Shown: piece by piece, positions 1 to 64,000 of the stretch
Position numbering within the stretch: position 1 is the first letter of the stretch
How the letters are laid out: every line of letters starts with the position of its first letter
From: an uncultured bacterium
GTDB lineage: Bacteria > Hydrothermota > UBA3073 > NMUJ01 > CBEVQO01
Reading direction: 5' to 3'
DNA length: 64,000 nt
NCBI GenBank assembly: GCA_965552055.1
Contig: CBEVQO010000002.1
Location: forward strand, 352,001-416,000
Notes under the pieces: generated by a model
Database searches by the model: none
What the model saw: the letters and a program-made list of their open reading frames with translations, nothing else
What the model was told of the DNA's origin: nothing
Made by a program: the position numbers and the translations under genes

Positions 1-5
1 CTTCT

Positions 6-308
6 TCAATCATTCCATCGTTTTTTCTTGACATACTCGTAAATTGTTTTACCTAAATCATAAGCCGTCCAAGCTGCGAAGATTATTTGACCAGCTATAG
101 GGATTGCAGTGGCTATTGAACCTTTGACTCCAATTTTGGTAAGAGTAATCGCCGTAGCTCTCAATAAACCTCCCCCTAAACTCTTTTTTATCTGATATCC
201 TCCGAGACGAATTACAGGTTGTGCTAAATACCGACTTACTTTTATAGCGGTTCCAACATTATATGCTGTCTTCACGGTTTTGTTTATTAATTTATTTAAG
301 TTATTCAT
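6..308 (-). CDS. Hypothetical small basic protein with a hydrophobic C-terminal half
   Basis: 100 aa ORF with a GAGGGAG ribosome-binding site upstream and a Gly/Ala-rich hydrophobic segment (GSIATAIPIAGQIIFAAWTAY); no family recognised. Confidence 0.55.
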   Translation of the reverse strand: MNNLNKLINKTVKTAYNVGTAIKVSRYLAQPVIRLGGYQIKKSLGGGLLRATAITLTKIGVKGSIATAIPIAGQIIFAAWTAYDLGKTIYEYVKKKRWND

Positions 309-404
309 AACTCCCTCTTTATTTTCTTATACGAATAAATTTTGATTTTGTGACAGAGAATTTTTATTTCTTGACTTTTTAAAAAAGTATTTAAATTATA
401 ATGG

Positions 405-602
405 ATGAAGGTAATTTATGACCCTGAAACGGATACATTAAATATTATTTTGCGTGAAAGCGAGATAATAGAAAGCGACGAAATACAGGGTGGTATAATC
501 GTGGACTATGACAAAGATGGCAGAATCGTTTCTATCGAAATACTTGATGCATCCGAATATGTCGATAAACCCGAATCTATAATTTACGAATTAAAAAGGT
601 AA
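405..602 (+). CDS. DUF2283 family small acidic protein
   Basis: MKVIYDPETDTLNI...GIIVDYDKDGRIVSIEILDAS matches the characteristic DUF2283 pattern. Confidence 0.85.
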   Translation: MKVIYDPETDTLNIILRESEIIESDEIQGGIIVDYDKDGRIVSIEILDASEYVDKPESIIYELKR

Positions 603-603
603 G

Positions 604-2901
604 TTATCTACCGTGATAAATGTAGGGTGCCCAGTATAGTGGATGCTTGAATTTCTCTCTTAATTTCAGCATAGCGCATCTGACCGCACCGCACACACCC
701 CTATCCATATTCTCATAAAAATATTTTACAAAATCAAAAGAGGAAATCTGTGGAATTTTCCATAATGCCCCGAGCATAGAGTTCGCACCTGCACATAAAA
801 GACCATACAAAAAGCCCGTTAAACGCTCCTGATAAAGATGGGGAACACCACTCTCACATGCATCCAAAAACACAAAAGATGAAAAAGGCAAAGAAATAAT
901 ATCTGAAACACTCAAAACAAAATCTTCACTTATTATCAGCTTCGAATTAAAGGGATTTTCTCTGTCAAATTCACCATGAACCGAAAAATGAATTATATCC
1001 CAGCCTTCTTCCAACATGGACTTTAACTCCAAAACACTTTTGCCTTCAAATACTTTAACTTTACTAAATTTATTCGCACTCATTACAACTTTTCTTTCTA
1101 TGTCAAACTCAGGATTTAAAATTATTAATATAGAACATGGCTCTTTAACTTCTTTAAATTCAAGAAATACATCTTCACTATAGGCAAATGAAATCTCAAA
1201 ATCATCGATCAAATATCTATCCCGCTTCAAAATATGAAAAGGTAAAAGATGCAAAATCTTATGAGGAATTATTATGATTTTCTTTTTACCCTTAACATAA
1301 TCCCACACAGGATTTATCACTTCATACCATAAATCCATCAAACTCCTATCAATTTCACTTTCATTTAAAATTAGAGATATTAAATGGGTAACCTCTGAAA
1401 ATAAATCTATATTTAAACTTTTAACCTTTACATCGAAATTTTCCCTATCGATGCAGAAAATAGCAAGTTTATCTTTTGATAAATAGTATCGTAATAAAAC
1501 TTCGTCTTTTAAATTTTTCTGTAATTCCTTTAATTTTGGGATGTGTGCCTCTATCAATCGCTTTATGCCGGATTTACGCACCCAAACAGCTACCCTCGCA
1601 CCACACGCACGGGAACAAAAAGAAAACGCTACCCTTTTATTGTAATTCAACAAATTAAAAACAGCATAATCATACAAAGATTCTATAAAAACAGGATACT
1701 TAAATCCATAAAGATGAGAATTTTCTTCATAAAGATTTATCGCCTTATTGAAATATTTTTGGGCTTTCCTGTAATCACAAAGAAAATGATAAAATTTACC
1801 ATGTATTAAATTGAATTCCAGAATATCTCTTATATTCCACATCTTTAATTTTTTAAGTTTTGAAAGAATATTTTTAGCCTTATTAAATTTGCCCTCTTCT
1901 ATATAGAAATCAGCAAGATGAAGCATTGCAGGGATATATTCTTCAATATCCTTTGATTTCTCAAAGAGCTTTATTGCCTTCTTTAAATTTTCTTCTTTAT
2001 TCTCAATCTGCGATAATAATCTGTAAAATTTGCCTTCAAGTTTATATAATTTTTTGTCCCTTAAAATTTTCAGTCCTTTCTTTATTTTTTCTTTTGCTTC
2101 TTTAATCCTGCCTTCTTCTATGTATATGTCTGCGAGTCCTGCCAGTGCATGAATTTTTGGTAATAAAATTTTCTTTGATTTTATAAGAATTTGCTTTAAA
2201 AATTTTTCTGCTTCTTTTGTATCACCATAAAGTATGTGCCAGTCAGCCAGATTCGTAAGATAAAAGCAAATCGCTTCAACATCCCGTTTCTTTTCAGCAA
2301 GTTCAAATGATTTATTCCACAAATTATATGCATCGGTAAGATTGCCAGAATAAAACTCACATAAACCAATATTTAAATAACATCTTATCAAGCCCTCAAC
2401 ATCCTCTGTTTTTTCAACTATTTTCAAAGTATTTTCAAAATCTTTCTTTGATTTCTCAAACTCACCGAGATAAAGATAAATGGTACCCCTGTTAAAATAG
2501 CAAGCAGGTAAAAGGTCTAATTTATCTTCCTCTGGTAAATCACCGCAAACTTTAATTGCTCTATTCAAAACTTTTATACCTTCCTGATAATTTGAAGTCC
2601 TTGTTAAAAATATGCTCATATTGAGCAATGTTAATGCTATATTATAGGCATCTTCCTGATTTTCTGCAAGCGACAGCGCCTTTTTGCCATATAAAAGTGC
2701 TTTCATGTTATCACCCATGGTGTTATAGGTCAATGCTTTATAAAGATAATATTTGAAGCGTGCATCATCATCCGCATACTTTATCTTCCATCTCAGTTTT
2801 TCAAAAATTTCCAGAGATTTATCCGCTTCCCCTTCAATATTATACTTTTTTATCTTCTCAAGGGCTTCCTTTATTTCATTCGATTTTAATTTTGAATTCA
2901 T
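604..2901 (-). CDS. TPR-repeat protein with C-terminal CHAT (caspase-like) protease domain
   Basis: Multiple TPR-like helical repeats, then CHAT motifs IIIIPHKILHLLPFH, HFSVHG (catalytic His), DACES (catalytic Cys), GALW and HPLYWAPY. Confidence 0.9.
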   Translation of the reverse strand: MNSKLKSNEIKEALEKIKKYNIEGEADKSLEIFEKLRWKIKYADDDARFKYYLYKALTYNTMGDNMKALLYGKKALSLAENQEDAYNIALTLLNMSIFLTRTSNYQEGIKVLNRAIKVCGDLPEEDKLDLLPACYFNRGTIYLYLGEFEKSKKDFENTLKIVEKTEDVEGLIRCYLNIGLCEFYSGNLTDAYNLWNKSFELAEKKRDVEAICFYLTNLADWHILYGDTKEAEKFLKQILIKSKKILLPKIHALAGLADIYIEEGRIKEAKEKIKKGLKILRDKKLYKLEGKFYRLLSQIENKEENLKKAIKLFEKSKDIEEYIPAMLHLADFYIEEGKFNKAKNILSKLKKLKMWNIRDILEFNLIHGKFYHFLCDYRKAQKYFNKAINLYEENSHLYGFKYPVFIESLYDYAVFNLLNYNKRVAFSFCSRACGARVAVWVRKSGIKRLIEAHIPKLKELQKNLKDEVLLRYYLSKDKLAIFCIDRENFDVKVKSLNIDLFSEVTHLISLILNESEIDRSLMDLWYEVINPVWDYVKGKKKIIIIPHKILHLLPFHILKRDRYLIDDFEISFAYSEDVFLEFKEVKEPCSILIILNPEFDIERKVVMSANKFSKVKVFEGKSVLELKSMLEEGWDIIHFSVHGEFDRENPFNSKLIISEDFVLSVSDIISLPFSSFVFLDACESGVPHLYQERLTGFLYGLLCAGANSMLGALWKIPQISSFDFVKYFYENMDRGVCGAVRCAMLKLREKFKHPLYWAPYIYHGR

Positions 2902-3307
2902 CTATTTCCTCTTTATTGATGATTTTAACTTTGTATATTCCTTTTTGCAGTGCGGTAAAAGTGACTCTTCCCGATTTTGATGTTTCCTTCTCGATTTTTT
3001 CTTTTTTGCTCTCAAATATCACATTTATCCCTTCAACTCCCTTTCCTTCCTTTTCTACGGCGATCTCAACATTTATCCCTTTTTCTCCATGAATTGCCCT
3101 GCATATTATTGAATAACCTTTTTTCTCACGGACGATTTCGAACTCAGGCTTTATTTCTATCTCCTGACCTTTCACTTTTATTTTCTTAACACCTTTTTTA
3201 AGAACATCTGACAAAATTAAAATTTCTTTCTCTGCCTTTTTCTTCAAAATTTCAAATCTTTTTAATTCCTTTAAAAATTCAAAATCGTTATATTCTTTGT
3301 CTCCCAT
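2876..3307 (-). CDS. Hypothetical protein with C-terminal carboxypeptidase-regulatory/prealbumin-like beta domain; candidate anti-sigma or protease substrate
   Basis: C-terminal GVEGINVIF...ETSKSGRVTFTALQKGIYKVKI pattern; overlaps both neighbouring genes. Confidence 0.65.
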   Translation of the reverse strand: MGDKEYNDFEFLKELKRFEILKKKAEKEILILSDVLKKGVKKIKVKGQEIEIKPEFEIVREKKGYSIICRAIHGEKGINVEIAVEKEGKGVEGINVIFESKKEKIEKETSKSGRVTFTALQKGIYKVKIINKEEIDEFKIKIE

Positions 3308-3998
3308 ATAACCTTTCCTCTATCCTTTTGCGTAAGCGACTGCGAATCCTCGAATACCTCTGATTCAATGTATTCAAAGGAATATTCAATGCCCTTGCTA
3401 ATTTTTTTCTATCAACCTTAGGCACATCAGCAATTATTTCAATCAGTTTTCCTTTATCATAACTTTTAGAAACTTCTTCCAAATCTTCTTTATTTATAAA
3501 TTCTGTTGCATTTGAGCATGCCAGAAATATAAATCTATCCAGTGGTGAAAGTTCTTCTATTGCTTCCAGTATTGCCCTTTTCATTTCCTCTTTTTCAATA
3601 TCTTTTTGAATGTCTCCCGGGTCGGGTATCAACTCTTCTTCTATTTCTTTAAATTGCCTTTCTTCTATTTTCTTCTGCAAATTGCATCTTTTAAAATCGC
3701 ACCATAAGGAAAGAAGTACCATTTCACAATAAGTTTTTATATCACTTTTATTTTCGTCAAATCCTTTGAATTTTTTATTAAGATGATCCGCACAATAAAT
3801 ATAAAAGTTTTGTCCAATATCCTCGATTTCATCCATAGTAAAGTAAATTTTCAAATGTGGTATCTGATAATAGAAAAAGTTCTGCATTATCAGCTTATAG
3901 GACAACTTTGAGGATATGAATTCCTGATAGGCATCATCGTCTCCATTTTTAATGCGCTTCACAAGAGAAAGGAGCTCATACCACTTTTCCTTTCTCAT
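3288..3998 (-). CDS. ECF-type sigma-70 family RNA polymerase sigma factor (divergent)
   Basis: N-terminal LVKRIKNGDDDAYQEF and region-4 HTH (AIEELSPLDRFIF...KKLARALNIPLNTLNQRYSRIRSRLR); ATG at 3998 preferred over TTG at 4001. Confidence 0.8.
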   Translation of the reverse strand: MRKEKWYELLSLVKRIKNGDDDAYQEFISSKLSYKLIMQNFFYYQIPHLKIYFTMDEIEDIGQNFYIYCADHLNKKFKGFDENKSDIKTYCEMVLLSLWCDFKRCNLQKKIEERQFKEIEEELIPDPGDIQKDIEKEEMKRAILEAIEELSPLDRFIFLACSNATEFINKEDLEEVSKSYDKGKLIEIIADVPKVDRKKLARALNIPLNTLNQRYSRIRSRLRKRIEERLYGRQRI

Positions 3999-4054
3999 CA
4001 AAATATTTTAAATGAGTTATAGCATGTCAACAAAAAATTTTGCGATTATCTTGA

Positions 4055-4651
4055 TTAAGGCAATTTTTCTTTTATTATTTTAACTTTAACTTTGTATCCC
4101 GTCAATTGCTCAAATATTTTAAAGAAATTTTTCGCTTGATTTATTGACTTATCGTATAAATCGGTATTGTAAAGCAAAGAATCGACAACATTTTTTATAG
4201 CCTCGCGTGCATATAAAAATTGCTCCCTTCTCGTTAATAATTTTTCTGCCTTAAAACCAAATTTGGGCTCTCTTATCTCAATCGGCTTATAATCGGTAAT
4301 ATCAACCGAGATAACTTCGGGCTCCGGTAAACTTATTTCTATTTGTCTTAAGATATCATTTATTTTGATTTCTGTCCTATCAGCATCAAATCCCACTATT
4401 ACATGTGCACGAACTAACGCAATTACATCAAAATGATAGGTGAATAATCCTGATTTTTTCTCTTTCCTATATTCAATATCCTGTGAGATAAAAATATCTT
4501 GTGTTGCAAGCTTTAAAATGTCCTTTACATGTTCAACCGTTATAACTGCTTCTTTTTCCAGCTTCTCCCTTTGTAAAAATCCTGCCCTATACAAAATATA
4601 AACTATAAAAGCAATTACACAAAGTATTAAAAAAGTTTTTAAGAACCTCAT
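4055..4651 (-). CDS. DUF4230 family membrane-anchored protein
   Basis: N-terminal TM helix, then IALVRAHVIVGFD...IEISLPEPEVISVD. Confidence 0.75.
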   Translation of the reverse strand: MRFLKTFLILCVIAFIVYILYRAGFLQREKLEKEAVITVEHVKDILKLATQDIFISQDIEYRKEKKSGLFTYHFDVIALVRAHVIVGFDADRTEIKINDILRQIEISLPEPEVISVDITDYKPIEIREPKFGFKAEKLLTRREQFLYAREAIKNVVDSLLYNTDLYDKSINQAKNFFKIFEQLTGYKVKVKIIKEKLP

Positions 4652-4656
4652 CTTAA

Positions 4657-4712
4657 ATTTTACTCAAAAAATAGAATTGTCAATCTTGACATAGAAATTA
4701 TAAAGTTAAAAT
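4657..4712. promoter_or_regulatory. Back-to-back divergent promoters, both TTGACA-N15-TAAAAT with ATG 5 nt downstream
   Basis: Minus strand: TTGACA 4683-4678, TAAAAT 4662-4657, ATG 4651. Plus strand: TTGACA 4686-4691, TAAAAT 4707-4712, ATG 4718. Confidence 0.7.
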
Positions 4713-4717
4713 TTAAT

Positions 4718-5404
4718 ATGAAACTGCCATCGGGCAGACCACAAATTGTGAAAATTGAAGATAAAAAATTTTTAAGAATTGCAATAAAAACACATGTATT
4801 GACGGATAAAGATGATATGCTTAAAGTTATCAAAAAATATACAAAAGGCATCTTAAAGAGGGGAGATATAATTTGTGTGAGTGAAAGTCCTCTTGCGATA
4901 ACCCAGGGAAGAGCCATTCCCGAAGATAAAATAAAAGTTTCTTTACCCGCGAGAATTTTGTGGAGATTTGTTCGCAAAGTGCCGTATGGCATTGGATTAC
5001 GCAGTCCACAAAGCATGCAGGTGGCTATCAATGAAGCTGGCTTACTGCGGATATTAATTGCTTCAATTTTCTCGGCATTAACAAAGCCCTTTGGAATAAG
5101 AGGAGTATTTTATAAAGTGGCGGGCAAACAGGTAGCGATGATAGATGCAGCACACACAACACCTGTAAAGCCCTATGATAAATGCGTTATAAAAGGACCA
5201 AAAGAGCCAGAAAAATTTGTTTACAGGGTGAAAAAAGAATTGGGCAATCCCTGTGCCGTTGTCGATGTAAATGATATAGCAGGTGCATGGATTGTAGCAC
5301 ATACGAAAGACATAAATTCAAATTTGCTCAAAAAAATACTGGATGATAATCCAATGGGACAGGGAAAAGAACTGACCCCCATCTGTCTTGTAAGAGAAAT
5401 CTAA
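4718..5404 (+). CDS. Coenzyme F420-0:gamma-glutamyl ligase (CofE-like) family protein
   Basis: AIKTHVL...GDIICVSESPLAITQGR, VVDVND and DNPMGQGKELTPI motifs. Confidence 0.8.
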   Translation: MKLPSGRPQIVKIEDKKFLRIAIKTHVLTDKDDMLKVIKKYTKGILKRGDIICVSESPLAITQGRAIPEDKIKVSLPARILWRFVRKVPYGIGLRSPQSMQVAINEAGLLRILIASIFSALTKPFGIRGVFYKVAGKQVAMIDAAHTTPVKPYDKCVIKGPKEPEKFVYRVKKELGNPCAVVDVNDIAGAWIVAHTKDINSNLLKKILDDNPMGQGKELTPICLVREI

Positions 5405-5487
5405 AAATCGTCATCAATGTTAAAGTTTCTTTGTCAATAAAAATTCGGTACTTTGATTACTGCGATTTTGAACTTATTAAAATAATT

Positions 5488-6588
5488 TCAAAGATATCTT
5501 TTTATTATTCTTAAAACATCTTCTTTTCTTATTTCTTTCGGGTCGTTTCTTTTTGAATATTCTTCAAGCAAAATTTTTATTTCTTTTTCTGTTAAACCAA
5601 ATTGCGAAAATCTCCATCTTACACCTGATATTTTTATAAATTCCTCTGCAAAATTATTTTTCCCGAATATTTTTATAATGTGCTTCATTTTTTCTTCATC
5701 TTTTTCAAATTCCACATATCCCGGCAAAAGCAAAGCATTTGCAACACCATGTGGTATTTCAATCAGACCTCCCATTATGCCCGATAAACTGTGAATAAGA
5801 CACAAGCCAGCGTTCAAAAAAGCCACCCCTGCACACATACTACCAAGCAATAGTTTGCCCCAGCAATTTACATCACCTTTACCTGTCAATACTTTGGCAA
5901 AACTATCTGAAAATAGTTCAAAGCATTTCTCAGCATAAGCATCGCTTAAAGGCGAAGCTTTCACGGATAAATAAGCCTCTACAGCATGACAGAGAGCATC
6001 CATACCCGCTGAAAGCGCGACATCAACAGGACAGTGAATCAAAAAATCTGGGTCAAGAATTGCATATTTTGCAAATAAAAAATCACTCCTTATGCTCCTT
6101 TTCCTCTTTGTCTCTGGATTTTTCAAAACACTGTTATTGGTAACCTCAGAGCCCGTTCCCGCAGTCGTTGGAACCGCAATAAAAGGTACACCTTCCTTCT
6201 CAACTTTTCTAAATCCATCTTTTTCAAGATAATCACTTGATTTGCCATCGGCATACATCAATCCAGCAACTGCTTTCGCAGTATCAAGCACACTACCTCC
6301 TCCTATACCGCAAATAACATCCGGCTCAAATTCCCTGCATTTCGATAGATAAAAATCAACATCAAAGGGTGCTGGCTCAGCAGGCACACCGGCAAATATT
6401 TTATAAACAACATTTCCCGATTTTAAAATCTTTTCAATCTCTCCAAGATAACCTTTTTCTTTCAAAAACTTTCTGCCACAGATAATGGCAACTTTGTTTC
6501 CGAATTCCCTTATAATATCCGGTAAAACCCTTATTTTGCCTGCACCGAAGATTATCCTCGTAGGAGCACGAAATATAAATTCATTCAT
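5488..6588 (-). CDS. Iron-containing alcohol dehydrogenase
   Basis: GIGGGSVLDTAK, VPTTAGTGSEVT, DALCHAVE, HSLS and HGVANA motifs. Confidence 0.92.
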   Translation of the reverse strand: MNEFIFRAPTRIIFGAGKIRVLPDIIREFGNKVAIICGRKFLKEKGYLGEIEKILKSGNVVYKIFAGVPAEPAPFDVDFYLSKCREFEPDVICGIGGGSVLDTAKAVAGLMYADGKSSDYLEKDGFRKVEKEGVPFIAVPTTAGTGSEVTNNSVLKNPETKRKRSIRSDFLFAKYAILDPDFLIHCPVDVALSAGMDALCHAVEAYLSVKASPLSDAYAEKCFELFSDSFAKVLTGKGDVNCWGKLLLGSMCAGVAFLNAGLCLIHSLSGIMGGLIEIPHGVANALLLPGYVEFEKDEEKMKHIIKIFGKNNFAEEFIKISGVRWRFSQFGLTEKEIKILLEEYSKRNDPKEIRKEDVLRIIKRYL

Positions 6589-6964
6589 TTTTCTTTTCCT
6601 TTCTCTTTTTATAATCTTCTATCGCTGCTTTTATCGCCTGTTCCGCAAGCAAAGAGCAATGTAGCTTTTGAGGCGGTAAGCCTCCCAGAGCTTCTGTCAC
6701 AACCCTGTTTGATATCTCGAGTGCCTCTTCTATTGTTTTGCCTTTTATCATTTCCGTAGTCATAGAGCCCACAGCTATCGCTGCAACGCATCCAAAGGTC
6801 TCAAATTTCGCATCAACGATTTTACCATCCCTTACTTTTATATAAAGCCACATTACATCGCCACAAACAGGATTGCCAGCTTTACCCACACCATCTGCAT
6901 CTTCCATCCTGCCCATATTACGAGGATTCCTAAAATGCTCTATAACCTTTTCACTGTAATTCAT
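6581..6964 (-). CDS. nifU: Fe-S cluster scaffold, IscU/NifU N-terminal type
   Basis: YSEKVIEHFRNPRNMG, NPVCGD, FGCVAA and LHCSLLA; start reassigned to ATG 6964 after a GGAGG ribosome-binding site, with an ATGA overlap. Confidence 0.92.
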   Translation of the reverse strand: MNYSEKVIEHFRNPRNMGRMEDADGVGKAGNPVCGDVMWLYIKVRDGKIVDAKFETFGCVAAIAVGSMTTEMIKGKTIEEALEISNRVVTEALGGLPPQKLHCSLLAEQAIKAAIEDYKKRKEKKNE

Positions 6965-7593
6965 CTTGACCTCCTGCATAGCTCTATCCCACCGTAAATT
7001 ACGCAACAAAGCCCCAGAATATAAATAAGCCAGTTGAATTTATGAGGAACAAAGTTGGCAAAATCCATACCTTTTCTAATTAAATTGATCGAAATTTCCA
7101 GAAAACTATAAAGAAGCAATGCAAATCCTGCAGGTATGGTTATCTTTGAAACTAAACTTATCTCAATTTTATCTTTATTTAATAAAAATCCACTGAAAAT
7201 CACAAAGCACAGTGCAATTAGCACCGGACAAATCCATGGTGCAAACCACGGCAACGGAATAAGGAACAAAACATCCCAATCTAAAATATGAGCTGGCCAG
7301 CCGATTAATATTTTTAACCAGATGTAATAAAATATATCCCATGCACCCCACAGGTAGAAAAAGATTGACAGACGATGAAACTTCCTGCGTTCAAAACAAC
7401 TTGCAACCGCATATAATATGAAAAGTGTAAAAAATTCACGAATAAGCTCAACTTTATAATCAAAAGGTGTAAACAATTTCAATGGAAAAATGCTCTTCAA
7501 ATTTTCAGGATAATACAATTCACGGAGATAAACAACCACAGCAGATTCTATATAGCCAGCAGATAAACCAATTAAAGTGAGCCAAACTATCAT
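6961..7593 (-). CDS. Conserved hypothetical integral membrane protein
   Basis: About 6 TM segments; ESAVVVYLR, WDIFYY and WDVLFLIPLPW motifs. Confidence 0.75.
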   Translation of the reverse strand: MIVWLTLIGLSAGYIESAVVVYLRELYYPENLKSIFPLKLFTPFDYKVELIREFFTLFILYAVASCFERRKFHRLSIFFYLWGAWDIFYYIWLKILIGWPAHILDWDVLFLIPLPWFAPWICPVLIALCFVIFSGFLLNKDKIEISLVSKITIPAGFALLLYSFLEISINLIRKGMDFANFVPHKFNWLIYILGLCCVIYGGIELCRRSR

Positions 7594-7611
7594 TCCATCT
7601 GAAAGATAATA

Positions 7612-8517
7612 TCACACATATTTTATCATCTCGGTAAGTGCCCTTTTTGCTCTATCTATTATATCTGTGGGTAATTTCACTTCGTATCTCTCATATAGTA
7701 GGGCATCATAAACATCCTGTAAGCGCGTCAATTTCATATCGTAGCAGACCCTTGAATTACCCAGGGAATAAAATTTTTTATCGGGATTTTCCTTCTTTAA
7801 CTTTCTTATCATACCTTCTTCTGTCCCTATCACGAATTCTTTTGCATCGTTTTCTTTACAATATTTCAGCATTCCAGATGTTGATAGAACTGCATCAGCC
7901 TTATCAACTACCTGAGGGGGACACTCGGGATGCACCACAATCTTTGCACCGGGAAGCTCTTTCCTGACGAGCTCGGCATCTTCCACCCTGAAGCCCTGAT
8001 GAACATAACAAAATCCATTATATAAAATTATCTCTTTATCCTTTAAATTTTTCTGCACCCAGTTTCCCAGATTTTTATCCGGAATAAAGATTATCTTTTG
8101 TGCTTCTATATTTTGACAAACTTTTATTGCATTTGCTGAAGTACAGCAAACATCGGATACTGCTTTGACATCTGCCGTAGTATTTACATAAGCAACGACC
8201 TTAGCATCGGGATATTTCTTTTTTAACTCATTAACATCTTCTGGCTTTATGAAATCGGCGAGAGGACAGCCTGCGTTTTTAACGGGTATCAAAACCTTTT
8301 TATCGGGAGATAAAATTTTGGCAGTCTCAGCCATAAACCTCACACCACAAAATACAATTATATCTGCAGAGGTTTGGGATGCTTTTCGGGCAAGTTCAAG
8401 AGAATCACCTGTAAAATCCGCAATCTCCTGCACACCCATTATCTGATAATTGTGAGCAAGTATTATTGCATTCTTTTTCTCTTTCAATTCTTTGATTTTC
8501 TCAACTAAATCAAACAT
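7612..8517 (-). CDS. nadA: Quinolinate synthase
   Basis: ILAHNYQ, GDSLEL, FCGVRFMAETAK, YVNT, CCTSAN and VHPEC motifs with Fe-S cysteines. Confidence 0.97.
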   Translation of the reverse strand: MFDLVEKIKELKEKKNAIILAHNYQIMGVQEIADFTGDSLELARKASQTSADIIVFCGVRFMAETAKILSPDKKVLIPVKNAGCPLADFIKPEDVNELKKKYPDAKVVAYVNTTADVKAVSDVCCTSANAIKVCQNIEAQKIIFIPDKNLGNWVQKNLKDKEIILYNGFCYVHQGFRVEDAELVRKELPGAKIVVHPECPPQVVDKADAVLSTSGMLKYCKENDAKEFVIGTEEGMIRKLKKENPDKKFYSLGNSRVCYDMKLTRLQDVYDALLYERYEVKLPTDIIDRAKRALTEMIKYV

Positions 8518-9676
8518 ATTTCTTCTCTTTCCAGAAAGGCGATAATTGACGCAACCTTTCCACTATCTCTGGCAACACTTCTAAAACTTTATCTATCTCA
8601 TCCTCAGTATTAAATTTGCTTAAACTGAATCTTATGCTACCATGTGCCAACTCGTGTGGCAAACCTATTGCGAGCAGTACATGTGAGGGCTCAAGCGAAC
8701 CCGAAGTGCATGCAGAGCCAGATGATGCACAAATTCCTTCAAAATCAAGTTCCATCAAAATACTTTCACCTTCTATATATTTAAAACATAAATTTAATGT
8801 ATTATAAAGGCGATTCTCAGGATGACCATTCACTATCACCTCGGGTATTTTTTCTAAAATTCCTCTTTCAAGTTTATCACGCAACTTTTTTACTTTTTTG
8901 GCTTCTTCCTGCATCTCTTTCATAGCAATTTCTGCTGCTTTACCGAGTCCTATTATCCCTGCTACATTTTCTGTTCCTGCGCGCCTGTTTCTCTCGTGAT
9001 GCCCTCCATGTAGAAGAGGATGAAATTTCACACCTTTTTTGACATAAAGTGCACCTACGCCTTTTGGACCATGAAATTTGTGCCCAGAAAGAGAAAGAAG
9101 GTCTATTCCCATCTTCTTTACATCAACAGGTATTTTGCCTACCGCCTGAACCGCATCCGTATGAAAATAAATACCATGTTCATGAGCTATTTTGGATATC
9201 TCCTCTATCGGCTCAATTGTGCCTATCTCATTATTTGCAAACATTATCGTTATCAAAATCGTATCTTTTCTTATTGCCTTTTTTAACTCATCGATATCAA
9301 CCACTCCGTATTTGTCCACAGGCAAATATGTTACTTCATAACCCATCTTTTCGAGCCATTTACAGGGATTTAGAACTGCATGATGCTCTATCTTTGAGGT
9401 AATAATATGCCTGCCTTTTTCTCTCAATGCAAATGCTATTCCTTTTATCGCAGTATTGTTCGATTCTGTTCCTCCAGAAGTGAAAATTATTTCTTCGGGT
9501 TCAGCATTTATAAGCCTTGCGACCTTTTCCCTTGCTTCTTCAACATCTTTTTTTACATTCTGTGCAAATTTGTAAATAGAAGAGGGATTGGCATACTGCT
9601 CCTTTAAATAGGGTAACATCGCATCAAACACCCTATCATCCATCTTTGTAGTGGCATTATTATCAAGATAAATCAT
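8510..9676 (-). CDS. nifS: Cysteine desulfurase
   Basis: YLDNNATT, FTSGGTES, HTDAVQ, SGHKFHGPKG and SSGSACTS. Confidence 0.97.
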   Translation of the reverse strand: MIYLDNNATTKMDDRVFDAMLPYLKEQYANPSSIYKFAQNVKKDVEEAREKVARLINAEPEEIIFTSGGTESNNTAIKGIAFALREKGRHIITSKIEHHAVLNPCKWLEKMGYEVTYLPVDKYGVVDIDELKKAIRKDTILITIMFANNEIGTIEPIEEISKIAHEHGIYFHTDAVQAVGKIPVDVKKMGIDLLSLSGHKFHGPKGVGALYVKKGVKFHPLLHGGHHERNRRAGTENVAGIIGLGKAAEIAMKEMQEEAKKVKKLRDKLERGILEKIPEVIVNGHPENRLYNTLNLCFKYIEGESILMELDFEGICASSGSACTSGSLEPSHVLLAIGLPHELAHGSIRFSLSKFNTEDEIDKVLEVLPEIVERLRQLSPFWKEKKYV

Positions 9677-10086
9677 TTTACCCTCCCTTCAATTAAATCC
9701 TTCAAAGTGATATTTCTTAATTTCTCTTTAAGCATCTCACTCAAATTTTTCCACATCTCTCTATTTCTGCAATTTTCAGAAAGATTACAAATTTGTGGAT
9801 TTTTTATACAATCGAGGAAATTCAAATCCTCATCCAATATTTCACATAGTTCAAAAATCGTTATTTTATCTGGTTTTTTCAAAATTTTATAACCGCCCCT
9901 TGCTCCCCTCTCACTCTCTATAATCTCATTTCTTTCAAGCACATTTGCGATTTGACGCAGATAAAAGGGAGAAACACCAATTTCACCTGCTATCTCACTT
10001 GTGCTCTTCTTCTCACCGCACGAAAGCGCCATCAAAAACCTTATCCCGTATCTCAACCTCGTCGATATCCTTATCATATCAATCAT
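9673..10086 (-). CDS. Rrf2 family regulator (IscR-like, three Cys)
   Basis: ISTRLRYGIR, SERGARGGY and C-x6-C-x5-C; the true start may be 10077. Confidence 0.9.
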   Translation of the reverse strand: MIDMIRISTRLRYGIRFLMALSCGEKKSTSEIAGEIGVSPFYLRQIANVLERNEIIESERGARGGYKILKKPDKITIFELCEILDEDLNFLDCIKNPQICNLSENCRNREMWKNLSEMLKEKLRNITLKDLIEGRVK

Positions 10087-10108
10087 AATTATTCAAATTG
10101 TAATTTTG

Positions 10109-10837
10109 TCAAGTAATTTTTTTGAGAAAGGATATTATGTAGTTTGATATCTGGGGGTTTGTTTCGCCTTCGTTTATTCCGTGCATCCCTTTTAGCCATC
10201 GTAATTCTTTTATTTTTGATTTCACATTGCGATAAATGAAGCGTGCGCTTTTGGGATGGGCTATGTCGTCATCAACAGAATGCAAAACCAGAATCGGTGC
10301 TTCTATTTTCTTTACAACCTTTTGCGCATCTTTTATCATCTCCTGTATTTCTTCAAATTTATCGAGAGGAATATTGTGGTAAATCCCTATACTCGTTACC
10401 CCTTTTCTCTTTAGTATCATTTCTACAATTTTTACTGCGATTACTCCTACTTTTACAATATTTGTGTAAAATAAAGGTGTATCCCACATCAATAATCCTG
10501 CTACTTTTTCTTTTTCCGCTATTTTAAGTCCGATTATTGCGCCTATTGATAATCCGCCAACGAATACATCTTCAACTTCCTTTTTGAATGCTTTGAATTT
10601 CCTGTGGGCATCTGCTATCCAGTCAGCAGGTGAAGTCTGGAAAAGGTCAAAAGGGTCAACCCTGCCTTCCTTACCTGTGCCATGACCAGGCAAAACAGGG
10701 CAATACACCGTAAAACCAGCTTCATTCAAATCAACTGCTATGCCTTCTAATTCTTTTGGAGTTTTGCCAAAACCATGAATTAGTAAGATACCTTTAGTTC
10801 CTCCCTGTAAAAATATCTCACCGTCACATATCTGCAC
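10109..10837 (-). CDS. Alpha/beta-hydrolase (carboxylesterase-like)
   Basis: LLIHGF, LPGHG, GLSIG nucleophile elbow, and Asp/His in DDIA and GMHG. Confidence 0.88.
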   Translation of the reverse strand: MQICDGEIFLQGGTKGILLIHGFGKTPKELEGIAVDLNEAGFTVYCPVLPGHGTGKEGRVDPFDLFQTSPADWIADAHRKFKAFKKEVEDVFVGGLSIGAIIGLKIAEKEKVAGLLMWDTPLFYTNIVKVGVIAVKIVEMILKRKGVTSIGIYHNIPLDKFEEIQEMIKDAQKVVKKIEAPILVLHSVDDDIAHPKSARFIYRNVKSKIKELRWLKGMHGINEGETNPQISNYIISFLKKIT

Positions 10838-10874
10838 TTATTAAAATAATCGAGATATAGGATTGTCAATTATT

Positions 10875-13800
10875 TTATCTAATGTTTATCACTTTCTTTA
10901 CGATTTCTTTTTCGCCTGTCTTCATCTTAACAAAATAGACACCCGGATTTCCATTCCATTCAAATGTATGTAAGCCCTTCTCAATTCTTCCTTTATAAAG
11001 AACTGCATGGCATCTACCGAGTACATCGTAAACCGAAAGATTTATATCCATAGCATAAGGAACAGAAATGCTCAAAATAATCTTGCCTTTTGATGGATTT
11101 GGATAAACATTTAGATTTAAATTTTTAATAGGTATCTCAAGCAGAGATGCACTTATAGAAAATGAAAAAGTATCGGATGTGCTCTTATTTCCTGCCTTAT
11201 CAACGGCTTCAACAAACCAGTAATAAGTTGCATTACCAAGAGGTATTTCAATTTCTACTATCGTATCCTCGACTTCGACTTCTACTTGTGAAGTTTCTAC
11301 ATCAGGGCTCGTTGAAAGATGCATTATGTATTCTTCTGCTTCTCCCGACCATATTAATGTCACATAAGGGCTATTTAGGATTGTATCATCGGGTGGATAT
11401 TTAAGTATCGGTGCAGGCGGTGGTGTGGTATCCACGAAGAATACCCTTTTCTCCGAATAATCGCTCTTATTGCCTGCCTCATCGTAAGCCCAGACACGCC
11501 ACCAGTAAGTACCCTCGTCAAAATCAAGGGTTATCTTATTTACCTGCAGACCAGAAACATAAGAAATCAGGCTATCAAAGGCACTGTCGCTTGCGAATTC
11601 CAGATAATAGAAAACTTTTGTCCACTTAACTTCTGTCCATTTCAATGTGATGGATGTAATGTTGAACCATTGAGAATCAGCAGGGCTCAAAGGATAGGGT
11701 GCCAAAGGTGGAGTAGCATCAATTATTAATTTAAACGCATCTGTAAAGTCGCTTTCTTGTCCAACAATATCTATTGCTTTTACTCTCCAGTAAATTACGG
11801 TATCCGCTGTCGGTGGTAATGTATAGAATGTATCTGTGATATCTTTTATCGTTATAACATTATTTGTAAAACCGGAATCCGTAGAATATTGCAAAATGTA
11901 GTTTATTTTGCCGAGCACCTGTGGTCTTTTCCAGTGCAAAGTTGGTGTATTGTCGTTTATTACGCTTCCCGAAGCTGGCTCCGATAAAACGGGTTTCTCC
12001 GGCGGAAGTGCATACACGCTTCGCATCCAGCCCCTGCACATTTCAGCAAGGAACACAGCTTTATCCATTGCACAAATAGATGATGCAATAAAATCAAGAG
12101 TATCACATACAAAAGTTGAACCATCTGTGCTTCTTAAAAATAGTGAAATGTGGGCAGTATCGAAATATGCCATAAAAATATAACCCTGGGGCGAAAGCGT
12201 AAGCAATATAGGCAGGTCCGGGTTTGCACAGAAGTGTAGCAAAGTATCCATGTTGCCCGTAAGATTACATTTGAAAAGATAATAATCTGTGTCATTTGGA
12301 GTGAATATCAAATAAAGCAATTTTTTATCGCTGTCCCATGCAATTCTGCCTCCTATATTCAGAAATTCTTCCCATGTAAGTCCTTTGTCGTAGCTTACAA
12401 ATGTAGTTTCACCGGAGGCAAAAACGGTATCACTACCTTCAAGATATTTTACTTTGCTGTTCAAAACCATGTTCCATGTTGCACCGCAATCATCGCTTCT
12501 TATAACTGCTCCACCAGCAAAAGGATAATTGTTTATTCTGCATATTACACTGGAATCAGAAGGCGACACCCACATATCTGCTCCATAGTAATAAGTTGTT
12601 AATAGCCCGAGAATGTCCGTCTTTTCAGCATATTCCCAGTTTGTACCGAAATCGCAAGTGCGATAAAAAACATAAACAGAATCCGGACTTATTGAGGAAG
12701 CTTTATAACATTTAAAGCCATTTGCGTATATGATATTCCCATTCTCTGGATAAATCTGTGCTATCATGTTGTTTTTTGGAGCAGATTCAAAGAATTTGAA
12801 TTCACCATAATTGTAAACTCCATAAAGTAAACCTACGAACCTTTTTCCGAGCCCGATAAATGCAAATTTGTCATTAACACTTTTTGTCGCACTCCATTCA
12901 TGGCAGTAGATCGCATAAAGTCCATCATTATTTAACATGAACTCACCGAAATCAGACATTACCATTGCTCCTGCATCTGTAGCAACCCAAACTTCACCCC
13001 CGCTATTGTAATCAATATCGCTGGAATGTGCAGTCGAATCAAGACACCTGAATTTAAATGTCGTTAAATCACAATAATAAATACCATGAGCACCGAGACT
13101 CACAGCAAGTAGCATAGTGTCTTTCCTAACTATCTCCATATCCTCAATTCGTTTTATACCTATTTCTTTATTCAATTCATCTTTGGGAACCAATTTGTGC
13201 CATGTCAATCCTCTGTCAGTGGAATACAGAATGCACGAATCGTTGAAAGGTCCTGCATCAAAAGAGATGTAAATACCTGCACTATCATATCTGTTCAACA
13301 CGATATCCGTTGGATTTCCCATAAAATTTTTGGTAAAATAAAGAGTATCCCAGACGATTTTTCCCGAAGCAGACACCCCTCCCTTTAAAATCAAATTAAC
13401 ACTATCACCATAACCTACCGCAATGATTAAGCTGTCAAACGCAAAGAAAAAGTCAAGCTGTATGTCATCATAAGGATAAGGGAAATAGTCAATCATAGTA
13501 AAATCTCTGTAAGTTCCATCGTCATCGAATTCATAGAGATAAATGGTATCATTCATAAGAAGATATACACAGACGGTATCGCCCTTTTTATACATCTTTT
13601 CTTCAGATATGGCATCAGGCTCACCATTTATATTCCAGTCATAAAACCATGACATTCCTCCTGTTATTGAACGCATAATCCATCCATTTTGTATGAAAAC
13701 AAAACTCCTTTTGAAAGATACTGACTTTATATCGCCAAACTTCCAGTGCTCAAGATTCCTTATCCACATGCCACCCTGATAATACCACTGGTCTCTTCCT

Positions 13801-13937
13801 GAAAATGCCACAACCTGAGAATTGTCATTCACTCCTATTCTGTAAATCGCACCACCTTCTATGCTTTTCCTTTCCCAGTGGAAATCAATCGCAGAAAGCG
13901 TCCCCCATGCAAATATAAACAAACACAACCACCTCAT
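10875..13937 (-). CDS. Secreted BNR/beta-propeller plus Fn3/Ig-like repeat protein with T9SS-type C-terminal domain
   Basis: Signal peptide MRWLCLFIFAWG after GGAGG; Asp-box motifs (STDRGLTW, SDDCGATW, SYDKGLTW); three YWRV.A.D.AGN.S repeats; VYPNP...GVYFVK C-terminal domain. Confidence 0.8.
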   Translation of the reverse strand: MRWLCLFIFAWGTLSAIDFHWERKSIEGGAIYRIGVNDNSQVVAFSGRDQWYYQGGMWIRNLEHWKFGDIKSVSFKRSFVFIQNGWIMRSITGGMSWFYDWNINGEPDAISEEKMYKKGDTVCVYLLMNDTIYLYEFDDDGTYRDFTMIDYFPYPYDDIQLDFFFAFDSLIIAVGYGDSVNLILKGGVSASGKIVWDTLYFTKNFMGNPTDIVLNRYDSAGIYISFDAGPFNDSCILYSTDRGLTWHKLVPKDELNKEIGIKRIEDMEIVRKDTMLLAVSLGAHGIYYCDLTTFKFRCLDSTAHSSDIDYNSGGEVWVATDAGAMVMSDFGEFMLNNDGLYAIYCHEWSATKSVNDKFAFIGLGKRFVGLLYGVYNYGEFKFFESAPKNNMIAQIYPENGNIIYANGFKCYKASSISPDSVYVFYRTCDFGTNWEYAEKTDILGLLTTYYYGADMWVSPSDSSVICRINNYPFAGGAVIRSDDCGATWNMVLNSKVKYLEGSDTVFASGETTFVSYDKGLTWEEFLNIGGRIAWDSDKKLLYLIFTPNDTDYYLFKCNLTGNMDTLLHFCANPDLPILLTLSPQGYIFMAYFDTAHISLFLRSTDGSTFVCDTLDFIASSICAMDKAVFLAEMCRGWMRSVYALPPEKPVLSEPASGSVINDNTPTLHWKRPQVLGKINYILQYSTDSGFTNNVITIKDITDTFYTLPPTADTVIYWRVKAIDIVGQESDFTDAFKLIIDATPPLAPYPLSPADSQWFNITSITLKWTEVKWTKVFYYLEFASDSAFDSLISYVSGLQVNKITLDFDEGTYWWRVWAYDEAGNKSDYSEKRVFFVDTTPPPAPILKYPPDDTILNSPYVTLIWSGEAEEYIMHLSTSPDVETSQVEVEVEDTIVEIEIPLGNATYYWFVEAVDKAGNKSTSDTFSFSISASLLEIPIKNLNLNVYPNPSKGKIILSISVPYAMDINLSVYDVLGRCHAVLYKGRIEKGLHTFEWNGNPGVYFVKMKTGEKEIVKKVINIR

Positions 13938-13956
13938 CTTACCCTCCAATTTAAGT

Positions 13957-14019
13957 ATTTTAATGAAAAATTTCATTTGTCAACAAAAAATATTGACACA
14001 GATATTTTTTGCTTAAAAT
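13957..14019. promoter_or_regulatory. Divergent promoter pair, both TTGACA-N15-TAAAAT
   Basis: Minus strand: TTGACA 13983-13978, TAAAAT 13962-13957. Plus strand: TTGACA 13993-13998, TAAAAT 14014-14019. Confidence 0.7.
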
Positions 14020-14055
14020 TATTGATGTTATGCCGAAAAATAAAAGGGGGAGTAT

Positions 14056-15780
14056 ATGGAGAAGGCTCTTTTAACAGGAAATGAAGCTGTTGCAAGGGGC
14101 GCTTGGGAGGCAGGTTGCAGAGTAGCGTGCGCTTACCCGGGGACACCTTCTACCGAGATACTCGAAACCATCGGCAAATATTACAAGAAGGATATTTACT
14201 GCGAATGGTCCACCAATGAGAAAGTAGCACTCGAAGTTGCTTTTGGTGCTGCTATGGCAGGTGCACGGTCTATCTGCGCGATGAAACATGTAGGTTTAAA
14301 TGTAGCTGCCGACCCATTTTTCAGTGCAGGATATACAGGTGTAAAGGCAGGCTTTGTGATAGTATCCGCTGATGACCCGGAATGTCACTCATCACAAAAT
14401 GAGCAGGATAACAGACATTACGGGAGAGCTGCGAGAATACCGGTGCTCGAACCTTCTGATTCACAGGAAGCAAAAGAATTCACAAAAATAGCTTTTGAAA
14501 TCTCGGAAAAATTCGATACTCCAGTATTGCTCAGATTAACTACAAGGATAAGTCATTCACGAACGATTGTAAACCTTGAAGATAGAAAAGAAACGCCACC
14601 TCCTGAGTATAAACCCGATTTCAGAAAATATAACTTATTGCCGGTAAATGCAAGAGTAAGAAGAGTAGTCGCACAGGAGAGAATCAAAAAATTACAGGAA
14701 TTTAACGAAACTTTCGAATACAACAAAATTGAATGGGGTGATAAAGATATAGGCATTGTAACATGTGGCATCGCCTATCAATATGTTAAAGAGGTCTTTC
14801 CCACAAAAAGCGTCTTGAAACTCGCAATGACCTATCCCATTCCACCGCGCCTTGTAAAAGATTTCGCAAGCAAAGTTGAAAAACTTTATGTAATCGAAGA
14901 AAGAGACCCATTTATCGAAGAGCAAATTAGATTTCTCGGAATTGAAGTAATCGGAAAAGAAAAGGTACCCATTATCGGTGAATTAAATCAGGAAATTTTG
15001 AGAAAAAGTTTTGGCTTAGAAGAAAAAGGAAATAAAAAACTTGCAGAAAAAGTACCTTCGAGACCTCCTGTTTTGTGCCCTGGTTGTCCTCATCGTGGTG
15101 CTTTTTATGTTATAAATAAACTAAAACTTTACACCACGGGAGACATCGGGTGTTATACACTGGGAGCCCTTCCTCCCTTAAATGCGATGGATACCTGCAT
15201 CTGCATGGGTGCTTCCATAAGTAATGCTTTTGGACTCGAAGTTGCTTTAAGGGAAAAAATATGGGATAAACTTGTGGCAATCATAGGTGATTCAACATTT
15301 TATCATGCAGGGATTCCTCCTTTAATCGACCTTGTTTACAACAAAGGAAGGACAACGGTTATAATCCTTGACAACAGGACAACGGCAATGACAGGTCATC
15401 AGGAGCATCCTGGCACTGGCAAAACCCTAATGGGTGAAGATACGGTTGAAATAAAATTGGAAGATGTAGCAAAAGGATGCGGTGTGAAAAGAGTGAGAGT
15501 CGTTGATGCATTTAATTTGAAAGAAATTGAAGATGCTATAAAAGAAGAAGTAAAGGCACCTGAGCCCTCTGTAATCATAGTAAGGGGTGGATGTGCGCTC
15601 AGAACCCCTCGCAAACCTCCTTTAAAGGTAATCGAAGATAAATGTAAAGGTTGTAAACTATGCATAAAACTTGGCTGTCCTGCTATTTTCTTCAGAGAAG
15701 GCAAAGCTTTTATCTCTGATATTCTGTGTAATGGCTGTGGATTGTGCAAACAGGTTTGTCCATTTGGTGCAATTGAGTAG
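14056..15780 (+). CDS. iorA: Indolepyruvate:ferredoxin oxidoreductase alpha subunit
   Basis: GNEAVARG, YPGTPSTE, MKHVGLNVAAD, LCPGCPH, GDIGCY, GDSTF and a C-terminal ferredoxin domain. Confidence 0.95.
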   Translation: MEKALLTGNEAVARGAWEAGCRVACAYPGTPSTEILETIGKYYKKDIYCEWSTNEKVALEVAFGAAMAGARSICAMKHVGLNVAADPFFSAGYTGVKAGFVIVSADDPECHSSQNEQDNRHYGRAARIPVLEPSDSQEAKEFTKIAFEISEKFDTPVLLRLTTRISHSRTIVNLEDRKETPPPEYKPDFRKYNLLPVNARVRRVVAQERIKKLQEFNETFEYNKIEWGDKDIGIVTCGIAYQYVKEVFPTKSVLKLAMTYPIPPRLVKDFASKVEKLYVIEERDPFIEEQIRFLGIEVIGKEKVPIIGELNQEILRKSFGLEEKGNKKLAEKVPSRPPVLCPGCPHRGAFYVINKLKLYTTGDIGCYTLGALPPLNAMDTCICMGASISNAFGLEVALREKIWDKLVAIIGDSTFYHAGIPPLIDLVYNKGRTTVIILDNRTTAMTGHQEHPGTGKTLMGEDTVEIKLEDVAKGCGVKRVRVVDAFNLKEIEDAIKEEVKAPEPSVIIVRGGCALRTPRKPPLKVIEDKCKGCKLCIKLGCPAIFFREGKAFISDILCNGCGLCKQVCPFGAIE

Positions 15781-15788
15781 GAGGGGCT

Positions 15789-16409
15789 ATGACATATTCC
15801 ATTCTTGTTGCAGGTGTTGGAGGTCAGGGCATTTTGTTATCGAGCGACCTTATTTCGATATGTGCTATGGAAGCTGGTTACGATGTGAAAAAGTCAGAAG
15901 TGCATGGTATGGCACAGAGAGGGGGTGCTGTAGTATCGTGTGTTAGATTCGGAGAAAAAGTTTATTCACCTCTCATAACTCACGGTGAGGCAGATTTTAT
16001 CTTATCTTTCGAAAAATTAGAGGCATTGCGATGGGCTGAATACATAAAAGATGGTGGAATTTTTATAGTTAACAATTTTGAATTCCCTACTCTTGCGATG
16101 AATATAGGAGATGAGGAATATCCCGAAAAAATTGAAGAAAAGTTAAAAAAATTCGGTGAAGTTTATATTATTGACGGTTTATCGCTTGCGCGTAAAGCAG
16201 GAGACCCAAGGGTTACAAATGTTGTTCTGTGCGGTGCACTCGCATTTATGATGAAGGAAAAAGGAATTGACCTCGGAGACGAAAACTGGCAAAAAGCAAT
16301 TGAAAAAAGAGTTCCCAAAAAATATTTGGAAATTAATAAGAGTGCCTTTAAGATGGGATTTGATGCCATGAAAGAGATATATGAGGAATCTCAAAAAGAA
16401 GGGGGCTAA
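15789..16409 (+). CDS. iorB: Indolepyruvate:ferredoxin oxidoreductase beta subunit
   Basis: AGVGGQG and SEVHGMAQRGG; follows iorA. Confidence 0.95.
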   Translation: MTYSILVAGVGGQGILLSSDLISICAMEAGYDVKKSEVHGMAQRGGAVVSCVRFGEKVYSPLITHGEADFILSFEKLEALRWAEYIKDGGIFIVNNFEFPTLAMNIGDEEYPEKIEEKLKKFGEVYIIDGLSLARKAGDPRVTNVVLCGALAFMMKEKGIDLGDENWQKAIEKRVPKKYLEINKSAFKMGFDAMKEIYEESQKEGG

Positions 16410-16808
16410 CTTGGAATTCATAACAAGTTTTTCGCCCGAAGATGTTAGCGAAACAAGATATGATATTACACCTGCGAATATAAATCCCATAAATACTCCG
16501 AATGCCCCACCGAGCAATGAATCGAGGAAGCCCAGTTTCAGGAAAGTAAAAAATTTCTTAACAGAAAAACCTATAAAGTTTATCGCCAAAATCGTAAGTA
16601 TGAAGATTATCAAAAAGGAGACAAGTATTGCGAGTTTCGGATTTGAGATTGGCAAAGCAGATGCAAGTTTCGGGGAGAATCTCACACCAAGGAATACTCC
16701 GAGTGCAATTCCTCCGAGTCCAAAAAGAGCATGCGTTATGCCTTTGACAAAATAATAAATAGCGAATACGAATATAATGACAAGCAAAAGTATATCGAGC
16801 CCGGACAT
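16179..16808 (-). CDS. CvpA (colicin V production) family membrane protein
   Basis: MSGLDILL...KG, LDSLLGGAFG and SKLAP motifs; C-terminus overlaps iorB on the opposite strand. Confidence 0.8.
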   Translation of the reverse strand: MSGLDILLLVIIFVFAIYYFVKGITHALFGLGGIALGVFLGVRFSPKLASALPISNPKLAILVSFLIIFILTILAINFIGFSVKKFFTFLKLGFLDSLLGGAFGVFMGFIFAGVISYLVSLTSSGEKLVMNSKLAPFFLRFLIYLFHGIKSHLKGTLINFQIFFGNSFFNCFLPVFVSEVNSFFLHHKCECTAQNNICNPWVSCFTRKR

Positions 16809-16846
16809 CTTAAATTATACATATATGAGTATTTTGTCAACAAAAA

Positions 16847-17860
16847 ATGGGGATAAAATTTATTCACACTGCTGACCTTCATCTTAAAGAAGATGAGCAA
16901 GGTTTCTCTGTCCTTCGTTTTATTATTGAAAAAGCGATAAAAGAAAACTGCGACGCTGTATTGATAGCAGGTGACCTGTTTGAAAGGAGTTCTTTTTCTA
17001 TTGATTTAAAAGAAAAAGTAAAAGAAATTTTCTCGCTTGCCCCCTCTATCAAAATTTTCATTTTACCAGGTGAATCGGATGTTGACTTTTTCCCTGCGGA
17101 TTACGGAGAAAATGTTGAAATAGTAAATAATGTTCCATTTTACTACAAAAAATTTAAAGATGTTGAAATAATTGGTGTGCCAGTTCAGGAAGGCTTTACT
17201 TTACGAGAAATATTATCGGACCTGAAAAACGACCCCCAGAGGTCAATTTTGCTCATTCATTGCACACTATTTCAGGAATTCGAAGTTTTTAAAGAAAACA
17301 TCATTTTCCCTGTCTTACCAGAAGAAATCGCAGATAAATTTGGTTATATAGCTATGGGACATTATCACAAAGAGATGAAAATTTATCGCCTCGGTAGGTT
17401 CACAAAAGCAGTTTACCCGGGCAGTCCTGTAATGCTTCAGGATACAACAGGAAAAAGAAAAGCAGTATTGGTGCATATTGATTCTTTTATAAGCATTGAA
17501 CCATTTACAATAGATACCCCGTATTTTTCTGAAAAAGAATTCTTCGTCCTTCCATCAGAAGAAGATGATGTATTACTAAAAGTAGAGTTGGAAGCAATGC
17601 AAAGTGATGCGAACAAAGTTTTGATAATCAGAATAAAAGGTGTTTATTCAAAAAAGGAATTTCGTGAAAAAATAGAAGAAATCGTTAAAAAATACATAAC
17701 CGAATTTGCGAACATAATACTTGATTTTCAGGCAAAGCATTTGACCGAAATAAACGGCTATGCAATCGAGAGCTTTTTATATGCTTTAAAATCCCAAAAT
17801 GTTTCCGAAAAAATTAAAATGAGAGCAATCGAAATGTTTATTAACGCTTTAAAATGGTGA
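16847..17860 (+). CDS. SbcD/Mre11-like metallophosphoesterase with altered motif III
   Basis: HTADLH, AGDLF, PGESD (in place of GNHD), MGHYH and YPGSP. Confidence 0.8.
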   Translation: MGIKFIHTADLHLKEDEQGFSVLRFIIEKAIKENCDAVLIAGDLFERSSFSIDLKEKVKEIFSLAPSIKIFILPGESDVDFFPADYGENVEIVNNVPFYYKKFKDVEIIGVPVQEGFTLREILSDLKNDPQRSILLIHCTLFQEFEVFKENIIFPVLPEEIADKFGYIAMGHYHKEMKIYRLGRFTKAVYPGSPVMLQDTTGKRKAVLVHIDSFISIEPFTIDTPYFSEKEFFVLPSEEDDVLLKVELEAMQSDANKVLIIRIKGVYSKKEFREKIEEIVKKYITEFANIILDFQAKHLTEINGYAIESFLYALKSQNVSEKIKMRAIEMFINALKW

Positions 17861-19947
17861 AAATCAAAAAAATATTCATAAGAAATTGCCCTCCTCTTGA
17901 AGATGCAGAAATAGAATTTAAAAATCTCCATTTAATTTATGACAAACTCGATTACAGGAAAAATTTTTTATCAAATCTACTACAGGAAATCATTTTCCAC
18001 AGATTTACAAATGTATCAGAGGCAATAATACAGATAGATTCCAAAGAATATACTTTCCCTTATGAGAAAACACTCGGAGAGCTTTTAAACCTTGCTAATA
18101 TAAATTTGCCAGAAGTTTTAATAGTGAAAAGTGGTGACCTTATCACAACGATTGCATCGGGTGCTTTCTGGTTCAATTTGAAAGAAGCACTGACAGGCAT
18201 TAATTTTGATACATTAAAAGAAAAAATAATGAAAAAATACTCCATCGAAGAAAATAGAATCACAAAGATATTATCCGAATTGCAGGACATCAAACGAAAG
18301 AAAGCAGATATAATCCTGTTAATGCAGGGAGAAAAAGAATTAAAGGCACTTGAATCACAATATGCTTTTATCAAACACAAATTGGCTCTCATTTCACAAC
18401 AGGAAAGATATTTAAGATACAAAAGATTAAAAGAATTGTATGAAGAATGGAAAAGAGCTTACGAAAAATATTCTCAATATGAGAATTTAAAAGAAGATGA
18501 TTTACAGAGATGGAATGAACTTGAGGAAAAAATTTTCAAAAAGAAATCAGAAATAGAAGCCCGCTCAAAAGAATTAATAGAAATAGGTGCAAGAGTCGCA
18601 GACCTAAAGAGAGAAGAAAGCGATAAAAGAGAAGAACTTCGTAAATTAAAGGAAATATTATCTACATCGAGAAAATGGAGAATAACAGAGCAAATTGATA
18701 GGTATAACAAATTAAAAGAAGAATTAACGAAATATACGCCAGAATATTTCTTCGTTGGACTTGGTGTTGCTTTATCCGGTCTTATTGTAAGTGCCTTTGG
18801 CATACTTCATTATGCCATCACGATACCCGGTGCTCTATGTCTCCTCACGGGTTTATTTATGCTGATAAGGCATGCAAGGGGCAGGCTAATAGCAGAAGAA
18901 GCTAAAGAAGTTGCAAAATTCCTCATGAAAAGTGCAAAAAACTTAAAATGGAATGGTGATACACCTGAATCAACAGTTGAATTCATCGAAGAAAAAGAAA
19001 AAAGAGCAGAAGAACTCGAAAAGGAAGAAATACCAAAAATAATGGAAAATCAAAAGGAAATGAATAAAAAAATGGAAGAAATAAAAGCAAAAACTAAAGA
19101 ACTGGGAGAAGAATTAAGAAGATTAGAAGAAGACCTCGAAATTTTAAAACATAGATTGGGTAATATCCCAAAATCCGAACTGGCAAAAAAACTTGATGAA
19201 AAAAAGAGATTGAAAGAATTAATCAACAGCTTGACGATAGAATTAAAAAAGCATTTTGAAACTGATAAACCAAGAGAATGGGAAGCAAAACTCGAAGAGA
19301 TGAAAACATCACCCCCTCAGGCATCTTTAAATATAACAGATAAAGAAAAATATGAAGAACTTCTGAATAAACTTCAAACAGAAATTGAGAAAACAAAAAG
19401 AAGAATGGAGGAATTGAAAAAAGAAGAGTGGATACCATCTGAATTCTACAAAATTTATCTAAAAGAGGGTGAACTCGAAAAAGAGCTCGAAGAAATAGAA
19501 CTGAATAAAAAAGCACTTGATTGTGTTATAAAAACAATCGATAGTTTATCAAAGAGATTAAACGGGATAGTCGAACATGCTGTAAAAATTGATTTACAAA
19601 ATTATCTCCCACGATTTACAAATGGTCAATATGTTGATATCGAAGTTGTAGATGGCAGGTTATATTGCAGGAGGTCAACAGGTGAACATGTGGAGCTATC
19701 TGCTTTGTCACGGGCAAATCAGGACTTACTTGCATTTCTCATAAAATTAACGATTGCTAAAAGATTATTGGGAAAAGGATTTTTGATACTCGATGATTCA
19801 TTTATAACAATGCCACAGAATATGAAAAAAGATTTGATTAAATTTATGGATGAAATAAAAGAAGAATGGCAATTCATTTATCTATCGAGCGACGAAAATA
19901 CGATGAAAATATTTAAAGAAATTGGTGCAGAAATTACTACAATATAA
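17854..19947 (+). CDS. SbcC/Rad50/YhaN-like coiled-coil ABC-ATPase-fold protein with degenerate Walker A
   Basis: N-terminal IKKIFIRN, long coiled coils with a central two-TM hairpin, and C-terminal LSRANQD...LILDDSF...QFIYLS. Confidence 0.75.
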   Translation: MVKIKKIFIRNCPPLEDAEIEFKNLHLIYDKLDYRKNFLSNLLQEIIFHRFTNVSEAIIQIDSKEYTFPYEKTLGELLNLANINLPEVLIVKSGDLITTIASGAFWFNLKEALTGINFDTLKEKIMKKYSIEENRITKILSELQDIKRKKADIILLMQGEKELKALESQYAFIKHKLALISQQERYLRYKRLKELYEEWKRAYEKYSQYENLKEDDLQRWNELEEKIFKKKSEIEARSKELIEIGARVADLKREESDKREELRKLKEILSTSRKWRITEQIDRYNKLKEELTKYTPEYFFVGLGVALSGLIVSAFGILHYAITIPGALCLLTGLFMLIRHARGRLIAEEAKEVAKFLMKSAKNLKWNGDTPESTVEFIEEKEKRAEELEKEEIPKIMENQKEMNKKMEEIKAKTKELGEELRRLEEDLEILKHRLGNIPKSELAKKLDEKKRLKELINSLTIELKKHFETDKPREWEAKLEEMKTSPPQASLNITDKEKYEELLNKLQTEIEKTKRRMEELKKEEWIPSEFYKIYLKEGELEKELEEIELNKKALDCVIKTIDSLSKRLNGIVEHAVKIDLQNYLPRFTNGQYVDIEVVDGRLYCRRSTGEHVELSALSRANQDLLAFLIKLTIAKRLLGKGFLILDDSFITMPQNMKKDLIKFMDEIKEEWQFIYLSSDENTMKIFKEIGAEITTI

Positions 19948-20950
19948 AGAAGCACTATATTATGATAAACTTGATTCAAAATTACGATGCAAAATTTGTG
20001 CAAGATATTGTGTGATAGATGAAGGCAAATATGGTTTTTGCACTGCAAGGAAGAACGAAAATGGCAAACTTTATCTTCTGAATTATGGCTTGGTATCCGC
20101 TATTCATCTTGCTCCATCCGAGCTAAAGCCGATTTTCCATTTCAAACCCGGAAAGATATGGCTATCTGTAGGAACTTATGGCTGTAATTTCAGATGCAGG
20201 GGTTGTCAAAACTGGGATATTGCGCATTTTAGATTCAGTAAAGAGAAGCCACTTGGCGAAATAATAATGCCCGAAGAACTTGTTGATATAGCGATAAAGG
20301 AAAATTGCACAGGTTTATCTTTTACCTACAATGAACCAACGGTCTGGTATGAATACACACTCGATTGCATGGAACTCGCAAAAGAAAGGGGTCTTCATAC
20401 AAATTATGTTACAAACGGTTTTATGACACCTGAGGTTTTGAAATCTTTAAAAGGATTACTTGATGTCTTCCGTGTTGATATAAAGGGTAAGGAGAAATTC
20501 TATTCAAAATTGTGTCATTTAAAAAATTATGATGTCGTTTATAAAAATGCTATTCTTGCGAAAGAACTCGGGATGCATGTCGAAGTTGTAACGAATATTA
20601 CTCCGGGGTATAACGATGATACCGATACTTTACGCTATATAGCGCGCTTTATAAAAAATGAATTGGGAGAGGACACTCCATGGCACTGCACACGCTTTGT
20701 GCCTCATCTTTATCTCTCACATCTGCCAGCTACTCCCGTAGAAACACTTGAAAAAGCATACAAAATAGGAAAAGAAGAAGGACTTAAATTTGTATATCTT
20801 GGAAATGTACCGGGACACCCATGGGAAAACACCTATTGCCCTGCCTGTGAAAAATTACTCATAAAAAGATTTAATTTTAGAATCCTTGAATATAATATAG
20901 AAAATGGGCGATGTAAATTCTGTGGAGAAAAAATACCTGTGTATGAATAG
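19922..20950 (+). CDS. amrS: AmmeMemoRadiSam system radical SAM enzyme
   Basis: CKICARYC...GFC, GCNFRCRGCQNW, FTYNEP, YLGNV and ENTYCPAC. Confidence 0.88.
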   Translation: MVQKLLQYKEALYYDKLDSKLRCKICARYCVIDEGKYGFCTARKNENGKLYLLNYGLVSAIHLAPSELKPIFHFKPGKIWLSVGTYGCNFRCRGCQNWDIAHFRFSKEKPLGEIIMPEELVDIAIKENCTGLSFTYNEPTVWYEYTLDCMELAKERGLHTNYVTNGFMTPEVLKSLKGLLDVFRVDIKGKEKFYSKLCHLKNYDVVYKNAILAKELGMHVEVVTNITPGYNDDTDTLRYIARFIKNELGEDTPWHCTRFVPHLYLSHLPATPVETLEKAYKIGKEEGLKFVYLGNVPGHPWENTYCPACEKLLIKRFNFRILEYNIENGRCKFCGEKIPVYE

Positions 20951-20984
20951 GGTTGACAGTAACAAAATATCTTTAAAATAAATG

Positions 20985-21749
20985 ATGAACGCAGAAGAAA
21001 AATTCTGGGAGGCGTTGAGGAGATTATCGGAAGAAATCGATAGATTAAGAGAATCGCAAAAGAAAACAGATGAGCAGTTGAGAAAAACTGACGAACAGCT
21101 GAGGAGCACAGACGAGAAGATAGACAAACTGCGAGAAAGACAGGAGAAGACGGATGAACAGTTAAGGGATACAGACAGAAAGATTGAAAAATTACGAGAA
21201 AGGCAGGAGAAAACGGATGAACAGTTAAGGAAAACGGACGAACAATTGAGGAAAACTGACGAAGGGATGAAAGAATTACAAAGGCTCATTAAGGATTTAT
21301 CAAACAATGTAGGTGGTCTTAATCGCTCGTTTGGCAAGATACCCGAAGCATTGAGCGAGCCACAGGTTGAAGAAAAGTTTGAAGAAGCAGGATTTAGGGT
21401 GCTTGGTGCATATCCCAATATATGGGGCAAATACAACGATAAGAAAAAAGAGATTGACCTCCTGATAAAGGCAAAGCGTAAGGGTAAATCTTATATAATC
21501 GTGGTTGAAACCCAGGTGCAGTTCAGAGCCAAAAAGGAAATAGATGATTTTATCGGATTTTTGAAAAAAGATTTCAGGAAATATTTTGACGAATATGCAG
21601 GGATGAAAGTAATAGGTTGCGTCTGTGCACTTAAATTTAGCAGAGGAGTTGATGAATATGCGATGGAGAAAGGTTTATACTGCATGAAGCCAGTAAAAGG
21701 CATAATGGGATTGATAAATCCAAAAAACTTCAAACCTGAAGAATTTTGA
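20985..21749 (+). CDS. Coiled-coil heptad-repeat protein with C-terminal PD-(D/E)XK-like domain, copy 1
   Basis: KTDEQLR heptads, then EIDLL...IVVETQ; promoter TTGACA 20953, TAAAAT 20974, ATG 20985. Confidence 0.8.
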   Translation: MNAEEKFWEALRRLSEEIDRLRESQKKTDEQLRKTDEQLRSTDEKIDKLRERQEKTDEQLRDTDRKIEKLRERQEKTDEQLRKTDEQLRKTDEGMKELQRLIKDLSNNVGGLNRSFGKIPEALSEPQVEEKFEEAGFRVLGAYPNIWGKYNDKKKEIDLLIKAKRKGKSYIIVVETQVQFRAKKEIDDFIGFLKKDFRKYFDEYAGMKVIGCVCALKFSRGVDEYAMEKGLYCMKPVKGIMGLINPKNFKPEEF

Positions 21750-21751
21750 AA

Positions 21752-22390
21752 ATGAATGCAGAGGAGAAATTCTGGGAGGCGTTGAGAAGATTGATAGAGA
21801 GACAGGAGCAGTCAGAAAGGGAGACCCGAGCTCTCCGTGAAAGCATAGACAAACTGCGAGAAAGGCAGGAGAAGACAGATGAACAATTAAGGAAAACGGA
21901 TGAAGGGATGAAAGAATTACAAAGGTTAATTAAGGATTTATCAAACAATGTAGGTGGTCTTAATCGCTCGTTTGGCAAGATACCCGAAGCATTGAGCGAG
22001 CCACAGGTTGAAGAAAAGTTTGAAGAAGCAGGATTTAGGGTGCTTGGTGCATATCCCAATATATGGGGCAAATACAACGATAAGAAAAAAGAGATTGACC
22101 TCCTGATAAAGGCAAAGCGTAAGGGTAAATCTTATATAATCGTGGTTGAAACCCAGGTGCAGTTCAGAGCCAAAAAGGAAATAGATGATTTTATCGGATT
22201 TTTGAAAAAAGATTTCAGGAAATATTTTGACGAATATGCAGGGATGAAAGTAATAGGTTGCGTCTGTGCACTTAAATTTAGCAGAGGAGTTGATGAATAT
22301 GCGATGGAGAAAGGTTTATACTGCATGAAGCCAGTAAAAGGCATAATGGGATTGATAAATCCAAAAAACTTCAAACCTGAGGAATTTTGA
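21752..22390 (+). CDS. Coiled-coil/PD-(D/E)XK-like protein, copy 2 (shortest coil)
   Basis: Paralog of copy 1; ATG 2 nt after the previous TGA. Confidence 0.8.
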   Translation: MNAEEKFWEALRRLIERQEQSERETRALRESIDKLRERQEKTDEQLRKTDEGMKELQRLIKDLSNNVGGLNRSFGKIPEALSEPQVEEKFEEAGFRVLGAYPNIWGKYNDKKKEIDLLIKAKRKGKSYIIVVETQVQFRAKKEIDDFIGFLKKDFRKYFDEYAGMKVIGCVCALKFSRGVDEYAMEKGLYCMKPVKGIMGLINPKNFKPEEF

Positions 22391-22392
22391 AA

Positions 22393-23127
22393 ATGAATGC
22401 AGAAGGAAAATTCTGGGAGGCGTTGAGGAGATTATCGGAAGAAATCGATAGATTAAGAGAATCGCAAAAGAAAACAGATGAGCAATTAAGGAAAACGGAT
22501 GAGGAACTGAGGAAAGCATGGGAGCAAGCGGAAAAAGAAATGAGAGAATTGCGAGAAAGACAGGAGAAGACGGATGAACAGTTAAGGAAAACGGATGAAC
22601 AGTTAAGGAAAACGGACGAACAATTGAGGAAAACAGATGAAGGGATGAAAGAATTACAAAGGCTCATTAAGGATTTATCGAACAATGTAGGTGGTCTTAA
22701 TCGCTCGTTTGGCAAGATACCCGAAGCATTGAGCGAGCCACAGGTTGAAGAAAAGTTTGAAGAAGCAGGATTTAGGGTGCTTGGTGCATATCCCAATATA
22801 TGGGGCAAATACAACGATAAGAAAAAAGAGATTGACCTCCTGATAAAGGCAAAGCGTAAGGGTAAATCTTATATAATCGTGGTTGAAACCCAGGTGCAGT
22901 TCAGAGCCAAAAAGGAAATAGATGATTTTATCGGATTTTTGAAAAAAGATTTCAGGAAATATTTTGACGAATATGCAGGGATGAAAGTAATAGGTTGCGT
23001 CTGTGCACTTAAATTTAGCAGAGGAGTTGATGAATATGCAATTGAGAAAGGTTTATACTGCATGAAACCAGTAAAAGGCATAATGGGATTGATAAATCCA
23101 AAAAACTTTAAACCCGAGGAATTTTGA
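22393..23127 (+). CDS. Coiled-coil/PD-(D/E)XK-like protein, copy 3
   Basis: Paralog of copies 1 and 2; one M-to-I change near the C-terminus. Confidence 0.8.
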   Translation: MNAEGKFWEALRRLSEEIDRLRESQKKTDEQLRKTDEELRKAWEQAEKEMRELRERQEKTDEQLRKTDEQLRKTDEQLRKTDEGMKELQRLIKDLSNNVGGLNRSFGKIPEALSEPQVEEKFEEAGFRVLGAYPNIWGKYNDKKKEIDLLIKAKRKGKSYIIVVETQVQFRAKKEIDDFIGFLKKDFRKYFDEYAGMKVIGCVCALKFSRGVDEYAIEKGLYCMKPVKGIMGLINPKNFKPEEF

Positions 23128-23207
23128 TAATGAAAGTTGACAAATGGAACAATTCGGTTATAATAAAATGAGGATATTATGACAAAAATTTTGCTAAATA
23201 AAAAACG

Positions 23208-23969
23208 ATGAGGGCTATCTGGAAAGGTTCATTGTCTTTTGCACTTGTAAATTTCCCGATAAAACTTTTCAATGCAGTATCATCTAAAACTTTAAAATTC
23301 CACAGCTTATGTCCCGATTGTCATAATCAGATAAAATACAAAAAATGGTGCCCCTATTGTGAGAAAGAAGTGCAAAAACCTTTAAAGGGATACAAAGTTG
23401 GTAATGAATTTGTTATCCTTGATGATGCTGATTTTGAAAGAGTAAAAATTAAATCAACAAAGGTAATAGAGATTCAAAAATTTGTAGATGCTGACAAAAT
23501 ACCCGAAATCATGCATTCAAATACTTATTATATTGCACCAGAAACAGGTGCTGAAAAAATCTATGTTTTACTTAGAGAAGTATTACAAAGAACAGGCAAA
23601 GTTGGTATCGGCAAATTTGTGCTTCACAACCGCGAACATGTGGTAAAACTCGCTACTTATGAATCTGCACTGCTACTTCATACCTTATTTTACAAAACAG
23701 AAATAAGACAAATACCGGAAATTCCAAACTTGATTCAAAATATAAAACTCAATGAAGAAGAAATAAAACTGTGTGAAGAAATAATAAACAGGATGTCTGT
23801 ATCTGAAATAGATTTTGGCGAATATACCGACAAATATACAGAAGGTTTGCAGAAAATAATCGAAGCGAAATTGCAGGGCAAAGTTATAACCATTGAAGAA
23901 AAAGTAGAGCAACCAAAAGAAAGTTTAATGGATGCCCTTCGTGCATCACTTGAAGCCCTTTCCAGATGA
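23208..23969 (+). CDS. ku: Ku protein (non-homologous end joining)
   Basis: MRAIWKGSLSFALVNFPIKLF, YYIAP and LMDALRASL. Confidence 0.95.
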   Translation: MRAIWKGSLSFALVNFPIKLFNAVSSKTLKFHSLCPDCHNQIKYKKWCPYCEKEVQKPLKGYKVGNEFVILDDADFERVKIKSTKVIEIQKFVDADKIPEIMHSNTYYIAPETGAEKIYVLLREVLQRTGKVGIGKFVLHNREHVVKLATYESALLLHTLFYKTEIRQIPEIPNLIQNIKLNEEEIKLCEEIINRMSVSEIDFGEYTDKYTEGLQKIIEAKLQGKVITIEEKVEQPKESLMDALRASLEALSR

Positions 23970-24886
23970 AATACTATAAACCAATGCTTGCATATCCAGG
24001 GGATACAAAAATATTTGAAACAAAAGATTTTATATATGAACCGAAACTCGATGGCACACGAGCAATTTGCTATATTGAAGATGGAAGGGTAAAAATCTTC
24101 AACAGAAGGGATTATGAAATTTCTGCAAGGTATCCCGAAATCGTTGAAAATTTGAAAAAATTAAAGGTTAAAAATTGTGTGCTCGATGGAGAGATTGTTG
24201 TGCTTACAAATAATCTTCCAGATTTCTATAAATTACAGGAAAGGGAACACATTGAAGATGAATTCAAAGCAAAATTGCTTGCAAAAAAGTATCCTGCCAC
24301 ACTTTTTGTTTTCGATATAATTTACCTTAACGATGAAGAACTCATTTTATTACCTTTAATTGAGAGGAAAAAAATTTTGGATGATACAGTGAAAAAAGAC
24401 GAACATATAGACCTTTGTATTTTCACAGAAGATGGCAAAAGATTATTTGAACTGACCAGAAAGATGGGTTTAGAGGGTATAATGGCGAAGTTAAAGCGCG
24501 GTTTGTATTATCCCGGAAAAAGGGTTAAAGAATGGCTTAAGTTAAAGCATTTCCAAACGATGGATTGTGTAATCTGTGGCTATACAAAAGGCAAGGGCAA
24601 GCGCGAAGGAGTATTTGGTGCGCTTGTACTTGGCACATTTGAAAATGGTAAATTAATCTGTCGTGGCAAAGTTGGCACAGGCTGGTCTAATGACTTTGCG
24701 AAATGGCTTAAAAATCAGCTTGATAAAATAAAAGTTGATAAGCCACATTTTGATTTCCCTGAAGAAGTCGTATGGGTGAAACCAGTTTACCTCTGTGAAG
24801 TGCAATTTATGGAGATAACAGAAGATGGCAAATTAAGAGCTCCCTCATTCAAAAGATTGCGATTTGATAAAAAACAACTTGAGTAA
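23966..24886 (+). CDS. ligD: ATP-dependent DNA ligase, LigD ligase domain only
   Basis: KPMLA, EPKLDG, LDGEIV, VFDI, EGIMAK, WLKLK, GKVGTG and LRAPSF; ATGA-coupled to ku. Confidence 0.9.
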   Translation: MKYYKPMLAYPGDTKIFETKDFIYEPKLDGTRAICYIEDGRVKIFNRRDYEISARYPEIVENLKKLKVKNCVLDGEIVVLTNNLPDFYKLQEREHIEDEFKAKLLAKKYPATLFVFDIIYLNDEELILLPLIERKKILDDTVKKDEHIDLCIFTEDGKRLFELTRKMGLEGIMAKLKRGLYYPGKRVKEWLKLKHFQTMDCVICGYTKGKGKREGVFGALVLGTFENGKLICRGKVGTGWSNDFAKWLKNQLDKIKVDKPHFDFPEEVVWVKPVYLCEVQFMEITEDGKLRAPSFKRLRFDKKQLE

Positions 24887-24901
24887 TAAGAGGTTAATCT
24901 C

Positions 24902-25966
24902 TTATTGTTTTTTACGAAATCTAAGAAAGATTTTTCGACTCTCGTTTTTTGTGTTCACTAATATCACATATACTTTTTTATTTTCACTTATTTTAAAAGT
25001 AAACTCATGAGATACCGCAGGTCCAAAATCATACAAAGTTTCACACTCTCTCCCTGCTTTCCATTTGAAATAATTAAGTTCGTCTAATAAACCGACTGCT
25101 TCTAAAGATCCACCTTTAACAACAATAAATTGCCCTTCGTATTCCCCGGGAGGAATGTGAAGCATAAGAGGAGTAAAAGTAACAAATTCATCAAAAAGTC
25201 CGCATCCTTTAATTTGACAAACACATTGAAATTCTTCTCTATCACTAAAATTAACCTCGAATTCTGAAGTTTTAATAACAGGAAAAGAAGCATATTTTAT
25301 TAAATTATCCACTATTTCTTGCGCTTTCCGCCTATTTTTATAATCCCCTTTCTCTTGTAAAACTTGAATAATTTTAATGATACCTTTTATCCATTGATTT
25401 AATATCTCTTTATTTTGCGACATTTCTTTATAACCCCACACTAACGGGTTAAATTCAGGCAGAGTAAAATCTAAGACATAAGGGAATTTTTGTTTCTCTT
25501 CTTCTGGCAAAAGTCTCTCGATATCTTCTAGTTTACTTCCTAGCACATTACACAACCACTCTAATGGTGTAAGTAAAACATCACATGAAATAATAATCTC
25601 TTCTCGTCCATCATCGTCTAAATCTTGTAAAGATAATCTACTATTAGTAAAATGCGACAACTTATACTCTCCTACAACAGGTTTTTCTTTTGGACCCCAA
25701 TAAATTAGATAAAAACCGGATAATAAATTATTCTCTTGGATTTTTTTAATAAGAACAATGTCTAAGGAAGGCCATTTCAGTGTCTGCCATCGGCAATTAG
25801 TAAAGTCCGTATTTATTTCTTCCATTAATATTATTTTCCCATTATCGTCACGAATTATTAAAGTCTTTTGTGATATTTCAATTTGCTCCTTTTTTCTGTC
25901 TCCGTCTAAATCCGCATAATAATTTGTCACCCCTATTATAAACATTAAACATAAAAATTTCTCCAT
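24902..25966 (-). CDS. Hypothetical exported protein with two DxDGD-like motifs
   Basis: AAGGAGG ribosome-binding site, signal-like N-terminus, ADLDGDRKKE and QDLDDDGREE. Confidence 0.65.
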   Translation of the reverse strand: MEKFLCLMFIIGVTNYYADLDGDRKKEQIEISQKTLIIRDDNGKIILMEEINTDFTNCRWQTLKWPSLDIVLIKKIQENNLLSGFYLIYWGPKEKPVVGEYKLSHFTNSRLSLQDLDDDGREEIIISCDVLLTPLEWLCNVLGSKLEDIERLLPEEEKQKFPYVLDFTLPEFNPLVWGYKEMSQNKEILNQWIKGIIKIIQVLQEKGDYKNRRKAQEIVDNLIKYASFPVIKTSEFEVNFSDREEFQCVCQIKGCGLFDEFVTFTPLMLHIPPGEYEGQFIVVKGGSLEAVGLLDELNYFKWKAGRECETLYDFGPAVSHEFTFKISENKKVYVILVNTKNESRKIFLRFRKKQ

Positions 25967-25988
25967 TTACCCTCCTTATTTTTATGAG

Positions 25989-26007
25989 GGGGAGGTGAGC
26001 CCTCCCC
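25989..26007. terminator. GC-rich hairpin downstream of the glutamate-synthase-family gene
   Basis: GGGGAGG-tgagc-CCTCCCC with a 7-bp stem; no clear U-tract on the minus strand, so it may be a stability hairpin instead. Confidence 0.4.
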
Positions 26008-26023
26008 TATAAAGTTTTTATTC

Positions 26024-27604
26024 TTAACTTTCGAGTATCTTCTCTGCCTCTTCTTTATCGGCTTCCATTATGTAAGCGATACCCGATATTTCTGCTGCTT
26101 CTTTTGTCAGAGCTGCTATGTCATCCCTTGTTATGTATTCCAATGAAAACTTGCGACTACCTGCCATTATTTGACGCAGACCCTGAGCTATCCTCTGCAT
26201 GTAAGTGTAAACTCCCAAAGCACCTGTAGGTATGCGCTCAAAATCTTTACCAAATCTTCTTCGCAGTTCAGGTGCAGTAACGAATATCTCATCAGGGGTA
26301 TTGCCAAACCTCTGAATGTAAACAGGCACCCTGCCTTCCTGGATACGCTTCCCTATGGTCTTTCCAACCATAGCAGCTGTAAGCGGAGCCCTCGCCATTC
26401 CTATAAGTTTGAAATACGGAGCGCCAAGAGCAAGTCCCTTAAATATCTGGTCTTCAAAAGCAAATCCTCCTGCTATCGCAATATCAGGGACATATTCGCC
26501 TTTCTTTGCAAGTTTATCAACATATTTATAGAGCAGAGACCACAGCTCTACACCTGGCACTCCCCATTCGTTCATCATCCTCCATGGGCTCATGCCTGTT
26601 CCTCCTCCGGCAGCATCCACAGTCAGAAGGTCAATCTTTGCGATTGATGAATATTTCACTGCTCTTGCCAGATCCTGGGGTCTGTAAGCTCCTGTTTTCA
26701 AAAACACATATTTTGCACCTGCTTTGCGTAACTCTTCTACTCTTTTGACAAAACTTTCCTCTTCAACCATAGCAACTCTCGAATGACGCTCAAACTCCCT
26801 GAAAATACCTCGCTCAAATGCTTTTATAACATCTGGGTTATAAGGGTCAGGCAGCACTATATATCCTCTGTCTTTTAGCATCTGTGCACGCTTTAAATCT
26901 TTTATCTTGACCTCACCACCAATATCCTTTGCACCCTGACCCCATTTCAATTCCACTGCTTCAACTCCGAGTTTTTCTATAACATACTCGTGCACACCCA
27001 ATTTCGTATCCTCTACATTTGCCTGAACGATAATTGCTCCATATCCATCCTGTTGCCACTCTTTATAAAGTTTAACTCGCATCTCCATATCTTTGGAATA
27101 AACCACTCTCCCGTTTTCTATTTTAGCTTCGGGGTCCATTCCGCATACATTTTCACCGATAGTAAGCGGTATGCCTGCGATTGCAGCACCAATAGCGAGA
27201 CCCTCCCAGTTGTTTTTTGCGACAGCGGTTGAACCCATCGCAGAGATAATGATGGGGAGCTTAACCTTTATTCCTTTATCGCGTCCAATCCTTCTCTCGA
27301 GATTTACATTTGGGAAGATAGCTTTATCGGGGTCGGGTTCTATTCCTTTTGCACCCACACATGTTCCGAGTATTGTGAAGTGAGATAAATCAACAGGATA
27401 TTCCTTTACACCTGCTGCAGTGATTATCCCGAAAGGCTGAGGATATATCGCTTCCGCACCCCTATAAGCAGATTTGCCTACCTCGCACATCCCTATACAG
27501 CCATCAACACAGGTAGCACATAGACCGCTTATCGGGACAACGGAGTCTTCGGTTCTATTTTTTGTTAAAGTAGCTGCTGATGCATTTAATCTCGAAAAAG
27601 ACAT
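26024..27604 (-). CDS. FMN-binding glutamate synthase family protein (stand-alone FMN domain)
   Basis: N-terminal CATCVDGCIGMC, SAMGS, ELKWGQGAK, LKTGAY, DAAGGGTG, IAGG and GMAR. Confidence 0.88.
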   Translation of the reverse strand: MSFSRLNASAATLTKNRTEDSVVPISGLCATCVDGCIGMCEVGKSAYRGAEAIYPQPFGIITAAGVKEYPVDLSHFTILGTCVGAKGIEPDPDKAIFPNVNLERRIGRDKGIKVKLPIIISAMGSTAVAKNNWEGLAIGAAIAGIPLTIGENVCGMDPEAKIENGRVVYSKDMEMRVKLYKEWQQDGYGAIIVQANVEDTKLGVHEYVIEKLGVEAVELKWGQGAKDIGGEVKIKDLKRAQMLKDRGYIVLPDPYNPDVIKAFERGIFREFERHSRVAMVEEESFVKRVEELRKAGAKYVFLKTGAYRPQDLARAVKYSSIAKIDLLTVDAAGGGTGMSPWRMMNEWGVPGVELWSLLYKYVDKLAKKGEYVPDIAIAGGFAFEDQIFKGLALGAPYFKLIGMARAPLTAAMVGKTIGKRIQEGRVPVYIQRFGNTPDEIFVTAPELRRRFGKDFERIPTGALGVYTYMQRIAQGLRQIMAGSRKFSLEYITRDDIAALTKEAAEISGIAYIMEADKEEAEKILES

Positions 27605-27605
27605 C

Positions 27606-28310
27606 TTACCCTCCTTTTTTTCTAGGTTCTTCTCTTATACATGTTCCACATTCTCCTTTTAATCCCATGTAACATTGATAATCTTCATAATAATCAATAC
27701 ATGTTGGCTGTAATGCATTATAACATCTACCACATACAACAGAAGGAGGTTCCGGACCCTCGCATCTCAACTGGCATGCAGGACAAATATAAATACAGCC
27801 ACCACATCTTCTGCAAATTTCAGATGTCTTATCAAAAGGCGTTGTTATCTTTAATTTACCTCCGCGATTTACAAAACCAATAGCCTTCGCCATCATCTGC
27901 TCTTCACATATTCTTACACAAAGTCCACAATATACACAATCTTCCCAATCGGGTTTGAACCTTGTTCTCTCGACCCCATATTTTGCTGCAAGGTCTTGTA
28001 TTTTCTTCGATGTTGGACAACTTGCAAGCAGTAATTCGATTAGTACTTTTCTCGCCCGAATAACCCTTTTTGTAGCAGTCCTTACAACAAGCCCTTCCTC
28101 AACAGGATAAGTGCAGGCAGTTACTAGCTTTGTATTCTTACCTTCGCCTATCTCAACCACACATAATCTGCAACCACCCCATGCACTAAGCCCTTCGTGA
28201 TAACAGAAAGTAGGAATCTCTATCCCCAGAAATTTCGCTGCATCAAGTATTGTCCAGCCCTCAGGGGCTTCAAAATCTATACCATCAATCCTTATTCTCG
28301 GCATATCCAC
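27606..28310 (-). CDS. NuoG/HydA N-terminal-like Fe-S protein ([2Fe-2S] plus 2x[4Fe-4S]) with no catalytic domain
   Basis: IPTFCY...GGCRLCVVE...TAC, CVYCGLCVRIC, CRRCGGCIYIC and a Cys-rich tail. Confidence 0.85.
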   Translation of the reverse strand: MDMPRIRIDGIDFEAPEGWTILDAAKFLGIEIPTFCYHEGLSAWGGCRLCVVEIGEGKNTKLVTACTYPVEEGLVVRTATKRVIRARKVLIELLLASCPTSKKIQDLAAKYGVERTRFKPDWEDCVYCGLCVRICEEQMMAKAIGFVNRGGKLKITTPFDKTSEICRRCGGCIYICPACQLRCEGPEPPSVVCGRCYNALQPTCIDYYEDYQCYMGLKGECGTCIREEPRKKGG

Positions 28311-28313
28311 CTC

Positions 28314-30143
28314 CTAAGTTATGACAACCGCATCATATTTGCACACATCATAACACATTCCGCATTTAATACATTTATCCTGTATTATGGAGTGCGGTTG
28401 TTTAGCTTCCCCTACTATCGCTTCTTGTGGACATACCTTTTTACAGGCCGAACAACCAGTACACTTGTCAGGGTCTATTGTGTATTTAATAAGTGCCTTG
28501 CATACACCCGCGGGACATTTTTTATCCCTTATGTGCGCAAGATATTCATCCCTAAAATATCTAAGAGTCGAGAGGACAGGATTCGGTGCTGTCTGCCCCA
28601 GCCCACATAAAGATGTATCCTTTACAACATTAGCCAATTCCTCCAAGGTCTCTAAATCTTCTTCTTTACCTTTACCTTCTGTTATATCTGTAATTATCTC
28701 GAGCATCTTCTGGATACCTTTTCTACAGGGCAGACATTTACCACATGACTCATCTTGTAAGAAAGTCAGGAAGTATTTTGCTACATCAACCATACAGGTG
28801 CTCTCATCCATCACAATCATCCCACCCGAGCCCATTATTGAGCCAGCCTGTGTGAGCGATTCATAATCCACTGGTAAATCCAGGAGCTCACTCGGAATAC
28901 ACCCTCCTGATGGTCCACCTGTCTGAACAGCTTTAAATTTCTTTCCGCCGGGTATTCCTCCTCCAATGTCAAATATTATCTCCCTTAAAGTTATCCCCAT
29001 AGGAACTTCAATAAGACCCGTGTTTCTAACCTTCCCAACCAGAGCAAATATTTTAGTACCTTTGCTCGTTTTTGTACCTATTTTTGAGAACCACTCTGCT
29101 CCCTTATCTATTATCTTTGGCACATTTGCCCATGTTTCAACATTGTTTATAACAGTGGGCTTGCCAAACAAACCTTTCTCAACAGGATATGGAGGTCTTT
29201 GCCTAGGAGTGCCTCTCTTACCTTCAATGGATAGCATAAGTGCTGTCTCTTCGCCACAAACAAATGCTCCTGCTCCCCTTGCTATCTTTATGTCAAAACT
29301 AAATCCCGAACCTAAAATGTTCTCTCCAAGCAATCCAGCTTCCCGTGCTTGCTCAATCGCTATTGTTACATGCTCAACCGCAAGGGGATACTCGTTTCGA
29401 ACATAAATCCAGCCCTCATTCGCACCAATCGCATAAGCACCTATTATCATCCCCTCAATTACGGAATGTGGATTCCCTTCGAGCAAACTTCTATCCATAT
29501 AAGCACCAGGGTCTCCCTCATCCGCATTACAGATTATGTATTTGATATCGCTCTTTTGCTTTCGCGCCAACTCCCATTTCCTTCCTGTGGGAAAACCAGC
29601 ACCCCCTCTTCCACGCAGTCCCGAAGCTTTTATCGTCTCGATTATCTCTTCGGGTGACATCTTCAATGCCTTTGCAAGCGATAAATAGCCTCCGCGCGCA
29701 AGATAATCCTCTATCCTCGTTGGGTCTATGAATGGATTATCACCCAAAAGTATTCTCATCTGTTTCTTATAAAAAGGAATATCCTTTTGATAGACATAGC
29801 GCTCACCTGTTACCTCATCTTTATAAAGCAATCTGTCTATTATTTCGCCTTTTAGCACTGTCTTTTCAACAATCTCTTTCGCATCTTCAGGTTTAAGATG
29901 CTGATAGAAAATTCCTTCAGGGAAGATTATCACATTTGGTTCAGCTTGACAGAAACCGTGACATCCTGTTACCTTAATGTCAATCTTCCCTTTTGCCTCT
30001 TCTTTAAAAGCTTCCACAACCTTTGTTGAACCCCTTGCGCGCCCACAAGTCCCAGACGATATTGAAATAAATCTATCCTTAGATTCGGCTCTCAACTTTG
30101 AAACTAAGGCTTCAAGTTCTTTTGAACTTTCTATTCTATTCAT
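28314..30143 (-). CDS. NuoF/HydB-like NADH-binding flavoprotein with C-terminal ferredoxin domain
   Basis: GLRGRGGAGFP, CNADEGDPG, FVCGEETAL, ESCGKCLPCR, SLCGLG, HIRDKKCPAGVC and two CxxCxxCxxxC motifs. Confidence 0.93.
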   Translation of the reverse strand: MNRIESSKELEALVSKLRAESKDRFISISSGTCGRARGSTKVVEAFKEEAKGKIDIKVTGCHGFCQAEPNVIIFPEGIFYQHLKPEDAKEIVEKTVLKGEIIDRLLYKDEVTGERYVYQKDIPFYKKQMRILLGDNPFIDPTRIEDYLARGGYLSLAKALKMSPEEIIETIKASGLRGRGGAGFPTGRKWELARKQKSDIKYIICNADEGDPGAYMDRSLLEGNPHSVIEGMIIGAYAIGANEGWIYVRNEYPLAVEHVTIAIEQAREAGLLGENILGSGFSFDIKIARGAGAFVCGEETALMLSIEGKRGTPRQRPPYPVEKGLFGKPTVINNVETWANVPKIIDKGAEWFSKIGTKTSKGTKIFALVGKVRNTGLIEVPMGITLREIIFDIGGGIPGGKKFKAVQTGGPSGGCIPSELLDLPVDYESLTQAGSIMGSGGMIVMDESTCMVDVAKYFLTFLQDESCGKCLPCRKGIQKMLEIITDITEGKGKEEDLETLEELANVVKDTSLCGLGQTAPNPVLSTLRYFRDEYLAHIRDKKCPAGVCKALIKYTIDPDKCTGCSACKKVCPQEAIVGEAKQPHSIIQDKCIKCGMCYDVCKYDAVVIT

Positions 30144-30610
30144 CCTTCCTCCTTTTCTATTCTTTTTATTAGCGAAAGTGCTTTCTGGGGTGTCATCCCT
30201 CCGTAATACTCACCATCTATCACAACAATGGGTCCTATAGCACAGCACCCAAGGCAATTAACCGTCTCTAATGAGAATTTCATGTCTTTGGTTGTCTCTC
30301 CCGGTTTTATCCCCAGTTCCCTTGAAATAGCCTCTACAATTCTTTGACCACCCCTTACATGGCAAGCAGTTCCGAGGCAAACAGTTATCAGGTGCTTCCC
30401 CCTCGGTTTTAAACTAAAAGCTTTGTAAAAAGTAGCAACACCATAAACATCTATAAGCGGAATCTGTAACCTGTCAGCAACCTCTCTCAGCACTTCCTCC
30501 GGTAACCAGTTGAGCTGAGATTGAATATCCAGTAGCAAAGGTATAAGGGACTCTTTCTTCGCACCATGTTTGCGAATTAAAGAGACAATCTTTTCTTTAT
30601 CGATATTCAT
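30140..30610 (-). CDS. NuoE/HydC-like [2Fe-2S] subunit
   Basis: GVATFY, VCLGTACHVRG and CLGCCAIGP. Confidence 0.93.
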   Translation of the reverse strand: MNIDKEKIVSLIRKHGAKKESLIPLLLDIQSQLNWLPEEVLREVADRLQIPLIDVYGVATFYKAFSLKPRGKHLITVCLGTACHVRGGQRIVEAISRELGIKPGETTKDMKFSLETVNCLGCCAIGPIVVIDGEYYGGMTPQKALSLIKRIEKEEG

Positions 30611-30693
30611 AATCCACCTCCATTTTAATTACTACCTTCACTTTAAATTTATAATCTTAATACCAGAATGTCAATAAAAATTTTCATTTTATT

Positions 30694-30967
30694 GCGAGGC
30701 GTAGCCGAGCACATTACATATGGGTTGTGAGCCAACACCCCGAGCAAGGCACTTTGTAGTTTTAAAGCGTATGGCTGGTTTATTTGACTTATTACGGGAA
30801 AGGCGTTCATAGAGCTACAGCGGGTTTGATTTTTGTTCATCTGGTTGAGAGGGTGATATCGCGTTTATTAAGGGTAAGAGAGTAAAGAAGCCACATCGTA
30901 GTCAAGGCTGTGCCTTGCGAGGGGTGTGCACGAGGGCGGTGGGGATAGGGAGGCGGGGCTAAAAATT
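30694..30967. repeat. Dispersed structured element, copy A (long, 157-nt central insert)
   Basis: 30714-30743 is identical to 55597-55626; 30919-30967 matches 55634-55682 at 47 of 49 nt; inverted arms 30735-30752 and 30910-30927. Confidence 0.9.
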
Positions 30968-32155
30968 GTATGGCATAATCTTATAAAACTGTCTTTTGCC
31001 AATCTTTATATAATATTCTTTGTCAAAAATTATCTCCATGTAAGGGTCTTTTATTTTTTCTCCATTTATCTTTACTGCTCCCTGCTGTATCAATCTGCGT
31101 GCCTCACTGTTTGATGGCACACCAAGTTCCCTTAAAAGCTTTATTATCCCCATCTTTTTATATTTCGGGACATATTCCGGGGCATCTTCCGGGAATTCTC
31201 TCTTTTTAAATACTTTATCAAATTCTTCCCTTGATTTTATGGCTTCTTCTTTTGAATAATACATTTCTACAACTTTTTGTGCCAAATCTGCTTTTATATC
31301 GCGTGGATTTTCTCCTTTTTTCAGTCTTTCTTCTATCTTTTTTATCTCATCTTCGTGTAAATCCGTTGTCAGTCGATAATAATCGAGTATTAAATCATCT
31401 GGAATTGACATTATTTTTCCGAAGATTTCTTTTGGTGGTTCAGTTATCCCTATGTAATTTTTGTATGATTTGCTCATTTTTAATTTACCATCTGTTCCGA
31501 TAAGTAATGGCATCAGCATTATAACCTGTGGCTCCTGTCCCATCTGTAGCTGTAAATGTCTTCCCATTACAAGGTTAAACTTCTGATCAGTTCCACCAAG
31601 CTCCACATCTGCTTCAACCATCACAGAATCGTATGCCTGTAAAATTGGATAAAGAAATTCATGAACGGCTATCGGTATCCCTTCTTTATACCTTTTTTCA
31701 AAATCGTCTCTCTCAAGTATGCGTGCCACTGTCATCTTTGATGCAATCGAAATAAATCTCTCCAAATCCATATTTTCAAACCACTCACTGTTATATCGAA
31801 TTTCAAGATTATCTTTTCTTAAAATTTTAAAAAGTTGTTCCTTATAGGTTTTCATATAGTTTTCTACTTCTTTTTTACTCAGTTGTGGGCGGGTTTTTGA
31901 CCTTCCTGATGGGTCACCCACTCTTGCTGTGAAGTCACCCACTATCAAAACCGCTGTATGTCCCAAATCCTGAAACTGCCGTAGCTTACGCAAAACCACT
32001 GCAAAACCAAGATGAATATCAGGAGCTGTAGGGTCTATCCCGAGTTTCACCCTTAATCTTCCCTTTTTCTTTATCTTAGAAAGGAGTTCTTCTTCTTTTA
32101 TTACTTCTGCTGTCTTTTCTTTTAAAATTTCTATTTGCTTTTCCGGGGGTATCAT
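30959..32155 (-). CDS. tyrS: Tyrosine--tRNA ligase
   Basis: GIDPTAPDIHLG, QAYDS, GGTDQKFN, KMSKS and a C-terminal S4 domain. Confidence 0.97.
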   Translation of the reverse strand: MIPPEKQIEILKEKTAEVIKEEELLSKIKKKGRLRVKLGIDPTAPDIHLGFAVVLRKLRQFQDLGHTAVLIVGDFTARVGDPSGRSKTRPQLSKKEVENYMKTYKEQLFKILRKDNLEIRYNSEWFENMDLERFISIASKMTVARILERDDFEKRYKEGIPIAVHEFLYPILQAYDSVMVEADVELGGTDQKFNLVMGRHLQLQMGQEPQVIMLMPLLIGTDGKLKMSKSYKNYIGITEPPKEIFGKIMSIPDDLILDYYRLTTDLHEDEIKKIEERLKKGENPRDIKADLAQKVVEMYYSKEEAIKSREEFDKVFKKREFPEDAPEYVPKYKKMGIIKLLRELGVPSNSEARRLIQQGAVKINGEKIKDPYMEIIFDKEYYIKIGKRQFYKIMPYNF

Positions 32156-35070
32156 CTTATTTTGACAAATTTACCTTTAAAGATTTTGTTTCCAGATACA
32201 AGACGATAAAAATAAACTCCAGAGGACAAATTGGATACATCAATTTTTAAAGGATTTTCATCTTTTATCTTTAATTTTTTGACCTCTCTACCCATTGCAT
32301 CATAAATTGTTATTTCACTTTCTCCAATCAAAGGCCCCATGAAAATTATTTTATTTTTTACAGGATTTGGATATACTTTTAAACTTATTAATTTCGTCTT
32401 TCTTTCTGTTTCTCCTGTTGTAACCTGTGCTATAACTTTTATTTTGTATTCGGGTTCACCTGGGTCGTTTGAATTTATAATTACATAACCTGTAGAACTA
32501 CCTGTAATCTGAGAGAAGTCAACTTTTACTGGTAAATAACAATCTTCAAGATAAGAAAGTGTGCAACAAACATTATCCACGATTATCCATGGTGCATCTG
32601 TATTTACACCTGTTATTATTAAATCGGATTTTCCAAGATTCAAGATTATTATCGTATCAACCGAATCAACGCTTACAACGGTTGTACCTGAAACAAAGGA
32701 AACAACAGCTGCGTGGAAATAGTCAACATTGTCAAGATACCAGTTTGAACCATCACCGTACATATTTTTATAATCGGGTATCGTATCAAAGGATGTTGTC
32801 GGATAAGATGTATCCATCTCATAATTACCAATCCAGAAACTATTTTCAATATATAAAGGATTTGTTAAATCATAAATGTTCCAGTATATTGTATTTGCAT
32901 TTATTACTTCAGCCGTTACTTCCATTGCACACAATCTCTCACCCGGTACGCCATTGTTATCTTTCCATACAAACAAACTGCATCCTTTTGATGCATCCGG
33001 TATTGCTGATACAACACCATGCCATATCTGATAAAGAGTGCAGGGCCGGGTTATCTCAAATCTCGTAGCTTCATAATAAGTGCGATAAGAGGCTTCCCAT
33101 ATAAAATAAGGCGGAGATAAAGGAGGCATCAAAGTATCAACTACGCCTTTTTCCAGTTTTGAATTACGAATAAATTTAATCTCATTGCCAATTAAATATT
33201 TCTTCTTTGTAGATTTTGCTTTTGAAGAAACTACTTTTTTAAAAATTAAACTGTCTTTATCAACATAGATATCAGGGAAATTATCAAGTCCGTAATATTT
33301 CATCGAGGGTTCTCCATAAAGATTAAATTCATAAATGTTTACCAGAGCAAATGTATCGTTATCCACATTATAATAAGTTGAGCGAGCATAAGCTAAAGCA
33401 TCCCCCACTTTGTTTCCTGTATTTACGGTATCTTTTAATAATCCATAAAAGTAGTAGTAATCAAGTGATTGAGCGCCACCGTGCAGAGGGGTCTGCCAGC
33501 CAACAACCCCCCATGCTGCACGTGACGCACCAACAACACCCGAAGCACCATTACGCAATAGAGAAAAAGCAACATTATCCGCATTTTCCGGATAACCACA
33601 CAAACAAGACATCAGGTAAACAAAAGAAGGATAATCATCATGTAAATTGCTGGCATCACCTGACACAAATGAAATTGGAGCAGTTATCTCAGCATCTTCT
33701 GGTACACCATCTCCATCGTCTGTTGCCCATACTTTGCGCGCAAAACTCGTAAGCCAACCATGGTGTACTTCGTGAAATATACCTTTCTTACGCCAATACT
33801 TCAAAATATTATCTCTGCAAACAGAATCTGTACACTCATAAACACTAGGATCAAGTCCTGCTTTTTCATACAGAGTTACACTCAAACTTCTACTGATTAT
33901 TCCGGCTGATAAAATTTTCTCAATTAAAGTTGCTCCATCTTCTTTCGGATAGCCCGAAGAATTCTCATTCTGATAGAATAAAATTGCTCCTGCCTGTAAA
34001 GAACTCTTTTTGTATTCCTGCAAAAGCTCTGTCTCAAAACGCTTGATTTTTTCTAAAACTTCCTTTATAACTGAAGTGTCACTGTATGGAATCCTGCCAA
34101 CCGCTATATCGGAAACTACATCAACATTATCCTCTGCATATTCACCGTAAAGCCCGTCTCCATCTTTATCCCAAGATTGTGAATCTGGCAAACTCAAATC
34201 AGCATAGTAAAGGTCTGTAGGAACTGGACTTTCCCACCACGCATTATCAGGACCATCTGCATCATTATCCCACGGACAACATTTCCTCATTGGAATAGTA
34301 TTAATGTCTCCACATATCAAAAGATACTTTATACCCCAATCAAGATATTTTTCTCTCAAAAAATTCCTTATCTTCTGTGCAGTATCCACACCCGAATAAT
34401 TCACAACTATGCTTTCAAGTGGCATCACATAAACATTAAAGCCGACACTCTCTTTATAATCAATAAAATCCTGCAAAGAAGATATAAAAGATGCTGGACA
34501 AATAATAACATAATCATAAACTTGCTTTGGCAAACTACCAGTATACCATTTAAAAACATCATCCCAATTTACGAATAAACTCCTCACTTCTTCTATATCT
34601 CCAAGATAATCCTTACCTTCTTTTAAGTCAAATTCTATTTCGACATCTATCCTATCTGCAAAATATAATTTATCACTCTGCGGGTCATAAGCAAATGGAT
34701 AAAATTTCAAAGTAACAAATTTATACTGCCTGTATGAACCCCAGTTTAAAAACTCACCCAGTTTCTCGGGATAGAACTCTTTTTTCATTTCAATTTTCTT
34801 CAATTTATATCCTTTTAGAAGAGGAACCTTTGGCAATGTTTTTTCTATTCCAAATTTCTTTTCGATTTCTCTCCTTATGCCATAGAATTTCACATCTCTT
34901 ACGACAGCTCCTGGTGGCAAAAGCACTCTGTAAACTTTACATGGCAACCTGGGGCGCCCGGATTCCGTAATATAAGAATAATCGCGTAAATCCAAAGTAA
35001 ACTCAAAAGAAAATTTTAAAACTTCGGAATTTAAAGCAAAAGGAATTAATATCAACAAAAACTTCTTCAT
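32152..35070 (-). CDS. Peptidase C25 (gingipain-like) with propeptide and T9SS-type C-terminal domain
   Basis: YLLICGD, TDLYY, VGRIP, HHG (His), MSCLCG (Cys), NLYGEP and VYPNP...SGVYFY. Confidence 0.88.
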   Translation of the reverse strand: MKKFLLILIPFALNSEVLKFSFEFTLDLRDYSYITESGRPRLPCKVYRVLLPPGAVVRDVKFYGIRREIEKKFGIEKTLPKVPLLKGYKLKKIEMKKEFYPEKLGEFLNWGSYRQYKFVTLKFYPFAYDPQSDKLYFADRIDVEIEFDLKEGKDYLGDIEEVRSLFVNWDDVFKWYTGSLPKQVYDYVIICPASFISSLQDFIDYKESVGFNVYVMPLESIVVNYSGVDTAQKIRNFLREKYLDWGIKYLLICGDINTIPMRKCCPWDNDADGPDNAWWESPVPTDLYYADLSLPDSQSWDKDGDGLYGEYAEDNVDVVSDIAVGRIPYSDTSVIKEVLEKIKRFETELLQEYKKSSLQAGAILFYQNENSSGYPKEDGATLIEKILSAGIISRSLSVTLYEKAGLDPSVYECTDSVCRDNILKYWRKKGIFHEVHHGWLTSFARKVWATDDGDGVPEDAEITAPISFVSGDASNLHDDYPSFVYLMSCLCGYPENADNVAFSLLRNGASGVVGASRAAWGVVGWQTPLHGGAQSLDYYYFYGLLKDTVNTGNKVGDALAYARSTYYNVDNDTFALVNIYEFNLYGEPSMKYYGLDNFPDIYVDKDSLIFKKVVSSKAKSTKKKYLIGNEIKFIRNSKLEKGVVDTLMPPLSPPYFIWEASYRTYYEATRFEITRPCTLYQIWHGVVSAIPDASKGCSLFVWKDNNGVPGERLCAMEVTAEVINANTIYWNIYDLTNPLYIENSFWIGNYEMDTSYPTTSFDTIPDYKNMYGDGSNWYLDNVDYFHAAVVSFVSGTTVVSVDSVDTIIILNLGKSDLIITGVNTDAPWIIVDNVCCTLSYLEDCYLPVKVDFSQITGSSTGYVIINSNDPGEPEYKIKVIAQVTTGETERKTKLISLKVYPNPVKNKIIFMGPLIGESEITIYDAMGREVKKLKIKDENPLKIDVSNLSSGVYFYRLVSGNKIFKGKFVKIR

Positions 35071-35144
35071 TATTACAATTTAATTAAAATTTGCAATTGT
35101 CAAGAAAAAATGTTGACATTTTCACAGGTTGATTAAAAATAAAG

Positions 35145-36110
35145 GTGCGTAAATTTATTTTATTACTTTTCTTTTGTGGATGTGTAAAAGATGCTGGTTT
35201 TTCTTTGCTAAAAGATAGAGCACCAAAGCCTCACATATTTTTTGTTAAAGCACAAATTGATACTTCTTTTTTAGATTTTAAAAACCCGGGAAATTTAACT
35301 TATTTATATTGCGGAAATACGAATGAATTCGAAGTAAGAACTTTAATGACTTTTCATTATCCCGATACCCAAAAACCCTCTCTTGTCTTTCTTTTTGTAA
35401 AAGGTGCTACAACTTCCTGCTCTGTAAATGTGCATATTCTAAAAACAAAATGGCATCCGAATAGAGTATCATGGATACAGCCTGACACAGGACAAAATTG
35501 GTCAGGAGGAAATTTCTATGAAACACCAATACTATCTTTCAAAATAAAAGACACCGTCACAAAAATCGAAATACCTCCGGATAGTTTTATGAAAATCTGC
35601 GATACAATATATCACGGAATAATTTTAATTCCAAAAGATACAAATTTAACTTACTTCCCGGCTGATAGTTTTTATTTTTTATGCATCAAAGGCACAGATA
35701 CTATAAAATGTAAACCAATTTATCATACATCGATCGATACATTTAAAGCAGAACTTTCTAATAATTTAGTAAAATGCGGTTCACATTTGACAATTTGCAC
35801 ATTAAAAGTAAATACAGATAGCTTGTATCTCTATCCAAATTTAAATCAGGCAATAATTTATTTTGATTTCAAACTTTTAAAAGGCTACAAATTGACTTTG
35901 AGAATAAAAGGCAAAAATAGTTATTCCTCTTATCATTCTTTTAAAAACGGTGACACCATAAAAATAGATATTACAAGCGTAATTTCAGAGATAAAAGGCG
36001 ATACTCTGGACAAAATATTAATAGAACCCTCTAAATATCAGTTTTCAATAGGAGAAATTGAAAATCCAAGGATAAAATTAATAATGACAGAAAGTCCGGA
36101 TAGTTTATGA
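35145..36110 (+). CDS. Hypothetical lipoprotein-like protein
   Basis: Short signal peptide ending FFCGC; GTG start immediately after a promoter-like motif. Confidence 0.65.
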   Translation: MRKFILLLFFCGCVKDAGFSLLKDRAPKPHIFFVKAQIDTSFLDFKNPGNLTYLYCGNTNEFEVRTLMTFHYPDTQKPSLVFLFVKGATTSCSVNVHILKTKWHPNRVSWIQPDTGQNWSGGNFYETPILSFKIKDTVTKIEIPPDSFMKICDTIYHGIILIPKDTNLTYFPADSFYFLCIKGTDTIKCKPIYHTSIDTFKAELSNNLVKCGSHLTICTLKVNTDSLYLYPNLNQAIIYFDFKLLKGYKLTLRIKGKNSYSSYHSFKNGDTIKIDITSVISEIKGDTLDKILIEPSKYQFSIGEIENPRIKLIMTESPDSL

Positions 36111-36982
36111 TTTTAATTCTGTTAACATATTCGCTTTTTTCAACAAAGTGCGAAGGAGAAAAAATAAACTATTATCACAAAATCAAATTTGAAAATGTAA
36201 GAAAAATCACCCTTTCTTTCCTTTCTTATGGTGTCTTATTCGAAAAAGATGACAAAAAAACTCAAGATTTCATGTTCTCAATAAAAAAATTATCTTATAT
36301 CAATCCAATATATAAAAATTTATGTGCTTATTTAATTTTTGAAAATGAGTATGACCACAGATTTTTTGTCCATTCCGATAGTTTTTCTTTAACAGAGAGC
36401 ATAAAATATGTAACGGAAGTACAGGGCGAAGGAGGAGCTAATTTAATCGCGATGGGAATTTTCAATAAATTTAAAAATATAACTGTATTTGCTGATTTGG
36501 GATATTTATTTGGAATATCGAGAGAAATCTGGAAAACTAAGTTCGAAGCACCTGTATCTATAAGAGAAGCTATCGACACGATTAACATCAAAAAATTTGA
36601 TAATTTTACTTATAATCTGGGATTCGAATTTAAAAAAGGAAGGCTTACGGTCGAGGGATGTTACAGAGATTTTGAAAATGATTTTTATTTAGGTGCATCT
36701 TTAAACTTTGATTTCTTATCCCTGTATGGCAGATACGGAAAATTTGATAAAATCTTTTCTTTATCTTTTCCTTGGTTTTACAATCTCACTGCCGGTGGAG
36801 GCATTAGAAACTGGGGAAATTTAGAATGCGAGGAAAGGTATCTTTTATTTTCGTTTGACTACATATTTATTGATAAAAAAGGAGGAATAATTTTACGGAT
36901 AGAACCCGGCGAACGAGTATATCAAAATCTTAAAGAAAAATTTTTAAGAATAAATATCACCCTTTCCGGCAAAGAAGGATAA
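36107..36982 (+). CDS. Hypothetical outer-membrane beta-barrel-like protein
   Basis: Alternating aromatic beta-strand pattern and GEGGAN motif; ATGA-coupled to the upstream gene. Confidence 0.55.
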   Translation: MILILLTYSLFSTKCEGEKINYYHKIKFENVRKITLSFLSYGVLFEKDDKKTQDFMFSIKKLSYINPIYKNLCAYLIFENEYDHRFFVHSDSFSLTESIKYVTEVQGEGGANLIAMGIFNKFKNITVFADLGYLFGISREIWKTKFEAPVSIREAIDTINIKKFDNFTYNLGFEFKKGRLTVEGCYRDFENDFYLGASLNFDFLSLYGRYGKFDKIFSLSFPWFYNLTAGGGIRNWGNLECEERYLLFSFDYIFIDKKGGIILRIEPGERVYQNLKEKFLRINITLSGKEG

Positions 36983-36989
36983 AGTGTTA

Positions 36990-37017
36990 AAAAAGGTTAT
37001 GTGATATTGACCTTTTT
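36990..37017 (+). terminator. Possible intrinsic terminator hairpin
   Basis: AAAAAGGTTA-tgtgatat-TGACCTTTTT just after the stop codon at 36982. Confidence 0.45.
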
Positions 37018-37044
37018 AGAGATGGGTCGGAGGGAAGATAATGC

Positions 37045-37071
37045 TTGACAATTCTACATTTTATTTATAAT
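37045..37071 (+). promoter_or_regulatory. TTGACA-N15-TATAAT promoter, ATG 5 nt downstream
   Basis: Perfect consensus hexamers at 37045-37050 and 37066-37071; ATG at 37077; no Shine-Dalgarno. Confidence 0.75.
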
Positions 37072-37076
37072 TTGCG

Positions 37077-38354
37077 ATGGAAAGAAGGAAAGAAATAATT
37101 GGTGGAATCGTTACTTTTATGTCAATGGCGTATATTATTTTTGTTCAGCCTTCTGTCTTATCACAGGCAGGTATGGATTTTGGTGCAGTAATGATGGCAA
37201 CATGCTTATCTGCTGCATTTGCTACCCTTATGATGGGTCTTTATGCCAACTATCCAATTGCCCTTGCTCCAGGTATGGGTGAAAACTTTTATTTTGCATT
37301 TACGGTGATTCTTGGAATGGGGATTGCATGGCAAAAAGCACTTGGTGCTGTTTTTCTATCGGGTGTCATCTTTTTGATTTTAACTCTCGTAGGTATCCGT
37401 GAATTGATAATAAATGCTGTTCCTTCTTCCTTAAAGAATGCAATTGCTGCAGGGATTGGACTTTTTATCGCTTTCATAGGACTAAATCAGGCAGGCATTG
37501 TAAAAATCGAAGGAAATGTCATACATCTCGGAAGTATGAAATCACCTCCTGTTTTACTTACTTTATTTGGCTTATTCTTAATTTGTGTATTAATGAGATT
37601 TAATGTAAAAGGTTCGATTTTAATTGGTATGCTTGCCACGGCTGTTCTTGGAATAGCTCTTGGTTATCTTAAATTTTATGGTATTGTGGGTAAACCTCCT
37701 TCCATCTCTCCTACATTTCTCAAACTCGATATAAAAGGTGCGCTTGAACTCGGTTTTATAACGATAATCCTTGTATTTTTACTTATGGATATGTTTGATA
37801 CCGCAGGCACTTTGATAGGAGTTGGTCAGGCAGCTGGCTTTATAAAAGATGGTAAACTGCCGCGTGCTAATAGATGCCTGTTAACAGATGCTGTTGGCAC
37901 AATACTTGGTGCACTTTTGGGCACATCTACTGTTACAAGTTATATTGAGAGCGCTACAGGTGTAGCACAGGGTGCAAGAACAGGTTTTGCCAGTGTAATA
38001 ACAGGCTTATTATTTTTAATTTCTATTTTCTTCTATCCACTTGTGAAAACAATCGGCGGCGGTATGGAATGGCAGGGAGCAATTTTTTACCCAGTTACAG
38101 CACCCGCACTTATAATCGTGGGATATTACATGGCACATACACTAAAAGAAATAGAATGGGAAGATATTACAGAAGCAATTCCTGCATTTTTAACACTTAT
38201 CGGTATTCCTTTGACTTACAGCATTGCAGATGGTATGGCACTCGGCTTCATATCCTATTGTATAATAAAATTGCTGACAAAGAAAGGTAAAGAAGTTCAT
38301 CCAATCCTTTATGTATTTGCAGGTTTATTCATCTTCAAATATGTAATCTTCTAA
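37077..38354 (+). CDS. NCS2/AzgA family purine permease
   Basis: TFMSMAYI, ALAPGMG, DMFDTAGT and TSTVTSYIES. Confidence 0.93.
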   Translation: MERRKEIIGGIVTFMSMAYIIFVQPSVLSQAGMDFGAVMMATCLSAAFATLMMGLYANYPIALAPGMGENFYFAFTVILGMGIAWQKALGAVFLSGVIFLILTLVGIRELIINAVPSSLKNAIAAGIGLFIAFIGLNQAGIVKIEGNVIHLGSMKSPPVLLTLFGLFLICVLMRFNVKGSILIGMLATAVLGIALGYLKFYGIVGKPPSISPTFLKLDIKGALELGFITIILVFLLMDMFDTAGTLIGVGQAAGFIKDGKLPRANRCLLTDAVGTILGALLGTSTVTSYIESATGVAQGARTGFASVITGLLFLISIFFYPLVKTIGGGMEWQGAIFYPVTAPALIIVGYYMAHTLKEIEWEDITEAIPAFLTLIGIPLTYSIADGMALGFISYCIIKLLTKKGKEVHPILYVFAGLFIFKYVIF

Positions 38355-38356
38355 TT

Positions 38357-39112
38357 TCATATTCCAAGAATCAATTTTGTGTTCAATCTTAAAATTTTTT
38401 CCAATCTGTTAAATTCTATTTTTTTAATTTCTGCGATTTTTTTAGCGCTTATTATTACATTTTTAGGCTCATTTCTTTCTTTAGGATTTGGTGCCAGCAC
38501 AGGAGCATCACTTTCTAACAGCAATTTATCTACGGATATTCTCATCACAACTTTTTCTTTTTGATGTGAACGCACAATAGATGGCGGTATTGAGAAATAA
38601 AAACCATGTTGCGCACCTCTTACTGCATGAGATGCTCTGCCATCAAAAGCATGCATTATAACTTTCTTCGCCCCTTCTTCTATCAAAATATCAATTGCAT
38701 ATTTGCCTGCACTCCTTGAATGGCAAATTAAAGGTTTGTCTAACTCTTTTGAAAGTTTTATAAATTCCCTGAAACGCTCTTTTTGCAGTTCCCTTTTCGC
38801 ATCATCTTTCTCCCAGTAAAAATCAAGCCCAACCTCACCGATTGCTACTATTCTATCCTTTTCTTCTTTTATCAAAGACAAAATTTCCCGAAATTCTTTT
38901 TCATCATCATTAACCGGGTCAAATCCTACACTTACAAGTATAACATCCGGGAAGCGTTCCTGAATGCGAAAAGATTTTTCTACCTCTTCTACATCAAGTG
39001 CACAGTCAACGATTTTCTCAACACCCGCTTTTAAAGCATCTTCTATTACCTTCTCTAAATCCTTATCAAATTCTTCATCATTCAAATGACAATGCACATC
39101 AACAAATCCCAT
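38357..39112 (-). CDS. TatD family DNase
   Basis: DVHCHL, IGEVGLD, HSR and LLESDAP. Confidence 0.93.
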   Translation of the reverse strand: MGFVDVHCHLNDEEFDKDLEKVIEDALKAGVEKIVDCALDVEEVEKSFRIQERFPDVILVSVGFDPVNDDEKEFREILSLIKEEKDRIVAIGEVGLDFYWEKDDAKRELQKERFREFIKLSKELDKPLICHSRSAGKYAIDILIEEGAKKVIMHAFDGRASHAVRGAQHGFYFSIPPSIVRSHQKEKVVMRISVDKLLLESDAPVLAPNPKERNEPKNVIISAKKIAEIKKIEFNRLEKILRLNTKLILGI

Positions 39113-40292
39113 TTTGTATCACTTTTTCATAAATTTTTATAAGATTTTTAGTTATTCCTTCTATTGAGAATTTTTCTTTAACATATTTTTTAGCATTATC
39201 CACCAGCTTTTGCGAAATTTCTTTATCTTCAAACAACTTTTCTATAGCATCTGCAAGTGCTTTTTCATCCTTCTCTGGAACAAGAATTCCTGTTTCACCA
39301 TCTTTCACTATGTCAATAATTCCACCAACGGATGAGGCAATTACCGGCACACCATAAGAAATTGCTTCAAGCAATACAACACCAAGTCCTTCAGTATCGC
39401 CTCTCTTATCATGAATCGCAGGCAAGACAAAAATGCGAGCATTGCGATATCTCTCAACCAATTCACTTTCGCTCACAAAACCACAAAATTCAACATTATC
39501 CAGCTCTAATTTTTCTTTTAATCTTTTCAAATCCTCAAAAAGAGGACCTTTACCAACAATTTTTATCTTGTAATTTTTCCCTCTATCTTTTAAAATTTTT
39601 GCTGCTCTCAATAAGTACTCAACTCCTTTTCTTTCAACTAATCTCCCTACAAATAAAATTTCTTTCCTTTTATCAAATGATAAACTCTCTTTCGGCTCTG
39701 GCAAAGAACTTGCAAAAGGCACTATTTCAATATTCCTCAACTCACCTACCAGTCTAAACAACTTTTCTTTTGTATAACTCGAATTTACTGTTATGAAATC
39801 CGCTTTTTTAACCAAAAATTTTAAAATATGTTTAAATATGAAGTTTTTTTCTGCAAAAACAATCTCTGCGCTGTGGAAAGAAAATATCATTTTCTTTTTC
39901 TTTTGTAATTTCATTAAATAACCAAAAATGCCCAGAGGAAAGGGCCAATGTACATGAATAATGTCAAAAGCGTATTTTTTAGCAAATCTCAACGATTCTA
40001 CAATGCCGAAGAATAAATAAAAAGGCAAAACAAGATAATAAAATTTATTTTCCTTTAATCTTTCGGGGACCGCACATTCGTGCGTCAATCTTTCGTATTT
40101 CTTGAAAAAATAACGAAATCTATAAACGAAAACATCTTTAATTTTACCAGATTTCAAACCACGATAAGATGAAGTGAAAATTTTAATATCTATTCCCCTC
40201 TCTTTTAACTTATCAATGAGTTTTACAAGCCAGGGAGTTATCACATCTTCTTCCTTTCTCCAGTAAGCAGTAACAATATAAACAACTTTCAT
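39099..40292 (-). CDS. Glycosyltransferase family 4
   Basis: HVHW, LFVGRLVERKG and EGLGVVLLEA; ATG at 40292. Confidence 0.92.
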   Translation of the reverse strand: MKVVYIVTAYWRKEEDVITPWLVKLIDKLKERGIDIKIFTSSYRGLKSGKIKDVFVYRFRYFFKKYERLTHECAVPERLKENKFYYLVLPFYLFFGIVESLRFAKKYAFDIIHVHWPFPLGIFGYLMKLQKKKKMIFSFHSAEIVFAEKNFIFKHILKFLVKKADFITVNSSYTKEKLFRLVGELRNIEIVPFASSLPEPKESLSFDKRKEILFVGRLVERKGVEYLLRAAKILKDRGKNYKIKIVGKGPLFEDLKRLKEKLELDNVEFCGFVSESELVERYRNARIFVLPAIHDKRGDTEGLGVVLLEAISYGVPVIASSVGGIIDIVKDGETGILVPEKDEKALADAIEKLFEDKEISQKLVDNAKKYVKEKFSIEGITKNLIKIYEKVIQNGIC

Positions 40293-40453
40293 TTCAGTCA
40301 ATATAACCAAGCGCCTTTAATCTCCTGCATTTCTAATTCCTAACGCAAATTTCTCAAAATAATCATCAATAATAATTTATAAAACTCAATAACATGTCAA
40401 GGAAAATTTTTTATCATCAGCTTGACTTTTTGAAATTTAAATTACAATCTTAT

Positions 40454-41956
40454 GTGAAAAATAAAGTGATAATTTTTGGATTAGATGGTGCGACTTTTGA
40501 TTTTATTCTTCCCTGGGTAAAACAAAATAAACTCCCTTTTTTCAAACGACTTTTAGAAGAAAGTGCTTATGGCTATCTCAGAACAACAATCCCTCCTTTA
40601 ACTCCCTGTGCCTGGACATCTTTTATGACCGGTAAAAACCCGGGCAAACATGGAATTGTTGACTTCCTCTGGATAGACCATAATTATAACGAAAAAGTTA
40701 GCTTTAACAAATCAAAAACATTATGGAGAATCTTATCCGAAAATGGTCTCAAAGTCATAGTCTGCAACATACCATGCACTTATCCACCTGAACCCGTAAA
40801 CGGCATTTTAATTTCGGGATTTTTAACTCCTTCTTTAAAGTCAAATTTCACTTATCCTTTAAATTTTAAAGAAAGGTTATTAAAAGAATTTCCTCATTAT
40901 TTTTTTAGAGAGAAGGTAAAATATTACGAAAACGAAAAAGAAAGAGAGGAATTTGCAGAAGAAGTTTTTAAATTGACAGAGCTTCATTATGAAGTTGCTA
41001 AATTTTTATTGAAAAACTTTGATTATGACTTTTTTATAATCAACTTTATGGGGATAGACCATATGCAACATTGGTTTTGGAGATTTTGCGATAAAAATCA
41101 TCCAAACTTTTCTGAAAAATTATCAAAAAAACACGGTGACAAAATTTTTAAAATTTATAAATATATAGACGATATCTTATCGGATTTACTGAACATAATC
41201 CCCGATAATTCTTACATTATTCTTATGTCAGATCATGGTGCGGGTCCCTGTTATGGAACAATGTGCCTTAATTATCTTATGTTAAAAAAGGAGTTTTTAA
41301 AACTTAAAAAATTGCCCAATGTAAGAAGAAAAGAATTTATGTTAAAAATAGGCTTCTCACCTTTTTATCTTTCACGCCTTGCTTTTCACATAAAGAAAAT
41401 TAAAGACGCTGTTGCAGTAAAAGATGTTGAAGGCAGAAAAGAAATAACTCAAAAATATGGTATCACATTGAAAGATATAGATTGGGAAAATACGCTTGCT
41501 ATCGCGTTTGGATATTATAATCAAATTTATGTCAACAAAAAGGGAAGATTTAAAAATGGCAAAGTTGAAGATAAAGATTATGAAAAAGTACGCGAAGATA
41601 TTATATCTATTTTAAAGTCATTAAATTTAAAGATAAAAGTATGGCGTAAAGAAGAGATTTATAAAGGAGAATTTCTTCCATTATTACCCGATATTTTCTT
41701 CTCCGCAGAGGATTTTGCGTATACTGGTAGTTCTTTTTTGATACCTTCTTTTAAACTTTTCATACCTTCCTTGACTTTCAAATCAGGAGAACATCGACTC
41801 TTTGGGATTTTCGCGATTACAGGACCCAACATAAAACATCAGAAACTTGAAAATATTTCTATTATAGACATCGCACCAACTGTACTTGAAATCTTCAAGA
41901 TAAAACATAAATATCAAATGGACGGCAGGGTATTAGAAGAAATTTTTGCAATTTAG
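40454..41956 (+). CDS. Alkaline phosphatase superfamily / nucleotide pyrophosphatase-phosphodiesterase
   Basis: GLDGA, AWTSFMTGKNPGKHG, DHMQH, MSDHG, GEH and DIAPT; start reassigned to in-frame GTG 40454 after a promoter motif. Confidence 0.88.
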   Translation: MKNKVIIFGLDGATFDFILPWVKQNKLPFFKRLLEESAYGYLRTTIPPLTPCAWTSFMTGKNPGKHGIVDFLWIDHNYNEKVSFNKSKTLWRILSENGLKVIVCNIPCTYPPEPVNGILISGFLTPSLKSNFTYPLNFKERLLKEFPHYFFREKVKYYENEKEREEFAEEVFKLTELHYEVAKFLLKNFDYDFFIINFMGIDHMQHWFWRFCDKNHPNFSEKLSKKHGDKIFKIYKYIDDILSDLLNIIPDNSYIILMSDHGAGPCYGTMCLNYLMLKKEFLKLKKLPNVRRKEFMLKIGFSPFYLSRLAFHIKKIKDAVAVKDVEGRKEITQKYGITLKDIDWENTLAIAFGYYNQIYVNKKGRFKNGKVEDKDYEKVREDIISILKSLNLKIKVWRKEEIYKGEFLPLLPDIFFSAEDFAYTGSSFLIPSFKLFIPSLTFKSGEHRLFGIFAITGPNIKHQKLENISIIDIAPTVLEIFKIKHKYQMDGRVLEEIFAI

Positions 41957-41960
41957 TTTT

Positions 41961-42764
41961 TTATTTAACACAGATAGCTAATAAAGATGCTACCTCTCTA
42001 TCGATCTTCTCTACGAAATAATAATCTTCTAAGGTAACATCTGTTGGAAGATTCAAAGTAATGACCTTCCGGATTATTGTCTTCAAACCTGAAGGCATAA
42101 ATCTCCACATCATCTTCAATTTTGAAGGCAATTTTCCACCTTGTCTTATTCTTTCATAATCCTTTGCTTTAGCAGTTCCTGTTAAACCAATAATTTTAAC
42201 CTTTCTGAAATATTTTGATAATAATTCCTTTAATTCATCTTCAGTATATTCTTTTACATGTTCCGGATTCCAGGGTATATTTTCCACTTCTCGGGCTATT
42301 CGATTTGGTGTTGACAGAAAAAAGCATCCTTCGGATTTCAAAATTTCCTTTACGATTTCCAAAAATTCTCCCGGCTTCTTTAAATGTTCAATCAGCTCCA
42401 TAGCAACTGCTATATCAACATTTGATTTTAATTGCGGTAATTTATCGATTAATTCATACACATTTACTTGATAAAAATATAACCCATTTCTAGAATACAA
42501 ATTCTGTGCTTTTTGGATTACTTTTTTATCAATATCTATTCCTATAACTTCTTTCGCATAATGAGCTAAATAATAACTCCCATACCCCTCTCCACACCCG
42601 ATGTCTAACACCGTTTTGTTTTTTACATAATCCTTTAAATAGCGGTATCTTTGCATATGAGAATAGAAAAGAGGCAATCTATCCTTCAAGTGTGAAGGAA
42701 CGGTTAAGATAACATCATCAATTACGATTTTATTAGCGGCTTCCTTATTTTTGCTTACTTTCAT
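41961..42764 (-). CDS. Class I SAM-dependent methyltransferase
   Basis: VLDIGCGEGYG, ELIEH, STPN and HVKEY. Confidence 0.9.
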   Translation of the reverse strand: MKVSKNKEAANKIVIDDVILTVPSHLKDRLPLFYSHMQRYRYLKDYVKNKTVLDIGCGEGYGSYYLAHYAKEVIGIDIDKKVIQKAQNLYSRNGLYFYQVNVYELIDKLPQLKSNVDIAVAMELIEHLKKPGEFLEIVKEILKSEGCFFLSTPNRIAREVENIPWNPEHVKEYTEDELKELLSKYFRKVKIIGLTGTAKAKDYERIRQGGKLPSKLKMMWRFMPSGLKTIIRKVITLNLPTDVTLEDYYFVEKIDREVASLLAICVK

Positions 42765-42768
42765 CTCT

Positions 42769-44961
42769 CTATTTCAATATCAATATTTTCGTAAATTTAG
42801 TCTCTCCGCCTGCCCGTAATCCAACAAAATAAGCTCCCGCTTTTAGATTATCATTTTCAACATCCAAAATTATTCTATTTAGTCCTGCTAATGCTTCTCC
42901 TTCATATAATCGTTTTATTTCCCTTCCCATAATGTCGTATAATGTGATCTTCACATTGCTTCTCTTATTTAAAAGGTAGATTATATTAATTTTATCACCG
43001 CAAGGATTAGGATAAGTCGTAACACCCATTATTTCTCTCTCGCTGACCATAGTAGCTAATTCCACATTACCATTGCAAGCATGTACATTTGTAATCTCAA
43101 TTCCATCTATAGGAACATCATTTACTTTTACTTTAACATACATTGTGTTGTTCCCTCGAGGTAATTTATAACCCCTTGAACTATAGATTACTACTCGCTC
43201 TCCTGATTTAACAGAATTGTAAGATATCTCCATCGCTTCAGCACTGCATTGAATATCTTCAATTTCAAGCTGAGAGGGATTAAAATTAAGATCAAATTGT
43301 AAACCACTTATATCTACTTCACTATTTATTTCTATAGGGATAACATAAATTCCTGTTTTAAGCGGAAGATCTCCTATAGAGATACTTATTCGTCCTTTTT
43401 CCCCTTTTCCCATTTCTTCACCTAAAATGAGACACACTATCCCAATGGCATCCAAAATGTTTATTTCTCCATCCCCTGACGGATATGGTATTACATCTGC
43501 AGCCCACAGCTCATATTCAGTTGGCGGATCTCCTATTCCAAGAATAATATTAATACATCTTACAACATCAAGAACATCTATTTTTCCGTCGCAATTAACA
43601 TCCCCCTTTTTACCATAAGTGAAATAAATAAAACCATCTTCTGGCAACAAGTCCACCGGTTTTGCAAATGGATCACAAGCCACTACATCTTTTAAATGTA
43701 ACAAAGTGCTATCGCCTATTTGGGCATTCGTATTACAAGTAAAGTAAAGTTTCAAAATGTAACCATCTCCAGGTAAAATACATTGATTAGATAAACTATA
43801 AAGTATCACTTTAAGCGAGCCAGGATAAATATGATAATTTAAATCCATTAGTTCACTTCTCAAAGTTAAACTTATACTATCTATTGATATTAACTCATCT
43901 TCAAATTGTAAAGTGAATTGCAACCCTCCTATACTTTGACTTGGATTTATAAGTCGCAAATAAGTAAACCCATTATCTCCCGGTCTACAATAATTATCCA
44001 AAACTACTAAACGATTCTCTGATTCGACCTGTGTTCTATAAACATAATCAAAATATCGATCTCCATTCTCCTCATGTCCTCCTGCAATATAAATATATCC
44101 TTTCCATAAACCCGACTGTAAAAAATGGGCTTTGTAAGGCATTACTCCCACCAATTTCCACTCTCCTAATGAATGATCTTCCTTAATCTCTGCACAATAA
44201 ACTGAATCTATCTCTGACTGATTGGTCGATTTTCCTCCAAAAACATAAATTTTCCCATTATACACTAACGCCGTTAAACCACTCAAAGGTAGAGGTAAAG
44301 AAGTTGTTTCATACCATTCTTTTATAGTATGGTCATCTTCTATTTTTGCATAAAAAACTTTATTCTTTATCCCCACATTATAATCATAACCACCTATTAC
44401 ATAAATATAACCATCATACACAACACAAGCATGACCAACGACTTCTTCGGGCAAAGGTGTAGTTGTTAACCATTCGGCAACCTTTCCATCTTCTTCTATT
44501 TTTCCGTAAAATACAGTGTTCTTTGAATCAAACCAATTTCTCCCTCCTATAACATAAATATAACCATCATAGGCCACAGCATATCCATTATCTCGTGCTT
44601 CAGGTAAGTCTGCCATTCTCTGCCAAGGTTCTAATGAATGATCCCCTTTTATTTTCGCGCAATAACAATCATTGTAAAAACCATTGGGGCCTTGCCCTCC
44701 TATCACATAAATATAACCTCCATAATGAGTAAAGGAAATTCCTTGACGGCGTGACAAAGTTTCTGTAAGTGTCCACTCCAAAAAATTCCCGTCCTCCGTA
44801 ATTTTAGCATACCACACTTTCCCAGTAGTTTGGTAATCGCCAGTAAGTCCACAAAATGTATACACATAATCATCCACTATCACAAAACCAAATTCCGCTT
44901 GAGGCTTTGGTAAATCGCGTGTCTCAAGCCATTGAAGTGATAATAAAATTACCCACCACAT
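42769..44961 (-). CDS. Secreted Kelch-propeller/cohesin/dockerin/cohesin protein with T9SS-type C-terminal domain
   Basis: Six Kelch-like YIYVIGG repeats, cohesin-like IGGLQFTL and ISGLQFDL, dockerin GDVNCDGKIDVLD...DGEINILD, and YPNP...GAYFV. Confidence 0.82.
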   Translation of the reverse strand: MWWVILLSLQWLETRDLPKPQAEFGFVIVDDYVYTFCGLTGDYQTTGKVWYAKITEDGNFLEWTLTETLSRRQGISFTHYGGYIYVIGGQGPNGFYNDCYCAKIKGDHSLEPWQRMADLPEARDNGYAVAYDGYIYVIGGRNWFDSKNTVFYGKIEEDGKVAEWLTTTPLPEEVVGHACVVYDGYIYVIGGYDYNVGIKNKVFYAKIEDDHTIKEWYETTSLPLPLSGLTALVYNGKIYVFGGKSTNQSEIDSVYCAEIKEDHSLGEWKLVGVMPYKAHFLQSGLWKGYIYIAGGHEENGDRYFDYVYRTQVESENRLVVLDNYCRPGDNGFTYLRLINPSQSIGGLQFTLQFEDELISIDSISLTLRSELMDLNYHIYPGSLKVILYSLSNQCILPGDGYILKLYFTCNTNAQIGDSTLLHLKDVVACDPFAKPVDLLPEDGFIYFTYGKKGDVNCDGKIDVLDVVRCINIILGIGDPPTEYELWAADVIPYPSGDGEINILDAIGIVCLILGEEMGKGEKGRISISIGDLPLKTGIYVIPIEINSEVDISGLQFDLNFNPSQLEIEDIQCSAEAMEISYNSVKSGERVVIYSSRGYKLPRGNNTMYVKVKVNDVPIDGIEITNVHACNGNVELATMVSEREIMGVTTYPNPCGDKINIIYLLNKRSNVKITLYDIMGREIKRLYEGEALAGLNRIILDVENDNLKAGAYFVGLRAGGETKFTKILILK

Positions 44962-45060
44962 TTTCCCCTCCTTACTACATTTTATTCAAAAAATAAAATT
45001 GTCAAGTTTTTTTCAAATCTCATTTAATCATAAAAATAATCGCAAAATAAATGAAATACA

Positions 45061-45087
45061 TTGACAAAATGGAAATATAGTTATAAT
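45061..45087 (+). promoter_or_regulatory. TTGACA-N15-TATAAT promoter, ATG 6 nt downstream
   Basis: Perfect hexamers at 45061-45066 and 45082-45087; ATG at 45094. Confidence 0.75.
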
Positions 45088-45093
45088 CAATAG

Positions 45094-46014
45094 ATGCAAA
45101 TGTTTAAAAATAAAAAACTTTTGAGAATAATAGGTCTCATTTTCATTTTTTTAGCTTTTTTCTTCCTTATTAAAACTTTTTTGAAAACATGGAAAGAAGT
45201 AGATTGGAGCACGATGGAAATTAAATACGAATTTTTCTTTCCCGCTATTTTCTTTAATTTCTTACAATTCTTAATCAGTACCTTTCTATGGTATTTTTGT
45301 TATTGTCATATTTTGAACCTTAAAATCAAATTTAAAGAGCTTTTGGCAATTAACATTATATCACAAATAACTAAATATATTCCCGGAAAAATCTGGTCTC
45401 CTGCAAGTGCAGTTATATTAACCACCAAATTAGGGGTGCCAATTGAGCAAAGTATAAGTGCCCAAGTATTTTTGACATTCCTTTATATTTTCTCGTCTTC
45501 TATATTATCACTTATTCCAATTTTAATTTTCTTCTCCAAAACCAATTTGTTTTTACTTGTTTTAATAATATCTTTAATTTGCTTTATCACACTTCATCCA
45601 TCAATTTTCAACAGAATAATAAATTTAATTTCCCTGAAACTCAGAAAAAAAACGATTAATGTAAATTTCTCTTATAAGGATATCTTATATCTTTTCTTCC
45701 TTTTCATTTTATCTTTATTCTTTCACAATATAGGATGTTTTTTTATGCTAAAAGCATTCTTTTGGAATCTTATAAAGTTTAAACAAATTTGGATTTTTAT
45801 CGGAATAAACACCGCTGCTTTACTTATTGGCTTTATCAGTCTGCTTCCAGGTGGCCTAGGGGTTCGGGAAAGCATTACATTTTTGGGACTAAAATCACTT
45901 TTTCCGACTTCAATCGCAGTATTGATGAGTCTTTTAATAAGATTATGGGTGGTTGTGTATCTTTCTTTGTTTTTCTTTATCTTTGGATTGAAATTTTTGA
46001 AGAAACATTTGTGA
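45094..46014 (+). CDS. Lysylphosphatidylglycerol synthase TM / flippase-like membrane protein
   Basis: KYIPGKIW and PGGLGVRE motifs; multi-pass hydrophobic profile. Confidence 0.82.
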   Translation: MQMFKNKKLLRIIGLIFIFLAFFFLIKTFLKTWKEVDWSTMEIKYEFFFPAIFFNFLQFLISTFLWYFCYCHILNLKIKFKELLAINIISQITKYIPGKIWSPASAVILTTKLGVPIEQSISAQVFLTFLYIFSSSILSLIPILIFFSKTNLFLLVLIISLICFITLHPSIFNRIINLISLKLRKKTINVNFSYKDILYLFFLFILSLFFHNIGCFFMLKAFFWNLIKFKQIWIFIGINTAALLIGFISLLPGGLGVRESITFLGLKSLFPTSIAVLMSLLIRLWVVVYLSLFFFIFGLKFLKKHL

Positions 46015-46081
46015 AATTTTTATTTTATAAAATTGGAAAAATTTTGTTGACATTTTGGTATTTTGAAGATAATAATAGGAT

Positions 46082-47209
46082 ATGGCGCATGCCTATACAC
46101 CTGGGCTGATAATTGCTGAGGAATTCCATGTAAGGAAAGAACGAAGATTACCCATTAAGGGTCAGGTCGTTGTATTTGTTGCCGGCAAAGTAAAAGCAGA
46201 GGATGTTGTTGCGAGGACACAGTTACCCGGTGATGTCGAGCCACTTAATATAGCGGGTATCCTGGGGGTGCCCCCCTCTGATGTGCCCCAGTATTTACTT
46301 AAAAAACCAGGTGACCCCATTAAAAAAGATGAAGTAATAGCAGAAATCAAAAGCTTCTTCGGGCTATTTAAAACTCAGGTGAAATCTCCCATTGATGGAA
46401 TATTTGAAAGCTATTCTACGGTCACGGGACAGGCGATGCTCCGTCATCCCCCTATGCTCGTTGAAATTACGGCTTACATCGATGGTGTTGTTACTGAGGT
46501 TTTTGAGAACGAAGGAGTTGCTGTTGAAACCGATGCTACATTCATTCAGGGAATTTTCGGAGTAGGTGGTGAGACAACAGGAATTTTAAAAAGGGTAGCC
46601 GATAAACCATCGGATGTTATAACTGCCGAAGATATTTCTGAAGATGTTAAAGGCAAAATTTTAATAGGTGGTGCACTTGTTACCGCTGACGCTCTTAAAA
46701 AAGCTGCAAAACTGGGTGCTAAGGGCTTTGTAACAGGTGGCATTGATTCAAAAGATTTAAGAGAATTTCTCGGTTATGATATTGGAGTAGCAATTACAGG
46801 TAAAGAAAAAATTGGCTTAACACTTGTGGTTACCGAAGGTTTTTCAAGAATGACAATGATGGAAAGAACTTTTAAACTTTTATGTCAGCATGAAGGCAAA
46901 AAGGCTTCGATGAATGGCGCAACACAGATAAGAGCAGGGGTTATAAGACCGGAAGTAGTAGTACCCCTTGAGGAAGTGAAACCCAAAAAGGAAAAAGCGA
47001 AAATTGAACAACAAACAGGGATTGATATTGGAACGAGAGTAAGAATTATAAGGGAACCTTATTTTGGCAAGATGGGTAAAGTGGTTGCTTTGCCACCTGA
47101 ATTAAAAGACATTGAAACAGAATCAAAGGTTAGAGTTTTAGAAGTAGAACTTGATACAGGTGAGAGAATTACTTTACCTCGAGCAAATGTTGAAATTATA
47201 CAGGAGTAA
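46082..47209 (+). CDS. Conserved hypothetical protein with biotinyl/lipoyl-like hybrid folds and a C-terminal KOW-like domain
   Basis: MAHAYTPGL, VKSPIDG, GATQIRAGVIRPE and GTRVRIIREPYFG. Confidence 0.7.
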   Translation: MAHAYTPGLIIAEEFHVRKERRLPIKGQVVVFVAGKVKAEDVVARTQLPGDVEPLNIAGILGVPPSDVPQYLLKKPGDPIKKDEVIAEIKSFFGLFKTQVKSPIDGIFESYSTVTGQAMLRHPPMLVEITAYIDGVVTEVFENEGVAVETDATFIQGIFGVGGETTGILKRVADKPSDVITAEDISEDVKGKILIGGALVTADALKKAAKLGAKGFVTGGIDSKDLREFLGYDIGVAITGKEKIGLTLVVTEGFSRMTMMERTFKLLCQHEGKKASMNGATQIRAGVIRPEVVVPLEEVKPKKEKAKIEQQTGIDIGTRVRIIREPYFGKMGKVVALPPELKDIETESKVRVLEVELDTGERITLPRANVEIIQE

Positions 47210-47222
47210 AAAGTGAGGGGGT

Positions 47223-47678
47223 ATGAAAATATCAGCGGTAGCAATTAAAAGCTGGCCAATATTCCATGGCATGACCGAGTCGGATATTGAAGAGATACTA
47301 AAAATATGCGAGATTGTGGACTACAAAGCAGGTGACCAGATAATAAAAGAAAATGGCTTGCCCGTTGCAATGTATATCCTGATAGAAGGTGAATGCAAAG
47401 TTACAGTTAGTCAGAGTGGCAAAGAAATACTTGTTGCAACAATCGGTCCAACTGAAATTTTCGGAGAAGTTGGATTTGTTGATGATTACCCGAGGACTGC
47501 AACTGTTACGGCTACTAAACCTTCAAAAGTTTTATTACTTAGAAAAAGCAAATTTGAGGAACTCGTTGAAAGAAATACAAAACTTGGTTTCAAATTGATG
47601 AAAAATATAGCATATGTTATTGCAAAAAGATTGCGGAAAGTAGATGAAAAATTGAAACAATTACCGATGTATACTTAA
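47223..47678 (+). CDS. Stand-alone cyclic-nucleotide-binding domain protein
   Basis: FGEVGF...PRTATV phosphate-binding cassette; no HTH. Confidence 0.9.
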   Translation: MKISAVAIKSWPIFHGMTESDIEEILKICEIVDYKAGDQIIKENGLPVAMYILIEGECKVTVSQSGKEILVATIGPTEIFGEVGFVDDYPRTATVTATKPSKVLLLRKSKFEELVERNTKLGFKLMKNIAYVIAKRLRKVDEKLKQLPMYT

Positions 47679-47689
47679 AAGGAGGTAAA

Positions 47690-48172
47690 ATGGACATTGT
47701 AAATTTATTAAAGGGTGTAAAAACTTTTAAAGGATTAAGTGAAAACGCACTCAAACAAATTACAGATATTGCAGAGATAAAGGAATATAATGAAGGTGAA
47801 GTTATTTTTGAACGCGGTAGTGAAAGCGATTCTTTATGTATTCTGGCAGAAGGTCAATGCGATGTAAAAGCACCACTGGGCAACTACACAGAAATCACAG
47901 TTCATCCATTAAATCCCGGAGATATATTCGGAGAAATAGGCTTCCTTGATGGTAAGCCACGCTCTGCTACTATAATTGCAAAAAAGAAGGCAAAAATTAT
48001 AAAAATTCATAAGAAAAAACTCGAAGAATTAATTGAAAAGGACAAAGAAATAGGTTTGATATTGTTTAAAAATTTATCAAAAGCACTTGCAGAAAGAATA
48101 AGGTCAACAACAGAACATTTTCAGAATTTCTATCTGAAAGCCGAAATCTCCTTCATGCAAAAATTATTCTGA
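47690..48172 (+). CDS. Stand-alone cyclic-nucleotide-binding domain protein
   Basis: FGEIGF...PRSATI; no HTH. Confidence 0.9.
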   Translation: MDIVNLLKGVKTFKGLSENALKQITDIAEIKEYNEGEVIFERGSESDSLCILAEGQCDVKAPLGNYTEITVHPLNPGDIFGEIGFLDGKPRSATIIAKKKAKIIKIHKKKLEELIEKDKEIGLILFKNLSKALAERIRSTTEHFQNFYLKAEISFMQKLF

Positions 48173-48197
48173 TATTTCCCGCAAACAGGAGGTAAAA

Positions 48198-49487
48198 ATG
48201 GGCGAAAAAGCAAAGGAGTGGATTAAAAAAGATACAGAATATATATCTCCATCTTACCTGCGTCCTTATCCCCTTGTTGTTGATTATGCGAAGGGAATGT
48301 ATGTATGGGATGTTGATGGCAAGCAATATCTTGATTTCACAGCAGGGATAGCGGTTTGTGCAACAGGTCATTGCCATCCCGAGGTTGTGCGCTCAGCAGA
48401 GGAGCAAGCGGAGAAACTAATCCACATGTCCGGTACAGATTTTTATTATCCTTCACAGATAAAACTCGCTGAAAAGCTTGCAGAAATTGTACCCGGTGCA
48501 CCCAATCGAAGGGTCTTTTTCTGTAATTCTGGTGCAGAAGCGGTAGAAGCAGCCATAAAGCTTTCGCGCTGGTATAAGCGCCGTCCTTACATAATTGCAT
48601 TTTACGGGGCTTTTCACGGAAGGACATGCGGGGCTCTTTCTTTAACCTGCAGTAAAATTGTGCACAAAAAATTCTTTTCACCGCTTTTACCATGTGTAAT
48701 ACATACACATTATGCTTATTGTTATAGATGCCCTTTTAACCTTAAATATCCAGAATGTGATTTTGCCTGTGTATCTTTTATTGAAGATGAGATTTTTAAA
48801 AAATTAGTTTCTCCTGAAGAGGTTGCTGCTGTTTTTGCAGAACCCATCCAGGGTGAAGGCGGTTATATAGTGCCGCCACCTGGCTTTTTTGAGCGTCTTA
48901 AAAAACTTCTTGATAAATATGAAATTTTATTTGTTGATGATGAGGTACAGGCGGGTATGGGCAGAACAGGAAGGATGTTTGGAATAGAACACTGGGATGT
49001 CATCCCCGATATTGTTTGTATTGCCAAAGGTTTAGCATCTGGTTTTCCTATTGGTGCGATGGTAGCGAGAAAGTCGATTATGAGCTGGGAAAGGGGTGCT
49101 CATGCATCAACCTTTGGTGGCAATCCTATCTCGTGTGAAGCAGCTCTTGCAACGATAAGATTGTTAGAAAATGGGCTTGTGGAAAATGCAGAGAAAATGG
49201 GCAATTATTTAATTGAGAAATTGAAAGAAATGCAAAAGAATTATGAAATTATGGGAGATGTAAGGGGAAAAGGTTTGATGGTAGGTGTAGAGCTTGTGAA
49301 AGACAGGGAAAAGAAGACCCCAGCAAAAGAAGAGTGCGATAAAATTCTGCAAAAATGCTTTGAAAAAGGATTATTACTTTTGAGTTGCGGTGAATCGGTG
49401 ATAAGATTCATGCCACCTCTTATCGTTGAAAAAGAACATATCGATAAAGCACTCGAAATTTTTGAGGAAGTTTTGAAATCCATTTGA
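48198..49487 (+). CDS. Class III PLP aminotransferase (acetylornithine/4-aminobutyrate type)
   Basis: NSGAEAVE, FHGRT, EPIQGEGG, DEVQAGMGRTG, AKGLASG and STFGGNP. Confidence 0.93.
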   Translation: MGEKAKEWIKKDTEYISPSYLRPYPLVVDYAKGMYVWDVDGKQYLDFTAGIAVCATGHCHPEVVRSAEEQAEKLIHMSGTDFYYPSQIKLAEKLAEIVPGAPNRRVFFCNSGAEAVEAAIKLSRWYKRRPYIIAFYGAFHGRTCGALSLTCSKIVHKKFFSPLLPCVIHTHYAYCYRCPFNLKYPECDFACVSFIEDEIFKKLVSPEEVAAVFAEPIQGEGGYIVPPPGFFERLKKLLDKYEILFVDDEVQAGMGRTGRMFGIEHWDVIPDIVCIAKGLASGFPIGAMVARKSIMSWERGAHASTFGGNPISCEAALATIRLLENGLVENAEKMGNYLIEKLKEMQKNYEIMGDVRGKGLMVGVELVKDREKKTPAKEECDKILQKCFEKGLLLLSCGESVIRFMPPLIVEKEHIDKALEIFEEVLKSI

Positions 49488-49490
49488 TTT

Positions 49491-49982
49491 TCATTTGATT
49501 TCCAGAATTTGCTTTAGGGAGTGTTTATATTCTTTTAGTAAAATGCGATAGGACTTTGCACCTATTTTGATTTTCTCAGATTTTAGAGACTGATAGTGTG
49601 GAACTTTTTTCCAGCTTTTACTAAAAATAACACACTCTATTTTGCAAATGTTATTTTTAATTCCGGAATTTTCAAAAATTGTTTTAAAATTGTGTGATAT
49701 AAAATTAATAGTATTTTCAAATTTCTCTTTTACTTCGCGTGGATGAATATTTCTACTTTTTAACTCCACTAATACTGCTATTAACTTACAATTTCCTATT
49801 AAAATTATACAATCTACTGATTTTTTATCTGCAGGTAACAGTGTATCCCCTTTAATTATTTTATATTTATACTTCTTACCTACTCCGATTTTAATTTTCG
49901 TTTTTCTTGTTTCTTTACATTCTTTAATAATATAATTTTTATATTTATCTTCGATTTTCCTTAAAATTTGTTTACATTTCAT
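49491..49982 (-). CDS. Small basic protein with a PD-(D/E)XK-like motif
   Basis: KSVDCIIL...VLVELKS; ATGA-coupled to the upstream ATPase. Confidence 0.65.
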   Translation of the reverse strand: MKCKQILRKIEDKYKNYIIKECKETRKTKIKIGVGKKYKYKIIKGDTLLPADKKSVDCIILIGNCKLIAVLVELKSRNIHPREVKEKFENTINFISHNFKTIFENSGIKNNICKIECVIFSKSWKKVPHYQSLKSEKIKIGAKSYRILLKEYKHSLKQILEIK

Positions 49983-51496
49983 AAAGAAGTATCTTCTTCT
50001 TTTAACCGTTCTATTTTTATTAACTCTTCATATAATTCTTTGTGTACCTTCACGAATTCATCTTGAGGTATTCCTTCGTCTTCATTAACTGCTATTTTCC
50101 GTATTATAAAACCATTTTTTGATTTACTATATTTAAATAAATAAACTGCAACTTGTTTGGAAGGTAAAATTTCTTCTTTCGTGTAACCTATCTTTAATAA
50201 TTTTTCCTCATCCAATTTGCTTAAAATAACTAAATTATTAAATTGAGAAAGTGAATGCTCACTGTGAGTGGTAATTAAAAATCGTAAATTTTTTCTCATT
50301 AGTTTCACTATTAATTTACTCAAAACTGTTTGAGATTTAGGATGTAAATGTGACTCTGGCTCTTCCAAAATTAGATAAGTCCCAGGATTTACATTATACT
50401 TCAACAATAAAAGCAATGGAGCTAATTCTACTATCTCTGAAGAACACAGCCATAGTGGTATTTCCTTTGAATTAAAAGAGTAAACAATTTCCGGTAATAA
50501 TTTTTTTTGTTTTTGCTTCAATAAAACATTTCCTCCTATTAAATTTTTTTCCATTTTTTCCGCTAAATCTCTTATCTGACTTTCGCGCTGTTCATGTTTT
50601 ATTCCAACATTAAGAAAAGTAAGCTGAGATAAAAAATAACGAATAAGATAAGGTAAAATCGGAATTCCTTCTGTTTTATCTCTCTTTCTAAATAACGGCG
50701 GAGTTATATATAACTTTGAAGTCAAAGGTTTATATGCCAAAATTAACCCTGAGCGTTCAGCGGGTAAATATTGAAAAGGTATGACAAATTCGGATAAAAG
50801 AAAATAAAAAATTGATTGAAATAAAGCAACTTTTAAAAAAGTTCGGTCCATTCTCTTAGGGTTTTTAATATAATTCTCACCTATTTCTAGAACACAATTT
50901 TTACATTTAAAATTCTCGCAAGCATAAGTGAGACCCATTAAACTATTATGAGGTGCTTGTTCCAATTTTATAAAATTATTTAACTTATCATAATTGAGCT
51001 TATAACGCGTTACTTTCATTTTTTTCAAACTTGCGTTTATTTCAATTTCAACCTCAAAATGTGAACATTTTATTCCAATCTTTCCGGTTTTTGAGTTAAC
51101 ATTAATTAAATTAAAAATCTCTTCATTAAATGTCATTTCAATTGCTTGTTTAATCTTACTAACAAAAATTTTTTTGATGAAAAGATCTAAATTTTTGTTG
51201 CTTTCAAATATTTTAATCTTTTCCATTTTACGAGTGAATTTTAATTCACCGCATTTTGTCATAAAATCCTCTACTAAAGCATCCAATACAACTTTTTCTT
51301 CCTGTGGAAGTTCATCTATGTCCAATATCATTGTTTCTTTAATTTCATTCATCAATGTAAAAAGTGAACCCACAAGTCGAGCAGCGTATGTTTTTCCAGC
51401 GTTATTTTGTCCAATAAAAAGCGTTAGAGGTTTTAAAGTAAATTTTCCTTCAACTATTGGTCCCAGATTCTCAATTTTAATTAAAACTTCCGCCAT
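49979..51496 (-). CDS. AAA_15/AAA_21-type ABC ATPase
   Basis: IENLGPI, Walker A GQNNAGKT, LPAERSG, Walker B LILEEPESHLHP and ITTHS. Confidence 0.9.
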   Translation of the reverse strand: MAEVLIKIENLGPIVEGKFTLKPLTLFIGQNNAGKTYAARLVGSLFTLMNEIKETMILDIDELPQEEKVVLDALVEDFMTKCGELKFTRKMEKIKIFESNKNLDLFIKKIFVSKIKQAIEMTFNEEIFNLINVNSKTGKIGIKCSHFEVEIEINASLKKMKVTRYKLNYDKLNNFIKLEQAPHNSLMGLTYACENFKCKNCVLEIGENYIKNPKRMDRTFLKVALFQSIFYFLLSEFVIPFQYLPAERSGLILAYKPLTSKLYITPPLFRKRDKTEGIPILPYLIRYFLSQLTFLNVGIKHEQRESQIRDLAEKMEKNLIGGNVLLKQKQKKLLPEIVYSFNSKEIPLWLCSSEIVELAPLLLLLKYNVNPGTYLILEEPESHLHPKSQTVLSKLIVKLMRKNLRFLITTHSEHSLSQFNNLVILSKLDEEKLLKIGYTKEEILPSKQVAVYLFKYSKSKNGFIIRKIAVNEDEGIPQDEFVKVHKELYEELIKIERLKEEDTSL

Positions 51497-51542
51497 CAAT
51501 TAATTTATAGTAAATTTGTCATTAAGTCAAGAAATATTTTTA

Positions 51543-51672
51543 GCACAGCCCATTTGCGTTATAACATTTTTTTACGGGTATGCACTTTTAAAAGCGTTAT
51601 ATGGTTAAAAGTGGGGTTATGCGTGGGCTGTGCAAGGGGGAAGGTGGGGACTGGGAGGAGGGGCTAAAAATT
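51543..51672. repeat. Dispersed structured element, copy C (divergent)
   Basis: 51629-51672 is similar to the G-rich end of copies A and B; perfect 10-bp inverted repeat 51543-51552/51624-51633 and inner inverted repeat 51583-51591/51605-51613. Confidence 0.85.
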
Positions 51673-52178
51673 ATAGGTATATCTCTGTTTATAATCCATA
51701 AATCCCATTTGTAAGGTAGGGGTTGATTTTCGCATAATAACTTAAATTCTTCATAGGTAAATCTGTCTTTTTTTCTTTCAAATCTTACTTTTTCGGGTGC
51801 GTCAACTACGATTATCATATCGAATAGCTCTTCGAGCCTCCATTTACCTATCAATGCACAATCCACAACCACAACAGGATAAACACTTTTTGCAATCTCT
51901 ATCTCCTTTATTAATTCACAAATCAAAACAGGATGAACTATTCGGTTTAATTTCTTCAACTTTTCTTCATCTCTCAAAACAATCTCTTTTAGCGCTGGAC
52001 ATTTATAAACTCCGAACTCTTTTAAAATTTTCGCTTTTACTTCGGGAAATTCCCTAACTTTCCAGCCAATTTCATCTGCACTTATTACCTTTGCACCCAT
52101 TTTTTTGAAATATTCACAGATAAAAGTTTTGCCTGCTCCTGTTTTGCCTGTCACAGCTATCAAAAATCCATTAGCCAT
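51597..52178 (-). CDS. coaE: Dephospho-CoA kinase, with C-terminus encoded by repeat copy C
   Basis: IAVTGKTGAGKT, ISADEIG, LNRIVHP and VVVDCAL. Confidence 0.88.
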   Translation of the reverse strand: MANGFLIAVTGKTGAGKTFICEYFKKMGAKVISADEIGWKVREFPEVKAKILKEFGVYKCPALKEIVLRDEEKLKKLNRIVHPVLICELIKEIEIAKSVYPVVVVDCALIGKWRLEELFDMIIVVDAPEKVRFERKKDRFTYEEFKLLCENQPLPYKWDLWIINRDIPIIFSPSSQSPPSPLHSPRITPLLTI

Positions 52179-53362
52179 TTTATCCTCTCTTTCGCATAGT
52201 TTAACTCATCCTCTTCTTTTATCTTCCCATCAATGCGCGCTGATAGAACATCGTCTAAAATTTGCTTAAAAAGAGGAGAAGGTTTTAAACCCATCTTTTT
52301 CAAATCTTCACCCGTTATCTTTAATCTAAAATCTTTCAATTCTTTTAAAAATTTCTCTATTTTCTGTGTCACATCTTTGAAATTTGCATAAATATAACAT
52401 AAATTTGGCATGGGCACATCTTTTAAACAAAAATATATTTCACTATTTGATTTTGCTCTTTTCAAATTTTCTGCTCTACTAATGTCTTCCTTTAATCTAT
52501 TTGCACATTTCTTCTCATAATATTTGGGCTCATACAAAACTGGCTTTTCTGGATTTAAGAGAAGCATATAGTAATAAAACCATTTATCTTCTTTTATCTT
52601 TGCAATCTCTATGAATTTATCTGCCATTTTAAAATTTTCTTCATCACATAATTTGAGAGAAAGTAAAGAGAGAATACCGTATTCTTCCAGTTTCTTTATC
52701 ATTTCGTATCTTTTTTCTTCTTCCAGTATTAATTTTATTTCGTTTCTTATTCTTTCGGGTGTCAATAATTTAATGTAAGACACTGCTTCTTTTAATAACT
52801 TTTCTGTTTTTTCTTCTATTTCGAAAGAAAACCTCATTGCAAATCTTACAGCTCTGAAAATCCTTGTTGGGTCATCAATAAAACTTTTATCGTGTAAAAT
52901 CCTTATCTTCTTTGCTTTTATATCATCAATTCCTTTAAATGGGTCTATTAATTTCTCTTCTTTAATATCGAGTGCTATTGCATTTATTGTGAAATCTCTT
53001 CGAAAAAGGTCATCTTCTATTTTGCCGAAAGATACTCGGGGTAGAACCGCTGGTGATGGATATTCTTCTTTCCTTGTCATTGCAAAGTCAATCCTGAAAT
53101 CTTCTATCTCAATGGTAGCGGTGCCGAATTGCGGATATCTTGTTATTTTGCCTTTTAAAATCTTGTTTAATTTTTGGGCAAATTCTATTGCATCTCCTTC
53201 AATGCAAATATCCAGATCTTTTTTCAGATTTTTACCCATAATTAGGTCGCGTACAGGTCCTCCCACAAGGAAAGCCCTTGTTTTTTCTTTTTCACACAAA
53301 TTTTTTATTTCATCAAGGATTTTTTTTATTTGCGGGTCAACGATGGTGATAATCTTTCCCAT
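52160..53362 (-). CDS. tRNA nucleotidyltransferase / poly(A) polymerase family
   Basis: LVGGPVRD, DLDI, DLFRRDFTINA, DDPTRIFRAVRF and ERIRNE. Confidence 0.92.
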   Translation of the reverse strand: MGKIITIVDPQIKKILDEIKNLCEKEKTRAFLVGGPVRDLIMGKNLKKDLDICIEGDAIEFAQKLNKILKGKITRYPQFGTATIEIEDFRIDFAMTRKEEYPSPAVLPRVSFGKIEDDLFRRDFTINAIALDIKEEKLIDPFKGIDDIKAKKIRILHDKSFIDDPTRIFRAVRFAMRFSFEIEEKTEKLLKEAVSYIKLLTPERIRNEIKLILEEEKRYEMIKKLEEYGILSLLSLKLCDEENFKMADKFIEIAKIKEDKWFYYYMLLLNPEKPVLYEPKYYEKKCANRLKEDISRAENLKRAKSNSEIYFCLKDVPMPNLCYIYANFKDVTQKIEKFLKELKDFRLKITGEDLKKMGLKPSPLFKQILDDVLSARIDGKIKEEDELNYAKERIKWLMDF

Positions 53363-54213
53363 TCATAAACTATAGGTGCTACTATGAAAATTGACGAATA
53401 TGTTCCAACGATTACTCCAATTGTTAGTGTCAAAGCAAAATCGCGAATAACATATCCACCAAAGATTAAAAGAGTAATAAGCACAAAAAGGGTTGTGAGA
53501 GATGTAATAACCGTTCTGTTCAACACCTGATTTATACTCATATTTATTATATCAAATATCGGCTTTTTTCTTACAAATCTGAGATTTTCTCTAACTCTAT
53601 CGGATAATACGATTGAGTCATTTATTGAATAGCCAATGATTGTTAAGATTGCTGCCATTATCGCGGGTGTTATTTCTTTATTTAGTATTGATAGGAGACC
53701 TATTGTGATTATAACATCGTGCACTAATGCAAGTATTGATGCCACTCCGAATCTAAAATTAAATCTTATTGAAATATAAATTAGCATAACGATTATTCCG
53801 AAGAATACCATCCAGAATGCCCTTTTTCTTAACTCTGCTGAAATCATCGGACCTATTGTTTTTACCATCTCGATTTCCGGTTCTTTATCTTTCAATTCTT
53901 CCTGAATTAGTTCAGCTATTGGGGTTTCTTTTTTTCCTCTTATTAAAAATTTATTTTCTCCTGCTATTTCCTGTATTGATACATCGCGGTATCCTTTATC
54001 TGCGAAAATTTTCCTTATTTCTTCGATATTTACTTTCTTCCTGAATCCACAGGTTATTATTTTACCGCCTGTGAATTCCACACCGTATCTTAAGCCTTTA
54101 TGTGTGATTATTGATACAACTCCTGCTATTGCGAGTGCCAGTGATAAAAAGTAGCAGAATTTACGGATGCCAAGGAAATTTATATTGATACCTTCTGGAA
54201 AAATCCTCAACAT
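53326..54213 (-). CDS. secF: Protein translocase subunit SecF
   Basis: GVEFTGG, ALVHD, GYSINDSIVLSDRVREN, RTVITSLTT and GTYSSIF; ATG 54213 after its own promoter motif. Confidence 0.95.
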   Translation of the reverse strand: MLRIFPEGININFLGIRKFCYFLSLALAIAGVVSIITHKGLRYGVEFTGGKIITCGFRKKVNIEEIRKIFADKGYRDVSIQEIAGENKFLIRGKKETPIAELIQEELKDKEPEIEMVKTIGPMISAELRKRAFWMVFFGIIVMLIYISIRFNFRFGVASILALVHDVIITIGLLSILNKEITPAIMAAILTIIGYSINDSIVLSDRVRENLRFVRKKPIFDIINMSINQVLNRTVITSLTTLFVLITLLIFGGYVIRDFALTLTIGVIVGTYSSIFIVAPIVYEWERLSPSLTRK

Positions 54214-54275
54214 ATCAAAAAGAATAAACAAAATGTGAGTTTGTCAAGGATTTGTTTGAAATTTTTAAGTGAAAT

Positions 54276-54479
54276 TTATATTCCGTCTGTGGTCTCAGAA
54301 ACTTTGTACTCTTTTAAGGTCTTCTCATATACGATTTCTATTTTCTCTACATTAGTTGAATGTGGCTCAACATAAACTGGCATTTCTTTTTCCTCGAATT
54401 TTTCGTTTGGTGAATTATACATCATCTTTATCTGTCCGAAAGGCAAAATATTTATAGAAATTTTTATGTTTTCAGCCAC
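54276..54479 (-). CDS. Small hypothetical protein
   Basis: AGGAGGT ribosome-binding site overlapping the upstream stop, then GTG. Confidence 0.55.
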   Translation of the reverse strand: MAENIKISINILPFGQIKMMYNSPNEKFEEKEMPVYVEPHSTNVEKIEIVYEKTLKEYKVSETTDGI

Positions 54480-54482
54480 AAC

Positions 54483-55511
54483 TCACCTCCTTTTATATTT
54501 CTTCAACCCATCGGGTGGCAGCTGCAATCCTATATTTATGTTTATTTGAGGATTTGGTGGTATGTTCCTCTTTTTCCTTAATTCAATGTTCGTTTTGAAT
54601 ACATGTAATTTTTTTGTACTTTCGATAATCGCTATAGGTAGGTCTTCTATCTGATGTTCGTCCTTATCTTTTAGAATAATTTCTGGATGAATGGGCTCTC
54701 GGAGTTTTAGAAATTCTTCATATTTTAAATACAATTCCCACATTAGATTTTCGAGTTCTTCATCGGAGTATTCCACAGGGAGTCCTATATCTTTTGCCTC
54801 TCGCCTACCGATAGCGTGTCCGTGAGAATAAATTTTTTCTGTCAATGTTTCTATAATTGTAGATATTTTTTCTTCATCAAGTTTCTCCTTCCTTGAAGTT
54901 AGAAGTTTCCGTGCTACAAGTCTAATGTGATGATGCTGTCTGTTTACACTCCCTAATGTTAAAGGACCTATCTGGTTGATTAAAGAGCCTAATATATTTG
55001 CCACGGCGTCTTGATCATTGATATTTGCTCGTTCTTTTACAAATGATAAAAATGAGTTAACATCTTCAACTGCAATTTCCTGAGGTGGCACTGCAGTTTC
55101 ACCTATTGTGGCTTTAACCAGTGTAGGATCAATAGGTCCTAATTCTGCTTTCTTTCCCATTATAATATTATCTGCACCCATGGATAGTAAAGTAGCGGCA
55201 CTTTGAGCTCTATATGGTATCAACACATTAAACTCGTCACAAAATTCTCTTATCATACTGACAATTCTCCATGGCACGCTTACATCTCCACCTCTACTAT
55301 ACAAAAAGAGGTCTATGTGTTTTTTATCTTCAGTGAATTCTAAACTTAGCAAATGGTCGTATAACGGTCTTACAGCATCTTCCGCAATGCGCGCACCTAA
55401 TGGATGTCTATCTCCTGTGAAATACACTATAACTTTACTTTGCCTTTTTTGCTCTATTTTTTCTATCAAGCCTTTACGGATAGATTTATTTAAATCTTCT
55501 TCTATTCCCAT
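54483..55511 (-). CDS. SDH family Clp-fold serine protease
   Basis: DLFLYSRGG, AQSAATLLSMGAD, ELGPIDP and SHGHAI; start reassigned to ATG 55511. Confidence 0.85.
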   Translation of the reverse strand: MGIEEDLNKSIRKGLIEKIEQKRQSKVIVYFTGDRHPLGARIAEDAVRPLYDHLLSLEFTEDKKHIDLFLYSRGGDVSVPWRIVSMIREFCDEFNVLIPYRAQSAATLLSMGADNIIMGKKAELGPIDPTLVKATIGETAVPPQEIAVEDVNSFLSFVKERANINDQDAVANILGSLINQIGPLTLGSVNRQHHHIRLVARKLLTSRKEKLDEEKISTIIETLTEKIYSHGHAIGRREAKDIGLPVEYSDEELENLMWELYLKYEEFLKLREPIHPEIILKDKDEHQIEDLPIAIIESTKKLHVFKTNIELRKKRNIPPNPQININIGLQLPPDGLKKYKRR

Positions 55512-55577
55512 CTTTATTAATTTAATCAAAAACACTTTTTGTCAACTCATTTTAGTCAAAAATTTACATAAATTAAT

Positions 55578-55682
55578 GCGAGCGTAAGCGAGCCTGTTAC
55601 ATATGGGTTGTGAGCCAACACCCCGACTGAAAGGAGGGGTGTGCACGAGGGCGGTGGGGACTGGGAGGCGGGGCTAAAAATT
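55578..55682. repeat. Dispersed structured element, copy B (minimal, 7-nt loop)
   Basis: GCGAGCGTAAGCGAGC hairpin, shared 30-mer, ACACCCCGA-ctgaaag-GAGGGGTGT stem and shared G-rich end. Confidence 0.9.
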
Positions 55683-56197
55683 TAATAACTTAAATAAAGG
55701 GTTATTCCTGTTCCTTTCAATACTTCTGAATTTTCGGGTGGCGATGTCCTTACTACATGGTTTGAAGGCAGGTCGCTTTCTACATATTTTATCCTTTCAA
55801 TTCTGAAACCTTTATCGAGTAGAAGCTCTATTGCTTTCGCAGCAGGCAATCCCCTTACAAATGGTATAACAACTTTCTCATATCCTGCACTTACTATCAA
55901 ATGCACTTCTCTTCCTTTTTTTACTCTCTTTGTTGGCAAAGGTTTTTGTGATATTACATAACCTTTTGGTACCGTTGGGTCATATCTTGTGGTATCGACC
56001 ACTGGCACGAGTCCTGCACTTTTCAGTATTTCTCGTGCAATATCAAGTGGCTTGCCACACACCTCCGGCACTTCCACCACAGCATGTGCGCGTGTTAGCC
56101 AAGGCATCACAATGTAATTTGCAATTATTAGACCTACAAAAAATGTCCCTGTAAATATCAATGCAACTGCACCAAGTAATTTCAAGAAGTTACGCAT
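55682..56197 (-). CDS. PASTA domain membrane protein
   Basis: TM helix followed by two PASTA repeats (VPEVCG...VISQKP and IPFVRG...VVRTSP). Confidence 0.9.
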   Translation of the reverse strand: MRNFLKLLGAVALIFTGTFFVGLIIANYIVMPWLTRAHAVVEVPEVCGKPLDIAREILKSAGLVPVVDTTRYDPTVPKGYVISQKPLPTKRVKKGREVHLIVSAGYEKVVIPFVRGLPAAKAIELLLDKGFRIERIKYVESDLPSNHVVRTSPPENSEVLKGTGITLYLSY

Positions 56198-56855
56198 TTT
56201 GCAATACACAAACAAAATGCCCAAGATATCCCTTAAAAATTTTTAAAAAACACCAGCCAGTATCATCGCAGATTGTTCTAACATCATCGGGTGATAACAA
56301 AAATAAATTAAACCAGTCACCTATTAATCCCTTATATTCTGCACGCAAATGTAAAATGCCATCTTTTGCCTCGGGAAAGTGCGACGGCTCTGTTGAAGAA
56401 CCTATCAGAAAGCCTCCCTTTTTTGTTATCCTCTTTATCTCTTTAAAAAGCAATAAAGTATTTTTGTAATCACCGCAGATTCCAAAGCCATTTCCCAGCA
56501 ATAAAACTGTATCGAACATATTTTCTTTAAAGGGCAAAAACGGAGCTCTGCCACACACGATTTTAACACCTCTATTTTTTACAATCCTGCAAATCGTATT
56601 ATTCATATCAAATGCTATTACTTTTATTTTTTTCCTCAAAAGATAAACAGAATGCCTGCCTGCACCACAGCCAATATCGAGCGTCAAACCCTTTGCATAT
56701 TTCAATGCTTTAATTTCCTCGGAAAGAACACCATCATAATATAATGCAATTATTTCTCTGTCAACAATTCCGCTTTTTCTTCTTACAACAAATTCTACAT
56801 CCTCACCATTTATAAAATCACAAATCGCCTGCGCGAATAACTCGTAACTATCCAT
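56190..56855 (-). CDS. Class I SAM-dependent methyltransferase
   Basis: LDIGCGAGRH and FDTVLLLGNGFG. Confidence 0.88.
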   Translation of the reverse strand: MDSYELFAQAICDFINGEDVEFVVRRKSGIVDREIIALYYDGVLSEEIKALKYAKGLTLDIGCGAGRHSVYLLRKKIKVIAFDMNNTICRIVKNRGVKIVCGRAPFLPFKENMFDTVLLLGNGFGICGDYKNTLLLFKEIKRITKKGGFLIGSSTEPSHFPEAKDGILHLRAEYKGLIGDWFNLFLLSPDDVRTICDDTGWCFLKIFKGYLGHFVCVLQNA

Positions 56856-57916
56856 TAAAACGGAGTAAAATCAATATCTTTACTTAATCTTTCTATAAAT
56901 TTTGCGAGTAATTTTGCAATATTTTCAAGGTCTGACAATTCGAGCACCTCCACAGGTGTGTGAATGTATCTGCAAGGTATTGACACCAGACCCGCTGCTA
57001 CTCCTGCTCTCGTAAGCTGTATAACATTTGCATCGGTGGGAGTCCCTCTTTCTATTCCTTCAACCTGATATGGTATTTTCTCTTCTTCTGCTGTTTTAAT
57101 CAGCAGCTCAAAAACTTTCGGATTTATATTTGGTCCCCTTGCGATTACTGGACCCTTTCCGAGTTTTATCTCGCCTATTTCCTTTGCATCAACGGTGGGA
57201 TAATCTGTAGCAATAGTTACATCAATTGCAATACCTACATCTGGCTGTATACCGTAGGCACTCGTTTTCGCACCCCTTAGCCCTATTTCTTCCTGAACAG
57301 TGGCAACCCCATAAACTCCTGCTTCTATTTTTTTGCCTTTTAATAATTTTAAAACTTCGCTAACAACAAATGCACCTGCTTTGTCATCAAAACCCCTTCC
57401 CATTACTCTCTTCTCATTCAGTTTCTCGAATTTAACTGCTGGTACAGCAGGGTCGCCAATGGATACAAGTTCTTCTGCTTCCTTTTTAGACGCTACTCCT
57501 ATATCAATCCACATATCCTTAAATTTCACAACCTTTTCTCTTTCTTCTGCTTCCATTACATGGATGGGCTTTTTACCGACAGCTCCTATTACTATTCCTT
57601 TTTTACCTTTTATCATCAATCTTTCACCGGGCACAAGATGGCGGTCAACACCTCCTATTGGCTTAAAGTAGAGAAAGCCTTTATCATCTATGTATTTTAT
57701 CATAAAACCGATTTCATCGATATGTCCTGCAAGCATCACTCTTGGTCTGCCTTCTTTATTCAGTACAGCTATCGTATTACCGTGAACATCCGTGCGTATT
57801 TCGTCGCAGTAAGCATTTGTACGCTCTTTCCATATCTTTACTGCGTCTCCTTCAAAGCCCGATGGACTCATAGCATCACATAACTTCTGTAAGAATTCTA
57901 AACTCTCCCTATCCAT
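56855..57916 (-). CDS. M42 family aminopeptidase
   Basis: GHIDEIG, FDDKAG, QEEIGLRGA, DVT and RYIHTP. Confidence 0.95.
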   Translation of the reverse strand: MDRESLEFLQKLCDAMSPSGFEGDAVKIWKERTNAYCDEIRTDVHGNTIAVLNKEGRPRVMLAGHIDEIGFMIKYIDDKGFLYFKPIGGVDRHLVPGERLMIKGKKGIVIGAVGKKPIHVMEAEEREKVVKFKDMWIDIGVASKKEAEELVSIGDPAVPAVKFEKLNEKRVMGRGFDDKAGAFVVSEVLKLLKGKKIEAGVYGVATVQEEIGLRGAKTSAYGIQPDVGIAIDVTIATDYPTVDAKEIGEIKLGKGPVIARGPNINPKVFELLIKTAEEEKIPYQVEGIERGTPTDANVIQLTRAGVAAGLVSIPCRYIHTPVEVLELSDLENIAKLLAKFIERLSKDIDFTPF

Positions 57917-57924
57917 TGCACCCC

Positions 57925-60756
57925 CTATCTTTGAGACCTGCAAATATTCTTATAAGGACAACCACGACACCTATATTCATCTTCACAATCCGCTGGATAT
58001 TCACCAGAAAATATTAATCTCATATAATTTTGTAACTTATCTTTCGCTTCTTCTATCTGAGAATCCAATACAAAGCCATCAGAAAGTAATTTCAACTTTA
58101 TTCCATCATCATGTATAAAATAAAAACCAAAATTCAACTTTTTACCGGGATATGCTTTTGATAACAGATAAAGATAAACATCGGGTTGCGTCATCTCCTT
58201 CCATATCCTTCCTCCTGCTCTCGGTGAAGAATGCTTGTAATCAATAATCTGGATACCCCGTCCATAAATACCATCAACTTCATCAATTCTATCAACTTTA
58301 CCTTTTAACTTTATCTTCCTTCCATCGAATTCAAATTTTTCTTCAAACCATTTTTCTGTTGCTATCACTTTAAAAGGAAATCTATACCGACGACGCTTCT
58401 CTTCTATTAAAAATTGAATCAGCAAGGGTAAAATTCTTTCAACCTGACTGCTCAAAAGATATTTATCGGCGATTATTCTGTCTCTCACGGCTTCTTCTAT
58501 TTTTTTATCAATCACTTTTTTCAATTCATCCTCATCAAAATCTTCTCCTATCATATCTCTGCATTCATTCAACACTTCATGTATTATGCTTCCTCTATCG
58601 ATTAATCTCATCGATGGCTCTGCTATTAACGGCTCTTTTATTTTCATAAGCTTTCTCATGTAAAATTTAAATTTGCACTGTACCAGATTATCAAAATCCG
58701 ATGCCGATAACTCTTCGATCTTTATCATATCTAATGGAATCCTGGCAACATTTTCTCTATTTGCTCTTTTTATTATCTCACTTACATTTTGAAATTCAAA
58801 TATTTTCCCATATTCTCCATGCAAATAACATAAATTTTTCTCGACATCGTCTTTACAAAATGCTTTATCAATTGAAGGCACATAAGCGAACTGCATATAA
58901 TCATCTTCTTCTTTATCTTCACGCAATCTCAAAACAGCCTCAATAAAACCAGATGGTAATAAAGGTCTACCTTCGCTATCCACAGAACTATAAGTTAAAA
59001 AAACTTTCTCCCTTGCAGTTAAAAGTGCAAAATAAAAAAGTAAAGGCTCTTCCTGATGTCTCCTCTTTGATGTGCTGAATACATTCCTCTTAAAAATTCT
59101 GTTAATTTCTTCTTTAACTTCATCTGCAAGATATGGGCTTTCATAATGTTTCTCCGGGAAAACTCCGTCGTTCAATCCTATACAGAATACAACTTTGAAT
59201 CTTAATCCAACAGCATCGTAAACATTTAAAACCTTAACACCATCAAATTTGTGCCAGTCAGAAGGCAAACTTATATCCTTTAAAGCATAGCTTAATGTAT
59301 CAACAAAATCCTGCAATTCAAAATCATAATTAAAAAGCCTGTAAGATAACAAAATTCTTTCGAATACATTCATAATGTTTTCAACAGCGATAGCATCTTT
59401 TCCTTCGAAAACTTTATATTTATCCACAATTTCATAAAACTTTTTTCTAAATTTATTCACGGAATTTGTTTTTAATTCTTTCACATCATCTATGAACTTT
59501 TTGATAAATTTTGCACAATTTTTTTCTTCACGCCTGTTTATATCTGCTTCCAAATCTGTATCTGCTTTTTTTCTTCGTCTACGCATTATCTCTGATTTTT
59601 CACAATATTCCTCATAACACTCCCAAAAAGTTCTGTGAGAATCACGAATATAACCCGTTTGCAGTAAAAGTGTCTCTATAAAGAAGTTAGAAGGCTTATT
59701 TTTCAAGAAGTCCGAGCTTAAAATCTTACGCAAAGCATCGCGCTCAAAATCCTTATCAGGAAGTGATAAAAGTTCTATCAAAAATTTAGTCAAAGGCAAA
59801 ACTATAAGTGGTAAACTTCTCCTGAAAGAAAAAGGTATCCCCCATTTTTTAAATTCCCTGTCAATAACAGGACCATAAAGCGTCATATTACGGACAATAA
59901 CAGCGATGTCATCAACATTATAGCCTTCATCGATCAACTCAAGTATTTTCCTTGCGACAAATTCCACCTCTCTAAAAATTCCTTCGCATTTTATTATTTT
60001 TACGGATTTCTCTCCTTTATACGGCTTAAAACCTTCTTCTTTCAATCTATCGGGTGTTTTGAAAATGTAGGCAAAAATATGCTTTAACTCTTCTGGATAA
60101 TCTTCTTCTGGCATTTCAAACAAAGGATTTGGGTCTATTGCTGTGAATCTTTCTCCGAGTTTCTCAAAGCTGCGGATGACCGGCTGGACAAAACGGAAAG
60201 CATCTTCACGCCATGGGTCATAAGGAACACGCACAAATAACCTGCCACCACGCTTTGCAAGCAGTTCACCGAGTTTGAAAATGAATTGCAACTGCATATA
60301 AGTGGGATTATAAAAACCTTCAAAAATTATCTCATCAAGGTCAGGAGGAAATAAATCTTCGAGATTTTCATAAATTATCCTCTCTTTATCAATATGGTCA
60401 ATGAAGCCCAATTTTCCTTTCAATCTTTCATATCGTTCATAAACATCTGCTATCAACTTAAGATGTCCCCCTATTTTCTTTGCTACTTCTTTCAGCTCGT
60501 ATGGCGTTATCATCGCCTGCTTTAATTCTCTTATGAATTCTATCATCTGATGGGCTCCAAATTCTTTCCCCATCTTTTTTCTTATTTCTTTAACAAGCAT
60601 GTATTCCATAAAATCATGAATAACTGGCTTTTTTTCTTTTAATTTTCTATAAAGAAATTCTATAAATTCTTGAAATGTAACTATCTGCCAGCCGTTTGCA
60701 TTTCCTATTTTTCGCAATTCATATTCTTTCCTTATTGTATTTGGCACTATTTTCAT
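57925..60756 (-). CDS. AddB/RexB-like protein with C-terminal PD-(D/E)XK nuclease and Fe-S cysteines
   Basis: DIAVIVR, GLNDGVFP, LSAS...CKFKFY, GSIIH, GKVDRID, IIDYK and CxxCxYxxIC. Confidence 0.85.
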   Translation of the reverse strand: MKIVPNTIRKEYELRKIGNANGWQIVTFQEFIEFLYRKLKEKKPVIHDFMEYMLVKEIRKKMGKEFGAHQMIEFIRELKQAMITPYELKEVAKKIGGHLKLIADVYERYERLKGKLGFIDHIDKERIIYENLEDLFPPDLDEIIFEGFYNPTYMQLQFIFKLGELLAKRGGRLFVRVPYDPWREDAFRFVQPVIRSFEKLGERFTAIDPNPLFEMPEEDYPEELKHIFAYIFKTPDRLKEEGFKPYKGEKSVKIIKCEGIFREVEFVARKILELIDEGYNVDDIAVIVRNMTLYGPVIDREFKKWGIPFSFRRSLPLIVLPLTKFLIELLSLPDKDFERDALRKILSSDFLKNKPSNFFIETLLLQTGYIRDSHRTFWECYEEYCEKSEIMRRRRKKADTDLEADINRREEKNCAKFIKKFIDDVKELKTNSVNKFRKKFYEIVDKYKVFEGKDAIAVENIMNVFERILLSYRLFNYDFELQDFVDTLSYALKDISLPSDWHKFDGVKVLNVYDAVGLRFKVVFCIGLNDGVFPEKHYESPYLADEVKEEINRIFKRNVFSTSKRRHQEEPLLFYFALLTAREKVFLTYSSVDSEGRPLLPSGFIEAVLRLREDKEEDDYMQFAYVPSIDKAFCKDDVEKNLCYLHGEYGKIFEFQNVSEIIKRANRENVARIPLDMIKIEELSASDFDNLVQCKFKFYMRKLMKIKEPLIAEPSMRLIDRGSIIHEVLNECRDMIGEDFDEDELKKVIDKKIEEAVRDRIIADKYLLSSQVERILPLLIQFLIEEKRRRYRFPFKVIATEKWFEEKFEFDGRKIKLKGKVDRIDEVDGIYGRGIQIIDYKHSSPRAGGRIWKEMTQPDVYLYLLSKAYPGKKLNFGFYFIHDDGIKLKLLSDGFVLDSQIEEAKDKLQNYMRLIFSGEYPADCEDEYRCRGCPYKNICRSQR

Positions 60757-61163
60757 TCTATTTTTATTTCGTAATCTATCTTTGCTGTCTTTTTGAGCAT
60801 AGCTCCAACAGAGCAATATTTTTCCTGTGATAATTCAACTGCTTTTTTTACTTTTTGTGGGTCTAAATTTTCGCCTTTTAAAATATAAATTAATTTAATA
60901 TCTGTAAAAACTCGTGGATGTTCGATTTTTCTTTCTGCCTCTATTTTTATTTTAAAATCTTTTACATTTTGCTTCATTTTCTTCAATATTGCGATTACAT
61001 CCATAGCCGTGCATCCTGCTTCTGCTACCAGCACCAGTTCCATTGGACATGGACCTGCGTTTTCACCGCCGTATTTCGGTAGAGAATCCATAAGAATTTT
61101 GTGACCGGTTTCTGTTTGAGCTTCAAATTTCATTCCACCGCACCATGAAAGCTCTGCATACAT
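60753..61163 (-). CDS. OsmC/YhfA family protein
   Basis: PMELVLVAEAGCTAMD and EKYCSV. Confidence 0.92.
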   Translation of the reverse strand: MYAELSWCGGMKFEAQTETGHKILMDSLPKYGGENAGPCPMELVLVAEAGCTAMDVIAILKKMKQNVKDFKIKIEAERKIEHPRVFTDIKLIYILKGENLDPQKVKKAVELSQEKYCSVGAMLKKTAKIDYEIKIE

Positions 61164-61338
61164 AATCCCTCCATACTTCTATTTTACTCTATCTGCAGTA
61201 ATGTCAAGGTTAAATCACAATTAAAAGGTGAAAATTTCTTTTAAATCATTCTCTGACAATATTTTTTCTTGCCATTTTTAAGAAAATTTTTGTTTTCTTA
61301 ATATCTTTTCGGAAAACAAGCAATAAAAATAAAATAAT

Positions 61339-62601
61339 TTATCGGGTTAAATCACAAATTGGTGTCCAGCCTTTTACTTCTTTTACTTTTACCCTTACGA
61401 AATCACCGATTTTAACCTCCCCCCTTATCACGCAAACTTTATCCTGACGGGTTTTGCCACGAAAATCGCTACGCTTTGCTTTGCCATCAACGAGCACTTC
61501 AAATTCTTTTCCTTCCATCTTCTTATTTATCTCTGTTGTTATTCTGTTCTGTAAACCTATCAAAATTTGCAGGCGTCTTAATCTTTCTTCTTCGGGTACT
61601 TTGGGCTCAAGTTTCACAGCAGCTGTCCCTTCTCTTTCCGAATATTTAAACATAAATGCATAATCAAATCGCACTTCTTTTACAAGATTTAAAGTTTCTT
61701 CAAAATCTTTCTCCGTTTCTGTTGGAAAGCCTACGATTATATCCGTTGTGAGGGCTAAATCTGGAATTGCTTTTCGCAGTTCTTCTACAAGTTTCAAATA
61801 TTCTTCAATTGTATATTTCCTATTCATAAGTTTAAGTATACGATTTGAGCCTGATTGCACAGGCAAATGTATTTTCTCACAAATTATATTCCTGTATTTT
61901 ACCATGACTTCGATAATATCCCGTGTGAAATATTTCGGATGGGAAGTTAAAAATCTCAGCCATTTAACTCCAGATTCCTTTGCTACCATCTCAAGCAGTT
62001 TCGCAAAATTAACCCCATTGTATTCATACTGATTTATAGATTGTCCGAGCAAAGTTATTTCTTTCACCCCTTTATCTACCAATCTTTTTGCTTCCGTAAG
62101 GATATCTTTATAAGGTCTGGAGATAAGCCTTCCTCTTACATATGGCACAATACAGTATGTGCAGTAGTTATCGCAGCCACGCATAACAGGAAGGAAAGCG
62201 GATACCCATGGCTGGTCTGCATAAATACCCGCGTAATCTTCTTTTTTCTCATCTACACATGAAATTTTTTGTGCACTTCTTATAAGTTGAGGTAGCAATC
62301 TATAATTTGATGGTCCTATTGTAATATCAGCGCTTTTTATTTTTTTTAGTTTTTGTGCCATGCAACCTGCTACAACTATTATTAAATCTGGATTTTTCTT
62401 TTTGAGACCAGAAAGCACATTTATCCTGCCGAGTGCACGCTTTTCTGCATGTTCACGCACACAACATGTGTTAACAATAATAACATCAGCATCTTTGGGA
62501 GAAGAAACCTCTTGAAAACCTTCTTTCTTCAAAATAGAGGCAATTAACCTCGAATCATAAACATTCATCTGACATCCATAGGTTATAATGTGGAATTTCA
62601 T
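61339..62601 (-). CDS. miaB: tRNA methylthiotransferase
   Basis: TYGCQMN, NTCCVRE, GCMAQ, GCDNYCTYC, TSHP and a TRAM domain. Confidence 0.93.
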   Translation of the reverse strand: MKFHIITYGCQMNVYDSRLIASILKKEGFQEVSSPKDADVIIVNTCCVREHAEKRALGRINVLSGLKKKNPDLIIVVAGCMAQKLKKIKSADITIGPSNYRLLPQLIRSAQKISCVDEKKEDYAGIYADQPWVSAFLPVMRGCDNYCTYCIVPYVRGRLISRPYKDILTEAKRLVDKGVKEITLLGQSINQYEYNGVNFAKLLEMVAKESGVKWLRFLTSHPKYFTRDIIEVMVKYRNIICEKIHLPVQSGSNRILKLMNRKYTIEEYLKLVEELRKAIPDLALTTDIIVGFPTETEKDFEETLNLVKEVRFDYAFMFKYSEREGTAAVKLEPKVPEEERLRRLQILIGLQNRITTEINKKMEGKEFEVLVDGKAKRSDFRGKTRQDKVCVIRGEVKIGDFVRVKVKEVKGWTPICDLTR

Positions 62602-62638
62602 AATATTAAATTAACATCAAAATTGGTTTGTCAAGTTG

Positions 62639-63028
62639 TTAGATGAAAATCACATTTGTAGTAGCAGATTTCATTTTTTCGTCAAAAGTTAAAACGCTTG
62701 CCCTTTCATTTGATGCTATGTATAGTAAGAAAGAACCAACAAAGGATAATTTATCTTTATTTGCTTTTTCAAGAGTTTCTTTAAATTCATCTCCAATAAC
62801 CCAATAAATGCGGAAATTTTCAAATATCCATTTACCAGCCTCTTTTGCTTTATCTTTTCCCATTCTTCGCCATATCAATGCAAGTGTTTCTATAAGCACC
62901 TCTGAGATTATCCATAACTCCCATTCATTATCAAGACATTTTTTAAATTTTTCAACTGCTTCTTGATGAAAATCATCGGTTTTTGATAGATAAGCATAAA
63001 TTGCAGAAGTATCAACAAATACTTTCAT
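62639..63028 (-). CDS. PIN/VapC-like protein
   Basis: VFVDTSA, VLIET and LTFD. Confidence 0.85.
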   Translation of the reverse strand: MKVFVDTSAIYAYLSKTDDFHQEAVEKFKKCLDNEWELWIISEVLIETLALIWRRMGKDKAKEAGKWIFENFRIYWVIGDEFKETLEKANKDKLSFVGSFLLYIASNERASVLTFDEKMKSATTNVIFI

Positions 63029-63582
63029 TTGCATAACAATTCGTCATGTTTTATTGATGCTCTTTTATCTGTATCTTCGAATATTCCTTGCATTTTTAGA
63101 AAGTTTTCTCTTTTTGCTAATTTTTCAGGGTCAACTTCAACATAGAGTGGTGAACGCCCGGGTGACATTGCCACTCTAACTCCATATTTTAAAGGAATTA
63201 TTTTTTCGGGTTTACCTTTTTTAAAAACTTTTTTGGATTTTCTTTTTGGTGGAAAGTTTTTGAAAATCTTGTTTAGCAGTTTATCGCAAGCTTTATAAAA
63301 AATGTCATCGCGTTTATCAGCAAAAGCAAGTTCTACCAAATATCTTAAAATCGTTTTGTCTCTCTCATTACTTTTATCTTTTATAAATTTTTCTATCTCT
63401 TTTTTTGCCATTTTCAAGAATTCTTCAGATTCTATAAACCACAGAGGTTCTCTTTCACTATGTGTCTCTTTTTTTCTTAATAATATTTCATAAATTTCTT
63501 TTGATAACGCTTTTATCTTTTCGGGCTCTTTTTCGAACTCTCTCTCAACTATTTTAACTATTTTTTCCTTATAATCTGGCAT
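63025..63582 (-). CDS. Hypothetical protein, probable antitoxin partner of the PIN gene
   Basis: ATGA-coupled to the PIN gene; C-terminal GIFED...ASIKHDELL resembles VapB-like antitoxin tails. Confidence 0.6.
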   Translation of the reverse strand: MPDYKEKIVKIVEREFEKEPEKIKALSKEIYEILLRKKETHSEREPLWFIESEEFLKMAKKEIEKFIKDKSNERDKTILRYLVELAFADKRDDIFYKACDKLLNKIFKNFPPKRKSKKVFKKGKPEKIIPLKYGVRVAMSPGRSPLYVEVDPEKLAKRENFLKMQGIFEDTDKRASIKHDELLCK

Positions 63583-63702
63583 ACCTTTTCACTTCTTCGC
63601 ATCTCCCAGTTATAGAAGGGACGATAAATGTTATTTATTATTACTTTCATTTTACTCTCTTTATAATTTAATCCGTTAATCTGTATGTCAAGGGATATTT
63701 TA

Positions 63703-64000
63703 TTAGAAATAATAGTATAGCCAGATGTTAAATGTCCCCCTTGTGAACATATCAAAGTTATATTGCCATGGATATTCCCTTTCACTAAACTCGTGTTTTT
63801 GGGTCTCTTCCACTGTCGTATAATCAGAATAAAATTTTACTCTCCTGATATATCGGCTCCTCTCGTATATATACCTTGTCTTTGATAACGAAAAAACATT
63901 TACCTTAAGAGAGATTGAAAATTTGCGTTTATTTATTTTAAAATAGTAATCGGATTTCAAATTTAAAGAGATGGAATAAATTTCATTTTTATCCTCATCT
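63703..64000 (-). CDS. 3' end of a gene entering from the window edge; beta-barrel-like C-terminus
   Basis: Frame stays open from 63960 to the window end and finishes FNIWLYYYF. Confidence 0.55.
   Translation of the reverse strand, partial: DEDKNEIYSISLNLKSDYYFKINKRKFSISLKVNVFSLSKTRYIYERSRYIRRVKFYSDYTTVEETQKHEFSEREYPWQYNFDMFTRGTFNIWLYYYF

Follow-up and report, generated by a model that had tools for sequence, protein, structure and literature searches.

A modular, lineage-restricted intergenic repeat with mini-hairpins predicted to fold as single-stranded DNA in a Hydrothermota genome

The window, a stretch of 64,000 nt from an uncultured Hydrothermota bacterium (contig CBEVQO010000002.1, positions 352,001 to 416,000), contains three copies of a GC-rich repeat, designated A, B, and C (Table 1). 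Copy A lies between tyrS and a promoter-like sequence, and the TAG stop codon of tyrS (30959-30961, minus strand) is made up of the A/T tract TAAAAATT and the terminal C of the copy. Re-reading of the sequence recovered every part of copy A (30694-30967) that a first-pass annotation had described, including the left hairpin, the tandem-GA central stem, and the extension of that stem by GCAAGGCAC/GTGCCTTGC around 157 nt. Copy B (55578-55682) likewise had the hairpin GC-GA-GC-GTAA-GC-GA-GC, the same 30-mer as copy A, and a central stem closed by the 7 nt CTGAAAG, and its 49-nt right end matched that of copy A at 47 of 49 positions (95.9%). Copy C (51543-51672), described as a more divergent copy, had the right end; its left hairpin and 30-mer were absent, its stem was a different one (GCACAGCCCA/TGGGCTGTGC), and its core amounted to 28 nt, the right end alone. 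The coaE frame (51597-52178, minus strand) runs through this right end, so that its last ~25 residues are repeat-derived. The common orientation claimed for the copies held inside the window and not genome-wide, where 40 copies lie on the plus strand and 30 on the minus strand, and the claimed total of three gave way to ~70 in the host genome. The window also contains three near-identical coiled-coil genes in tandem (20982-23127, plus strand; 97 to 99% DNA identity over 300 nt), with more copies on contigs C5, C10, and C13.

Table 1. Positions of repeat parts in the window and of related features elsewhere in the host genome (contig prefix C)
Feature	Position	Strand	Basis or remark
Promoter-like TTGACA-N15-TATAAA	30648..30674	-	Points away from copy A, to 2Fe-2S/NuoF-type genes; sequence, N15 being the genome's dominant spacing
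Copy A left mini-hairpin GC-GA-GGC-GTA-GCC-GA-GC	30694..30710	+	GNA triloop, tandem GA; sequence
Copy A conserved 30-mer	30714..30743	+	Ends in ACACCCC-GA, 5' arm of the central stem
Copy A variable central module	30744..30918	+	Reused sub-modules (157 nt) between GCAAGGCAC and GTGCCTTGC
Copy A closing arm GA-GGGGTGT and G-rich right end	30919..30959	+	Four G3+ tracts
Copy A G-quadruplex motif	30934-30958	+	
Copy A A/T tract TAAAAATT	30960..30967	+	Putatively target-derived
Copy C	51543..51672	+	Without left hairpin; right end and tract
Copy C own stem	51543-51552/51624-51633	+	
Copy B	55578..55682	+	Short class, ~97-nt core
Copy B left hairpin	55578-55593	+	
Copy B 30-mer	55597-55626	+	
Copy B central GA-CT-GAA-AG-GA mini-hairpin	55618-55642	+	7-bp stem
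Copy B G-quadruplex motif	55649-55673	+	
Copy B A/T tract	55675-55682	+	
A/T arrays	C1:395730-395830, C3:49920, C7:27160, C8:87919, C10:26640		
Integrase promoter block copies	C7:29417, C10:26327, C2:13685, C3:55110, C2:149544, C5:117994		
IS1111-family element	C6:126344-127612		1269 bp

Profile HMMs of the two ends (E < 1e-3) identified 70 right ends and 82 left ends in the host genome (G000; 2.23 Mb, assembly 97% complete), and 69 of the 70 right-end copies also had a left hairpin. Above 24 bits, the ends formed 62 left-right (L-R) clusters, 7 L-L-R clusters, 3 left ends alone, and 1 right end alone. The copies were intergenic and occurred in both orientations, with core lengths, copy C apart, of ~61 to 74, 96 to 98, 154 to 162, and 180 to 463 nt, plus one of 124 nt. 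By crude ORF calls, the flanking genes were divergent at 23 copies, tandem at 35, and convergent at 9, with one contig end (68 rows, one row being a false hit), a layout about equal to that of the background (145 divergent, 225 tandem, and 38 convergent in 408 gaps). Covariance-model scores reached 148.7 bits in the host genome versus at most 22.8 bits in 100 relatives, which places the repeat far beyond chance; seven of these relatives gave chance-level matches, and the sequences, when read, contained no full element. A pattern search of 271 further genomes of the phylum detected neither end pattern, BLAST against 30 relatives found no repeat, plasmids gave no match, and viral contigs gave none to the right-end pattern and a single chance match to the left-end pattern. 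Judged by these searches, the repeat is confined to one lineage. No paper on the family was found in the main text of open-access articles.

On its G-rich strand, the repeat reads as an A/T tract, the left hairpin, a TTACATATGGGTT-type segment, a central stem with a variable interior, GGAGGnGGGGC, and another A/T tract. The main forms of the left hairpin were GC-GA-GC..GC-GA-GC (29 copies), GC-GA-GGC..GCC-GA-GC (20), and AC-GA-GC..GC-GA-GT (16). All 72 scored left loops, that is, those of the left ends fitting the pattern (5 further left ends did not), were of the form G-N(1-2)-A; 41 were GNA triloops, and among the tetraloops several fit GNRA and two do not. Short-class copies have a similarly capped central stem, with CT-GAA-AG, CC-GAA-GG, or GC-GAA-GC flanked by two GA steps. 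Across 14 short-class sequences, 98.3% of 179 cells paired, compared with 27 to 59% in slid controls, two-sided changes were found at 4 of 13 pairs, and none of 500 shuffles attained the covariation score, the covariation counts being inflated by the kinship of the copies and reflecting few independent changes. The GA-capped mini-hairpin occurred 87 times on the G-rich strand of the copies, 0 times on the opposite strand, and 11 times elsewhere in the genome. The G-rich strand folded more stably as DNA in 67 of 70 copies, a result to which composition contributes. Four G3+ tracts, constituting a G-quadruplex motif, were present in 45 of 70 right ends, and 46 of the 67 canonical G-quadruplex motifs of the genome lay inside repeat copies. 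The folding energy of the whole element was no better than that of shuffles (copy A, z = -0.4; copy B, z = -0.11); the structural signal resides in the short stems and not in the whole element. A candidate stable rod in the long copies was rejected as not significant (z from +1.6 to -1.8 in 22 copies).

The sequence type GCGNAGC/GCGNNAGC forms a heat- and nuclease-resistant DNA mini-hairpin, and the RNA counterparts are far less stable (PMC13037366, in the sections on these hairpins). Together with the G-N(1-2)-A loops and the covarying capped stems, this stability in DNA over RNA argues for selection on a DNA fold, and the G-rich strand of the repeat is predicted to form these hairpins as single-stranded DNA. 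What stands out is that the sequence clearly bears the marks of selection on folds of DNA and not of RNA, namely, tandem-GA-capped GNA mini-hairpins with two-sided changes and two thirds of the G-quadruplex motifs of the genome, all on one strand. The first-pass proposal of an unannotated dispersed family was upheld, in that the window gave no Rfam match at the gathering score, folds are predicted on the G-rich strand, and the tandem-GA hairpins covary; the family is not limited to three copies devoid of covariation, since there are ~70 and the stems covary.

The same annotation had offered a structured RNA as an alternative. Covarying stems and the tetraloops that fit GNRA would suit a noncoding RNA family or a set of leader RNAs, but the GNA triloops that make up 41 of the 72 loops and the two non-GNRA tetraloops follow the DNA rule, promoters at the 147 repeat ends point outward in 61 cases and inward in none, and the lack of an Rfam match, of polarity to genes, and of a whole-element fold beyond shuffles all make this reading very improbable. 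An intrinsic terminator was also rejected, as the T-tract lies ahead of the hairpin on the strand that folds and polarity to genes is lacking. Dispersed single-strand initiation (priming) signals, or loading sites for single-stranded DNA proteins in replication restart, would draw on DNA folds: the mini-hairpins GCGAAAGC and CCGAAGG are found at the priming sites of phage G4 and RSF1010 ssiA (PMC13037366, in part), and both loop types are present in the repeat. The G-rich strand matches the G-skewed strand in 43 of 70 copies, a weak trend that is not significant as a replication-strand bias (p = 0.07), and the absence of the family from all 271 relatives and its selfish-looking modular decay and nesting leave a priming role scarcely probable.

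Permutation tests on 67 copies resolved three linkage blocks, namely, the left hairpin, the central module, and the last variable base together with the right tract. The left hairpin was linked to position -2 (p = 0.002) and not to body class (p about 0.3), the left and right parts of the central module were linked to each other (p = 0.002), and the last variable base and right tract showed no link to either of the other blocks. The centre had been called swappable, and it does assort independently; one orthologous locus also differs between strains. To assess inheritance, 32 of the 67 copies were grouped into 16 disjoint close pairs with identities of 90% or more. Inner variable positions were common to 0.81 to 0.94 of close pairs versus 0.32 to 0.63 of random pairs, whereas right-tract positions 0 to 6 were no more alike in close pairs than in random pairs (position 3, 0.56 versus 0.61). 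Tract positions +8 and +10 were more alike in close pairs than in random pairs, and position -6, within the GC-rich end, was weakly inherited, with an intermediate value.

The repeat ends read TTTAAT-GC and GGGGC-TAAAA, with exact ends uncertain by about 4 nt, and the flank logos were mirror-symmetric about TA (AAAATTTT-TA on the left and TA-AAAATT on the right). The left-flank TA had T in 73 and A in 75 of 77 ends, and the right-flank TA had T in 62 and A in 70 of 70, 8 right ends reading AA instead of TA. TTTAAT made up 42 and TTTATT 16 of 67 left flanks, the fifth base being inherited with the hairpin type. The mirror symmetry of the A/T flanks about TA and the failure of the right tract to be inherited with the body suggest that the flanking tract is a target site. 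Ordinary promoters carry the same kind of A/T tract just upstream of the -35 box. Genome-wide, TTGACW-N15-TAHAAT promoter-like pairs were seen upstream of ORFs, 204 at N15, 33 at N16, and 4 at N17; the textbook spacing is 17, and that of the host genome is shorter. A/T arrays with periods of ~11 and 22 nt (TTAAAATTTTTGAAATTTGTG-like) were seen with or without the repeat, also to the left of several copies, and are possibly phased A-tracts or duplicated promoter pieces. By eye, an interior module was inverted between AAGGCAC/GTGCCTT arms at C2:433462, C3:76399, C4:110100, and other loci, which suggests loop inversion.

Gene ends bear on a different reading. Among 26 ORFs converging on a right end, 23 stopped at most 10 nt from it and 12, including tyrS at copy A, ended at a TAG built with the last base of the element; left-side stops were scattered. 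The repeat could accordingly be a domesticated boundary element between transcription units, with copies kept alike by gene conversion rather than transposition, where the C-rich strand after the stop codon would be a Rho-loading site or the folded G-rich strand a block. C-rich, G-poor RNA loads Rho, Rho is present in the host genome, and no empty allele was found at the loci searched. We consider a boundary role unlikely, though plausible: no ORF converges on 44 of the 70 right ends, the overall orientation equals the background, and the folds that are conserved are of DNA type and lie on the opposite strand. In addition, the tract has stops in several frames, so that the close abutment could come from gene-end trimming.

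Among known families, BOX of Streptococcus pneumoniae and the REP/BIME/REPIN mosaics are lineage-specific intergenic repeats with constant outer and variable inner modules, hairpins, and copies in both orientations. The present repeat shares with them dozens of copies, constant ends, a variable centre, hairpins, and both orientations, but the tandem-GA DNA mini-hairpins and the terminal G-quadruplex motif are its own. REP sequences are defined by a GTAG/GGAG tetranucleotide 5' of a palindrome and occur as inverted doublets; the repeat does not have this layout, its end pairs are all L-R in one direction without inverted doublets, and the genome has no RAYT/Y1 gene. TA-duplicating MITEs include RUP, Correia, and IS630-type elements. 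The repeat also has TA on both sides in a mirror-symmetric A/T-rich context, but it lacks terminal inverted repeats inside the TA pair (ATGCGAG versus GCCCCGC), and no DDE_3 transposase was found. Four G3+ tracts characterize the pilE-type G-quadruplex recombination initiator of Neisseria, and the right ends with four such tracts resemble it in this motif.

The bcr1-bcr18 repeats of Bacillus cereus are 100 to 400 bp long, group-restricted, and present in tens of copies, with inferred mobility and a TTTAT motif (PMC6542083, in part). The repeat is similar in these respects and has TTTAA or TTTAT in its left flank, a likeness of descriptions rather than of sequences, but it lacks the TTTAT direct repeat at the right end. 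PATEs of the IS200/IS605 group are gene-less, form single-stranded DNA hairpins on one strand, and have a TTTAT-like motif 5' of the left end (bioRxiv 2023.03.14.532601). The repeat shares the gene-less state and the one-strand hairpins, and TTTAA/TTTAT lies directly 5' of its left end, with a fifth base that is inherited with the hairpin type; unlike PATEs, it has no hairpin closer than about 30 nt to its right end, its 61- to 74-nt copies lack the central stem, it shows no guide-target covariation, with a consensus on both flanks, and the host genome contains no TnpA or TnpB. The repeat resembles BOX/BIME/REPIN, bcr, and PATE sequences yet fails defining tests of each named family.

Like attC sites of integrons, the repeat has one purine-rich folding strand and GNA-type loops. 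It lacks the AAC/GTT core, the L boxes, and the cassette polarity given among the attC features in PMC5027507. The first-pass comparison with attC was not supported, in that a RYYYAAC/GTTRRRY core is missing from the copies, their orientation is not tied to the neighboring genes, and the attC sites of the genome are separate; no copy was matched by a genome-wide AAC/GTT plus L-arm scan or by an attC HMM. An integron-like array was observed at C9:28375-35975, with an integrase transcribed toward the array, an attI-like site, and cassettes with attC sites, which from reading of the translations are restriction-modification-like and nuclease-like; the array terminates at a half attC that is joined to the left end of a repeat copy. 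The best match of the integrase was TIGR02249, below its cut-off, and its closest relatives were integrases of other environmental microbes. Of the six copies of the integrase promoter block, two include the first ~30 codons, and downstream of the one at C7:29417 lie an attI-like site and a cassette-like gene.

These links between integrase and repeat are suggestive only. They would fit a relic of an integron, in which attC sites, through their variable terminal structure, gave rise to the left hairpin, and the repeat was spread or rearranged, as folded single-stranded DNA, by the integron-like integrase. In its favor, the half attC is fused directly to the left end (C9:35.9 kb), a full and a partial repeat copy lie directly upstream of the integrase, the promoter block recurs at six other loci (four by a scored and two by a degenerate left end), the GA-capped hairpin is also present in two attC sites of the genome, and attC bottom strands are purine-rich, often with GAA (PMC5027507). 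Such an origin is nevertheless rather unlikely, given that the repeat has neither the RYYYAAC...GTTRRRY frame nor L boxes nor polarity to genes, the true attC sites are few (5 HMM matches, E < 0.01) and stand apart from the repeat, and the integrase is 25 residues short relative to its nearest homolog. Moreover, the promoter-block copies are of common ancestry and not independent, and GNA hairpins can converge in any site that folds as single-stranded DNA.

The IS1111-family element of the genome was cleanly absent from contigs of three of four runs, with a 3-nt core AAG, an empty site that implies recent mobility. Its sub-terminal repeats lie 7 and 3 nt inside the core copies, the layout of the IS1111 family (PMC11187229, in part). 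Two loop segments of the hairpin downstream of it, with the sequences GTCAAG and AATTTAG, correspond to the halves of its site, GTCAAG and CTAAAT. In a relative in a TA06 genome (L045), the loops TGTCAAG and GACGGTG match its own flanks, one loop being kept and the other changing together with the flank. Since the CTTGAC -35 box reads GTCAAG in reverse, insertion just upstream of promoters is predicted, the guide putatively reading the -35 hexamer. The host genome holds 13 sites GTCAAGCTAAA, and a brief literature search found no account of -35 targeting by IS1111. For bridge-RNA biology, this recently mobile element, if it reads the -35 box, may be of greater importance than the repeat. A variant of its RNA hairpin followed by a T-run was seen at C5:37460-37522, behind an rRNA-like sequence and with a repeat copy directly to its right, and is possibly reused as a terminator.

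That the repeat is a miniature derivative or passenger of this element, moved by its RNA-guided transposase, is largely refuted and highly improbable. The IS110/IS1111-type enzyme is the sole transposase among the families searched and its element was recently mobile, the right half of the IS target (CTAAAT) resembles the right flank of the repeat, a few left ends abut sequence like the IS left end, an IS RNA-hairpin remnant adjoins one copy, and ISPpu9 mobilizes a MITE-like passenger (PMC12288879). However, none of the 70 copies has the sub-terminal repeat, none ends in the AAG core, and no enrichment beside IS remnants was found, IS-end-like sequence occurring at 1 of 53 promoters near copies versus 11 of 454 others; descent from IS1111 was rejected on these grounds. 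The repeat is neither an attC site nor an Rfam RNA nor an IS1111 derivative.

In searches of the host genome for mobilizing enzymes, Y1_Tnp (PF01797) gave no match, its model having matched 6 of 14 control genomes, and Y2_Tnp gave none in a weak test, its model having matched no control genome. The REP/HUH-type mobilization first envisaged is thus unproven, in that neither a Y1 nor, within that weak test, a Y2 HUH gene was found. RVT_1, the TnpB zinc ribbon (Cas12f1-like_TNB), DDE_Tnp_1, rve, Resolvase, and DDE_3 also gave no matches, and only IS110/IS1111-type transposases were present among the transposase families searched. Three tyrosine recombinases were found, namely, XerC, XerD, and the integron-like integrase on contig C9. 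One repeat flank contains what we take to be a XerD-box-like sequence. A Tn916-like reading of the A/T ends was rejected because only the three tyrosine recombinases above were found. RNA-templated spread was rejected as well, there being no reverse transcriptase and both ends being constant.

Evidence on movement came from comparisons between copies and strains. One pair of copies at unrelated loci was identical over 159 nt, and three more pairs were at least 97.9% identical. On a strain contig (L038), the orthologous locus lacked the inner left end and had a different right-end type. Older left parts precede complete copies and older right parts never trail them (7 L-L-R clusters, several from one origin, and 0 L-R-R). 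Different loci shared outer flanks at 22 of 77 left ends and 2 of 70 right ends, the shared left flanks not being independent because they are mostly extra modules, A/T arrays, or paralogous genes. No empty allele came to light: among 12 metagenome loci, in a search limited to loci with a copy in the other strain, 11 mapped where the host genome has a copy, and the 12th lay inside a 1.2-kb two-gene block. In runs X1 and X2, the site of one young copy, a member of the identical pair, was occupied, and none of four runs gave a joint skipping the copy; flank-pair BLAST found no paralogous or strain locus joining both flanks without a copy. The first-pass annotation had held that a lack of empty alleles would favor a plain terminator or stability element, and such a lack was found in part, that is, at the loci searched. 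Two strain-specific blocks absent from the host genome were also observed, one of 1.2 kb (L041:2248-3424) that adjoins tRNA genes and contains two ORFs and a degenerate short repeat copy and one of 527 bp (L036:468-994) about 80 nt left of a copy.

The copy number, the intergenic position, both orientations, the two-sided stem changes, the loop rule, the modular assortment, and one remodeled locus are direct observations. The explanation that we propose for them, to which we give about an even chance, is a non-autonomous mobile repeat that folds as single-stranded DNA, lands in mirror-symmetric A/T tracts, and is reshuffled by recombination between copies. Against it speak the absence of an empty allele at the loci searched, of a mobilizing enzyme among the families searched, and of terminal inverted repeats inside the TA pair, as well as the 8 right ends that read AA. 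The mobile unit would span (A/T)T(G/A)CGAG to GGGGC and would insert into A/T-rich mirror-symmetric sites of the form AATTTT-TA-AAAATT, possibly with duplication of TA. Because the ordinary promoters and gene ends of this compact genome carry such A/T tracts, surviving copies would lie between a stop codon and a -35 box. The thermostable DNA mini-hairpins and the right-end G-quadruplex may protect or present the single strand. New copies would often recombine into old ones through the common right end, leaving an extra left end and a swapped middle, with a putative polarity of replacement and a presumed single-stranded DNA intermediate. The mobilizing enzyme would have acted in trans and since been lost, or would belong to a family beyond those searched.

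In a variant that we regard as decidedly unlikely, the copies are G-quadruplex-anchored copy-in cassettes, in which recombination begins at the G-rich right end and a donor folded into DNA mini-hairpins overwrites leftward from there and may run into the neighboring promoter. The occurrence of L-L-R without L-R-R, the excess of shared left flanks (22 of 77 versus 2 of 70), the non-inherited right tract, the remodeled strain locus, and the absence of empty alleles fit this scheme. If it were true, ~70 sites would exchange structural modules and promoter blocks without a transposase of their own. Lineage-specific intergenic repeats are common, and the family as such is ordinary. If spread of the mobile repeat through single-stranded DNA, or polar conversion between its copies, were shown, it would give mini-hairpin DNA a natural role and the compact genome a means of promoter shuffling.
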